From the NCBI GenBank assembly GCA_951406725.2, contig OX597819.1, positions 19,840,001 to 19,904,000 of the forward strand: a stretch of 64,000 nt of DNA, written 5' to 3'. Position numbers and translations under genes: made by a program. Source of the DNA: Octopus vulgaris. Taxonomy: Eukaryota. Below are positions 1 to 64,000 of the stretch, piece after piece. The notes beneath the pieces are model-generated. The model did no database searches and was not told the DNA's origin. It saw only the letters and a program-made list of their open reading frames with translations. How positions within the stretch are numbered: the first letter of the stretch is position 1; each line of letters opens with the position of its first letter.

Positions 1-77
1 ACAGACAAGCACGCACACCTATATGTGAGAGTGCATTTGCCTGTGTAAGTGTGTGTGTAATATTCATACATACATAA

Positions 78-650
78 GGCAGCGAGCTGGCAGAAACTTT
101 AGCACGCCGGGCAAAATGCTTAGTGGTATTTCGTCTGCCGCTACGTTCGGAGTTCAAATTCCGCCGAGCTCGACTTTGCCTTTCATTCTTTCGGGGTCGA
201 TTAAATAAGTACCAGTTAGTGGGGTCAATATAATCAACTTAATCCGTTTGTCTGTCCTTTTTTGTCATCTCTGTATTTAGCCCCTTGTGGGTAGTAAAGA
301 AATAGGTATTTCGTCTGCCGCTAGGTTCTGAGTTCAAATTCCACCGAGGTCGATTTTGCCTTTCATTCTTTCGGGATCGATTAAATAAGTACCAGTTACT
401 CACTGGGGCCGATATAATCGACTTAATCCGTTCGTCTGTCCTTGTTTGTCCTCTCTGTGTTTAGCCCCTTGTGGGTAGTAAAGAAATAGGATATATCTTC
501 TGCCGTTACGTTCTGAGTTCAAATTCCGCCGAGATCGACACTGCCTTTCATCGTTTCAGCGTCGATAAATTAAGTACCAGTTGCATACTGGGGTCGATTT
601 ATCGATTGACCCCCTCCCACCAAATTTCGAGCCTTGTGCCTAGAGTAGCA
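78..650 (+). mobile_element. tRNA-derived SINE (family B) with about three tandem ~180-bp internal units
   Basis: B-box-like GAGTTCAAATTCC and the core GCCTTTCATyCTTTCGGGGTCGAT..AAATAAGTACCAG recur at a ~180-bp period. The same family is seen elsewhere in the window. Confidence 0.8.
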
Positions 651-834
651 AAAATATTCATACACACAAATATACACAAACACAAACACGCACACATACA
701 CACACATACACACACACACACAGATTATTTTATTGGTTTCTTTTTTTACTTGTTTCAATCATTTCACCGCGGCCATGCCGAAGGGCTTCCTTGAAGGGTT
801 TGAGGTGAACAAATCGGCTCCAGGACATAATCGG

Positions 835-1004
835 TTTTTATTGTCGTCCTTTCTCTGGATCTTTCCTTCTCCAATGTTTCCGAGGAAGAGCTCCACTCGA
901 AACGTTAAACCCTCCTTCTTTCCTTCTTTCCTGAGTGCCCAATGATACTATATTTGTTCCACGTCCTCGCGTTGTTGAGTTTTTTTGTGCTTTCTTGTTT
1001 GGAT

Positions 1005-1008
<4 letters not shown>
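835..1008 (+). mobile_element. Penelope-like 3' terminal repeat fragment with degenerate hammerhead-like motif
   Basis: CCGAGGA-AGAG-CTCCA-CTC-GAAAC at 880-903. Ends in (TA)n. Homologous to 48716-48925 and 34350-34530. Confidence 0.6.
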
Positions 1009-1056
<48 letters not shown>

Positions 1057-1063
1057 TAATATT

Positions 1064-1110
<47 letters not shown>

Positions 1111-1213
1111 TATACATATATAATATTAATAATATATATATATATATATATATAGATATATATATATACATATATGCTTACTTATATATATATATGTAAA
1201 TATATATATATAA

Positions 1214-1249
<36 letters not shown>

Positions 1250-2099
1250 GTATATATCTATATACATATTCTGTTGTGTCTGGGGAGTGTTGTTTTGTTT
1301 TTGTACCTTATAATGTAACACACTCACAAGTAAAATTTGCACATTTTTTCTTATTTTTATTAAATTTTTGTTGCATCTTGCAACCTTTTCAAAAGTCTTG
1401 ACTATCAAAACACAACAGAATATGCTTCAACACACGAACTCATATAAAGAATCTTGCAAACCAAATGCAAAAACGATATATATATATATATATATATGAT
1501 TGCATAAAACCCCACACACTCACATACATAATCTCCGTACGCATACACACACACAATCACACACACACACACCCATACATATATATATATATATATATAT
1601 ATGCGTACAGATATTATGTATGTGAGTGTGTGGGTGTTTATGCAATTCATATATACAACGGTTAAAATTGTATGTGGACATTTTATTAGCATGTGATTTT
1701 TACCATTTATAGTCACTAGGTGATTTTTTCATTTATTATCAATAACAAGCTCTGCTGCGTCGTAGGAATTGTAGGGCTTCTTAACCGTTTTCCAATGCTT
1801 ATGAATGATGATATTCCTATGAACATGACACCAGGTCGTTGCTGGCTTCATTGTTAGCAAATTTCTGGTGAGGCAGCATTTCGATTACATGAAATCTGAG
1901 TACTTCGCTGGTACCTTATTTTAGCAATATCTTTGAATTCCTATGCAAAAGAGTCGGCCGAAGGAATGCTGCTACGTAATTCGTCCATATTGTTTACGAT
2001 TCTATCCACGGACTTATAAACATTATATCATTCGGAATACAGCATTTTAAAAACATATCTTTATAATAATTACTGTATCATTCAATTATATATATATAG

Positions 2100-2290
2100 G
2101 TAGAATTCACGAAAAAAACAAAATACGAAGACAGGTGGTGTAGAAAACAAACAGATGTATTAGTATAATGCTCGGGAATTGAAATAGTCGTTTACGTTTC
2201 GAGCCTACGCTCTTCCACAAAAAGGAACACAGAAAGAAAAAAGGAGAGAAAAAATGTGTGTAGTGGCTACCGATCTATCATGGCGACCAT
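2100..2290 (-). mobile_element. Penelope-like 3' terminal repeat, solo copy in (TA)n
   Basis: Closely similar to 16979-17170, which lies downstream of a GIY-YIG remnant. Contains GAAGAGCGTAGGCTCGAAACG on the minus strand. Confidence 0.7.
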
Positions 2291-3603
2291 ATATATATAT
2301 ATTATGTAGACAAATATAAACTGGGACAAGAACGTAAAATATTTAGAAGACGATATAAAAAACACGGACGGGACATTCAAAGCCTTCAATCTTCAGTCAA
2401 GAACCGGATCATCCTAGCAATTTCGGCTGATTAATCTTGAGATCGCTCCGATCCGGCCAGCCCCAAGGAAAAACTAAGCTACGAGCATTAGATTTTTTGG
2501 AAAAAGGATCGAATGTATACGAAACAAGAACAGAAAAACGGACGATGCCACACGAATATAAATACAAAAAACAATAATAGTAATAACAGGACAAAAACAG
2601 CGGGTGTCTTACGACTATAGACAGTACAACTTAGTTTAGCCGGCGTATTTGGAAAAAAATGTTTTTTACGGCAGACGAAGACAACGATATTCTCGTGGCG
2701 CTGGTAAGAAGCCGAAAGGCTGGTTGACCAGCGGTATATATATCTTTATATCGTTTATATCTGGTATTCTGTGACAGTGGTGGAAAAACATGGCCTATAC
2801 AACTAAAGTGTATATTCAATTTTTCCCGCCCGCACATAAGCAAAGACGCTCTCTCTCTCTCTCACTCACACACACGCGCACACATACACACACAGATATG
2901 TGTATATATATATATATATCAAAACTCATTTACTTCAGATGTCACTCGTAGGCATCTAACCCCTATCCATGTGTATGCAGAGAGAATCGAAACGGTCATT
3001 CTTTCGTTGAAATATATAAATATCATAAAAGCCGCAAATGTAAACTGACATATGAATACTTCAGTACGGCGTAAATCATATTTATGAAAAGATGTTTACG
3101 GAAATAAGTTAGAATAAATATATTTTCCTCTTTTTGTTTATATACGAGAAAGAGACGTTGAATGTCTTTTACCAAATCGCGATGTCTGACATTTTAAAAT
3201 GTCGGAATTACTCGGAAAGAAATATGCACACGTTAACATTTATTAAATATGCCTTCCATAAAATGCTTCAATGTAAAAAAAATCAGTATAATAAAAACTA
3301 ATAATAATATCACCGTGTTTTAGTAAATTACGGTTTCAAAATTTAAGCGAGATCATGGTAATGCGTTTTCATTTTATTTTCCTTTTTTCAGCTTTTGATG
3401 GACTTCAGAAAATTAAAATGTAAAATCAAATCGGGCAGCATGCGAGTAGTTAATTTACGTCAATAAATAATTTACTGTAAAATGATATGCTGGAAATAGA
3501 GGACAAATGTTCCTCACCATGCAGCCTCATATCCGAAAAAAGTGAAATGACACGCAACACATATGCCTATATATGTACACATACACACATATACTTCACA
3601 TGT

Positions 3604-3636
<33 letters not shown>

Positions 3637-3639
3637 TAT

Positions 3640-4033
3640 AGGTGCAGGAGTGGCTGTGTGGTAAGTTGCTTGCTAACCAACCACATGGTTCCGGGTTCAG
3701 TCCCACTGCGTGGCATCTTGGGCAAGTGTCTTCTGCTATAGCCCCGGCCCGACCAATGCCTTGTGAGTAGATTTCGTAGATGGAAACTGAAAGAAGCCTG
3801 TCGTGTATATGTATATATATGTGTGTTTGTGTTTGTCCCGCTAGCATTGCTTGACAACCGATGCTGGTCTGTTTATGTCCCCGTCACCTAGCGGTTCGGC
3901 AAAAGAGACCGATAGAATATGTACTGGGCTTACAAAAGAATAAGTCCCGGGGTCGATTTGCTCGACTAAAGGCGGTGCTCCAGCATGGCCGCAGTCAAAT
4001 GACTGAAACAAGTAAAAGAGTAAAGAGTAAAGA
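3640..4033 (+). mobile_element. tRNA-derived CORE-like SINE (family A), full length
   Basis: Head TGGCTGTGTGGT..GGGTTCAGTCCC, CORE-like CTTGGGCAAGTGTCTT, tail GGCGGTGCTCCAGCATGGCCGCAG and (AGAGTAA)n end. Many copies in the window. Confidence 0.8.
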
Positions 4034-4169
4034 GTATATATATATATAGATACGCATACAACAGGAATGCACTGTTTTGGCGTCAGAGCTTTTTTACACA
4101 AACCTATAGACATTCAAAAATACAAGCATATACATATTTAAGACCAGGTACATGTATAATTATATATGA

Positions 4170-4226
<57 letters not shown>

Positions 4227-4689
4227 GCTTACATGCATATATACAGATGAAAAAACACCAGAGATTCTTTGCTCTATGCAGAAACTGTCGGGGCTGCTAA
4301 GAGATTTTGCAAATCTACTAAATCGATCGCAATACTTGTGAGAGGGGCACCCAAAACTGGTCTTCTCTTTACGATAGTTTTACAACGCTGGCCTCGTATG
4401 AACGTTAGTCAATTTCAAGCCATTTTAGCTGCCGCTTCTATCTCATTCACAATATTCTTCAGTTGTCTGGTTTCCAGACATATTTTGTGCTGGAAATAGC
4501 GCACTCATCTAGCTAGAATGTGTGTGGTAGCTGACTTCAATAGAGAATGATACCGTTTGACAAACCATGACAAGGGCCTCGTCGAACGAGTCGTGATATC
4601 TCCTTCCTTTGCAATGGTGAGAATTTCGGGAATGTCCCCACAGAGTAGTGAGGATACCAGCCCTATGGTTATGTATATCATTATTCAGT

Positions 4690-5390
4690 GTTATTTCAAA
4701 ATATCTTGCCAATAGTGAAGGAGCTGGTTTCTAACCTAGATGCAAGGCTCCATTCTTTGGAATTTCAACATCAGCAACAGGGTAATTCTGTTTTAATTTA
4801 TTTATGTGTGTATGTATGTATGTATTTGTATATATGTGCAGAATTGCATACTTTGTTTTATGTATGTATTCTCATGCATATAGTCTCATATGAAGACGTG
4901 CTCATATATACGTAAGTGATGAGCATCTGGAAAATTTTAGATATTGTTACAATTCCAATGAAGGTTTAGATCTTTAGTCTGCGGATTAGCTTTCTTCTAA
5001 TTACTGAAGATTGATAGTTAGGCAGCGTGTCACATATCCCAGGGCACCAGTAGTCACAGTTATACATATGAACTTGTAATCTGGATAGTTTAACTGCAGA
5101 GTTCTCAATAGTTCAGCATAGGTGTTCTCTTTTTCACTGATCTTCAGCATTATGTTAACAACAGCTGAGCAGCTAATATCCACAACAAGTAGACAGCTTC
5201 TCTTCCCTATTCCAAGTCATTATATCATGTCCGTTGTGTTTACCTTTTAATGAAGTCTTCACGGGTATGTTCCACCGGTATTCCTTTTTATTATGAGAGA
5301 CTATGGTTCCATCATACTGAGTTCTTATTTCTTTGTCCTCGGGTATAACTTGCCGACAGGTTTCATTATAGAGTGTCCTAGCTAGACGTA
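4690..5390 (-). mobile_element. Degraded 3' end of a REL-endonuclease non-LTR retrotransposon (R4/NeSL-like)
   Basis: ORF 5001-5183 reads DISC..EKENTYAELLR...TTGALG, matching the REL C-terminal pattern. The 3' UTR is homologous to 7786-8075. Confidence 0.6.
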
Positions 5391-5429
5391 TGCATTTTCA
5401 TTTCATTTCATTTGAATTTGAGTCCATGC

Positions 5430-7046
5430 TCAGGCCAAGTCGAAGACTCCACCCTCAGAGTCTGGTGTGGTTGCCAGGTTGTATTCTCTGTTTAATTTTG
5501 ACATGTGTAGGAGCGAGTTTGAGTCAGTTTGTGCTCGTTGTGTATATCCTGGGAGATGGGGTTCATCTCTAATGGTGCTTAAGTATCTATCCAGCTGCAA
5601 TTTGAATGATTCCACACTGCATCCTGATAGATTTCTGACATGTACCGGAATGGAGTTGAATAGTTGTGCTCCTCGAACCAACAGACTTGATTCTGGCAGG
5701 GTTTTTGCTGCCTGGCCAGCCTTTTTGTTGATTGGTGGTAGCTGGCAGCGTTTTCCGTGGCGCAGTGAGTGGTAGGTTTTGATACCAAAGTTTGGCACCT
5801 TTTGCTCTATCATTTTCCAAATGTATATAATTCGGTATCGCTCAAATCTTCTTTCTATTGAGTACATCCTCAAGGTTTTGAGTCTTTGCCAATAGTCCAG
5901 GTCCCTCGTTTCTGAGAAGTATGAGGTAAAATTTCTTTGGAGCGATTCCATCTTAGATAGTTGGCCCTTTGTTGTTGGTGACCACAATTGAGAACAGTAG
6001 TCAATCCTCGGAAGTATCATACTGTCCCAGAGGGTTTTCATTGCTGAGGTATCTCTTGATTTGAAGGTGCGCAAGATCCACCCGCTGTACTTTCTTGCAG
6101 TAAGACAGACTGAGTCAAGGTGTTCTCTGAATTTTAGGCTGGTTCCCATGTGGATGCCTAAATCTTTCACATACTGTTTTTCCATTATTTGTTGTCCTGA
6201 TGGGTTTCTGTAGTTTGTTGTATTTTTCAGATCTTGATCTGTTCCGTAGCAAATTAGTTCAAACTTCTTATCCTTGAACAACATGTTGTTTGTTTCCTGC
6301 CATTTATATATGGTGGTCAGGTCCTTTTGTAAGGCCTCTGTATCCACCTCGTCTTTGATTTGTCTCATGACCCTGGTGTCATCAGCAAAGGATGAGAGGT
6401 TGCTGGTTGTATCTTCATCTATGTCAGAGATGAGGATGAGAAACAGGATTGGGCCGAGTACTGTACCCTGAGGAACACTGCTGGTCACAGGTGATGGTGT
6501 TGAATGGGTTCCATTCACAGTGACTGTTTGAGTTCTATTTGTAAGGAACTCATGTATCCATGTACCAACTTTTCCTCCTACTCCTAGCTTTCGAAGTTTG
6601 TGACCCAGGATGCCATGATCTACCTTGTCAAATGCCTTGGCAAAGTCGAGGTAAATAACATCTGTGTTGTATCCATTCTCTAGATTTTCTAGGATTTGGT
6701 CATGGTGTGCCAGTAGTTGGGAAAGACATGATCTACCTAACCTGAATCCATGCTGGTTGCAATTCATCAGATTGTTGGATTCCAGGAACTCAACCAGTTT
6801 TCCACGAACTATTCTTTCGAAGACCTTGATAATGTGTGATGTCAGTGAGATTGGTCGGTAGTTCTTTGGTTTTGATTTGCTGTCCCCTTTATGTAGTGGA
6901 GTTATGTGTGCCTCTTTATATGTATTTGGGATTTTGCCATTCTCCATAGATTCCCTCCATATCATGTAAAGGAGTTTCAACAATTGTACCTTGCAGTTTT
7001 TAAGTATCATGGCATTGAAACCGTCAGGCCCCACAGCCGAGTGCAT
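5430..7046 (-). CDS. LINE ORF2 reverse transcriptase portion (open for 538 codons)
   Basis: Motifs GPDG, NYRPISLTS, QHGFR, YLDFAKAFDKVDH, VPQGTVLGPILF, FADDT, KDLGI, YCSQLWSP. Confidence 0.9.
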   Translation of the reverse strand: MHSAVGPDGFNAMILKNCKVQLLKLLYMIWRESMENGKIPNTYKEAHITPLHKGDSKSKPKNYRPISLTSHIIKVFERIVRGKLVEFLESNNLMNCNQHGFRLGRSCLSQLLAHHDQILENLENGYNTDVIYLDFAKAFDKVDHGILGHKLRKLGVGGKVGTWIHEFLTNRTQTVTVNGTHSTPSPVTSSVPQGTVLGPILFLILISDIDEDTTSNLSSFADDTRVMRQIKDEVDTEALQKDLTTIYKWQETNNMLFKDKKFELICYGTDQDLKNTTNYRNPSGQQIMEKQYVKDLGIHMGTSLKFREHLDSVCLTARKYSGWILRTFKSRDTSAMKTLWDSMILPRIDYCSQLWSPTTKGQLSKMESLQRNFTSYFSETRDLDYWQRLKTLRMYSIERRFERYRIIYIWKMIEQKVPNFGIKTYHSLRHGKRCQLPPINKKAGQAAKTLPESSLLVRGAQLFNSIPVHVRNLSGCSVESFKLQLDRYLSTIRDEPHLPGYTQRAQTDSNSLLHMSKLNREYNLATTPDSEGGVFDLA

Positions 7047-7069
7047 GGAGAGCTTGTCTATGGCTCTTT

Positions 7070-7785
7070 CTATGGGTTGAAATCAATGTCGGATAGGGTA
7101 GGTTTAGTATGGTCGATATCCTTGAAGAATTTTCCTGGGTCATGGATCTTCATGGTTTTAGATGGCTCACTGAAGACACTTTCATACTGTTGACCCAACA
7201 TTTCTGCCATTTCAATAGGGTTATTCATTACATCCCCATTTTGTCTCTGGAGAGGTTCTATTGTTGACTTGGTATTCGAGTATTTCTTTGCAAAACTGTA
7301 GAAACATTTTGGATTTTTCTTGATGTTTTCTATGGCTCTCTTTTCTGCATTGTTACGTTCTTCATCATAGTGTTGTTTTATATTGTCTTCTAATCTGTAT
7401 ATTTGGTCAAGGACTTTCTGTGATTCATGTTTTGATGTCAGCTTAGATGTTTTTTTTCTTAGTCTTGACCTTTTACGCATCAGGATCTTTCGCTCCCGTG
7501 GTACAGGTTTTTTTGTGGATTTGGTTTTCTTAAGAGGAATATTTTTTGCACATATTTCTTCGATCTTGTTTAAGAATTTCTTGTGTTTATCTGGCCCAGT
7601 AAGGTAGAGATCCCAGTCAATGATTTGTAACTGGTTGTTAATAGTTTCCCAATTTGCCTGGTGACAATCATACCTGCATAGCTTTGGCATGTCCTTTTGT
7701 TTAAGAGTTGTGGCATTGGGCTCATTACCAATGTGTAAATGCATTTCAATAATATTGTGGTCTGAAAGGATTGTTATTATTTGGT
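7070..7785 (-). pseudogene. LINE ORF2 upstream portion (end of endonuclease plus linker), frameshifted relative to the RT ORF
   Basis: Contains LSDHNII, ANWETI and KKNPKCFYSF, typical of the CR1/L2-type linker. Confidence 0.8.
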
Positions 7786-8075
7786 TTATTTCAAGATTTC
7801 TTTCCAAAAGAGATAGAAACGGTTTCTAACCTAGATTCACGATTATTTCATTTGAATTTCAACTTCAACAACAAGGTATCTTTTGTATGTATGTATTTAT
7901 GTATGTATATGCAGATTTGTATGTTTTATGTATGTATACTCATGTATATAGTTATATATCATGGCATGCTCATATATATTTAAAGGATAAACTTCTAGAA
8001 ACTTTTAGAGATTTTTACAGTTCCAGTGATGGATTGGATCTGTAGTCTTCCAATTTGCTTTCTCCTTTCTTTGAG
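7786..8075 (-). mobile_element. Second 3'-end fragment of the REL-type element
   Basis: Colinear similarity with 4690-5000 (GGTTTCTAACCTAGAT, GAATTTCAAC, CTCATATATA). Confidence 0.65.
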
Positions 8076-8619
8076 TTTAATGGGGAAGGATTTAAAATTA
8101 AAAGAAAATCACAATGGAGACAATACTTGAACTTATATAAAGGATAATAACAAGACTTGTGTCAATAAAGATAAGGGGATTAATAATATAAATATAAATA
8201 AATTCTAATTTATATCATTTTATATCATTTTATATCACCACAAGTATATATTTAATTTTTTTTAACCCTATATATTATTAATTTTATATTTATAGACATA
8301 AGTTACGTAAGAACATAGTTTTTGTAAATGTTTATCTTTATTCCTATTTTTATGACTTGGCCACACTGAACGCTAAAATCCCAGAGTATTTTGTAACGTT
8401 CGTTTACATTTACTCCGGCTGCTTCTTTCTTCAATCCCGTCTTGTGTCTATCGAATGATATTTATCTTTCATTTGATGCAGTACTTTTTGTTGATTCCAT
8501 CAATAATGGAACACTAAATCCTATTTTTTGCTGTGTATTTGTATGCATGTGTGTGCGTGTGTGTGTGTGTATGTGTGCTTGTATGCGTTAAATATATATT
8601 AATATGTGTGAGGGTATGT

Positions 8620-9025
8620 GTATCATTTTATCTTTTTACAGTTCCAATCACTAGACTGGGACCATGCTGGAGCTTTGCGTTGAAAGGTTTTACTCGAATG
8701 ACTCAAACCCTGTAATTATTTCTTTGAAGTTTGGTACTTATTTTATCAATACATTTTGCGGAACCACTATGTTGCAGACGTGTAAACACACCAACATTGT
8801 TTGTCAAGCGGGGGTTGGGAACGCACACACACACACACGCACACACACACACACATGCACATATATATATACGACTGGCTTGTTTAAGTTTCCGACTACC
8901 AAATCCACTCACAAGGCTTTGGTCTACCCCAGGTTAAAGCTGAAGACAATTGCTCATGTTCCTACGCAGTGGGACTGAACTCGATATCATGTGGTTGAAA
9001 ATCACGTTACTTACCACACAAACGC
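8620..9025 (-). mobile_element. SINE family A, diverged copy
   Basis: Reverse-complement similarity to 3640-4033 (AAATCCACTCACAAGGCTTTGGT, CGCAGTGGGACTGAAC). Confidence 0.7.
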
Positions 9026-9059
9026 ATATATATAGCTACATTTATACACCCCCACCCAC

Positions 9060-9151
<92 letters not shown>

Positions 9152-9424
9152 ATATATATATGTATATATGGATACATGAAAGAATGGAGTCGAACGGAGA
9201 TGTTAACAAAATTCCTTTACTCTCGACACATGTTTCGAAGACAGCATATTTTCATTCCGAAGGAATAAAGGGTGCATAATGCACCCTTTTCTGGCGTGAA
9301 TTTGCTACCCAGGTTTCGGTTAAACGAATTTTCCATGCTGACGATAAACATAGGATAATTCGTTCACCTACTCATATATATATATATGTATATATATACA
9401 CACATATGCATATATACATATATA

Positions 9425-9497
<73 letters not shown>

Positions 9498-10923
9498 GCA
9501 CATATCTACCGGCGTTTGGTAGTGGATATGTACTGATGCTTTGAAGCCCACCGAATGCAGAACTTTAAGAACTTACCGATGAATGTTTTGTTTAGTGTTA
9601 GCTTGTTATTTATTATTGCAGATTTTTAAAAAAATCCATAAGCAGTTCCATTTCTTTACGATTCATTTAACGGAAAAATCTGGGTTAATATAATACGATA
9701 TGGATTTTGTCTGTTTTTAATAGTTTTCAAACTGCCGTCAACATCTCCATCACTTGCATCTCTGTGTCTTTCTCTGTCTGTCTCCTGGTGTGAAGCAATA
9801 TCGGGTTACCTCCACGTAACCCAATATGCCAGAATGAGACATGCAGACAAAGAAAAACTGGAAAGGTTAAATAGCGAATTAAAAAGGAGAAAACGAATTT
9901 TCATTTCACACAAATACACTGGCGCCATTGTCGCATAAACGGAAAGACACCTTTATTGAATATGCTGCTGGGACTTACTGCTGATCTCTTCATTAACACA
10001 GAATATGTCACACATAAAAGGGACACACCAAAGCTAATACAGATATTGGTTACTTCATTGAAAGAGCAACATGTCATATATTCATTGTAGAATTCATAGT
10101 ATACACTAAATTTCTACTTCATTGTTTGATGGTCTATGTTGCTCTTTTGAATTCAGGGGTCATACAGTGCAAGATATTTCATAGAAAATGAAACATTTGG
10201 TAACATTACAATAAGGTCAAAAAAGAAAATAATAATAATAATAAAATAACCAGAACAAATGTAACTGTAAACCACAGGATTTATGGAGTAATTCCCTTTG
10301 AGTATGTTCGAAACGACGTGATATGTAAACAAGTACACACGGACAGATGAAGATTTTATCAAAGAAGTTTGAGTTTGACATTTCTATCTCACGACTCGCA
10401 CGCATGATAGATTTTGCTGTACTTGCACCATACGTTTCTAGTATTCAGGTATTGTCGACGTCGGCGGTCTACGTTTCTTGCCGACTTTTTCAACTGTTTC
10501 ATCTAATTCGATGGATGGTAAGGCACGTTGAGAGATCAGTTTAACGCTGTCCAGTTAAAAAGTCCTTGCACTTCGATTGCGTTCTCACACTTCCAATTGG
10601 ACTTTAGGCCATATATCCCATATTTGCTCTCGTTTTTTTTCTCTTCATTTCTCATGTGTCAACGTTCTGATTCGTAAAATGAATAGACAATGTGCTCGGA
10701 AACACAAAATCCCATTTAGACCAACATCTTCGAACTAAGAAATTTTTACTAGTTCGTGTCTTTATACAGTGTACATTTAAAGATATATATCTTGCCCTGG
10801 ATGGAATACTTCTTTTCCATCATAACACAATAGTAGACTCTCTCTCTCTCCCATTTCTCACTCTGTACACCCACACACGCACATAAATACGCACACAACA
10901 CTCCTACACACACAAACGTATAT

Positions 10924-10978
<55 letters not shown>

Positions 10979-11033
10979 CAAACACGTATATATGCATATA
11001 TATATACATATATATAAATATGTACATATATAC

Positions 11034-11067
<34 letters not shown>

Positions 11068-11279
11068 ATATTTATGTATATATATAAATATATATTCATA
11101 TATATATATATTTATAGGTATATATACATATATATTTATACATATGTATATATATATACATACATATATATACATATATATATATGTATATATATATATA
11201 CAAATATATATATATATATGTATATCTATATATATATATATATATGTATATATATAGATGTATATACATATATATATAT

Positions 11280-11321
<42 letters not shown>

Positions 11322-11600
11322 CAACAATTGAGGGTAAAATTAATTAATTAATTATTAATCAATATCACCAAGTGTTCAGTATGTAAAGGGACCGTTTAAG
11401 GCGAATTCAAATTATTACATTATATAAAAGGGCTTAGTAAAATAAATTACTTTGCCACATACTGAACTCATTAGAAATAGTAGCTAAAAAAACTTTTTTT
11501 AAAACTATTTCTAATACTTAAAGAAAATCTCTCTCATATAGTGCTTGCTCAATTCAACTCACGAAAGTATGGGGGTAAAGACATTAAAAAATCAAATGCA

Positions 11601-11671
11601 AAGGTTATTTGAGAACGTACGTTTCAAGATTAGTCAAACTCGACATTTCTATCATCAGCTCAGAACTCCTT
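11601..11671 (-). ncRNA. Type I hammerhead ribozyme (R1 unit 1)
   Basis: Minus strand reads TGAG-CTGATGA-(stem II AGA..GTC/GAC..TCT)-GAAAC-GTAC-GTT-CTCA. Stem I is TGAG/CTCA plus AAGG/CCTT. Confidence 0.7.
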
Positions 11672-12165
11672 GGTTTGGATTTCAAAACACTGTAAGTGGG
11701 AGCATACCCTTTCGGCTTCTAATCGCTTCTGAAGATCTGCTCGAAACTAACAGTGCCAGCAAACCCAAAATATGCAAGCGAAGAATTTCTGCTCTCCCCT
11801 TTCCACCAGCGTGGGTTAAAATCAGCAAACACTATGTTTTTTCGGTAAATCCGAAAACATTAAATAGAGAGAGATGAATTATAATTTCAACAATTGAGGG
11901 TAAAATTAATTAATTAATTATTAATCAATATCACCAAGTGTTCAGTATGTAAAGGGACCGTTTAAGGCGAATTCAAATTATTACATTATATAAAAGGGCT
12001 TAGTAAAATAAATTACTTTGCCACATACTGAACTCATTAGAAATAGTAGCTAAAAAAACTTTTTTAAAACTATTTCTAATACTTAAAGAAAATCTCTCTC
12101 ATATAGTGCTTGCTCAATTCAACTCACAAAAGTATGGTGGTAAAGACATTAAAAAATCAAATGCA

Positions 12166-12236
12166 AAGGTTATTTGAGAACGTACGTTTCAAGATTAGTC
12201 AAACTCGACATTTCTATCATCAGCTCAGAACTCCTT
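12166..12236 (-). ncRNA. Type I hammerhead ribozyme (R1 unit 2)
   Basis: Same sequence as 11601-11671. Confidence 0.7.
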
Positions 12237-13049
12237 GGTTTGGATTTGAAAACACTGAAAGTGGGAGCATACCCTTTCGGCTTCTAATCGCTTCTGAAGA
12301 TCTGCTCGAAACTAACAGTGCCAGCAAACCCAAAATATGCAAGCGAAGGATTTCTGCTCTCCCTTTCCACCAGCGTGGGTTAAAATCAGCAAACACTATG
12401 TTTTTTCGGTAAATCCGAAAACATTAAATAGAGAGAGATGAATTATAATTTCAACAATTGAGGGAAAAATTAATTAATTAATTATTAATCAATATCACCA
12501 AGTGTTCAGTATGTAAAGGGACTAATCTTGAAATGTACGTTTTCAAATATCCTTTGCATTTGATTTTTTAATGTCTTTACCCCCATACTTTCGTGAGTTG
12601 AATTGAGCAAGCACTATATGAGAGAGATTTTCTTTAAGTATTAGAAATAGTTTTAAAAAAAGTTTTTTTAGCTACTATTTCTAATGAGTTCAGTATGTGG
12701 CAAAGTAATTTATTTTACTAAGCCCTTTTATATAATGTAATAATTTGAATTCGCCTTAAACGGTCCCTTTACATACTGAACACTTGGTGATATTGATTAA
12801 TAATTAATTAATTAATTTTACCCTCAATTGTTGAAATTATAATTCATCTCTCTCTATTTAATGTTTTCGGATTTACCGAAAAAACATAGTGTTTGCTGAT
12901 TTTAACCCACGCTGGTGGAAAGGGGAGAGCAGAAATCCTTCGCTTGCATATTTTGGGTTTGCTGGCACTGTTAGTTTCGAGCAGATCTTCAGAAGCGATT
13001 AGAAGCCGAAAGGGTATGCTCCCACTTTCAGTGTTTTCAAATCCAAACC

Positions 13050-13120
13050 AAGGAGTTCTGAGCTGATGATAGAAATGTCGAGTTTGACTAATCTTGAAAC
13101 GTACGTTCTCAAATAACCTT
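13050..13120 (+). ncRNA. Type I hammerhead ribozyme (R1 inverted unit)
   Basis: CTGATGA at 13063-13069, GAAAC-GTAC-GTT at 13096-13107. Confidence 0.7.
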
Positions 13121-13291
13121 TGCATTTGATTTTTTAATGTCTTTACCCCCATACTTTCGTGAGTTGAATTGAGCAAGATTTGAATTGAGAGAGATTTTCT
13201 TTAAGTATTAGAAATAGTTTTAAAAAAAGTTTTTTTAGCTACTATTTCTAATGAGTTCAGTATGTGGCAAAGTAATTTATTTTACTAAGCC

Positions 13292-13295
<4 letters not shown>

Positions 13296-13369
<74 letters not shown>

Positions 13370-13384
13370 TAGATAGATAGATAT

Positions 13385-13458
<74 letters not shown>

Positions 13459-13482
13459 GGATAGATAGAAAGATAGATAGAT
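13296..13482. repeat. (TA)n followed by (GATA)n microsatellite
   Basis: Read directly from the sequence. Confidence 0.95.
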
Positions 13483-13650
13483 ATATTTGCAAATTCTAAA
13501 ATGGATTTATGTCGATGTCCGAAATGATTGTTATGCATGAATAAACTTCTTACAACTTTTTAACATCTTATCTCTTCCAGTTTTGACAAATATGATTGGA
13601 TTTGTAGAACTTAATTACATAAATTAATCACACAATGTACTAATACTACT

Positions 13651-13727
<77 letters not shown>

Positions 13728-13938
13728 TACGCATATGCGTTTTTTGGAGGCAGGGGTGTGCGTGTTTTTATATATATATATGTGTGTGTGTGTGTGTGAG
13801 TGTGTGTAGATTGAGTGAGACAAAAAGTGTTTCAGGAGCATAAGTATCTTATTTGCTAATATATATTTATATGTATATAATACAGATCTGAATGGCGGGA
13901 GAAAGAGGTATATACTAAAACGCAAAACCCAAACAGTT

Positions 13939-13995
<57 letters not shown>

Positions 13996-14008
13996 AACAC
14001 ACACACAA

Positions 14009-14078
<70 letters not shown>

Positions 14079-16233
14079 TTACGTAGATATGCAAATATAC
14101 ATACACATATGTGATTGCGCGTCTATGCATGTGTGAATATATATATATATATATATATATGTATATTTACGATTATATGAAATTAATACATCGATGTAAT
14201 TATATATACACAGAATATTATACCTTTGTGTAATATCAATAGAACTACTAAATAAATTACCCCAGTTCTTCCTAAGTTAATCTAATAAAACACTTTCTAA
14301 AACGTCCGTATATTTATTCCGAAAGCCTCCTTTGCCAAGTAACTATTCTTGACAAATCGGTACGAATTTGCTGAGAAGGCAATTTTTGCATCAAAATTAA
14401 GCTCCTTTATTATAACGTGTTATGTACTGAATTGCAGACAGGACGAAATTACCCCATTGAGACTTCCCTTAATCAAATGTTGCTAAGGAGCGTGTGAAAC
14501 CGTAAATCGTGTAGGAGTTTATTAAACGCTCCTCTATATTTTCGACCAAACATCGGTTTTTCTCCTTTCTCCTTTTCACATTATTTACGTTCATATGAAA
14601 TTAGTAGATAATATTGCTTCCTTAGCAGAGTAAATTTTCTAAAGAATTACGCACTGTGTTGATATTCTTGGAACATACTACTTGTTTTGGTTTAATTAAA
14701 TCTTCACGGAACGAGAAAGCAATTTCCGACATTGTAATGAATTCCCCGCACGGAAATGTCGTGAACCTGTTGTGCCACAGGGGAGTTCTGTCGTAAGTCA
14801 GAGTTTTAACTGACTATCGCTGTTTAGTTGATTCCATTTAACATAATTTTATGCCTTTTTGCGTTATTAGTTCCGACTCAGCCCATTTTTTTTTCTCTGG
14901 AGATATTCAGATTTGTCGAGAATTACGTTTGAACTTGTTTTTAGTTACAGGATCTCACGGTTTTCGTCTATTTCTAGTGGTAAATCGTATCAGACATCAA
15001 AGAATATAATTGGGTAAATAACATGAAACGAATCTAGGTGTAAGTAAACATTTAAGCAAAAAAACAAAACAAAACAGTTACTCTTTATCTCTCTCACTTT
15101 CTCTCTCTCTCACTTACTAATTCTCTCTCACTTTCTCTCTCTCACTCACTCGCTCCCTGTCTCTCTCTCTCCCCCCCTCCCTCACTCATTAATTCACTCA
15201 CTCACGCACTCTCTCTATCATTTCACGCTTATATTTATCACTGTCTCGTTTCCTGTTCGCAGTAAAAGTATTTAACTATAAGTAAAAGAAAAGAATAACA
15301 GAATATATGTGTGCATATGTGTAAAAGTAATTTTGTGTACGTGTTTCTGTGTGTCTGGCTGTTTGTGTGTGTGTGTATCTGTGTTTTTGACGAAAACTGT
15401 TTAGATTTATTCACAAAAAATAGCGCATATTTATGAGTTTATTTATGTATATTATATTTTTAAATATTTCTTTATGTAAACAACGAAATCAAATATGCTT
15501 TTATAAAGACCAACAATTGTATTATATATCTACGTTTACTCTATAACATGAAGTAAATATTGGTCTGAAATGCTTTCGAATATCAAAGTGTACACCAAAA
15601 TCAACAATGAAAATTATATACATTTTTTTTTTCTCAGTTCTTTTGAAGACATTTTTTTCCTCTCTCGGTGATCCATTACATATGATAAAACCGTAATAGC
15701 AACGACTGAACTGAAGAGAAATTCGACTAGATATACAATATCAATTATAGAAACGTTGTTATAATAGACACAAAGACACACACACACACATACAAACACA
15801 CATAAACACACACTTACACACACATACACACACATAAATAGCTACATAAATATTCTGTCGACGTTATATAGGTTAAAATTGCAGACATCGTTATTCATGG
15901 AGTGATGTTTTCTAAACAATACAGCGCCTGTAAAAAAAAATCTATCTGGGTCTTTACTGTCCTTATAGGAATGAGAGTTAAAATACTTGAAATCTGAGCC
16001 CTATACCCAGTAGTTTCAATCTCCGTAAATTATACATCTTTAACAGAAATTGAAACTGTATGAAATTCGACACATATGCAGACACAGACAAGAAGACAAA
16101 CACAGAGGTACAGACACACGGACACACGGACACTCGGACACTAAAAAACATACGCAACCGTCCCACACACACACTCAAACACGTATTCATCTTGGTCTTG
16201 TGTGTATATATTCATGTATATGTATCTTTCTCT

Positions 16234-16926
16234 AATTGTCCCAAAATAATCTGTATTTTTGTTATTTTTTATTTGCCCTGTTCGTGTGAGCTAACAATCG
16301 TACTGACTTTCATGGGAAACATATATTTTTGTGGTTGAAACCTTTTGGATTAACTAGTGCTAGAGTGAGCCATATAGTGACCACTCTCTTATATTTATTT
16401 TGTAAAAATATTATAATATATTATAAAATATTATAATAATCCAGGTTTCTCGGAGCACTGGGCCACTTGGTGTTGAATGGATATACTATTAAATTAGTAT
16501 CTAATTCTCTCACCCTTATTAATTAATTATAAGTATGCTACATTTATTTCTTAATGTAGTATTTGTTTTCCGTGAGAGTTTGGCGCGCTGTTAGTAGGGG
16601 CATTTGAATTATAACGTCGGATGTAATCAATTGAACCACACGTGTATTTATCGTTATGGTAAAATCTGGCGTGTGATTGAGTGGATTTCATCCAGATAGT
16701 TTTGGCTGAGGAGCTACAAGTGGATTTTTTTGTAAGTAAAATTACATTTAATTCATTAATAGCGAAACAATTGTCCCAAAATAATCTGTATTTTTGTTAT
16801 TTTTTATTTGCCCTGTTCGTGTGAGCTAACAATCGTACTGACTTTCATGGGAAACATATATTTTTGTGGTTGAAACCTTTTGGATTAACTAGTGCTAGAG
16901 TGAGCCATATAGTGACCACTCTCTTA

Positions 16927-16933
<7 letters not shown>
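16234..16933 (+). mobile_element. Hammerhead-bearing element (retrozyme-like family R3): 535-bp monomer plus ~165-bp direct repeat, ending in (TA)n
   Basis: 16234-16398 is repeated, apparently exactly, at 16769-16933. The hammerhead spans the unit junction. Confidence 0.85.
16693..16788 (+). ncRNA. Canonical type I hammerhead ribozyme, predicted cleavage after C16775
   Basis: CAGATAGTTTTGG-CTGAGGA-GCTA..TAGC-GAAAC-AATT-GTC-CCAAAATAATCTG. Intact core, 13-position stem I with one mismatch, long stem II, palindromic minimal stem III. Confidence 0.9.
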
Positions 16934-16978
<45 letters not shown>

Positions 16979-16982
<4 letters not shown>

Positions 16983-18145
16983 GAATTCACAAAAAACAAA
17001 AGAAAGAGACAGTTGGTGTAGACAACAAGCATATGTATTAGTATAACGCTCGGGAATTGAAAAAGTCTTTAACGTTTCGAGCCTACGCTCAGCCATAGAA
17101 AAGAACAGAAAGAAACAAGGAGAGGAAATAACGAATGTGTATTGGATAGCGATCTATCATGGCGAATGCCGGACAGCGGGTCACACAGGAGAGCTAAGAA
17201 GAAGGGAAAATAATAAAGTAGTGGTGATCCCAAAAGGAAGGTGCACATGCGTGTGTATAAGAGAGTATGTATGTGCGTGTGGAAGAGGGCTGGTGACCTT
17301 GACGTGTGCGTGTGTGCATGTATAGGCGTGTGGATGATGGTATGGGGCTAGGAAGTGGCCAGTGCTAGTGTGTGCTTGTTGGTGTGATGTGATCTCAAGT
17401 TGTGTTTGGTGGTGTCTAGTGTGGTTTGGTGGTGTTCAGATGTTGTGGAAGCGAGAATGGGGAAAGCAAGATTGGGTGTGGATTAGGCTGAGGTTGGAGG
17501 TATAGGTGGGGTATGTGGGAATATGAGTAAGGGATAGGGTGGGGTTGGAATGGGAAGGATAGGAAAGGTGAGGTTGGATTGTGTAGGGGTCGTGTTACGA
17601 GGGAGGGGTGACGATGAAGTGAGAATGGAAGGGAGAAGTTGGGTTGGAGAGAAGAAAGGAGAGTAGTAATGAAGAGAAGTAGGAGTCGGTGCAAGAGAGG
17701 AGAGGTGCGTGGGAGGAAGTAGTGGTGAGAGGTAGAGAGGAGAGTAGAGGAGGGTTAGATGAAGAGGGGTGCAGAGTTGAGCCCATGTGGCGCAAAGGAG
17801 AGAAGAGAGAAGATTAATCTCTCTTCACAGCGGAGCGAGGAGGCCGGATGGACCATGTGCAAGGACAATCCAAACACAGACAGTGCTTGCAAAAAATTAC
17901 CGTTAGAGCGGAAATGGCGCGAGACTGAGTTGTAATTGCCGAGTCATATGTCTCGGAGGTGTTCCACGAACTGGTCAATCAAGCAGCGTCCCGTTTGCCA
18001 GATGTATAGGGAAGGGCAGAAAGAGCAGGAGATACACTAGGTAACACTGATAGAAGTGAAAAGTGAAGGAGTCGTTGATATGACAGCGTCGATGTTGGAT
18101 GCCGGTGAGGAGGTGGTGTTGGTGAGGTATGGGCAAGTGCGGCTG
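16979..18145 (-). mobile_element. 5'-truncated degraded Penelope-like element (GIY-YIG remnant, C/T-rich spacer, 3' repeat)
   Basis: Minus strand at ~17850-18145 translates with lesions to RTCPYL...CISCSFCPSLYIWQTGRCLIDQFVEHLRDI...VSRHF. The 3' end abuts (TA)n. Confidence 0.75.
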
Positions 18146-18293
18146 TAATTATTTAATTATTTGGGGTGTACCGAGGTGGTAGCCGATGATGCACTTTCAT
18201 TCACTCTGGCTACCTGACGTCATCTACAGTATTTCTACTATCGTCGATGGATCTAACTCGGAAATTCCTTCGTGTTCATTCAGTTTTGTTAAC

Positions 18294-18340
18294 AAAACTG
18301 TCCGACGAACGGGAAGGTGAAAGTCCGACTAACAGGTTTT
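18294..18340 (+). ncRNA. Minimal hammerhead variant (C at core position 4)
   Basis: CTGT-CCGACGA-AC..GT-GAAAG-TCCGA-CTA-ACAG, about 25 bp before (TA)n. Related copy at 21240-21283. Confidence 0.5.
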
Positions 18341-18364
18341 GTTGAATTTCTGTTTGTAAATAAA

Positions 18365-18474
<110 letters not shown>

Positions 18475-18912
18475 GTACAACATAAAGAGAAAGTGCGATT
18501 GACAGGCATATATATTTATGTGTGCGTATGAACGCGGGCGCGTATACATACATACTACGTACTCGTATGTATTAAACGGTCAGTTGATGAGCTGACCGAA
18601 TACCATTGCCTGGCATTTTGACGAATAATGAAAGACATTTCATTTCTGCGAGACAGTTATAAGCTACAGGAAGTAACCGCTGAGATTGTGCCATTAGTAT
18701 CGAAGTATTTATTTTACTAATATTTCGATATTAGCGTTCACTGATCGCCTTATAATAGATCACGCTGTTACAGACCGTAAAGAGCTTTATATCAGCTTAG
18801 TAAAACAGACCTTTCTGTATTGAACGGCCACTACACATTACGAACATTGGTTGGCGTATATATAACATTGATGTGTATAAATGATTCTGTACCCAAATAT
18901 ATTGACGGAATC

Positions 18913-18976
<64 letters not shown>

Positions 18977-19040
18977 GGCGGTGCCCCAGCATGGCCACAG
19001 CTCATGAGCTGAAACTGGAAACATCAAAATCAAAAAATCA

Positions 19041-19153
<113 letters not shown>

Positions 19154-19424
19154 CACGGACCTAGTTATATATACAGATATGAAAACAGTGAAATATTTCG
19201 GTGGCATTAAAACAAAGAGGCATATGGCGGTCAAATATTAACATATTTGAAAGCTAGTGTGTTCTAAGAATGCCTGCGTGTGTGTCCTTATATACACACC
19301 TAAGCAAACACGTACACAAACACACCTATTTGTATCAATATGTATATATATACGAATATATATGCATATATTTGTGTATGTATATATATATATCCTTAAA
19401 TCCTTAAAAATGTTTCATCCCGAA

Positions 19425-19870
19425 CGCTGCGGCCATGCTGTGGTACCACCGTTGAATGAGCTACACTAGTATTTGAAATCACCTCTGATGTGTGGCACCT
19501 AGTGAACAAGGGAGTTTAACGCCGCTGCCCGCATCTGTGTTTCCTGCCGAGAGGTAGGTTCATCTGGAACCCCTGACAAGAAGTGATCCAGTTTAGTTTT
19601 AAAGAAACCCACATCCACACCATGCAGGTCTCTAAGGCACTTAGGAAAGACATTGAAGAGCTGTGGTCCCCTGAAAACCAAGCTGTTACTTATCTGGTCC
19701 TGTATTTTGATGGTTATGTTGGGATATTTGGCACCATACAGTGGCGTTCTGCTCTTGGGATAATTTTCAATGCCAAAATTCGGACAAGACCCACCTGGAT
19801 TTTCCAGATGTATATCAATGTATATACAAAGTCTATCCCAGGTAGCTGATATGTTGCATTGAGACGGTCT
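19425..19870 (-). mobile_element. CR1-group LINE 3' fragment
   Basis: ORF 19499-19978 contains NSLVFRGPQLFN..FKTKLDHFLSGVPDEP..NSL, homologous to the C-terminus of the 5430-7046 ORF. Confidence 0.8.
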
Positions 19871-19880
19871 TCTTGGTGTG

Positions 19881-19930
<50 letters not shown>

Positions 19931-20017
19931 CGTTACAGTTGAAAAGGTCTCAAAATATACCGGTACTGAAATGTTCACTATAAAATTATTTTAGCATTTT
20001 CTATTTTTTAGTTGTTT

Positions 20018-20067
<50 letters not shown>

Positions 20068-20779
20068 TTCTGTTATTCTTTGATGTGTTTCACTCCATTA
20101 ACAGAGTTCATGCTGGAGCGCCTCCCAGAAGATTTTTGATACAATAAATTCACGGCAGGAATTGTTCTATCACGCACTTTTGCAGCCCTACTTAGTGACA
20201 ACGGTGACGTAAACACACCAACACCGATGGTCAAACGGTGGGGGTTGAGAGGGTTCACGTCGGCACTGGTGTCTAAGTTGGCGATGCAGGGCGGCGGTAG
20301 AGAAAAGGGATGCTTTGGGAGGAAGGCAGCGAATTGGGAAACGCTATGAATTTATTATATTATAGTATTGTATAGAAAATATACAATATTAAGTATCAAT
20401 AGGGGAGGGGACACTGAGGGTATTATGTGGCCATGAGGTGTGGTGGCCGAAAAACTTTCAGAACATATGCTCTAATCCATTATTTGTATATATTGTGTAA
20501 ATTAAAAGAGATTTGGTAGGAACTAAAGCAGAAGATTTTGTAATTTGATCGAAAACATTAAACGACGTAAACTGATATCGGTAAATTATTTCTCAGAACC
20601 GTTAAGTAGTCTTGGAATATATTATATCAGGAGAGGATACACATAAACTAGAATAGGGACACGCACTCTAACGCACATGCACATCTTCTCACGCACAAAT
20701 ATATGCAAGCTAACTCGTACAGACACATATCTACACACGCACACACAAACACACACACACATACACACACACACGCACG

Positions 20780-20848
<69 letters not shown>

Positions 20849-20854
20849 TTTATT

Positions 20855-21198
20855 TCTTCCAGTCATTGCTGCCTGTGGTCGATCAAATCAACTCAAGAAT
20901 TTATTCTTTGTAAGCATTGTACTACTTCTATCCGTCTCTTTTTACCAAACCGCTAGGTTACTGGGACGTAAACACATCGTCGGTTCTCAAGTGATGGTGG
21001 TGGTGATGGTGGTGGGGGGGGAACAAGTGTAGGCACACAAACACACACACACATACAAATATATATAAAATCCATTCACAAGGTTTTGGTCGGCCCGAGG
21101 TTATAGTAGAACTAACTTGCCCAAGGTGCCATGCAGTGGGACTTAAGCCGGAACCATGTGGTTGAGAAGCAATCTTACAACACAGCCACGCCGGCACC
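20855..21198 (-). mobile_element. SINE family A copy
   Basis: Reverse-complement similarity to 3640-4033. Confidence 0.7.
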
Positions 21199-21344
21199 TA
21201 TTTACTTTATTATTAAAGCTACCAAAATATCAGAAGATACTGTTAGTTCCGACGAACGGGAACGTGAAACTCTGAGTAGCAGCTTATTGTGATATTTTGT
21301 GATGTTTTTGCAGCTTTAATTATAAAACACATTACCCTACCTCT

Positions 21345-21625
21345 GCTGTTCGTGATAGGCCCACAGCTCTCAATATCCTCCCGAAGAACCTAAGATACCT
21401 GCATGGGGTGGATGCAGATGTCTTTAAAATGAAACTGGATCTCTTCTTGTCAGGTGTCCCAGATAAACCAACTTCACGGCAGGAGGTGCAGATGAGGGCA
21501 GTTGTATCGAACTCTCTCATGCACCAGATGGCAATTGCTAAAAAAGCATTCGTGAAGGAAAATCATGTAGCAACACCAAATGGCGGTGCCCCAGCATGGC
21601 CACAGCTTGTGACCTGAAACTAAAT
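21345..21625 (+). mobile_element. CR1-group LINE 3' fragment with tail
   Basis: GPQLLNILPK..FKMKLDLFLSGVPDKP..SNSL, then GGCGGTGCCCCAGCATGGCCACAG. Confidence 0.8.
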
Positions 21626-22482
21626 AAATAAATAAAAATAAATATATATATACACACATTCAAAGCAAAAATTGTAAATGTATCAAGACACACGATAGAC
21701 AGTTGGTTCTTTACAACAAAGGAAATTCCACTACGAAGATAATCTCCCTCGTTTATTGCAACTTGCACCAAAACCGTTCAATTCACATGAGAAATCTACA
21801 TTGCATTGACTCATACCTGTCGTAGAAATAGTAGGAATGAACAGGACCCACGTTGTGATGATGTTATAATGTTATTATGTAACACATACCTACCTAAGTA
21901 TATTTTCTAAGTGATATTTATCCCTACAGTGACTTTCACTAACTTTATCGCAACTAAAAAGTAGTACCATCGGAAGAACTTCATCTAACTTTAATCGCGT
22001 CGAAACTACGTTAATCCCTACGCAGTTTTGAAGAGGGGTGTTGCAGTTTTTCTTTACACTCCTGCACGGTATGCATTTATAGCGCTCCGCCAACACCAAC
22101 GAAGAAGGAAAATGTATTTGGAAGAAACATTAGTTTTCTAGGAACTGAAAATCCCGAAGCTTCACTTCAGACGCGGAGTATAAAACAAGTGAAAAATGGA
22201 GTTATTGACATCACATTTATTCCACGGGTTACAGCTGTTTCAAAAAGAATGGGCGACAAAACATTGGTCACAAAGTTTATGCCGAGATATTTACGGGGCG
22301 CTTATTATACTATCAATATTGTATAAACGACATGACAGAATCACAACGTCTTCTTTGTTTCCAAATATTTTATATAATTTGACACCCACTTGGTAATGAA
22401 ATAGCTATAGACCTTGGAGTGATTGTGATACCAGCAAGACGCACACATATATACAACATATATGCGTGAGTGTGTGTTTGTG

Positions 22483-22539
<57 letters not shown>

Positions 22540-25500
22540 CTGAGCATATATATTTGTGTACACATAGACACACTGGTATGTTGTAAATGACGGATTGTAT
22601 TTCCATTCAGGGACACGTACACACACATATACACACAAACACAAACATATTCATGTAGATACTTAGATATTTATGTGTGCCTGTGTGTGTGCACATACAT
22701 ACATGTATGTGTATATGATTATATGCTTCTTGATTTTATATATATACATACCTAGACACACACATAGATTTATATATGCTTGTATGTATGCATATGTGTG
22801 TGAATTTATAGACGTATGGAATGTCTACGTCCGTGTATGTGTGACTGATTTAGAATGTAGAGTGAATATTGATAGGAAGATTTAATAACGTCGGAACATT
22901 TTGGCCATGTCATAGGTCAGGCAATCTCTGACAATACAAGAACAAAACTTTCGCAAAGTCTGCAGTGATGACGTGATGTAGAACTTGTTATCACAAATAT
23001 TGGAAATTTATGTCATATCATACTTGAAATATTTATAGATATAACAAGTAAATCATGATATCAATAGCTAATTATTTATACGACATCTCACTCAGTATGT
23101 CGACAATTATTTTGGGATCTGTTATGACATATGCGGAAACAAAAGATTTTGGTTTCACATTTGGCGTTTGAAGACGCACCCGGCTGACGGCAGTCTCAAA
23201 ACGAATTTCGAATCAGTCGGAAAATATCAATTCTTGATTAAAAGATGACCGAAAAAAAAGTCTCCATTGGCAAAAGTCCTACTTGTATAAGCGGAATAAA
23301 ATTAGTCACACACATGGTAGGTGTAAGTGTGTGGCCTAGTGGTAACAGTGTAGCATATACGATCGCATGATTGTGGTTTCGAATTATGGACCGGGCGAAA
23401 AACTTTATTTGAAACACCTTGACTTCATCCTCTTACATTCTGATCAGTTGTGACAGATTGTATTTCCATTCAGGGACACACACACACAAACACACACATA
23501 GACACACAGACGCACACACCCACACATACACACACACACACGCACACATACACATGTATAACTTTTATAGTTGTCGGGCAGTATAGGCCCAGGCTATGTC
23601 TAATTTAATAGCACCACCTGGTGAAGTCTTTTAGCCATATATAGGGAACCATGGCCCGCTCTAGCAAAGAGGTATTATTTTTGGAGACATATCCGGGTGC
23701 AGGTGGTTGGTCCGGCAAGTTTTGAAGAAAACTGAGGAAGTACATCAAATCTAAAACAAAGGATTAACCTTTCAACGAATACCGAAGCTCTCGGAGCACA
23801 GAGATAAGGCACAAAGGATCAGACATTCGTCTGACAAGCAACAGGTGTGTGGATTCGGTTTCGAATCTCGACTATACAGAGCAAAGCGATCTCCTAGAAG
23901 TGTAACCTTGTAGAAAACCTTGAGACTATGCATGAACATACACACAATCATACGTAATATACGTAATCAGATCCATTCGCGAAACGTGAAATATACATCG
24001 TTTGTTAAGTTCATTATTGTGCGGGATTGTAATGAGAAGATGAAAATAATGTCTGTAAGAAACGAAGGAAAATATTAATAAAAACACTCAATCAGCTAAC
24101 ATATTATATTATTTTCATCCTGCAGTTTATACATTTTGGAGCTAAAGTGACTAATGATTATTTTTCAGGAATGTATGGAATAATAATATTGTCCTAGACA
24201 AACATACAATTACTAATGGTCAGATCTGATTGAATCTATTTATTTGCATTGCTTGCAGGCATCAAACATGTTTGAAACTGAGTAACAGAGTGACAAAGTT
24301 TAGTTGTGTGTAAGTTTTCTAATAGAAAGTGTTTTGTGATCCATGGTCTCCCACCTCGCTTCGAGAAAATGCGCAATTCTATCAGGCAAAGCAGTTTGCC
24401 ATGCTAACACTAGTAACGACATACTCTGCCGGGATGGCCTGACGGAAGGAAGCACTTTAGACCACAGAAGTGCAATGTCAGATTTTGACTGAGTCTAAAC
24501 AGCAATCATGATGCAAAAAAAAAACAAGAAGGGCATCCATGTGGTCGCTTCATTTGCTATAACTAGCAGCCAGTCTCTTCCAAGTAACATGTTCTCTGGT
24601 CTTTAAAATCATTGACTCAATGTTTTCTCTTTCCTTGTCTCTCAGTTACACTGTCTATAGAAACAGTAAAGTTTTTTTTCACTTTCGCATGTAAGGTATG
24701 ACACAAAGAATTCAATGAATTATACCAAATAAAGCATTTTCAGTTTGAAACTGATTTATTAGCTCAAAATTCATCCAAACAAACAGTTTAGTGTTTAAGA
24801 AGGTACATTGTGCAACAACATCGTTTCAGTAATTCTGTGGTAATTTGGATAAGTGGCTTCTCCTATAGCCTTAGATAATCCGGTGTCATATATAAATATG
24901 AGTATGAGTGAGTGTGTGCTGTGTTTCTGTGTGTGCGTGTTGTGTGTGTATGTATGTGTATATCTGAAGAGAAGGTGTTAGTTTATTTCTGTTCATGTAA
25001 CGTAATGGCTTGGCAAAAGTAAAGCATAGATTGCTAGTCATGCAAAAAAAAAGAACTGGTCTCCACATATTCTATTAAACACTTCAAGGCAGTGCCCCAC
25101 CATGGCCGCAGTCCAATGACAGAAATTAGCAAACAGATAAAAGCTTATTAAAATTGTTTTGAATCATAAACGATTTCACGCAAAGAATGTGTTGTAAACA
25201 AAATACACGAGCGATTCATTAAACACACTTAAGTTTTCTAACTGCTCAACTGTTTTTCAATCCCCCACCCCCCCGGAATAAATTTTCAGCCCATTGACGC
25301 GCTATAGGAGGCACTTTAGTCCAGAGGTTTATAATATTTGGTATAAATATTGATTTACCATATAAGTTCTTTCGTTTATTACGTTTCTTTTAATCCGTTC
25401 CGATGTCATTTGAATTAACAGGAAAACGAGTTTTTGGTATTTTTTCATGAATTTACGTTTTTCTTGCACAAGTTGCGCCTCTCGGTTTTTTGTTTAATGT

Positions 25501-25574
25501 ATTGTTTTTTAATACGTTTTCACTTGTTTCAGGCACAAAACGAAAGAGTGCCTTGAAATATTAATACTCGTCTC

Positions 25575-26005
25575 TGCTATAGGAACAAGGGCTGAAATTT
25601 TGGGGGAGAGGGTCTAGTCGATTATATCGACCTCCGTGCGTAACTGGTATGTATTTGATCTACACCAAAAGATAAAGTCGACTGTGGCGGAATTTGGACT
25701 CAGAACGTAAGGACAAGCGAAATGCTGCGAAGCATTTTGCTCGGCATGCTAACGATTCTGCCAACTCACATCTTCTTTGAAATAATCCTTTTTACTGGAG
25801 GCACAAGGTCTCAGAATTTGGGGAAAAGGATTAAGTCGATTACAGCGACCCCAGGGCGCGACCGGTATTCATTTAATCGACTCCGAAAAGATAAGTGGCA
25901 GAATAGGGCTCGATGGAATTTGAACTCAAAATGTGAAGACGGACGAAATATCACAAAGCATTCTGTCCGGCATACTAACGATCCTGCCAACTCACCGCCT
26001 TCTTT
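25575..26005 (-). mobile_element. Two adjacent diverged copies of SINE family B
   Basis: GGAATTTG(G/A)ACTCA (reverse B box) and GATyCTGCCAACTCAC each occur twice. Similar to the reverse complement of 78-230. Confidence 0.7.
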
Positions 26006-26008
26006 TGA

Positions 26009-26078
<70 letters not shown>

Positions 26079-26079
26079 T

Positions 26080-26328
26080 CCTTAAACAACCCTTATTCAG
26101 GGACCGTTTGAGCGGGATGGGCTACTCAACCTGAAGAAAATTCTAACTGGGCCCCACCTTCAAGCTCATGTGCTGTTTATCTTGATATGAGATCACCATG
26201 TCGCGCACATATGGTTGTGATGCGTGTGCCTGGTGTACCCTTATCAGACGGGTAGTCATGATGGGTATATTGGGCTTCGTATATTTTACCCCAGTGTCAC
26301 TTTGATGGCATGAACTGCTCTCTCACTC
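26080..26328 (+). mobile_element. ~250-bp insert within (AAT)n; probable 3' end of a TAA-targeting non-LTR element
   Basis: Non-repetitive, balanced-GC segment with (AAT)n on both sides. The family assignment is inference. Confidence 0.4.
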
Positions 26329-26384
<56 letters not shown>

Positions 26385-28341
26385 CAACAACAACAAAAAG
26401 CATGAACGTACGAACTTATCTCACCATCGAATAGATTCACCATATATGATAGAGTTTTATTTCTCCTTCAAATATAATATAAAACGCTATGGATATTTGC
26501 CATGAATTGTATCACGCCCAACGACATCTTAGTGGCTCCTTCATTAACCGACATAGATATGAGTCTGTGTGTCTCGCTCCATTATTTTTAGAGCATCGAT
26601 CCAAATTCATTTCTATTCTGTCCCAGTAAAATATAATGTTTATCAAGCGTGCGGCAATATGTTATCAAATTGTTTAGAGACGTTTGAGTGGAAATTTCCC
26701 ATAAATTATGTTTGAACAGAGAAAACATAAATTACAAAGATAAAGTGAAATATATATTTGATAGTGGTTAAAGCAACAGGCAGTGATAACAAGCTGTAAT
26801 TATATTACACACAGCATAAACATTTCACTTAGTTTCATTATAATCACTATACACATTGTTTTACTTGCTCTGTGCGGTGCAATGGCGACGGCAAGGATGA
26901 TGGCGAGATGGGGACGATTAGCGTCGCGTAAACAGACACATATGTATAATATTTGCACATACAAACACTCATATGTATGCATATATGTATAAATATGTGT
27001 GTGTGGTAAGTATATGTGCATGTATTCTTGTAATGAAAATAATTGTGCGTTCCATCCATTTATAATTTTACATACAAATATGATATATAATGTATATTTT
27101 CAATAATGAGATAGGCACGAGATAATAGCGTTCAACGTGTGTGTGTTTATATATACATATATACTTAGCTTTTTCTACACCAATCATTACACATGATTCA
27201 CGTACGCTAATATATACCGACATAATTTTGGGTGTCTTGTATTCATTACATATATAAAATGAATCGCAAATACGTTGTATGCAAACCCTGCCTACATGTA
27301 TGCATTTATCTTCACTTGTAAGCCTACTCTTATGAATTTCTGCAACCTACCCGTGTATACTTCTGCGTGCATAAACTCCTTATGAATGTAGCTGTGAATT
27401 TCATGAAACGAATAACAGATTAATGTATTTACGTCTGTTTTACTTTGGACCATACGCTTGAAACCTAATTGGAGAGATCTACACTGTGAAACGAGAAGAA
27501 TTCTTTCATACAAAACAAGGTAAATAGCCGCCATTTTGTCTGAATCTTTATTGGGTGGAATTTAGCACTTCGAGTGCAGTTAGGACTGTTAAGAAGCAGC
27601 TACGTTCACGCATGTACCACATACATGAATATAGACCCTATATTGCTTTAATAATAGTAATTATGACAATCATTGTGAAACTCCTCTGTAGAGCGCAAAT
27701 TATCTTTCCGACTATTATATGTTACCTCAGCTCTCGTTCCTTGAGGATAAATTACTGGTGAATCTTTCCTGCTAAAGTTAGTTTCGCGCAATAAGCAACA
27801 TTTCTATGAGGAAGTGTTGCTTTTTCAAAATCTCAGTAATTTGGATTATGAAATTTAAAACCAATTTCATTGTATACGATAGCGAAATATTTTCATTTTT
27901 CGGAAAGGTTTAAGAAACCAATCAGAAAAAATATGGTAATGTATACATTCGCAATCTTTCGACGGCTTTTGATTGAAATCCATCATAGATCATACAAAAT
28001 ATTTTCTCATATAAAATCTGTCTCTTGTGACAGTGAAAATATAAACTGCATTTGTCATATTCACTTGCATAATATTTATACAGCGTTTCTTGAAGATCAC
28101 CGTTATACATTTTACTATTTATTCCCCTATTTTTTGCACGATTCACAAATGAATGTTTGTATAATGGTACGGAATAAATGTCATTTCTTCAACCCCCCCT
28201 CCAAAGACTCCAAAATGCAAAACAATAAACCGGTGTTTTTACCAATTGCCAACCACTAGTTTACATAATCTGCTGGTAGACATCGGTTAAATTCATACCC
28301 CTATGTATACGAATGTGTACGTGTGTGTACGCGTGTATATA

Positions 28342-28401
<60 letters not shown>

Positions 28402-28460
28402 GATAGATAGATAGATAGATATATATATATATATATATATATAGATAGATAGATAGATAT

Positions 28461-28548
<88 letters not shown>

Positions 28549-29614
28549 GCATACATATATATATATACCGATAAATATTCATAAGTTACAAGTGATAATT
28601 CGTAATGTTATGCACCACTAAATAGAATGGGGGCTGGTGGAGGGCAATGTGTGTTTAATATTTCTTGTTACTTTGTTCCGCTCTGGCATACTCTTGCTTT
28701 AGTATCTGCTGATAGACAAAAGAAACAAGGTTGCTATTCTTTTATATGTACTTATACATATGTGTGCGAGTGTGTGTATTCGCGAGCGCACGCGCGCGTA
28801 TATAATATATAAATGTATGCATATATGTAAAAAGTGTGACTCACATCAAAGCAGGGCATATGAATATATAAATATGTATGTGGAAAATCTTACATGATTT
28901 CTCTAATAAACATAAATTTTCTCTCCTTGTCAGAGTAGCCTGTGGATAAATGTAGGAATACTCAACAACTAAGAGTGATTCAAACAAACTAGATTCGTTT
29001 ATCTCGATACTGATAAGTTAGAGTTTCTATCACCTTTCCACTGTCGAAATTAAGAATAACATAATTTCATATAAATAATGTAAACATGCTATTACTGGAG
29101 TAATGAAATGTAGATAATGTTACACGGTTGGCCACCTTCTTTTCAGAAATGTAACAACGCGGTGTGGTTTATGAGTAAATATGCAACAATGTTAGCATAT
29201 ACGATACATTAAAGAAACATCTATATACTGCTTCTTTTGGTTGTCCACGAATTATATATTCACACCGAGACCACATAAATGTTTCTTAAATGCATAATGT
29301 AAGATTAATGTATACACGTGGAAAACAGATCAGACAATGTCGGCAGACTTAAAGATGTCTGTCTTTTCTCAAATTATATATCATGAACAATGTAGCGGTT
29401 TATTTATGCTGCTGTTTGGAAGCGATCCTAGTACACGTATCGGCCGTATGTGGCACTTTGAAACATTGTCACAACGACAACATTACCTTATTTCTCGAGT
29501 CATGTGCCTTTAGTAGAATGGATTATTTCCCGAGCAGACATGGCAAGAGTCAGAAGTGAGTCTACAAAGCTAAACGATCTTCGGTCGCAAGAGGGAAACC
29601 CTCAGATCAATATG

Positions 29615-29910
29615 ATTCTGATTTTGATTTTGATTTTTCCAGTTTCAGCTCATGAGCTGTGGCCATGCTGGGGCACCGCCATTTGGTTTGCTACATGATT
29701 TTACCTCACGAATGCTTTTTAGCAACTGCCATTTGGTGCATGAGAGAGTTCGATGCAGCTGCCCTCATCTACCCTCATCTGCACCTCCTGCCGTGAAGTT
29801 GGTTCATCCGGGACACCTGACAGGAAGAGATCCAGTCCTACTTTAAAGACATCCGCATCTACAACATGCAGGTCCCTCAGGTTCTTCGGGAGGATATTGA
29901 AGAGCTGTGG
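29615..29910 (-). mobile_element. CR1-group LINE 3' fragment with tail
   Basis: Reverse-complement match to 21345-21625. (AAAATC)n tail. Confidence 0.8.
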
Positions 29911-30191
29911 TATTATTTACGATCGAATTTGAAAGTTTCGTGAACGAACCACACCAGACATTCGAAGAAAATTTGAAATGTAGCCTAATGTATCTGAGGA
30001 GGTGGTTCAATAATTATTGTAAAGGACATTTGTTGGAGAAGGGGCTACAGGTATTGTAGTTGTGAGCGCAATGTTTATGTTTATCTCTTTCCTTTTCTCT
30101 CCGTTTCTACGCGGCCCCTTGTGTCAGAGTCTTTGTTTTTCTGTAGCCTTGGGTCAAAGAAAACGTTGCGAGTATAATTAGTTATATAAAC

Positions 30192-30330
<139 letters not shown>

Positions 30331-30984
30331 TATATATGTATAAATGTGTGTATGTGTGCATTTATTTTTTCGTTTGTCCCCATCATCCTTTGCCGACCGA
30401 TTTCACTTGTTTTCTCTTCCTTTAACTTAGCGGTTCGACACAAGATAAAAAAATATATTTTCTAAAATAGTAGTCTTTTCAATGCAATACACACACGCAT
30501 ATACATATTAACACACAAACATGCGCGTGCACACACAGGCACACAAACACAGACATACACAAAGCGATAGATAAATAGACTCACAAACAGATACACAGGT
30601 AGACAGACAGACATACAAATAGATAGCTAGATAGACAGAGAGATACACAGACAGACAGAGAGATAGACAGATAGACAGACAGAGAGGCCGACATACAGAC
30701 AGATATCGAAAGACTTAGTAGCATAGTGAGAGTGTAAGAAAGATAGAATGATAAAGAGAAAGGGATCTATATTTAGTTCAAATCTTCCGTTTGTTTTCCT
30801 GTAGAAAACGTTGTCATTAAATTCACATATGATTTGATATTTAGCTGTAAATACCAAAGCGGTGTTGGGAATAGTGTGGACTAATTAAGGATTGCAAGTT
30901 ATGCTAACATAGGATGTACAAGACTCCCGCTACGCTGAAATGTTACACAGCTGTGATTCCATCTAGAATGAGTGATAACAAATA

Positions 30985-30988
<4 letters not shown>

Positions 30989-31083
<95 letters not shown>
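30989..31083. repeat. (AAT)n microsatellite
   Basis: Read directly from the sequence. Confidence 0.95.
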
Positions 31084-31459
31084 GTTAAATAAATAAATAA
31101 AGGGGATATTAATAATGAAACAAATATGAAATAAGAAGCGAGAGAACTTAGAAATAAAGAAGAGTGTTGATGCAACATAATATTTCGATCTAAGCGGATA
31201 AATGTAGATATGTTAAGACAATTACCGGATATTTTAAAGGTCAGAGAGATTATATTCTTCTCTCCCTGACAGACGATGCAGACGTTCACCTTAAAGGAAT
31301 CAACGGGTAGTTTTTGTAAGATTGTGATATTTATAATTTATTGAAATGTTAGTCTTCCTGAATCGATGGCGGTTTCAACATACACTTATGCACGTACGCA
31401 TACAGACACATCATTTTTTCATCTCCCTCTCTGCCACTGTTTGCCTGTCGTTCACATTT

Positions 31460-31502
<43 letters not shown>

Positions 31503-31505
31503 ATG

Positions 31506-31547
<42 letters not shown>

Positions 31548-31550
<3 letters not shown>

Positions 31551-31705
31551 CATTCTTTCTCTGTTTCTATTCTCTTATTCCTTTCTGTTGAAGGTCGTAG
31601 GCTCGAAACGTAAATGGCGTTTTCATTTTCCTGAGCGTCAAACTAATACACAAGCTTGTTGTTCCTACACCTGTCTTCCCCTTTTGTTTTTCTATAAAGA
31701 TTAAA
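31548..31705 (+). mobile_element. Penelope-like 3' terminal repeat copy
   Basis: CTGTTGAAGGTCGTAGGCTCGAAACG and ACACCTGTCTTC. Reverse of the 2100-2290 type. Confidence 0.6.
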
Positions 31706-31729
31706 AGTACAAGTGTGTATGTATATAAG

Positions 31730-31735
<6 letters not shown>

Positions 31736-31763
<28 letters not shown>

Positions 31764-31856
31764 TGTATGTATGTATGTATGTATGTATGTATGTATGTAT
31801 GTATGTATGTATGTATGTATGTATGTATGTATGTATATATATATATATATATATAT

Positions 31857-31938
<82 letters not shown>

Positions 31939-31958
31939 TGATTGATTGATTGATTGAT
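31736..31958. repeat. Compound (TATG)n(TA)n(GATA)n(GATT)n microsatellite
   Basis: Read directly from the sequence. Confidence 0.95.
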
Positions 31959-34044
31959 ATTCACACACACAGACATATGGTTGGGTAGTAAGATGTTTTC
32001 TTCTCAACTGCATTATTTTGGTTTTCGAAACCATTGACATCTGCATTCTACAATAGTTCAGTGTCACCCAAGTTCTGTGAGAAGATTAGGCCTAAATTAA
32101 TTTCTGTCGCATATATTTATGCATGAGTGTACTTTCTTGCCTGTGCTTGTTCCCCCAATGCTGGTTGACAGTTGATGCTGTTCCTTTCTTTACATACACA
32201 TAATTTTGCATCTTAGCAGAAGCGAAATAAGTACTGCCGCATGTAAACGGTAAAAGAGTACACACACACATACACACACATTTCAGGAAATGTAATATAA
32301 CGTGATTAAGTCTATATACAATTATATTAAGGTCCCAACAACTTTTCTCGTCGATCATCTTCGGGTAGAAAGTCACCACGCCAAATAATCCGAAACCAGG
32401 TTTTCTTCTTTTCCTTTCGATATTTAAATCAAGCTTCCCACCCCACTCAATTTTTTGTCCTGTATCCCATATTCATAAATGTCACTCCTGCTTTAAATTC
32501 TAGTTCGCAACCTAAAACTATGTAAATATATTCCTATGTATGTGAAATCTGTTATCTCTGCCCCGCTACGACCCTCATAATTGTGGATGATAAAGGGTTT
32601 TCTATAATATTTACAATCAATATGAAATTGAAAATAATAAATATTGGGATTATATCCATTAAATGTGCGAATATATGTGCAAGTGTTTTTGTGAATGCCT
32701 ATAGATGTACGTGTGTATATATTTGTATGTAGGTGCTTTTGAGGGAGGCAATGTGTATGCCTGCCTATATGATTATATCAGTTGTGAGCGTGTATGTTTG
32801 CTCTAATATGCGTGTGCCTGAGCGTAGTTCATCGTATGTATTTAGGGGCCTTCGTATATACTTGTATATATGATTATGTAAATATACTTAAGTAGCGGGG
32901 ATGAATGCGGTGGGGAAGCATAAGGAATGCCGGGCAAGCTTTCAAGAACGAGAATGCTACATGCCAAAAACGGTAACAGGTGTAATTACCATGTAGCTCT
33001 TATACATCGTGTGGCTTCATCTAACGCCAAAGTAATACTTTTGAATGTTAAGAACACTTAAATGAGAAGATCTGAAGCCGTTACCCTTTCAGATCTCATC
33101 TAAAATGATAATCAAAGGAAATATTGTTACTTGCAATCAAAAGGAAGCTTGGCACTCGTTTTGTCCTTAATATTGGATTTTGTTTGAGAAGTTGGCATTG
33201 GTCTCGCTTCAAAGAAAACTTGTGTTTTTGCACTCTTGACATAAACGTATAGCGAGATTATTTATTGGTTTATAAAAGCTCGTTGCTATTGCTACCATTG
33301 TTATCGCTCTGGCAGGAATTGTTGCTAGTATTTGTTTATAGCTTTATCTATTTGTTTGTTTTGATTTATTTATGTATTATTATTATTATTAATGTTGTTC
33401 TTGATATCCTTGTGTTTACAATGAAATAAAACAAGCCAACTCATAGAAAACAAACAAACTGATTCAGCATTTTTCTCCATTTGTGGACCTGCTGACTGTG
33501 AATATGGATTCAACGATGAAATATAACGCGAAGATATAAATGTAATTAAGAGTCCACAGGAGAGAAATTCTGCTTTTATGGCAGCGCATTATAACTCCCT
33601 CCAAAACGAAAAAGGTGATTGAATGAGGTGTTAGTATCGTATCTGTGAATTTCGACATTATGGTAATTCATACAGTTGCCTAAGTATTTATCGTTTCATT
33701 AGATCTTCGCATTCACAATCTAAAACAATAACACGTAGGTAAGTTAATATGGAATATACAGGATGCTGGAAAAAATGGACGGCAACCATAAAGAAATATG
33801 TGCTGAGCAATGGAAACTGCAAAAATAAACAAATAGATAAATAAAATAAAATAAAGTATATTAATAACTGATAAATAATGCTTTAATATTTTCTCGTAAA
33901 ATGCAGAACACCCTTGATATTATATGGTGTTAATGTTATCTCATCGTACTTAACTCAACTTGGAAGTAAATTCAGTTTAAACATGAGTATTTTTGTATCT
34001 ATTTAACACACACATACACACACACACATATATATAAATATAAA

Positions 34045-34250
34045 GGGAAAGTTTACGAAAATAAACAAAAGACGAAGGCAGGTGGTGTACAAACAAACAG
34101 TGCTCAGGAATAGAAAAAGTATTTTACGTTTCGAGCCTACGCTCTTCTACAGAAAGGGACACAGAAAAAACAAGGAGAGAAACAAGGAGAGATAAAAATT
34201 CGTGTAGTAGCTAACGATCTATCATGGCGTCTGACTTCGGACAGAATGGA
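34045..34250 (-). mobile_element. Penelope-like 3' terminal repeat copy
   Basis: Matches 2100-2290 and 16979-17170. Confidence 0.7.
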
Positions 34251-34349
34251 CAAGAGATATACACACACACCAATATATATAAATATATATATGTATGTAT
34301 ATATATCTCGTGTATATACACACACAGAGACACAAACATATATAACCCC

Positions 34350-34530
34350 AACCACCAAAAAAAAAAAAAAAACAAGAACAAGCACAAAAGGAAACAACAA
34401 CGCGAGTACGTGGTACATGTGAAGTCTTAGCAGACTCTCAGGGAAGGAAAGAAAGGTGGCTTTACGTTTCGAGCAAAACTCCTCCTCAGAAACAGGGGAC
34501 AGAGGAAAGTCCAATAGAAAATGAAGACGG
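34350..34530 (-). mobile_element. Penelope-like 3' repeat with hammerhead-like core
   Basis: Minus strand reads CTGAGGA-GGAG-TTTTG-CTC-GAAAC-GTAAA-GCC. Homologous to 835-1008. Confidence 0.6.
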
Positions 34531-35429
34531 ATGAATATATATGTATGTATATATTTATATATATAAATATAAACAGTGTAACGAATGAGGGATTATAAAT
34601 CCGGGTAAAATACTCTACTTAACAAGCTGTCTGTTAATACAGAAGACTAATAATATTGTTTAGATTAGTAAAGAATTCCGCATAATCTTGTGGCAGGTTC
34701 TCAGGTTAGACTTCACAATCATTCTGTATTGCAAATCTTTGGTTGCTCCCGACTTGTACTGGTCTTTACACAGAGCGATAGATATAACAAGGCATAAATA
34801 ATGTTTCTTTACATAATTTTCTTTATTGCAGTAAATTTCACTTACAGATGTTTCCAGAAGTCGTTACAGGTTTCTTGTTCATAGGTTGACTCACTCGGTT
34901 CGTTGATAGGTTAATAAGAATACAACATTCTAAAAGGGTAATGCTGTTTCCTTTAGAGCGATATCTGGTTAGAACAGAGCAGAACACTAAAGGAATGATA
35001 TCGGTATGCGGTGGAGAGTAAAGAGAGGCAATAAGAATCAATATAAAGTAAGTGGGCTATTGTTCTAGTCCCTTATAAAGCACCCCTTCTGATCATTTGT
35101 ATTGTACACTCTGAAAGAGGATGCCTTCCACCCTAAAGCGAGTGTACACATGTTGTATATGATAAGGTGTAAATGTGAAAGTGACCTGATTAACGTACGG
35201 AAGTGCATCACTAGTAAAACAAGGGTCTTGATAGAGAGATGAAATATTTACCAATAATGGAGTTGAATGTGGTAGGGAATTCTCAAGCGAGTAAAAGGCA
35301 TCATGGACCCGGCTCAAATATGTGTCCTTTAAAGGAAGACGGATATCATCAAACCCAGGATAACACCAACTCAGTGAAAACAGATGCCACAATAGTGCAA
35401 CAAACCCCTTCAATAAGAGTACACACTCA

Positions 35430-35730
35430 AAAAGAGTACAAGCGCAAGCACAAGGTAAGCCAGAACCTTAACTAACCACTCTGCTGGAAGTATGGAAATC
35501 AGATAACAAGTGATTGGTACCATCGTACCCCAGAAAAAGTAATGGACAAAATGGGGTAGGCAAAGATCTTCTGCGACTTTGAATTCCAGACAGACAAGGT
35601 GTTAAAAGAACGAAGGCCAGAAGCAGTAACCTTCAGAAGGGACAGCCAAAGGAATTGCCAGAAGATGAATGTAATATCATGAGAGAAAGAGAAAGGGTCG
35701 ACAAATATGGTGATCTGAAAACTGATGGGC
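35430..35730 (+). pseudogene. Degraded R4/Dong-like REL endonuclease region
   Basis: Translates with lesions to KEYKRKH..LCWKYG..WYHRTPEKV..AKIFCDFEFQTDKVLKERRP..EK..KYGDL. Confidence 0.65.
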
Positions 35731-36119
35731 TCTAGGAAATATTCTGCTCAATATCACAGATTTGATTGTCAGTTGTCGATTCTTTACAAGTTGAGCATGT
35801 CCTATAGTGGCGTGAATATTACTTCCAATTACACAGGTAAAAGACGTTCAAATTAGATTTACTAAAGTGAACATCTCTCAATGTTCAATTCGTATATATA
35901 AAAGTACTTTAGGGACAGAACCACCTTCAACTCAACCAACACTGAAAGGTTTTATACCCACCACTCCATAAAAAGTTAAAAATTAAATCTTATACTAAAT
36001 ATGTCCATTCTGATTCCTGTATTTTCCGTTTATAAGACTATACGTGTTTCATGAAACAACGCCATATGTCCGTGGGCAAATATGCAGTGAACTTGGCGGG
36101 GCTTATAAATCTAATATTC

Positions 36120-36845
36120 TTCTATCCTTTCTTAAAACTGGTTCCCATATGTTGTTAATATCTGCACTCGGTCTGCCACAAAATATGGCAAAGAACTACA
36201 TGTACTCCATCCCATGCAGCTGTGGTAAGTTATACAAAGGCGAAACATGCCGCCCCCTAATGCCAAAATCTCAAAGTATTCCATGTGTATATTGCCTATT
36301 ATCGGTGATAATGGCGAACACATAGCTAAACACTCTTCTTGTCGATATGTGTCAAATTGAAGAAAAGAGAGATTGAAACCGATAAACTATCCACAGTCTG
36401 TCTGCCCTATGTGAAAGGCCTCTCCGAAAAGATACGAAAGATATGCGGTCCATATTACATCAGGACAGTATTAAAATGTAATGCAAAACTTCGCAAATAT
36501 CTCCTTCGAGTAAAATAGAAGAGAATACGACTAAGAACTGCGTGTACTCCATCCCATGCAGCTGTGGTAGGTTATATAAAGGCGAAACATATCGCCCCTC
36601 AAAGTAAGGGTCGATGAACATCGCAAAGCTGTGACACAGGGAGATACTGATAAATTCGGTACAGCTGATCATGAATGGAAAAATGGAGACCACCTACACC
36701 TGTGGGATGAAGTTAAAATAATACTACTGGAAATTATGAAAACGGTAAGAAGCAACACATATGCTAGGACACAACAACCTCCTAAGCAGACCGAGTGCAG
36801 ATATAAACAGCATATTGGAAACAGTATTAAGGAAGTATAGGAGAA
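36120..36845. mobile_element. Scrambled Penelope-like remnants (two GIY-YIG starts on plus, RT motif on minus)
   Basis: YSIPCSCGKLYKGET (36199-36250), VYSIPCSCGRLYKGET (36542-36590) and ADHEWKNGDH on plus. SPLSPIIGNIHMEYFE on minus (36265-36320). Confidence 0.8.
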
Positions 36846-36869
36846 TATTAGATTTATAAGCCCTAAATA

Positions 36870-37112
36870 TGGCGCAGTGATTAAGAGCGCGGGCTGCTAA
36901 CCCAAGATTCCGAGTTCGATTCCAGGCAGTGACCTTAATAATTATAATATCAAAAAATAATTTAGGAATGAGAACCCAGGTTCAAAATTTCCGCAAGTCA
37001 CCTGGAATCAACCGAAACGTTGTATTAACAACAAACATGAGGACTAATATCCGTCAAATATAAATAATGTAAATAATGTACGTAATTCCTCATATTTTAA
37101 ATATAGAACTGT
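36870..37112 (+). mobile_element. tRNA-headed SINE (family D)
   Basis: A-box-like TGGCGCAGTGA at 36870 and B box GAGTTCGATTCC at 36912. Confidence 0.65.
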
Positions 37113-37280
37113 AATAAAGTCACATTTTACGCCAGGAAAGAAATTCACAATTCATGCAATCCGGATAAAAACCCCTAGGACAACCCACCCCATGTACAAA
37201 ATACTTGTGACGTGTTTCCTGTTAGAAGACAATACGACCGCAATTTTCTCTCTCCCCCTCCCTATCTCACTATATATATA

Positions 37281-37323
<43 letters not shown>

Positions 37324-37335
37324 ATATATATATAT

Positions 37336-37404
<69 letters not shown>

Positions 37405-37617
37405 AGTAACAGAAAAAGGAATTTCGATTGTCCCCACGTGGTGTGTTGTAATGTATATAAGAAATTAAAAAGGAAAATACGTACACTTACATGGTTTTAA
37501 TATCATTTTTAATCTATCGACCAGTTGCGCTATCGCTATTCATGATATTATGTTTAATTTATTTGAATATATACTTTTGCTTAAGACGAAATTTGGTCCA
37601 TGTTGTGAGTGATGAAA

Positions 37618-37690
37618 TTCACAAGTGAATGACTTCACAAGTGAATGACTTCACAAGTGAATGACTTCACAAGTGAATGACTTCACAAGT
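37618..37690. repeat. 16-bp tandem repeat TTCACAAGTGAATGAC, about 4.5 copies
   Basis: Perfect copies. Lies in the presumed 3' UTR of the adjacent Penelope element. Confidence 0.95.
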
Positions 37691-37887
37691 ACACAAATAA
37701 AGAGAGGTAATTGGTTGTTATTATTGTTATTGTTGTATGTAAGGGAGATAACTGTTCAGTTTTCGGTAATGGGTGAGGATTAAATATGTGTACAGAAAAA
37801 AGACAGGTTTAAAAAAACCTTGTTTATTAGGGGATTTATGTACAGTGATGTAATCGTGAATGGAGTATGTAAAAATATAATAGTTGG

Positions 37888-38580
37888 TTATACGTGCATA
37901 TTAAGACGTGTTTTGTATTTTTCAATGAAAAAAGTTTCTTTATTTAAACGTTCTAGTTGGAAGATTGCGTCTTTGCACTGGTAGAATGGGAAGACTGTGA
38001 AATTCGGTTTGATGTTACGTGCACATTTTTCTATGTGTTCACTGAGAGCAATTTGTCTGTATTGCGGGAAACGGATTTGCTCCTTATGCAGAGTAATTCT
38101 CTTCCTCAAAGTTAAACTCGTTTGTCCAATGTACTGGTGACCGCAACCCGAGCAGGTTATTACATAAATTAAGTTCTCAGAGGCACAGGTGAAACTAGTT
38201 TTAATTGTGAACCTCTGTCCTTGTTTGAAAAGGAAATCCGAGCCTTCAAGCAGGTTGGTGCAGGTTCCACAGTTCGGGCGTCCACATTTTTCAACCGTTG
38301 GTTTCGTGGTTGTTTTGCAAAGCTTCGCATTTGTTAGTAGTCTCTTTAGCGATTTGTCCTGTTTTTTTTTGCATTTCATGAGTTTGTGTGTTTGCAGGAT
38401 GTTCATTTTTGGATCTCTAGTTAGTAAAGGGAGAATTTGAACAATAGTGTTGAATGCCTCACTGCTTGTGGGGTTGTGTGTTGATATAAAATGTAATGTT
38501 TTAGTTTGAGGTGTGGTGCTATGTTTTTTTGTTCTTAGTGTTTTTGTGTCTAATTGTTTGGCACGTTTAATTCCCTCGTA
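37888..38580 (-). CDS. Penelope-like element C-terminal fragment: Cys-rich linker plus GIY-YIG endonuclease (5'-truncated, open frame)
   Basis: KCGRPNCGTC, NLIYVITCSGCGHQYIGQT, LRKRITLH, RLNKETFFI..LN. The part of the ORF upstream of 38580 is microsatellite. Confidence 0.9.
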   Translation of the reverse strand, partial: YEGIKRAKQLDTKTLRTKKHSTTPQTKTLHFISTHNPTSSEAFNTIVQILPLLTRDPKMNILQTHKLMKCKKKQDKSLKRLLTNAKLCKTTTKPTVEKCGRPNCGTCTNLLEGSDFLFKQGQRFTIKTSFTCASENLIYVITCSGCGHQYIGQTSLTLRKRITLHKEQIRFPQYRQIALSEHIEKCARNIKPNFTVFPFYQCKDAIFQLERLNKETFFIEKYKTRLNMHV

Positions 38581-38667
38581 TATATATAATACAAATATAA
38601 TATATATATAGGTATGTATATATATAAATATATATATATATATATAATATATATATATATAGGTATG

Positions 38668-38698
<31 letters not shown>

Positions 38699-39273
38699 CA
38701 TAATATATATATATATAAATATATGTGTGTGTGTGTTTGTGTGTGTGAGGGTCTGTGAGTGTCTGTGCTTGTGTGTTTCCACAAACACACACAGATGCAC
38801 AAATATTTTTAAAGTTTCATATTCTTATGTCTATCGTAGGGGATGTTCTGAAGCGAATCAATTAAATTAAGTTTTCATTGAAACCTTAAAAATGTTTCCA
38901 AATAATTTAACTGTTAGTATTAAGTGGATACATGTCTAGGTGGGGGAGTGCAAAATAATTGAAAGAAACTTTGTTTTATTCAATATAAATGCAGGAAACC
39001 ATGTGACATAGCAAGACTTGAAAGCGGATATTATTTTTACTTCCTTACTTTCCTTCTTGTTTCATAATTACGAACATATACAAAATTAGTTACTATCAAC
39101 GAAGAAGGTTACCATACACCTGTTCACCTATATACTTAGCTACGTACAGTCATGCCTTTATGCAAGTGCGCGGTGGTGAATGTATATTTAAACTTATACG
39201 GGTTTATTGATTTGTATTCTTCAGCATATCAATCAATCAATATATCTTTCTCTGACACCATCTCCCTTTCCCT

Positions 39274-39353
<80 letters not shown>

Positions 39354-40463
39354 GAGTGTATGTGTGTGTGTGTGCGTGTATAAATAAATTTAACAATAGT
39401 GTTCTAATGTGTTTTTGAGTGCATTCATATATACATAATCATATATATATATATGTATGTATGTATATATGTATGTATATGCAAATAAATAGCGCTTTAA
39501 TATATGTGTAGGTGTACAGTTATATATACGCATATATGCATGTATATTTTTTAGATTTTTTTATGTTTCGTTTTGAACACATACTCGTATATACTTAAGA
39601 GTGTATATTTTTATATTATTTATATATTTTTGTCCTAAAAGATGAATGAGTGCGTGTATAAAATTATATACGTGTGTATTCTTTCTTTCTATCCATTATA
39701 TTCTTTTCGACCCTTCATTTTTGGCAATATCTTTAAGTGTTTCCCGTTAGCAAAGTTCTTAGGAAATTTGAGAAGCAGCTGTTCTTATTGTCGTAGAGAT
39801 GTTTCTTGTGGTAGGAGCTGACGGAGTAGATGCAAATAATTTGATATGAAATATAGGAATCTAGCGAGAAAGATGAAAGAGTAAGTTAAGAGGGTAATAT
39901 TATTTGATCGCCAGCGACCTCCTACTTGATAACATTTCCAAGAGAAATCTAAGAGGATATATTTATTCATTCTCTTGGACAAGGATGTCTTTAAAGCTGC
40001 AATCACTGTATTTCAATGGCGGATATAGCCCGAATATTTCAGAAAAGCTTACATAGAAGTGTTTATCTAAGTAAATGCAGATAATATCGTTGTAGCAGCA
40101 AGTACAAAGTCAAAATTTGGATACAGTCTTTAAAGATTAAAATAAAACAAAATCACTTTTTTTCCTTTCATCTTTTCAAGCATCTCAGCGTATAAAGTTC
40201 AGAGCTAGTTTTCGTGATATTTAACAAATGAATGTATCGTATAGAGGGAGAGATTATATGACACTGACTTTTAGCCATAACAAAAACAGCGGCAACAGAA
40301 CAAATACAGACAGAAACACAAACACACAGAAACACAAACACTCACACAGACACACAGACACACACGCATATACAAGCGTTCACACATGTGCAAACGAAAG
40401 TGGGCGCGCACAAACACACACACACATACATATATATATACACACACACATATATATATATAA

Positions 40464-40561
<98 letters not shown>

Positions 40562-40663
40562 AAACACACAGACAGACTGACACACACACACACACATTAA
40601 TACACACACACATATATATTGAAGTAGTAAAAATCCAAGCGAGGTGTAAACGGAAGGGTACTC

Positions 40664-40746
<83 letters not shown>

Positions 40747-40795
40747 CACACATATACACACGTGTGAATAAGGCATTCTTCATTCTTACATGGAA

Positions 40796-41177
40796 GCACT
40801 CCGTCGGTTACGACGATGAGGGTTCCGGTTGATCCGAATCAACGGAACAGCCTGCTCGTGAAATTAACGCGTAAGTGGCTGAGCACTCCACAGACACGTG
40901 TACCCTTAACGTAGTTCTCAGGAATATTCAAATTAACACAGAGAGTGACAAGACCGGCCCCTTGAAATACAGGTACAACAGAAACAGGAAGTAAGAGTGA
41001 GAGAAAGTTGTGGTGAAAGAGTACAGTAGGGATCACCACCATCCCCTGCCGGAGCCTCGTGGAGCTTTTAGGTGTTTTCGCTCAAGAAACACTCACAACG
41101 CCCCGGTCTGGGAATCGAAACCGCGATCCTATGACCGCGAGTCCGCTGCCCTAACCACTGGGCCATTGCGCCTCCAC
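40796..41177 (-). mobile_element. tRNA-derived SINE (family C), apparently young and full length
   Basis: Minus strand A box TGGCCCAGTGG and B box GGTTTCGATTCC with CpG-rich body. Diverged head remnant near 23325-23400. Confidence 0.8.
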
Positions 41178-43049
41178 TCATTCTTACATATATCACTGTT
41201 ATACTACATAGTAAAATATCAAAGTCATCAGCAATAGAATTTTAATCTGCAAACAATGGATCGGTAAATTGGAATGGTCTGCCGTGGTTTTGAAGTTGAC
41301 AACTCGGTTTCTTACTCAGTGCTAACACATAAAATAATATATTACACCTCAAACTCATGGCGAATGATATCAAAATAGAGCTTCGGTGAGAGGATATCTG
41401 ATCCATGCAGTATATGTTTCCTATATATATATGTCTGGAATCCTACTCGGAATCTTGGGGTTGGTAGCCGGCGCTATTAACCACTACGTTATATGCCCGT
41501 GGTTGTTAAAACTTGTCTCTCTCTCTTTTCTCCCACTCTTAACCCCTTCTTTCTTCTCTACTCACATCCCCCCTTCTTTTACTCACTTTTTCTCTACCTC
41601 TTACTCACTCCACCTCCATCTCTCTAACTTACCGAAGAATAATGGCTGAACAGACCAGCAAGTTATAATATAGATATATGTATAGATATATCTCCATTCT
41701 TCCCCAGCATCAAACTAATACAAATGGTTGTTGTTCCCCCGTCTGTCGTCATCCTTTGTTTTCTGTAAATTTGAGCTATATATATATATATATGTATGCA
41801 TGTATTATGTATGTGTGTATGTATGTATGTATGTATGTATGTATGCATATATGTATGTATTTATATATAATATTAATTATTAGAATAAGTACAATTTCGT
41901 ATGTGGAACAGAACAATATATTTGCTCTCTTCTACTCTTATTCCGTTTGTTTATGAACGTTGCATCCTTAGAATGCCGGATGGAATGCTTCGTGATATTT
42001 TTCCGGCAATACCTTCCAGGATTTTTTCATATATTACAGAGGTGTATTACTCTATTGTACGAGCATAAATAAGACGGTGAGACAGTAGAATCATTCGTTC
42101 ACTTGACAAAATCTCCAACGACATGTCTCTGATTCAACAGTCTGCGTTGAAAATTCAGCCGAGTTCGATTTTGCCTTTCATTCTTCGGTGGGCGATAAAT
42201 ATTTATTTGTCAATTATTGGGGGCAGGGGATATAACCGACTTAACCTCTGCCTTCGAAATCTTTCTCCTTGTTACACAGCTAGAAATAATTTTAGCACCA
42301 GGGTTTGAAATCAGAAAATATCTTGCCATAACTAGCGACCGAAGGTCATTTTCACGAAGACACAGATTGTACCAAATCACATGTAATATTAATTATTGGT
42401 TAATAATAATTCTTCGTTAACGCATAATTATTTCTGATTAGCTTTTGTACGGTCCATGCATTAAACATGTTAACAGTAAATTAAACAAATATTTTCAAAG
42501 CAGACGAGGGTCATAAAATTTAGGCTTCTGCCGCATTATTAAGGTAGAATGACTTCATCCTGGTTATGACACGACAAGAAATGGCGGGCAGCCTTACCGC
42601 AAACACTCGATGGAAAACATTGAGTGTGATGTGGACGTACTAACCAAGCGTGAAATGAAATTCAGATCACTCCATGCATATCTCGCCCTCTTTCTCTCTC
42701 CACACACAAACACACTCACATACACACGCGCGCGCAAACACACACATACACATTCATATATAATGATTCCTTTCATATCAAGTTATAATGAAAGAAAATT
42801 TAAACATTAAACTGATGACTTATTCAATATTTTTTGCAGAGTCCATATTCTATTTTTAAGAGAAATGGAATGGCAATGCTTTCGAACTTTCGGTCTGTTA
42901 GAGTCTACTGCAGCCTAAGAAGCTGAAAATTTGAAGTTTTCCATATACATATATATACATATATACACTGACGCACCCCAATCCTTAGATATCTGAGTGC
43001 GTGTGTCTGTGTGTGGATATATGTATATACATATATATACATATATATG

Positions 43050-43200
43050 TGCGGGCGTGGCTGTGTGGTAAGTACTTGACTTCCAAGTCATTTTTCTAGT
43101 CTCGGTTCCAGTGTGCGGCACATTGGAAAGGCGTCTTCCAATATACCCTCAAGCCGATCAAAGAATTGAAATTGGATTGGTTGATGGAATCTGAATGAAA
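43050..43200 (+). mobile_element. SINE family A 5' part, diverged
   Basis: GCGTGGCTGTGTGGTAAG head. Confidence 0.6.
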
Positions 43201-43208
43201 CTCTTTGC

Positions 43209-43260
<52 letters not shown>

Positions 43261-43392
43261 GTTTGTCTATCTATCTATCTATCTATCTATCTACCGATCT
43301 GCCTACCTTTTATTTATGTTTCTATCTACTTATCTATCTGTCTCTCTGTCTGTCTCTCTATATTTTTATCTATCTATCTATCTGTCTATCTT

Positions 43393-43443
<51 letters not shown>

Positions 43444-43480
43444 ATTATCTATTTATCTCTCTGTCTATCTCTCTCTATTT

Positions 43481-43547
<67 letters not shown>
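43209..43547. repeat. Degenerate (ATCT)n microsatellite
   Basis: Read directly from the sequence. Confidence 0.95.
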
Positions 43548-43548
<1 letters not shown>

Positions 43549-44694
43549 GTGTAACTGTGTGTGAGTGTTCGTGTTGGTATGTATGTGTTTGCATATATTT
43601 TTCTACATATGTAAATACATATATATGTATGTATGTATATATGTATGTTTGTATGTATATGTTGGTAGGTTTTAGCACAGAAAAAGGAGAAAACAAATGC
43701 AAGGACAAAAGAATAATAATATACCTGAGGCACCGGAGAAAGTTCAAGAAAAGTGTTATGTTTAGGATGATGGAAAAGATTTGAAGTGTGATACTAACAT
43801 TTAATGTATTTAAAGCGTTAGCGATGCTTCACAGTGGTTGTTCCATAAGTACGTATCTAAATAACTCATCAAGCATATTTTATATCAACACCAGTCCGAT
43901 CCATTCCCAGACACAATAAATCGCAACTTTGTATAATTTGGTCTGTTTTTAACTCTGATATACTTCGAATATAAATAAAATAATAAATAGACGTGCAAGA
44001 CATCGGGAAGATCGAAACAAAGAAAGAGGCCTTCAATAAAAGTGAATACAGTTGGTATAGAGATTTGGTCTCGCAAACAGAAAGGACAAATTGTAAGTAG
44101 ACACGACAAGAATGCATGGCTGTTTCTCAACCTTACTTTAAAGTTACAGTCTACTGTGAATGAGAAACAAACGAAATTGTGAATGGGAAATAAGACAGCT
44201 ATCATCAAAATACTTGGAAACCACTAAGCCATGCGAATATATATACATATGTATAATGAAGACATCAGAAAAAAAGAATGGGAAATTATATATCTTCAAA
44301 ATTTATTTATAAGTTATATATCTGTGCGTGAGTCCGTGCTTGAATGCGTACCAGCGTGTGTGTGCTTGTGTGTGTGCTTGTGTGTGTGTGTGTGTGTGTG
44401 TGCATATGTGTGTATGCGTGAGAGGGCGTATGTGCGTGCATGCCTCGATGTATGTGTGCCTGTGTGTGGTGTGTGTCTGTGTGTGTGTGTTTGTGTATGA
44501 TCAAAGAATGGAATATAAGACATCACTGTAGTACTGAAGCACAAAGACACACAGGAAAAAAAGAAACAAGTAAATCTATTACTACTTACGAATATTGTTG
44601 AAGCACAGTCTTAAGAATGAAAGTAAATGCTTGAAAGTAACGAAATAAAGATCTCGAATTGTGACCAACTAATCGGAAAAATATAATATATAGA

Positions 44695-44793
<99 letters not shown>

Positions 44794-45827
44794 GATGTGG
44801 AACATGAACTTTAAGGATGAGAAATTAAAACGATGGAACCCATGAACATCACACTCTAAAGCTTGAAATATAGACTTGAAATCATATAAGATTTTACCAT
44901 GAAGCAACATCAATTGGTACAAAGTATAAAACTGAAAGTGAAAGTAACCCTAACTCTAAAAATATAAAACCTGTTCAATGAAGATGTGTATAAGAAAACT
45001 CAGTTCCTAATATACTCATTTTAGTTTTTACTGCCTCAGATGTACTGATGGATAAATATAACATCTGAGCCAAACATCGAGGATATAATGTGCACTAAAA
45101 AAATAAAGGGTATAATATAAAAGTCAGGATGCCATGATGTTCATCACAATCACTAACGAAACGACAAAACGGAAATATGGTGTACAAAAACACGATCTGT
45201 AATAAAGAATCTTTGAAATGAAACATTACTAAAACAGAGAATCGCTTCGTACGAAAGGCGTCCAAGAAATGAAATAGGTCAAATCTACACTAAATGTGGA
45301 CAAGTACTGGGAGAAAATTTAGATTGAATTTATTGCAGTAAGGGCAAGAAGAATTTTCTAAAGAAGAATGTGGAAAGTAATAGAATCATGACGGATGAAA
45401 AGAAGGGCCATAATCTTTGAGGTATTTTAAAAAGACATATGTACACTCAAAGAATTGAAGGCAACATACTCAAAGTCACTGTGATAAAGTCACAATTTTA
45501 GCAAGGAAAAAAACCCACCCAAAAAATGTCCTAATTAATGTATGGGATCCAGACAAAATCCCCTCGGACAACCTCCCATTCCGAACAAAACCCTTGCTAC
45601 GTTTTTTTCCTGTGACTTTACCTCGATTCGGGACAAAACAACTCGAAACTTCTGAGTTAATTTTTTTCAGGGGAGTGTCGAGGGGTACCTTGTAGGTGTT
45701 TAATGAGTTAGACATTGAACCGCAAAACGTATTGGCATACTGACTGGTCTACTTTCATAAGCGCCAAATCTAAAGTAACGGCACAACCAAATGTCTTCAG
45801 CCTTCCTAAATTTCTTCGTTATTTTTA

Positions 45828-46380
45828 CGGGTGAGTCAAAAAGTAATGCCATTTTGTTTAGGACAGGTATAATCACCAACACGGAAACATGTATCATGCA
45901 TCAAAATGTAATTGGTTTTCTGTGGATCACATCCTTACTTCTCAACATATTCTTCGTTACTCTCAATAGCAATGTCCCTCCTTCGAATGAGAGCATGTAT
46001 CCCTGCCCTGTAAAATTCTGTTGACTGTTCTCTGAGACACCTCTTCACTACCTCCGCACTCACCAGATTTAGAGCCTTCAGACTATCATCTTTTCGGCCC
46101 CATGAAAGAGAGTTTGGAAGGCAAAAATTATTCCAGTGACGAGGAAGTGAAAACTGTAGTGAAGAAGTGGCTCAAAGAACAGTCAACAGAATTTTACAAG
46201 GCAGGGACACATGCTCTCATTCGAAGGCAGAATTTGCTACATAGAGAAACGGTGACTATGTTGAGACGTAGGGATGTGATCCACAGAGGGCCAGCTTCAT
46301 TTCGATGTATGATACATGTTCCTGTGTTGGTAATTATACCTGTCCTGAACAAAATGTCATTACATTTTGACTCACCCTCG
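45828..46380. mobile_element. Non-autonomous fold-back mariner derivative with TA target-site duplication
   Basis: TA-CGGGTGAGTCAAAA...TTTTGACTCACCCTCG-TA. Arms of ~230 bp are inverted copies. Centre encodes SPDLEPSDYHLFGPMKESL..DEEVK, the mariner transposase C-terminus. Confidence 0.88.
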
Positions 46381-46394
46381 TATATTTTTTCTAT

Positions 46395-46595
46395 ACTAGT
46401 CACAAGTTCTGAAATTTTGTAGGGAAGGGGCCAGTCGATTAGATCAACCCAGTACGCAACTGGTACTTTATTTTTCGAACTGGAGAGGATGAAAAGCAAA
46501 GTCGACCTCGGTGGAATTTGAACTCAGAACGTGAAGACTAACGAAATACCGCCAAGAATTTCACTCGGCGTGCTACGTTTCTGCCAGTTCACAGC
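46395..46595 (-). mobile_element. SINE family B monomer
   Basis: GCAAAGTCGACCTCGGTGGAATTTGAACTCAGAACG, the reverse of the 78-230 type. Confidence 0.75.
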
Positions 46596-47715
46596 CATAG
46601 TTTGTAGTATATATTAACAGAGAGAATAAATAAAGAGCTGGAGAAAATAAGGAAAATGTTTACAGTAAGATAGAAGCTATTTACTGGATGTGTAGGCGTA
46701 GGATTGCAGTTTTAAATATATACAAATGCAATTATCAAGAGGTACAAATTAATTGAGAGCACTAATATCCTGCAAAATGAAGAAACAAGATATGAGAAAA
46801 TCTCCAAACAATCTTCCAAATATATTTAGTAATTAATGAACGATAGAAAACACAAAGGACAGGAAGTAGTGTGTAATCAAAGAATCAGTCCCAACATAAA
46901 TATAATATATATTGGAATGAAATGAAATACAGTTATTATCCAAACAATGATCGGAAAATAGAGATAATGAAACTGTCGGGATAGGAAACTGAAACAATGA
47001 CTAAAATAATAGGTTGTTTGTTTTTTTTAGAGATTAAACATCATGAAGACAAATACATAAGCAAAACTCCAATACTTAGAAACATGCATGACATACAACG
47101 AACTGCGGTATTCAAAGGTGAAGGTAAATCACAGAAATTTTTGAAAACCATTGAACATATAAGGCCTAAATCACACATTACTCTGTGCAGTAAATTATGT
47201 AATAAAAATTTAAACAATGAAAATTGTAGTGGTTTTTGGTATTTTAGCCAAAAACAACAAAGAAAAAAATCAGAGATGAGTGAGTGCATAGAAGAAGAAA
47301 AAGGAAACAGCTTCCAAAAGTGGTGTGTTCACATAGTCACAAATATGAGAATGCCATTAGGGACATCTGAATATCTACGCTTCATGTAGAACTTTCCTCA
47401 TACGGTTTTGCGTTTGAATGCTTGCAAGAGGTGCAACATCGTGTGTTTTATATGGTCGCCAATAGATGTGAACTGCACGCACTACCGTCCACGTAGAGAG
47501 CCACCGTCCTACTTTTTAAAATTTTTATTCCAACGCTCAGCTGGAGCAGAGGAACCTCAATACCACAAGATGGTGGCGAAATTGACCAAAGTGTAGAAAA
47601 GACAAAAAAGGAAAAATGATGTTTCTGCTTTCGGTTGTCCTCTCACACGATGATATAGGTATGTATATATGTATATGTATGTATATGTATGTATGTTTTT
47701 ATATGTATGCATGTG

Positions 47716-47783
<68 letters not shown>

Positions 47784-47821
47784 TGTATGTATATATATGC
47801 ATGTATGTATATATGCATGTA

Positions 47822-48128
47822 GTCATAAAACGAGACAGATGAGTGACAACATGGCCACTGGTGGTGGTGTAACACACAATATTAATCCTAACTGTCGGGC
47901 ATGTGGAAGATAGTGTAATTCGGCAGGAGGACTTAAACGACACGCAAAGATACATGAAGCCCAGTTACAACTACAGCCGGCTATTACCAGTAAAGGTCTT
48001 AGTTGCCAATTTTGTACCAGACACTGTAGATCTTTAGCTAGGCTAAAAAGTGACATTCGATCATGGCACCAGTAACAGTTAAACTTCATGCAATGGCCAT
48101 ACTCGATAACGAGGGGGCAGCCATAATA
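47822..48128 (+). mobile_element. RTE-type LINE 3' end with two C2H2-like fingers (disrupted)
   Basis: Translates to CRACGR*CNSAGGLKRHAKIH...CQFCTRHCRSLARLKSDIRS*, followed by a short UTR and (ATA)n. Confidence 0.6.
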
Positions 48129-48186
48129 ATGTATGTATATATTATTCCACTATAATCTTTTGTATATTCTTAAATATATATCTTTG

Positions 48187-48221
<35 letters not shown>

Positions 48222-48482
48222 TACCAAACAAACATGATTTTCATTGATACTTTCTTGTAAATTTTTCTATCATTTTCTTATTATTATCAAAGAATGTATT
48301 TCTGATCTTTAATACTTTTGTGACAACCAGTACTTAACGCAACAAAGCTCATACAAAGCTTTTACTTTTAATAATATTTTTTCTAAAAAAGTGAAACCGG
48401 TCAAGTGAATAAACATCTTTAAAATTGCATTTTCAACCTTTCATATATATTCCCACTTGTGCAGTACCTTACAACTTTACTT

Positions 48483-48533
<51 letters not shown>

Positions 48534-48589
48534 AAATGGAAAGATGAATTATCTTGTTACGGATTATTCAAAATTATCTTGTTACGGAT

Positions 48590-48642
<53 letters not shown>

Positions 48643-48715
48643 GTATATATCTGTGTGTGTGTGTGCGTGTGTGTATGTATATATATATATATATTTAATA
48701 TATATTCATTCAATA

Positions 48716-48925
48716 TGTGACCGCGTGCGCATCGTTGGCGATTTTTTCGCCCTTCTTTCCTTCCTCGGATCTTTTTTTTTTCCTATGTTTCTGACGAAGA
48801 GTTCCGCTCGAAACGTTAAGTCCTTCCTCTTTCTTTCCTTTCCCGAGCGTTCAATAATACTGTACTTGTTCCACGTCCTCGCGTTGTTTTGTTTTCTCTT
48901 TGTGTTTTCATGTTTCGATTAACTG
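48716..48925 (+). mobile_element. Penelope-like 3' repeat with hammerhead-like core
   Basis: CTGACGA-AGAG-TTCCG-CTC-GAAAC-GTTAA-GTC at 48791-48822. Confidence 0.65.
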
Positions 48926-49432
48926 TATATTTATATACTTAAAAGCTGTAAGCAATTCATATTGCGAAAAAATGTGAGACAGTCTCTTGAGTCGGAGATA
49001 AGTTTAACAAATTAGGAAATTACGTTGCATGGTTTTTGATACGCCTGTATTTATTCCTGTTGCTCATTTTCCTGCCAATAACCTCACTGGGTTACTTCTA
49101 AAGACCGTTCTTTTTTTATATACATGCACGCATATCTACATAAGTATATATGCATTTGTACAAGTGTGTAGTGGAGGCGGTGGGGAATTGTTGGTGTTTC
49201 TCAATTTGATCACATAAACATCGTTTGACATATGTGCGCGTGTGTATGATAGAAAGTGTGAGCATGCGCGCCTGTGTCTATGTGTATCTGTAGCTTCTTA
49301 ATGCATATCTCACGCCGTAAGTCTCAGCTGTCACCGTAACAACTCAACATGCTTTACTATTGCTCCAATTATAATTATCAAATATTAACATCTGTGACCA
49401 TCTTTCCCCGGTATTCTCTATTTCGACGTCCT

Positions 49433-49510
<78 letters not shown>

Positions 49511-49829
49511 GCATTTCTTATGTATATCGATACAAACATTTCTATTTCATTCCGTCTTCAATTATTATTCTCTCAAGATCTCTCCCACTCACGGTTTTCC
49601 CATCTCTTTTCCATTCCCTCCATGTCTTGTCCCTTTTTGTAGCCATCTTTCTTTCTATCTCTGTCTTTCACACATAGGTTGTATACTTCTAGCGTTTCAG
49701 GTGCAATGAGTTACCGTGTTTACATCTCGGGAGGAAATCGCGTTTTTTTGTTGTTGTTTTTTTAAAATCCAGATAAGAAATCTTTCCCTTAGCATGCATT
49801 GCAGCACTAGGGACAATTATAAGCGGAGA

Positions 49830-49855
49830 CTACCACCACCACCACCACAACAACA

Positions 49856-49913
<58 letters not shown>

Positions 49914-49914
49914 T

Positions 49915-49986
<72 letters not shown>

Positions 49987-50053
49987 AACTATTACTACTG
50001 ATGCTGCTGCTACTAGCATTATTACTACTACTGCTGCTGCTACTACTACCACC

Positions 50054-50090
<37 letters not shown>

Positions 50091-50162
50091 TTGCAACTGA
50101 CACCACTACTACTACTATTACTGCTGCTGCTACTACTACCACTACTACTACTACTACCATTG

Positions 50163-50202
<40 letters not shown>

Positions 50203-50207
50203 CACTG

Positions 50208-50268
<61 letters not shown>
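49830..50268. repeat. Long interrupted (CTA)n/(CCA)n/(CTG)n trinucleotide repeat
   Basis: Read directly from the sequence. Source of the poly-Leu and poly-Val ORFs. Confidence 0.95.
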
Positions 50269-50428
50269 AATTTTGTTGTCACAGTTGCTGATTCAGTTGT
50301 TATTATCAACGTTGTTACTGTGAATGCTTTCTTGTTTTTTCTCGTTCTTAATCCAAAGAGGTTCTGCTGCTTCTACAGTTCATTTACCTTTTTCTTGTAA
50401 TTGCTGTCGTTGTTGTAGCTGTTGTTGT

Positions 50429-50465
<37 letters not shown>

Positions 50466-50711
50466 CTTCTTCTTCTTCTTCTTCTTCTTCTTCTTCGTCT
50501 CCCCCTTCTGCCTCATGCTTGATGTTAGCGACGACGGTGACGCACGTTGGTCGGTTGTTGTTTGGTAAGTTTGTCATAGAAACATTCTCTCATTATTAAA
50601 TTATGTCGCATGACTAAGATGAAAACCAGATAATAAAATATGCCGATGTATGTTACTAGCAGCATGCTCCATGCAAACACTTGTATCGGAAGAAACTTTT
50701 GTGTATGTGAG

Positions 50712-51100
50712 TGTGTGGTAAGTAGCTTACTTACCAACCATATGGTTCCGGGTTCAGTCCCACTGCGTGGCAACTGTCTTCTACTATAGCCTCGGGCCGA
50801 CCAAAGCATTGTGAGTGGATTTGGTAGACGGAAGCTGAAAGAAGCCCATCGTATATACATATGTGTGTGTGTGTGTGTGTGTGAGTATGTGTCTGTACAT
50901 GTTTATGTGTTAGTTTTTGTCCCCGCCTCCATCTCTTAACAGCCGATGTTGGTCTGTTTACGTTCCCGAAACTAAGCGATTTGGCAAAAGAGATTCATTT
51001 AATACGTACTAGGTTTACAAAGATTAAGTCCTGGGTGTCGGTTTTGTTCGACTAAATGCGGTGCTCCATCATGGCCGCAGAGAAATGACTGAAATAAATA
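50712..51100 (+). mobile_element. SINE family A copy
   Basis: Colinear with 3655-4020. Confidence 0.8.
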
Positions 51101-51426
51101 AAGAAATATGTGAATATACAAGAATACAACGGGACGTGGAGATGTGTATATGTACTTGGATATTTATGATGGTATAAATATGTGTGTGTGTCTGTGTTTG
51201 TGGTTGTGATAAGACGTGCGTATAATTTATTGTACGCTGTGATATTTTAAGTATGATATTTTTTTTTCTATTTGACTGTATGCAATTAGCTGATTAATTA
51301 AAACTTAGAGTATGTATGGACATGTATACACATAGATGTCCATGTGTACACACACACTCACACATATATATATATATACATATATACATATATCTATACA
51401 TGTATATATACATACATATATACGTA

Positions 51427-51491
<65 letters not shown>

Positions 51492-51510
51492 CTACTACTA
51501 ATAATAATAA

Positions 51511-51703
51511 TAATTAAGGGTTTAGCAACAAGTTGCTTAACCACATATCGAAAAATTTAGAAATAGCAGCCAAAAGACAGTTATTTCTTTTCGCTATAAA
51601 ATATGACTCCACAGATAACACTATCTGTAACACACACAGGCAAAAAGAAGGAGAATAATGAAATCAAAGTCTTTGATCAATTATGGACGCGTTTCTGGAT
51701 TAG
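51511..51703 (-). mobile_element. Retrozyme-like family R2 fragment with 3' half of hammerhead
   Basis: Colinear with R1 (AAGGG.TTAG, CCACATA, TTAGAAATAGCAGC, AAATCAAA). Minus strand reads CTAATCCA-GAAAC-GC-GTC. Confidence 0.65.
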
Positions 51704-51954
51704 AATTATAAAAATTTATTTTCTTTATCGACATAATATTTCGAGAATTATAAATTGGAAAATGCTAGAAAACTTACCCTTTGTATTTTTGACCAAGCGC
51801 CATCAGAACATCACACAAGGCAGTTAGTATATCCGAATTTATATTATATGTCGATAAGGAAAATGATTTTTTAAATAATTTTGTGTATGTGAGTATGTTA
51901 CTAGAAGCATGCTCCATACAAACACTTGTATCGGAAGAAATTTTGTGCTCGTGT

Positions 51955-52350
51955 GTGTGTGGTAAGTAGCTTACTTACCGACTATATGGTTCCGGGTTGA
52001 GGCCCACTGCGTGGCAGCTTGGCCAAGTGTCTTCTACTATAGCCTCGGGCCGACCAAAGCATTGTGAGTGGATTTGGTAGTCGGAAACTAAAAGAAGCCC
52101 ATCGTATATACATGTGTGTGTGTGCATGTGTGTGTGTGTGAGTATGTATCTGTACATATTTATGTGTTAGTGTTTGTCCCCACCTCCATCGCTTGACAAC
52201 CGATGTTGGTGTGTTTACGTTCCCGAAACTAAACGATTTCGCATAAGAGATTCAGATAATATGTACTAGGCTTACAAAGAATAAGTCCTGGGAGTCGGTT
52301 TTCTTCGACTAAATGCGGTGCTCCAGCATGGCCGCAGACAAATGACTGAA
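51955..52350 (+). mobile_element. SINE family A copy
   Basis: Colinear with 50712-51100. Confidence 0.8.
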
Positions 52351-52890
52351 ATCCAGAAACGCGTTCATAATTAATCGAAGACTGTTTGATTTCATTATTT
52401 TCCTTCTTTTTGCCTGTGTGAGTTACAGATAGTGTTATCTGTGGAGTCATATTTCCCTCCAAATTTACCTTGTGCGACACAAGACAGTACTGCAGAAAAT
52501 AGATCCGCAGCTTTTTTGTTACCAGGTAGTTAAAATAATCATTATAGATATAGGGTAAAAATTATTAATTTGTAATTAATAAATTTCACTAAGTAGTTTC
52601 GGTATGGAAAAGAACCATATTCGGTAAAAACTCATACAAGAAGTTTTAAATATAATTATAACAATAATTATATAATTATAAGCACTAGGCTTACAAAGAA
52701 TAAGTCCTGGGGTCGATTTGCTCGACTAAAGGCGGTACTCCAGCATGGCCACAGTCAAATGACTGAAACAAGTAAAATAATAAAAGAATAATTAAGTGTT
52801 TAGCAACAAGTTGCTTAACCACATAACGAAAAATTTAGAAATAGCAGTCGAAAGACCGTATTTCACTTTGCTACAAAATGTGACAAAAAA
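52350..52890. mobile_element. Further R2 fragments: 52350-52452 on plus; 52550-52890 on minus, interrupted by a SINE A tail at 52684-52787
   Basis: 52350-52452 is the reverse complement of 51601-51701. 52553-52635 resembles R1 11331-11410. 52788-52880 repeats 51511-51605. Confidence 0.65.
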
Positions 52891-53640
52891 TGCGTGTGTG
52901 TTTGTATTATGCTGTCCACTCTTGAGCTAAGAAGACTACCACTGACCATTGCCCCAGTAAAATGCCAGCAATGCACTTGAATGAGGATAGTACACCCATC
53001 AATCAGTTTCAGCCAGGTTTGCGTCTGCGGCCTCCATGCTCACTGTGGGGCCCTCTGACATGACTGCGTATGACTTTTTTTGGTTTTCTTTGTTCTCATC
53101 GTTCCAGTTATAATCTCTGTTAAACGAAATTGTTTCCGGTCACACCCCTTTTACAAGCCTATTGCACTTATACGTGCCTTTGGCCAATTCTATTTGGCAA
53201 TAGAGAATCTTGATGAGGGTCAACTGGCGTTAAAAGCGATCTGTATCACCGGCATTAGCCCTTAGATTTGGGTCTGAGGCGAGATAGTACGGATGTCTTG
53301 GCGCCATTGATTTGGCAGTACGGAATTTATGTTAACTTATTGGACATCAACCCTTTCAATGTTTCTTTCGTTTTATTATCTATCTCGTCCTCTCCACCTG
53401 TCTCTCCCTTTCTCGCTTCTCTCTGATTTTCGTATTTGTATGTGAAGGTTTACTTCCAGTGACAAGAAGCACTGTCGTCAAAATCATCCGCACCAAATCT
53501 TATCATACCTTTAAATTAGAGAAATTATCCGAGCAGTACCATGATATAATTTTAACCTTCTCGTTTTCTTGCAGATCAAAGCTAATCGATGAGAGTCCAA
53601 TATTTAGGTTAACGCAGTTGTGGTTTAGTAATATCTAGCT

Positions 53641-53750
53641 TTACAGTTATACAAATCTCACTTTACAATTATACAAATCTCGTTATACAGTTATAGAAGT
53701 CTCGCTGTACAATTATACAAATCTCGCCTTACAATTATAAAAATCTACCT
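53641..53750. repeat. 22-bp minisatellite, 5 copies (consensus TTACAATTATACAAATCTCGCT)
   Basis: Units start at 53641, 53663, 53685, 53707 and 53729. Confidence 0.9.
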
Positions 53751-54038
53751 CGAAACGTAACCTATTCGGGACTGTCTTTTCACAGTAAGTATGGATGTTT
53801 GTGTATGTATCCTCCGTTTGAGAAAACTTAGATCTTATTCAAATTTGGTTGCTACTTCTAAAGCAGGAAAGCCTCAATGATAGCTGTGTTGTACAGTTGG
53901 CCTTATGCCGAAAAATGAACCAGGCATGAATAAAAAAAAAAAAAGGTTTATTTATGTTTCAAACAACAAAGTTTGAAAACAAGCAAAATCAAATCTTCAA
54001 CAAAAAAAAGATGAAATAATAATAATAATAATGATAAC

Positions 54039-54099
<61 letters not shown>

Positions 54100-54699
54100 T
54101 GTTAGTGACAATAGTTTTGCGTCAATGTTTTAGTTTCAATTGGTATGAAGTGAAGTGTTTCTGGATAGAAATAATGTGTTCCGTGCTACTTAATACATTT
54201 ATTGAACTGGCCATGCTCTAAGTGCGGTAGCAATGGTCAATTTGTCTTGACCAGCTGCCAACACATACTAATTGCTTCCAACTCTCCAGGATTTACGTGG
54301 TAATTTCCAACTGAGCGATTCTGGAATATCATAACACCTGTGCAATGGTCGTTGAATCTGTGTTAATCTAAACATGGAAACTAGTGAATAGATGTTTATG
54401 TATGTGTAGATATACCTGTTTAGTTTTGTTTTGTCGGTTCTGGAATTGTTTTGTGTGTGTTTGTACTTCATCATACATTTTTTATTTTGATATATAATTA
54501 CTGGCAGTTGGAAGTATAAACATACTTACCTACATATACACAAACACATATATATATATAGCCACGTATATGTGTATGTGTTCGTGTATACATGTATACT
54601 TACATATTCACATATATACAAATTCACGCGTATATATGTATGTATATATACATACATATACATATATATTTACATATATATATATACATATATATTTAC

Positions 54700-54798
<99 letters not shown>

Positions 54799-55160
54799 AA
54801 TATGCATATATTCAACACGCAACTGTTTGCATACGCAGACGCACACACAATCACACATATACACAGAGCACAAAATATACATGTTTATATATACAAATGA
54901 AAAAAAAAAACCCTGCAAAATAGCGTATTGAGGTCGACACTTTTATGTTATCAAATAATTGGGTGTGTTGGGAGATATGGGAATTGCATTTTAGCTTAGC
55001 GATATGAGGAAAGTGAGATAGGAGCAACGAGGTAGATAGACTGATAGACAGGTACGTAGACTGAATAAGAGAGAAACTGCGAATGTGTGAAGGTGCTAGA
55101 AGGACGAAGATGAATTAGTGCATGTGTGTGCTTGTATATACATTTGTGTACGTGCTTGTA

Positions 55161-55285
<125 letters not shown>

Positions 55286-55915
55286 ATACACTCATGTGTG
55301 TATGTATAAATTTTGTTTGTATATATCTACATATATGTATGTGTGTACGTGTGTTTGTGTGCATGGATAGATATACGGATAGATAGAAATAGGGAAAATA
55401 TTCGATATCTGAGTAAGATAGAATAAAGGAAAGTAACAATTTAAAAATAGAGGAAAATACACGGAAGGAAAGATATGTTGATAGGAAATTACATGGAGTA
55501 AATAAACAAACATAAAGAAAGAAAGGAAGAAAGAAAGAAATGGAAAATATAAAAAAAAAAAACACCAGGAAAAGTTGTTGGGGAAAGATAAAAGATGAAA
55601 GAATAAGAAAAAAAGAAAATCAGTCGATAAAAAGAAATGCGATGAAGATAAATGATGTGAGAAGAAATAGAGAGAGGTAGGAAGTTGTATGATAGCTCTA
55701 CTAATTAGTGCTAATTAGGTTAACGAGATATATTGTGAGAGTTTACGCTAATATTGCGAGTTATTTAATTCCTATTCAATGACAAGGCTCATTTTAAAAA
55801 ACTTTCATATGTGCAGCATTCGGAAAGGTAACATACAGGAATGATTGTATATAGACATGCATGTGTGTATGCATATATGTATGTATGCATGCATGTTTGA
55901 AAGTATGTTTGTATG

Positions 55916-55972
<57 letters not shown>

Positions 55973-55979
<7 letters not shown>

Positions 55980-56875
55980 GGCTTAGTAAAATAAATTACT
56001 TTGCCGCATACTGAACTCATTAGAAATAGCAGCTAAAAAAACTTTTTAAAACTATCTCCAATACTTAAAGAAAATCTCTCTCGTATAGTGTTTGCTCAAT
56101 TCAACTCACGAAAGTATGAGGGTAGAGACATTAAAAAATCAAATGCAAAGGTTATTTGAGAACGTACGTTTTAAGATTAGTCAAAATCGACACTTCTATC
56201 ATCAGCTCAGAACTCCCTGGTTTGGATTTGAAAACACTGAAAGCGGGAGCATACCCTTTCGGCCTGTTATCGCTTCTGAAGATCTGCTCAAAACTAACAG
56301 TGTTAGCAAATTCAAATATGCAAACGAAGAATTTCTGCTCTCCCCTTTCCACCAGCGTGGGTTAAAATCAGCAAACATTTTTTCGGTAAAATCCGAGGCA
56401 TTATATAGAGAGAGATGAATTATAATTTCAACAATTGAGGGTAAAATTAATTAATTAATCAATTTCACCAAGTATTCAGTATACAAAGGGACCATTTAAG
56501 GCGAATTCAAATTATTACATTATATAAAAGGGCTTAGTAAAATAAATTACTTTGCCGCATACTGAACTCATTAGAAATAGCAGCTAAAAAAACTTTTTTA
56601 AAACTATCTCCAATACTTAAAGAAAATCTCTCTCGTATAGTGTTTGCTCAATTCAACTAACGAAAGTATGAGGGTAGAGACATTAAAAAATCAAATGCAA
56701 AGGTTATTTGAGAACGTACATTTTGAATTTGCTAACACTGTTAGTTTTGAACAGATCTTCAGAAGCGATAACAGGCCGAAAGGGTATGCTCCCGCTTTCA
56801 GTGTTTTCAAATCCAAACCAGGGAGTTCTGAGCTGATGATAGAAGTGTCGATTTTGACTAATCTTGAAACGTACG
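55973..56875. mobile_element. Second R1 locus: about 1.35 units (551-bp period) plus ~155-bp inverted segment
   Basis: Starts at (TA)n-AAAGGGCTTAG. The hammerhead at 56148-56218 (minus) has GAAAC changed to AAAAC. The inverted piece 56720-56875 ends at GAAACGTACG. Confidence 0.85.
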
Positions 56876-57201
56876 CCAGTTAGTCGAAGAAATCGACCCA
56901 ACGACTTAATCTTTTTAAGCCCGGTGCATATTATATCCCCCACCTTTAAGCCGAACCGCTAGGTTATGGGGACGTAAACACACCAACGTCTGATGTCAAG
57001 CGATGGTGGGAGGGGGGGGCAAACACAGACACAATCACTCACACATAAATGTTTACGTATATATATTTATACTATGGGCTTCCTTTAGTTTCAGTCTACC
57101 AAATCAACTCACGAGGATTTGATCGGCCCAACGGAAAACACTTCCCCAACATTTCACGTAGTAGGAATGAACCCGGAACCATGTGGTTGGGAAGCAAGCT
57201 G

Positions 57202-57203
<2 letters not shown>
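56876..57203 (-). mobile_element. SINE family A copy, 3'-interrupted by the R1 locus
   Basis: GAACCCGGAACCATGTGGTTGG and GAACCGCTAGGTTATGGGGACGTAAACAC. Confidence 0.7.
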
Positions 57204-57238
<35 letters not shown>

Positions 57239-57509
57239 ACGTATATATGTATATATATACATATATTCGTACGTATATACGTGTATATATATACATATAT
57301 AAGTACCTATGTGTGTGTGTGTATATATATACATATATATGTATAATATAATTAATATTCAATTGAATTAGGTACTTCAATTGAGGCACCTTGCCAGGGT
57401 TAAATATAAATACCACGTCACCACTTCTATATCTTGAGGCCCCACTACTATTTTTCTCTACTACTCTCGAAATTATAGTAGGCTATAACACAAGGAAACA
57501 CTGTAATGC

Positions 57510-57569
<60 letters not shown>

Positions 57570-57795
57570 CGCAAGGAAACAATGTAATTATTTTGCTTTC
57601 TAGTATTGTTGAAATTTGTTAAAAGTGGTTTATCCTTTATGTTCCAAATTTATATGGTCATCTGCGCCTAAAGACTGCGGTTTCTTTCAAATTGATGTAA
57701 TGTCACCATTGATCGGCTAAATGTAGCTGCAAGAAACGGCCGTAATATATTGATATCTGTGTTTCCTTGTTACTTAGTTGCATATTATATATGAA

Positions 57796-58280
57796 GATGC
57801 CAGTGCCACCTGACTGGTCCCGTGTCGGTAGCACGTAAAAGAACACCATTCGAGTGTGGTTGTTGCCAGTGCCACCTGATTGGCGCCTCTGCCGGTGATA
57901 CGTAGAGAGAACATCTCGGGCTTGGGTCGTTTCCAGTGTCGCCTGATTGGCTCCCGTACCGCTGATACGTAAAAAGCAACATTCCAGCATGGTTGTTGCC
58001 AGTGCAACCTGTCTTGCTCCCGTGCTGCTGGCGGGTGAAAAGATCATATTCAAGCGTGGTCGATGCAGTGCCGCCTGACTCGCCCTCGGACCGGCGGCAC
58101 ATAAAACGCACTCATTACACTCTCGGGGTGGTGGGCGTTGGGCATGGCATCCAGCTGTAGAAACCTTGGCAGATTAGATCGGAGCCTGATGCAGCCTTCT
58201 CCTTTGCCAGTCCTCCGTTAAATCGTCCAACCCATGTCAGCGCGGAAAGCGGACGTTAAACTAGGATGATGATGATGTTG
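57796..58280 (+). mobile_element. SINE-like element with five 66-67-bp tandem units and (GAT)n tail
   Basis: Units start at 57796, 57862, 57929, 57995 and 58062. Followed by GGCATCCAGCTGTAGAAAC and CGGACGTTAAA-(GAT)n. Confidence 0.7.
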
Positions 58281-58738
58281 ATGTATGTGTGTGTGTATGT
58301 GTGTGCGTGTGTGCATATGTGCGTTGTGTATGTGTGTTTATGTTATTATAAATGTATGTAAAAATAATTCATCTGGTTTGTTTGTCTTAGAAGGTTGTTA
58401 CGCACTTCTGTAGGTTTTGAGTTCGATCGCAATGATGGCAGATTCATAAAATGATTTTGACATATCTTCATAAAGAAATATATATGAAAGCTGGAGATAT
58501 ATGGAATTTAGGTGGCTGGATTATATGGAAAAATTCCATGTGTCCTCCTTGAATCCATCTCTCGCACAAATTCTCGCCCTCAAGATTAAATATAACTTAC
58601 AAGATTCGGAGGAATAATCAATTACACGCTCTTATATTGGGTAGATAATTCAGTTTATCAAAGACTTGTGATGATCATCGTCGCAAATGATGGAGTGTCT
58701 ACTTTCTTTATAGTTAAATACACACACACATATGTGCG

Positions 58739-58785
<47 letters not shown>

Positions 58786-58795
58786 TCACACGTAC

Positions 58796-58878
<83 letters not shown>

Positions 58879-61800
58879 TATATTTATATATGTACATGTA
58901 TATATATGTGCATGCATTTATGTGAATATGCGTGTGTGTGTGTGTGCATGCATATGAATATGTATACATTCTTACATACATATCACGCGCACTAAACAGG
59001 CAAATCTTCAAAGCTATCTCAATGCAGTAAGAAGAAAAAGTAGAAAAAGAAAGAAATACATCTAAGATGCTTACAGCTACCTCAGGTAAACAGAGAGAAC
59101 AAGCCAGCCTATATCTACGATATCCATCATAAAACCCACCTGTATTCTGTCAATTAACAAAACACCTTATCACCAAGATATTTATGAGTGCAGTCACAAA
59201 CATTACATCTAATTCAAAATAGAACTGAACAGTGAGACTACACATTTCTCTTGGCAACAGATGTTATCCATAACGATAAATTGATGTTAAACCATTCACA
59301 AACACAACTCCCCAGCGGTCCTCAAGAAATATACTTAGCTGTGATTCTTTTCTTCTTTTTGCCTTTTTGTTTTTCCTTTTATTTTTAGACGCAAGCTTTT
59401 GCGTAATCTTTTTCCAATTTCAGTAGCGAGTGAGCCAATCCTTTCAAATATCATGAGACTCCATTTGAGTCAATGTTAAATGAGCTGTTACTCTGTAGCA
59501 GCACAGGAAAACTCGCCAAAATCTGCACCTGCATAGAACGCAAGTATTACTCTGCGGTCATTTTAACACCAGCGTTATATTTCTTTGTGTTGTATCGAGA
59601 CATCTACTGATGTATTGAGCATACAATATCATATTCAGATCTATGTACACCTGGTCGTCAATTACTAGAGTATATGACTTGTTAAGACATGCCGCGATTT
59701 TGTTATTTTAGGGTCCACTGTTGGAGTATGTGATAGCTGAAAAGAAATCGGTTTGCCCCAGAATGGTACCCATTAGAGCTGAGAAGACTGGGTTAACATG
59801 AAAATGAATTTCTTTGTTTAAATTGTGTTGTCTCGTTCGTGAGTCGCATGCGTGGCCTTATGATTGCAAATCAAACACCTTTAAAACAAGACCAATAATT
59901 AAACGAAAGAAAAGCAGCAAAAAACATGACTGATTATCCAGAGGTTAATTTATTGTATTTGACCGCACATATTTTACAAAAAAAAAACTGTTTCAAATAA
60001 CTACCTCTGATCCTTTAAGGAAATATGGGCCTACATTGCATACTTTAATGTTCTAATTTTTTTTAAATCCTGAATATGTGCTCCTGAATTCTGGGTTCAA
60101 GTAATATATCCATGCCTTCTTTGTAACATATTTTTAGTTATTGCACAAGCAGCCTCATGCCTTAGCACCTCTTTAAATATATTGTTATGGGTTCAACAGA
60201 ATTGAATAGTATTTCTAGAGCACGATCCTTTAATCTGCTTTGCGTGGTATTTTTCTCTAAGGAAACAAAATACATGGTAATAATAAAGTAGTCGTAATTC
60301 GTCCTCAGATTTAAGACCACCTTGAAACTGTTGGTGCATTCAGCAGTTCAACTTTGCTCTCCATTCATATGATAACGGATATGATGTCATTTATTCCTCC
60401 AACACTCTCAGAGATCTGGAATACAGATATGAATTCCACGTTCTCTATTCTCCTAACAAATCCACTTTATTACCCTAACACTAACAAATTCACTTTGTAA
60501 TCAATGTTTCACTTTTGATTTTATAATAATGCCTCTATCTTCGTGGTATATTGATTAAGAACTTTAAATTCTAAATGATACTGCAATTTCTAAAAAGGAT
60601 GAAATAATTATAGTCATGGTTAGCACCAGAAATGGTAAGCACTCCACCATAGATAACAATGGTTTCAGATTTTGGCACAGGGTCAGCGGTTTTGTGAGGT
60701 TAATCGACTACATTGACCCTAGTGTTTGACTGGTACTGGTTTTTTTTTATTGAACCCGAAAGTATGAATGGAAAAGTCAACGTCAACGGAATTTCAGCTG
60801 AGTAAAGATGGGTGAAAAAAATCAAAATTTCAATTCAAATTACTAAATGAAGTATGTTATTGGTAAGTTCAATATGTCGTATTAAGGTGATACTTAAACG
60901 CCGTTATATTAAATCAAGTATTCGAGAGGTTCATATTTTATAGAGATTAAATGCACAGATGACTTCATTGAAATCAGAGCGTACTGATTCTGAATTAAAC
61001 CGCTCAAATAATCTCATTCGACGCTCTAAATTGCTCTACTACTTCCCGCTGTATAACGATACAATATTTTTTCGTATGTGCTAATTATATTTGTAGGGCC
61101 CCCAAGAAAGGAATATATTAGTAATATATTGCTTATGGAACTTTCATTCGAGGACTAAATTATTTTACAGCAGCTTTCTTTAAATAACTATTATTTTATA
61201 TAATGCTGAAGTATTTCTGCCAAATAGTTAAGTGGGTAAGTTTATAATTAAAGTATGCAACATTAGAAAGCTAAGCTAGACTCTTATGTGCGGTGAGAGA
61301 AAAATAATGCTAAGCAATGACTTAAAATCTTTCATTTTTTTCCGGTATCTACGGAAGAGAATTCCGGACGTGATTCTGCTTGGTTGAGCGTTATCTGCGG
61401 AAGTGAAGCCTCGCAGCAATTTACCGAATTGATAACAAATAAATGGTTCAATAACATGAATAAATGTATATATGGTGGCATTGAACAGTGAAAAGAGAAT
61501 TGTTTAAAATTCAAATAATTCTATGACATCTACATTATGATAAACAGTTATTTGCGTAATATCATGTCAAATGGGTCGAATATTAAACGTTGAAGTAATA
61601 TGAAACATATATGGAAAGTAATATAATGTTATATGTAATATTAAATGATATCATAACCATCTCTACCAATATTTTTATTCACAGAAAATGTATTATGTTA
61701 CTTCTCTTTAAGCATATTTTAAACTCAGAATTACGTTCAGGTTCCAACTGATGCCTGTTTTACTTAACAAAACTCACTGAACTTCTTGGCGAATCTTTAT

Positions 61801-61946
61801 ATATCCATCATTGGATAACGCATACAATTTATTAACAAGAATGTGACCACTAGAGGTGTTTAAGCAAATTAGTTTAGGGTTCGTCATTTACATAAATCAT
61901 TTTATTTTATACGGGAAAATATATAATGGATAAGATAAAATAAAGA

Positions 61947-62004
<58 letters not shown>

Positions 62005-62599
62005 AAACTGATCCTTTAAAGTCAACTCCGGTACCGCATTTTATACGAACATTTAGATTTTGGTCGGCAATTAATTCAAGAACAACACAAAAAATCTAAA
62101 GTTTCCAAAGGAAATTATATAAGTTCTAAACACTGGGTACTTATTTCAAATATTTTTCTCTCTCTTACATAACTAAAATCTCTTTTAAACACTGACATAT
62201 GTCACTCGTATAAACACGACACATCTACGCTGGAAGCATGAAATGATAATTCGACATTACGAAGAAGGAAAATAGAAGCAAAGCATTCCAACATTTATAG
62301 AAACTAGTTCATGTTAACCGAGATTCAAATTAACACAACGTAGAAAATGACGGTGTAACCCTGAAAACATATACCTTCAAATGCATATAGGCGTATGCAT
62401 GATAGATCGCTAGCCACTACACATTCTTTATTTTTCTCTCTCCTCGTTTCTTCCTGTGTGTGTTTTGGATTTGGATTTTTCAAGAAAACTCTTGATCATT
62501 TTCTTTCCTAAATCCCAGTTGAAACAATTATGACTATATCACGGCAAGAAGCTCAAGTGAGTGCAATAATATCAAACCCCATCATTCATTTACAGCCAA

Positions 62600-63020
62600 C
62601 CTATTTCTTTACTACTCACAGGGGGCTAAAGACAGAGAGAACAAAAAAGGATAGACAAACGGATTAAGTCAATTATATCGACCCGAGTAAAGGATGAAAG
62701 ATAAATTCGACCTCGGCGGAATCTGAACTCAGAACGTAGCGGCAGACGAAATATTTCTTTATTACCTACAAGGGGCTAAACATAGAGGGGACAAACATGG
62801 ACAGACATAGGTATTAAGTCGATTATATCGACCCCAGTGCGTAACTGGTACTTAATTTATCGACCCCGAAAGGATGAAAGGCAAAGTCGACCTCGGCGGA
62901 ATTTGAACTCACAACCTAACTCTGCCAGCTCGGCGGAATTTGAACTCACAACGTAACGCAGACGAAATACGGCTACGCATTTCGCCCGGCGTGCAAACGA
63001 TTCTGCCAGCTCGCCGCCCT
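62600..63020 (-). mobile_element. SINE family B multimer
   Basis: Reverse complement of the 78-650 units, with duplicated head segments. Confidence 0.8.
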
Positions 63021-63706
63021 ATTCATTTACAGCCAACCATACAAGAAAGCCATTAGCAATGTGACAAAAAATCGTAGTGTTCCAGCATGGCCACGAACCT
63101 TAGCTTCGAACATATAACGGAAATCTAATAATATGATTTGTTAATCAATTAATCACAATTATTACTTCTTAAATAATATTATATGGGGGGGGGGGGGCAC
63201 CAACAACGTAGGTAGATTAAAGTTCCTCCTACATCCTTCCAAAAACATTTCGCAATTACCATTTCCATGAGATAATAATTTCAAATTATTCTACCGCTGT
63301 GCTGTCCGTTTATTAATTAATTATCTTTTTCACTTGTTAAAAGTTATTTACATCTTTCAGACTATTATGCAGAAAACCATTTCTAAATTTATCTTTGTCT
63401 AAACTAGAGCCAAGTTTGTAAGAAACGATATTACAATTTTACAACTTCATATATTACTATAGAAGACAAAATTATGTCTAAATTTGAAGTCATTGGTGTT
63501 AAAAGAGCGATGAATATATATGGATTTCAGAAAGTATAATTAGTATAAGCGTAAACGTAGTTAAATTTAATGACGCATAGTTCGTTAAATTAAAGAAATT
63601 CATCCCCAAACCTACAAGTTAGCTTAAACCATTACGTAAATTTTTAAACGCTTCTAATGACATAAATGTCATCCATTATTTAATCGGCGTGTGTGTTCGT
63701 GCGTGT

Positions 63707-63776
<70 letters not shown>

Positions 63777-63779
63777 ATA

Positions 63780-64000
63780 CCTCTTTACTGCCCGCAAGGG
63801 GCTAAACATAGAGGGGGAAAACAAGGACAGACAAAGGGACGAAGTCGATTACATCGACCCCAGTGCGAAATAATACTTCATTTTTCCAGGGTCGATAAAT
63901 AAAATACCAGTTTCTCACTTGGGTCAATGTAATCGACTTAATCCCTTTGTCTGTCCTTGTTTGTCCCCTCTATGTTTAGCCCCTTTTTGGGCAGTAAAGA
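63780..64000. mobile_element. Two inverted partial SINE family B units
   Basis: 63783-63860 and 63925-64000 are mutual reverse complements (CTTTACTGCCC..GGGCAGTAAAG). Confidence 0.75.

Follow-up and report, generated by a model that had tools for sequence, protein, structure and literature searches.

A 535-nt tandem repeat with a long-armed type I hammerhead motif in Octopus vulgaris, a probable Penelope-derived non-LTR retrozyme

At positions 16234..16933 (+) of the window, by which we mean the whole 64,000-nt stretch of Octopus vulgaris DNA that was analyzed, lies an insertion without an ORF that forms a partial tandem of 1.3 units with a period of 535. It is made up of a 5'-truncated first copy (16234..16398, +), which is identical to 16769-16933 (165/165 at period 535), as an earlier note on this DNA had said of the direct repeats, followed by one full 535-nt unit (16399..16933, +) bounded by the 3' end of the element. 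The 5' edge of the insertion is the first base of loop III of a hammerhead motif, 7 nt before its cut site, and the first 20 nt (16234..16253, +) are a ribozyme half comprising loop III, the GUC triplet (C16240) and the 3' strand of stem I. The 3' edge, 158 nt past the cut site, enters a (TA)n microsatellite (16925..16978) that overlaps the element's AU-rich end, and no TSD was visible at 16234-16933. The predicted cut-to-cut monomer (16241..16775, +) is 535 nt long with 32% GC and has a 17-bp rod (16305-16321/16564-16580), and an AU-rich hairpin with an alternative 3' end (16531) is situated at 16515..16533 (+). In the looped unit the longest ATG ORFs were of 19 aa (+) and 46 aa (-), and a six-frame reading revealed no coding remnant in the 535-nt unit. 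There was also no ORF within or next to the insertion, such as an autonomous Penelope-like element has for its telomerase-like RT and GIY-YIG endonuclease between pLTRs; its partial tandem structure and microsatellite target at 16234-16933 are standard for such elements. A repeat of a few hundred bases, arranged head-to-tail and carrying a type I hammerhead, is what characterizes non-LTR retrozymes, and that is what we found. Li et al. additionally look for two consecutive complete ribozymes, where this locus has only one whole and one half; their two-motif criterion concerns the activity of a copy rather than class membership.

The complete motif, a type I hammerhead at 16693..16788 (+) with a predicted cut after C16775, was said in the earlier note to lie at the unit junction, and it does lie at the start of the second repeat, but the head-to-tail join as defined by the 3' end of the element is at 16398/16399. 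All parts of the core that had been claimed are present, with CUGAGGA (C3-A9) at 16706..16712 (+), GAAAC at 16764-16768 (+) and GUC at 16773-16775, the last two separated by the loop AAUU (16769-16772); the segment 16764..16775 (+) runs from G12-C15.2 through the palindromic stem III/loop (16767-16774) to G16.2-C17. This is the type I arrangement of CUGAnGA, GAAA and NUH around three helices with helix I open. The three stems are located where they had been placed. According to the pair tables stem I is paired at 12/13 positions, with A16698.A16783 mismatched and one G-U. The long stem II (16713..16763, +) covers 51 nt and consists of three helices (4, 8 and 5 bp; pair probabilities 0.97-1.0), the second of these being one pair longer than previously listed, and after the 4-bp helix there is a 2x2 internal loop in place of the canonical terminal loop 2. 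Stem III is just A-U and C-G, 2 bp closing AAUU, and it sits inside the perfect 8-nt palindrome 16767-16774, which as a self-duplex is predicted to form 8 bp at -6.4 kcal/mol. The fold of the 96-mer (-24.4 kcal/mol, z -3.8) was equalled by 0/200 shuffles. A relaxed type I descriptor identified 3 cores in the window, all three with a palindromic stem III, and in 40 block-shuffled windows the same descriptor yielded 0.125 cores per window, none with a palindromic stem III. Rfam had no hammerhead match at gathering score in the window and none at E<=10 in 16100-17000, which is likely caused, for the motif at 16693..16788, by the long stem II; 11 weak Rfam matches at E<=10 were attributed to chance, mostly on (TA)n. 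Judged by its sequence, 16693..16788 is a real hammerhead motif and a member of a class already described, with predicted self-cleavage.

The term textbook-intact, which had been applied to the motif, is justified for the core but not for helix III, or in respect of Rfam recognition. In the monomer, stems I and II pair at p 0.97-1.0, stem III at about 0.01, and the MFE structure mispairs the core, leaving the active fold 2.7 kcal/mol above it. When two copies were cofolded, the MFE structure was a strand-swapped double hammerhead with an 8-bp stem III (-54.6 kcal/mol vs 2 x -24.4, or -48.8). The palindromic stem III had been put forward as a route to dimers, and the cofold bears this out, as does the dimer behaviour described for animal type I hammerheads with a palindromic minimal stem III (PMC4209133, PMC7229834); on such models, the motif at 16693..16788 is expected to act as a dimer. 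Absent from the earlier reading was that the locus comprises one whole ribozyme plus a 20-nt half, and that a cut in cis may follow C16240 too. The 5'-edge half together with 16693-16772 is predicted to form a strand-swapped hammerhead with a 6-bp stem III that would cut after C16240. Folds of the nascent RNA gave p 0.69-0.99 for the swapped stem I and p 0.04-0.46 for the swapped 6-bp stem III; in the full-length locus transcript the local stem I prevails (0.95), and each of the two active folds lies some 3 kcal/mol higher than the minimum.

Extensive pairing was also predicted for the unit as a whole. Folded as a circle, the cut-to-cut monomer reached -146.6 kcal/mol (z about -6), which makes it highly self-paired, and its opposite strand -102.5 (z -5.0), with 11 background segments at z -2.9 to +1.9 (rough values, from 8-14 shuffles each). 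The body of the unit without the ribozyme had a z of -6.2, and 0/40 shuffles were as good. When the 28 variant sites of the family were placed on the majority background, 13 kept a pair, 6 broke one (10.4 expected) and 9 were unpaired. There was one two-sided difference, A16540-U16557 in the window and G-C when the majority allele is taken at each site. The ten changes between the window copy and the majority cost 0.8 kcal/mol together, nearly neutral for folding and matched by 1/60 and 5/80 random sets. Taken as predictions from folding models, these results argue moderately for selection acting on an RNA fold of the 535-nt unit.

All or part of the stretch was present in 20 sequencing runs from 11 studies, 7 of them with at least half of its words, and the evidence on the family comes from contig alignments of 4/20 runs (4 organism labels, 3 studies). 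In 4/4 runs 30/30 bins were covered, with 320 to 4080 contigs per run and summed depths of 10^3-10^6; these depths, which are not a copy number, point to a very abundant family. A head-to-tail joint, 16924 -> 16391, was found in contigs of 2/4 runs. No ORF-like arm was among the 24 loose ends listed (181 further ends lie beyond these, so that an ORF-bearing parent is conceivable). In 13 of the contigs with listed ends, from runs X3 (6) and X4 (7), the unit gives way to (TA)n at 16531, a second 3' end at a distance of 291 nt from the cut; others of the listed ends mark diverged subfamilies, and in one of these the core follows a stem I strand of different sequence. A contig of run X3 has the joint 16924 -> 16696, suggestive of a shorter tandem unit, about 245 nt long, in which the ribozyme is kept. 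An intron ending at CAG 16693-16695, as in D. virilis, was considered and rejected, as that joint is no clean splice. Another X3 contig has the joint 16709 -> 16776, with the stem II region different or missing, and a dip in depth at 16768-16785 was seen in run X1 only.

A core that is not conserved across copies had been named as a result that should count against the motif. Among the 28 substitution sites there was none in the 19 nt of core and stem III, where about 1 was expected (no core variant reached 3% in 4 runs), a difference that is not statistically significant; neither is that for the entire ribozyme (4 variants vs 5 expected). Three of the four ribozyme variants keep their pair, including 16720 and 16724 in stem II, and the fourth, at 16788 with a share of 1-6% depending on the run, disrupts the last pair of stem I; there was no two-sided change in the ribozyme. 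The variation across copies is consistent with function, with a conservation that is not significant.

Relative to the majority sequence of the family, the window copy has 8 differing sites in the 370-nt non-repeated part and 2 more that are common to both repeats. If the 8 were post-insertion changes, the repeats should differ from each other at about 7 sites, yet they differ at 0 (p about 0.0008), which supports an insertion at 16234-16933 that is young relative to the spread of the family. The identity of the repeats, from which a recent insertion had been deduced, by itself bounds the divergence only to <1.8%. Gene conversion or assembly polishing could be an alternative source of the zero differences.

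A second retrozyme-like family in the window, with a 565-nt unit, is present as tandem and inverted pieces at 11314-13301 and 55970-56875, and its hammerhead cores at 11658(-), 12223(-), 13063(+) and 56833(+) have an 8-nt palindromic stem III. Its outer ends lie in (TA)n at +192 (twice) and +299, and the circle has a z of -7.5. The 11314 locus carries two complete consecutive motifs; in the natural dimer the palindromes are predicted to pair at p 0.97-1.0, with the core mispaired. Across both families, the ends that are not in (TA)n are located, relative to the cut, at -7, -344, -22, -7 (to -11 with microhomology), -158 and -2. Four of these six (16234, 12520, 56720 and 56875) are 2-22 nt 5' of the predicted cut, a count with n=6 and an interval chosen post hoc, and in two of the six, one per family, the piece opens with the first base of loop III. 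A third family is represented by minimal Penelope-type hammerhead motifs at 48791(+) and 34489(-). There is also a core at 15711(+), possibly decayed.

The window further contains a 5'-truncated Penelope-like copy (37395-38580, -) whose frame at 37891-38580(-) encodes a C-terminal GIY-YIG domain whose CxxxxCxxC linker makes it Neptune-like, and longer relatives of this frame are annotated with RT domains. The copy has a 3' UTR of about 490 nt ending in (TA)n and a 16-nt tandem repeat at 37618-37690; no canonical hammerhead was found in 37395-38580(-). A link between it and the 535-nt unit was discarded, since the two have just a single 28-nt match (E 0.036), which no core surrounds. Compared by eye, the unit showed no likeness to two octopus Naiad 3' ends, and in these comparisons no sequence link to an autonomous partner element was found. 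Searches of viral contigs gave 0 matches to the ribozyme pattern and 0 relatives of the Neptune-like protein. In a pattern scan of metagenome contigs the sole match, L001, was bacterial, overlapped a kinase-like ORF, had no matching stems and was dismissed as chance.

Among the known systems, the metazoan non-LTR retrozymes of coral, mussel and axolotl, as presented by Cervera and de la Pena (2020, PMC7229834), are alike in being protein-free tandem repeats with a type I hammerhead and GC <50%, and in the weak palindromic helix III (a 2-bp stem plus tetraloop, as in HHR_Amex2) and the self-paired predicted circle. Their units are of 150-450 nt, whereas the unit here is of 535 nt, a length included in the range of 51-972 given by Li et al. 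2026, and they have a 4-bp stem II with a short loop in place of the 51-nt stem II. The insertion at 16234-16933 differs from them also in being a 1.3-unit copy with a (TA)n end and no visible TSD, and is described here as DNA. With the pLTR hammerheads of Penelope-like elements (Cervera and de la Pena 2014, PMC4209133; Craig et al. 2021, PMC8557442) the motif shares the type I topology, a palindromic 15.2-16.2 plus loop 3 and the G10.1-C11.1 pair, and the element shares the partial tandem, the (TA)n target and a ribozyme near the 3' end. A long stem II is also found among them, in PLE-X1_sMoe and PLE-X1_sTam, so that what had been called an unusually long stem II is indeed 51 nt long but has listed precedents, and the ribozyme is an ordinary member of a described class. 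It differs from the pLTR hammerheads in lacking a linked RT/endonuclease ORF and a bulged base between A9 and 10.1, in its long, 12-bp stem I, and in a stem II far beyond the 7-8 bp of minimal motifs. The non-autonomous PLE-derived retrozymes of Li, Clavereau and Pollet (2026, 10.64898/2026.07.22.740005), described from 35 species (31 vertebrates, 3 insects and 1 coral), resemble our element in their proposed pLTR origin, mobilisation by PLE enzymes and occurrence as monomers, dimers and multimers; at 16234-16933, by comparison, there is one complete motif, and a pLTR origin is suggested by analogy. PAc, a Poseidon element of Anolis (Frangieh et al. 2024, PMC11167929), likewise has two alternative 3' ends downstream of the ribozyme and an AT-rich target, but it is autonomous, with an ORF that begins in stem II, where the 535-nt unit has none; its two starts bound a tail of 30-40 nt vs 133 nt here, and PAc starts at a site without homology to its target, unlike the 535-nt family, in which the ends are TA-like.

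We consider it probable, though well short of certain, that the 535-nt repeat is a non-autonomous, Penelope-derived non-LTR retrozyme, protein-free and present in high copy. This reading is based on the motif and its chance control, the dimer MFE, the period of 535, the absence of an ORF, the abundance, the head-to-tail joints, the z of the circular fold and the lean of the variants to pair-keeping, and on the presence in the window of a 565-nt family of the same build and of a Neptune-like GIY-YIG remnant ending in (TA)n. In such a cycle, transcription would read through tandem copies and produce multimers, in which the 2-bp stem III would be too weak alone and two ribozymes would exchange strands so that their 8-nt palindromes pair with each other, or, at 16234-16933, the 5'-edge half would pair with the whole ribozyme. 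Two cuts would free the 535-nt monomer (16241-16775), which a host RtcB-type ligase could circularise. An autonomous Penelope-like element, of Neptune or Hydra type, would supply the RT and GIY-YIG enzyme, which would then nick (TA)n and begin copying internally, from an AU-rich hairpin of the RNA that lies 158 or 291 nt beyond the cut site. Copying would continue for more than one round and would here have stopped 7 nt after the second passage of the cut site, which we propose gave rise to the partial tandem with identical repeats. We infer all of these steps from the retrozyme class as described, the class, its life cycle and its Penelope origin being set out in PMC7229834, PMC4209133, 10.64898/2026.07.22.740005 and PMC8557442, with further mechanistic detail drawn from PMC7761336, PMC11167929 and PMC6765202. 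Doubt as to the retrozyme reading stems from the single whole ribozyme at the locus, a core invariance that is not significant, active folds about 3 kcal/mol above the minimum and the lack of a linked partner. It stems also from the reports that 8/9 Xenopus dimers tested by Li et al. were without cleavage (10.64898/2026.07.22.740005) and that Anolis PAc inserts in vitro with no need of ribozyme cleavage and has no RNA reads ending at the cut (PMC11167929).

Alternatively, the unit could belong to an autonomous Penelope-like element as its pLTR/3' UTR, and the locus could be two 5'-truncated copies of a linear read-through RNA, in which case the ribozyme would only trim a precursor and no circle would form. 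Partial tandems, inverted pieces and (TA)n targets are standard for Hydra and other endonuclease-bearing PLEs, as is a distance of about 100-200 nt between the ribozyme and the 3' end; the window holds a truncated Neptune-like copy with a 490-nt 3' UTR; and an internal RT start on linear RNA was shown for PAc (PMC11167929). Random truncation would not, however, give a head-to-tail join at about the same place in other genomes, the unit is devoid of coding remnants and the whole of it folds as a closed, self-paired body, and for these reasons we regard the pLTR alternative as rather unlikely, though it deserves to be taken seriously. A fossil family, that is a former retrozyme that has lost its catalytic activity and spreads through amplification at the DNA level or by being copied passively, appears less probable still. 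It would accord with a core conservation not above background, with the mispaired core of the monomer and with the inactivity of most Xenopus dimers assayed (10.64898/2026.07.22.740005), but the core is intact in the window and free of variants at or above 3% in 4 runs, the variants lean to pair-keeping, and identical repeats point to a young retro-insertion. That the motif arose by chance in AT-rich repeat DNA we hold to be extremely improbable: Rfam gives it no score and a similar short pattern matched an unrelated bacterial contig, yet the exact core is flanked by a stem II of 17 bp and a stem I of 12 bp, there were 0 palindromic matches in the 40 shuffled windows, and the edge of the repeat coincides with the palindrome.

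Beyond the retrozyme reading itself, we speculate that the genome might harbour at least two abundant families of viroid-like retrozyme circles, of 535 and 565 nt, on which the RT would cross the re-ligated junction and stall at the ribozyme, so that the ribozyme would set the insertion ends in vivo. This idea, which we rate as rather unlikely, is prompted by the pile-up of insert ends just 5' of the cut (4/6 within 22 nt, with loop III starts in both families). If it is true, a stalled RT leaves behind exactly the half that makes a 1.3-unit copy self-cleaving in cis, and there would be genomic evidence for insertion boundaries set by a ribozyme in vivo, contrary to the in vitro result for PAc. 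Given that ends cluster at the cut site, counting insertion ends in a single genome would be a way to test the in vivo role of the PLE hammerhead.

Craig et al. (PMC8557442) list a hammerhead in the octopus element Hydra-1_Obim. Their search, as outlined there, relied on bare core motifs whose spacer was 7-17 nt, longer cases being treated separately as half cores, and long-armed motifs like 16693..16788 can therefore be overlooked; two short ribozyme motifs had no match in the available portion of their supplement, where line breaks could hide one. In the accessible literature on hammerheads in octopus, molluscs and cephalopods we found no report of a cephalopod retrozyme, and the available text of the 2026 Octopus vulgaris repeat annotation has 0 mentions of ribozyme. 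Our results point to retrozyme families in a lineage for which no report was found, which is of modest but real value. Motifs with a stem II of roughly 50 nt are missed by standard tools (Rfam and short-spacer descriptors), and for that reason the ribozyme-negative calls in some Penelope-like clades merit a re-scan.

Other features of the window include a LINE at 5430-7825(-), in which a 550-aa RT frame (Pfam RVT_1, E 3.7e-30) has another frame next to it upstream; shorter pieces related to this LINE are near 19499-19990 and 21303-21617. The frame at 46036-46422(+) resembles the C-terminus of a mariner-type transposase.
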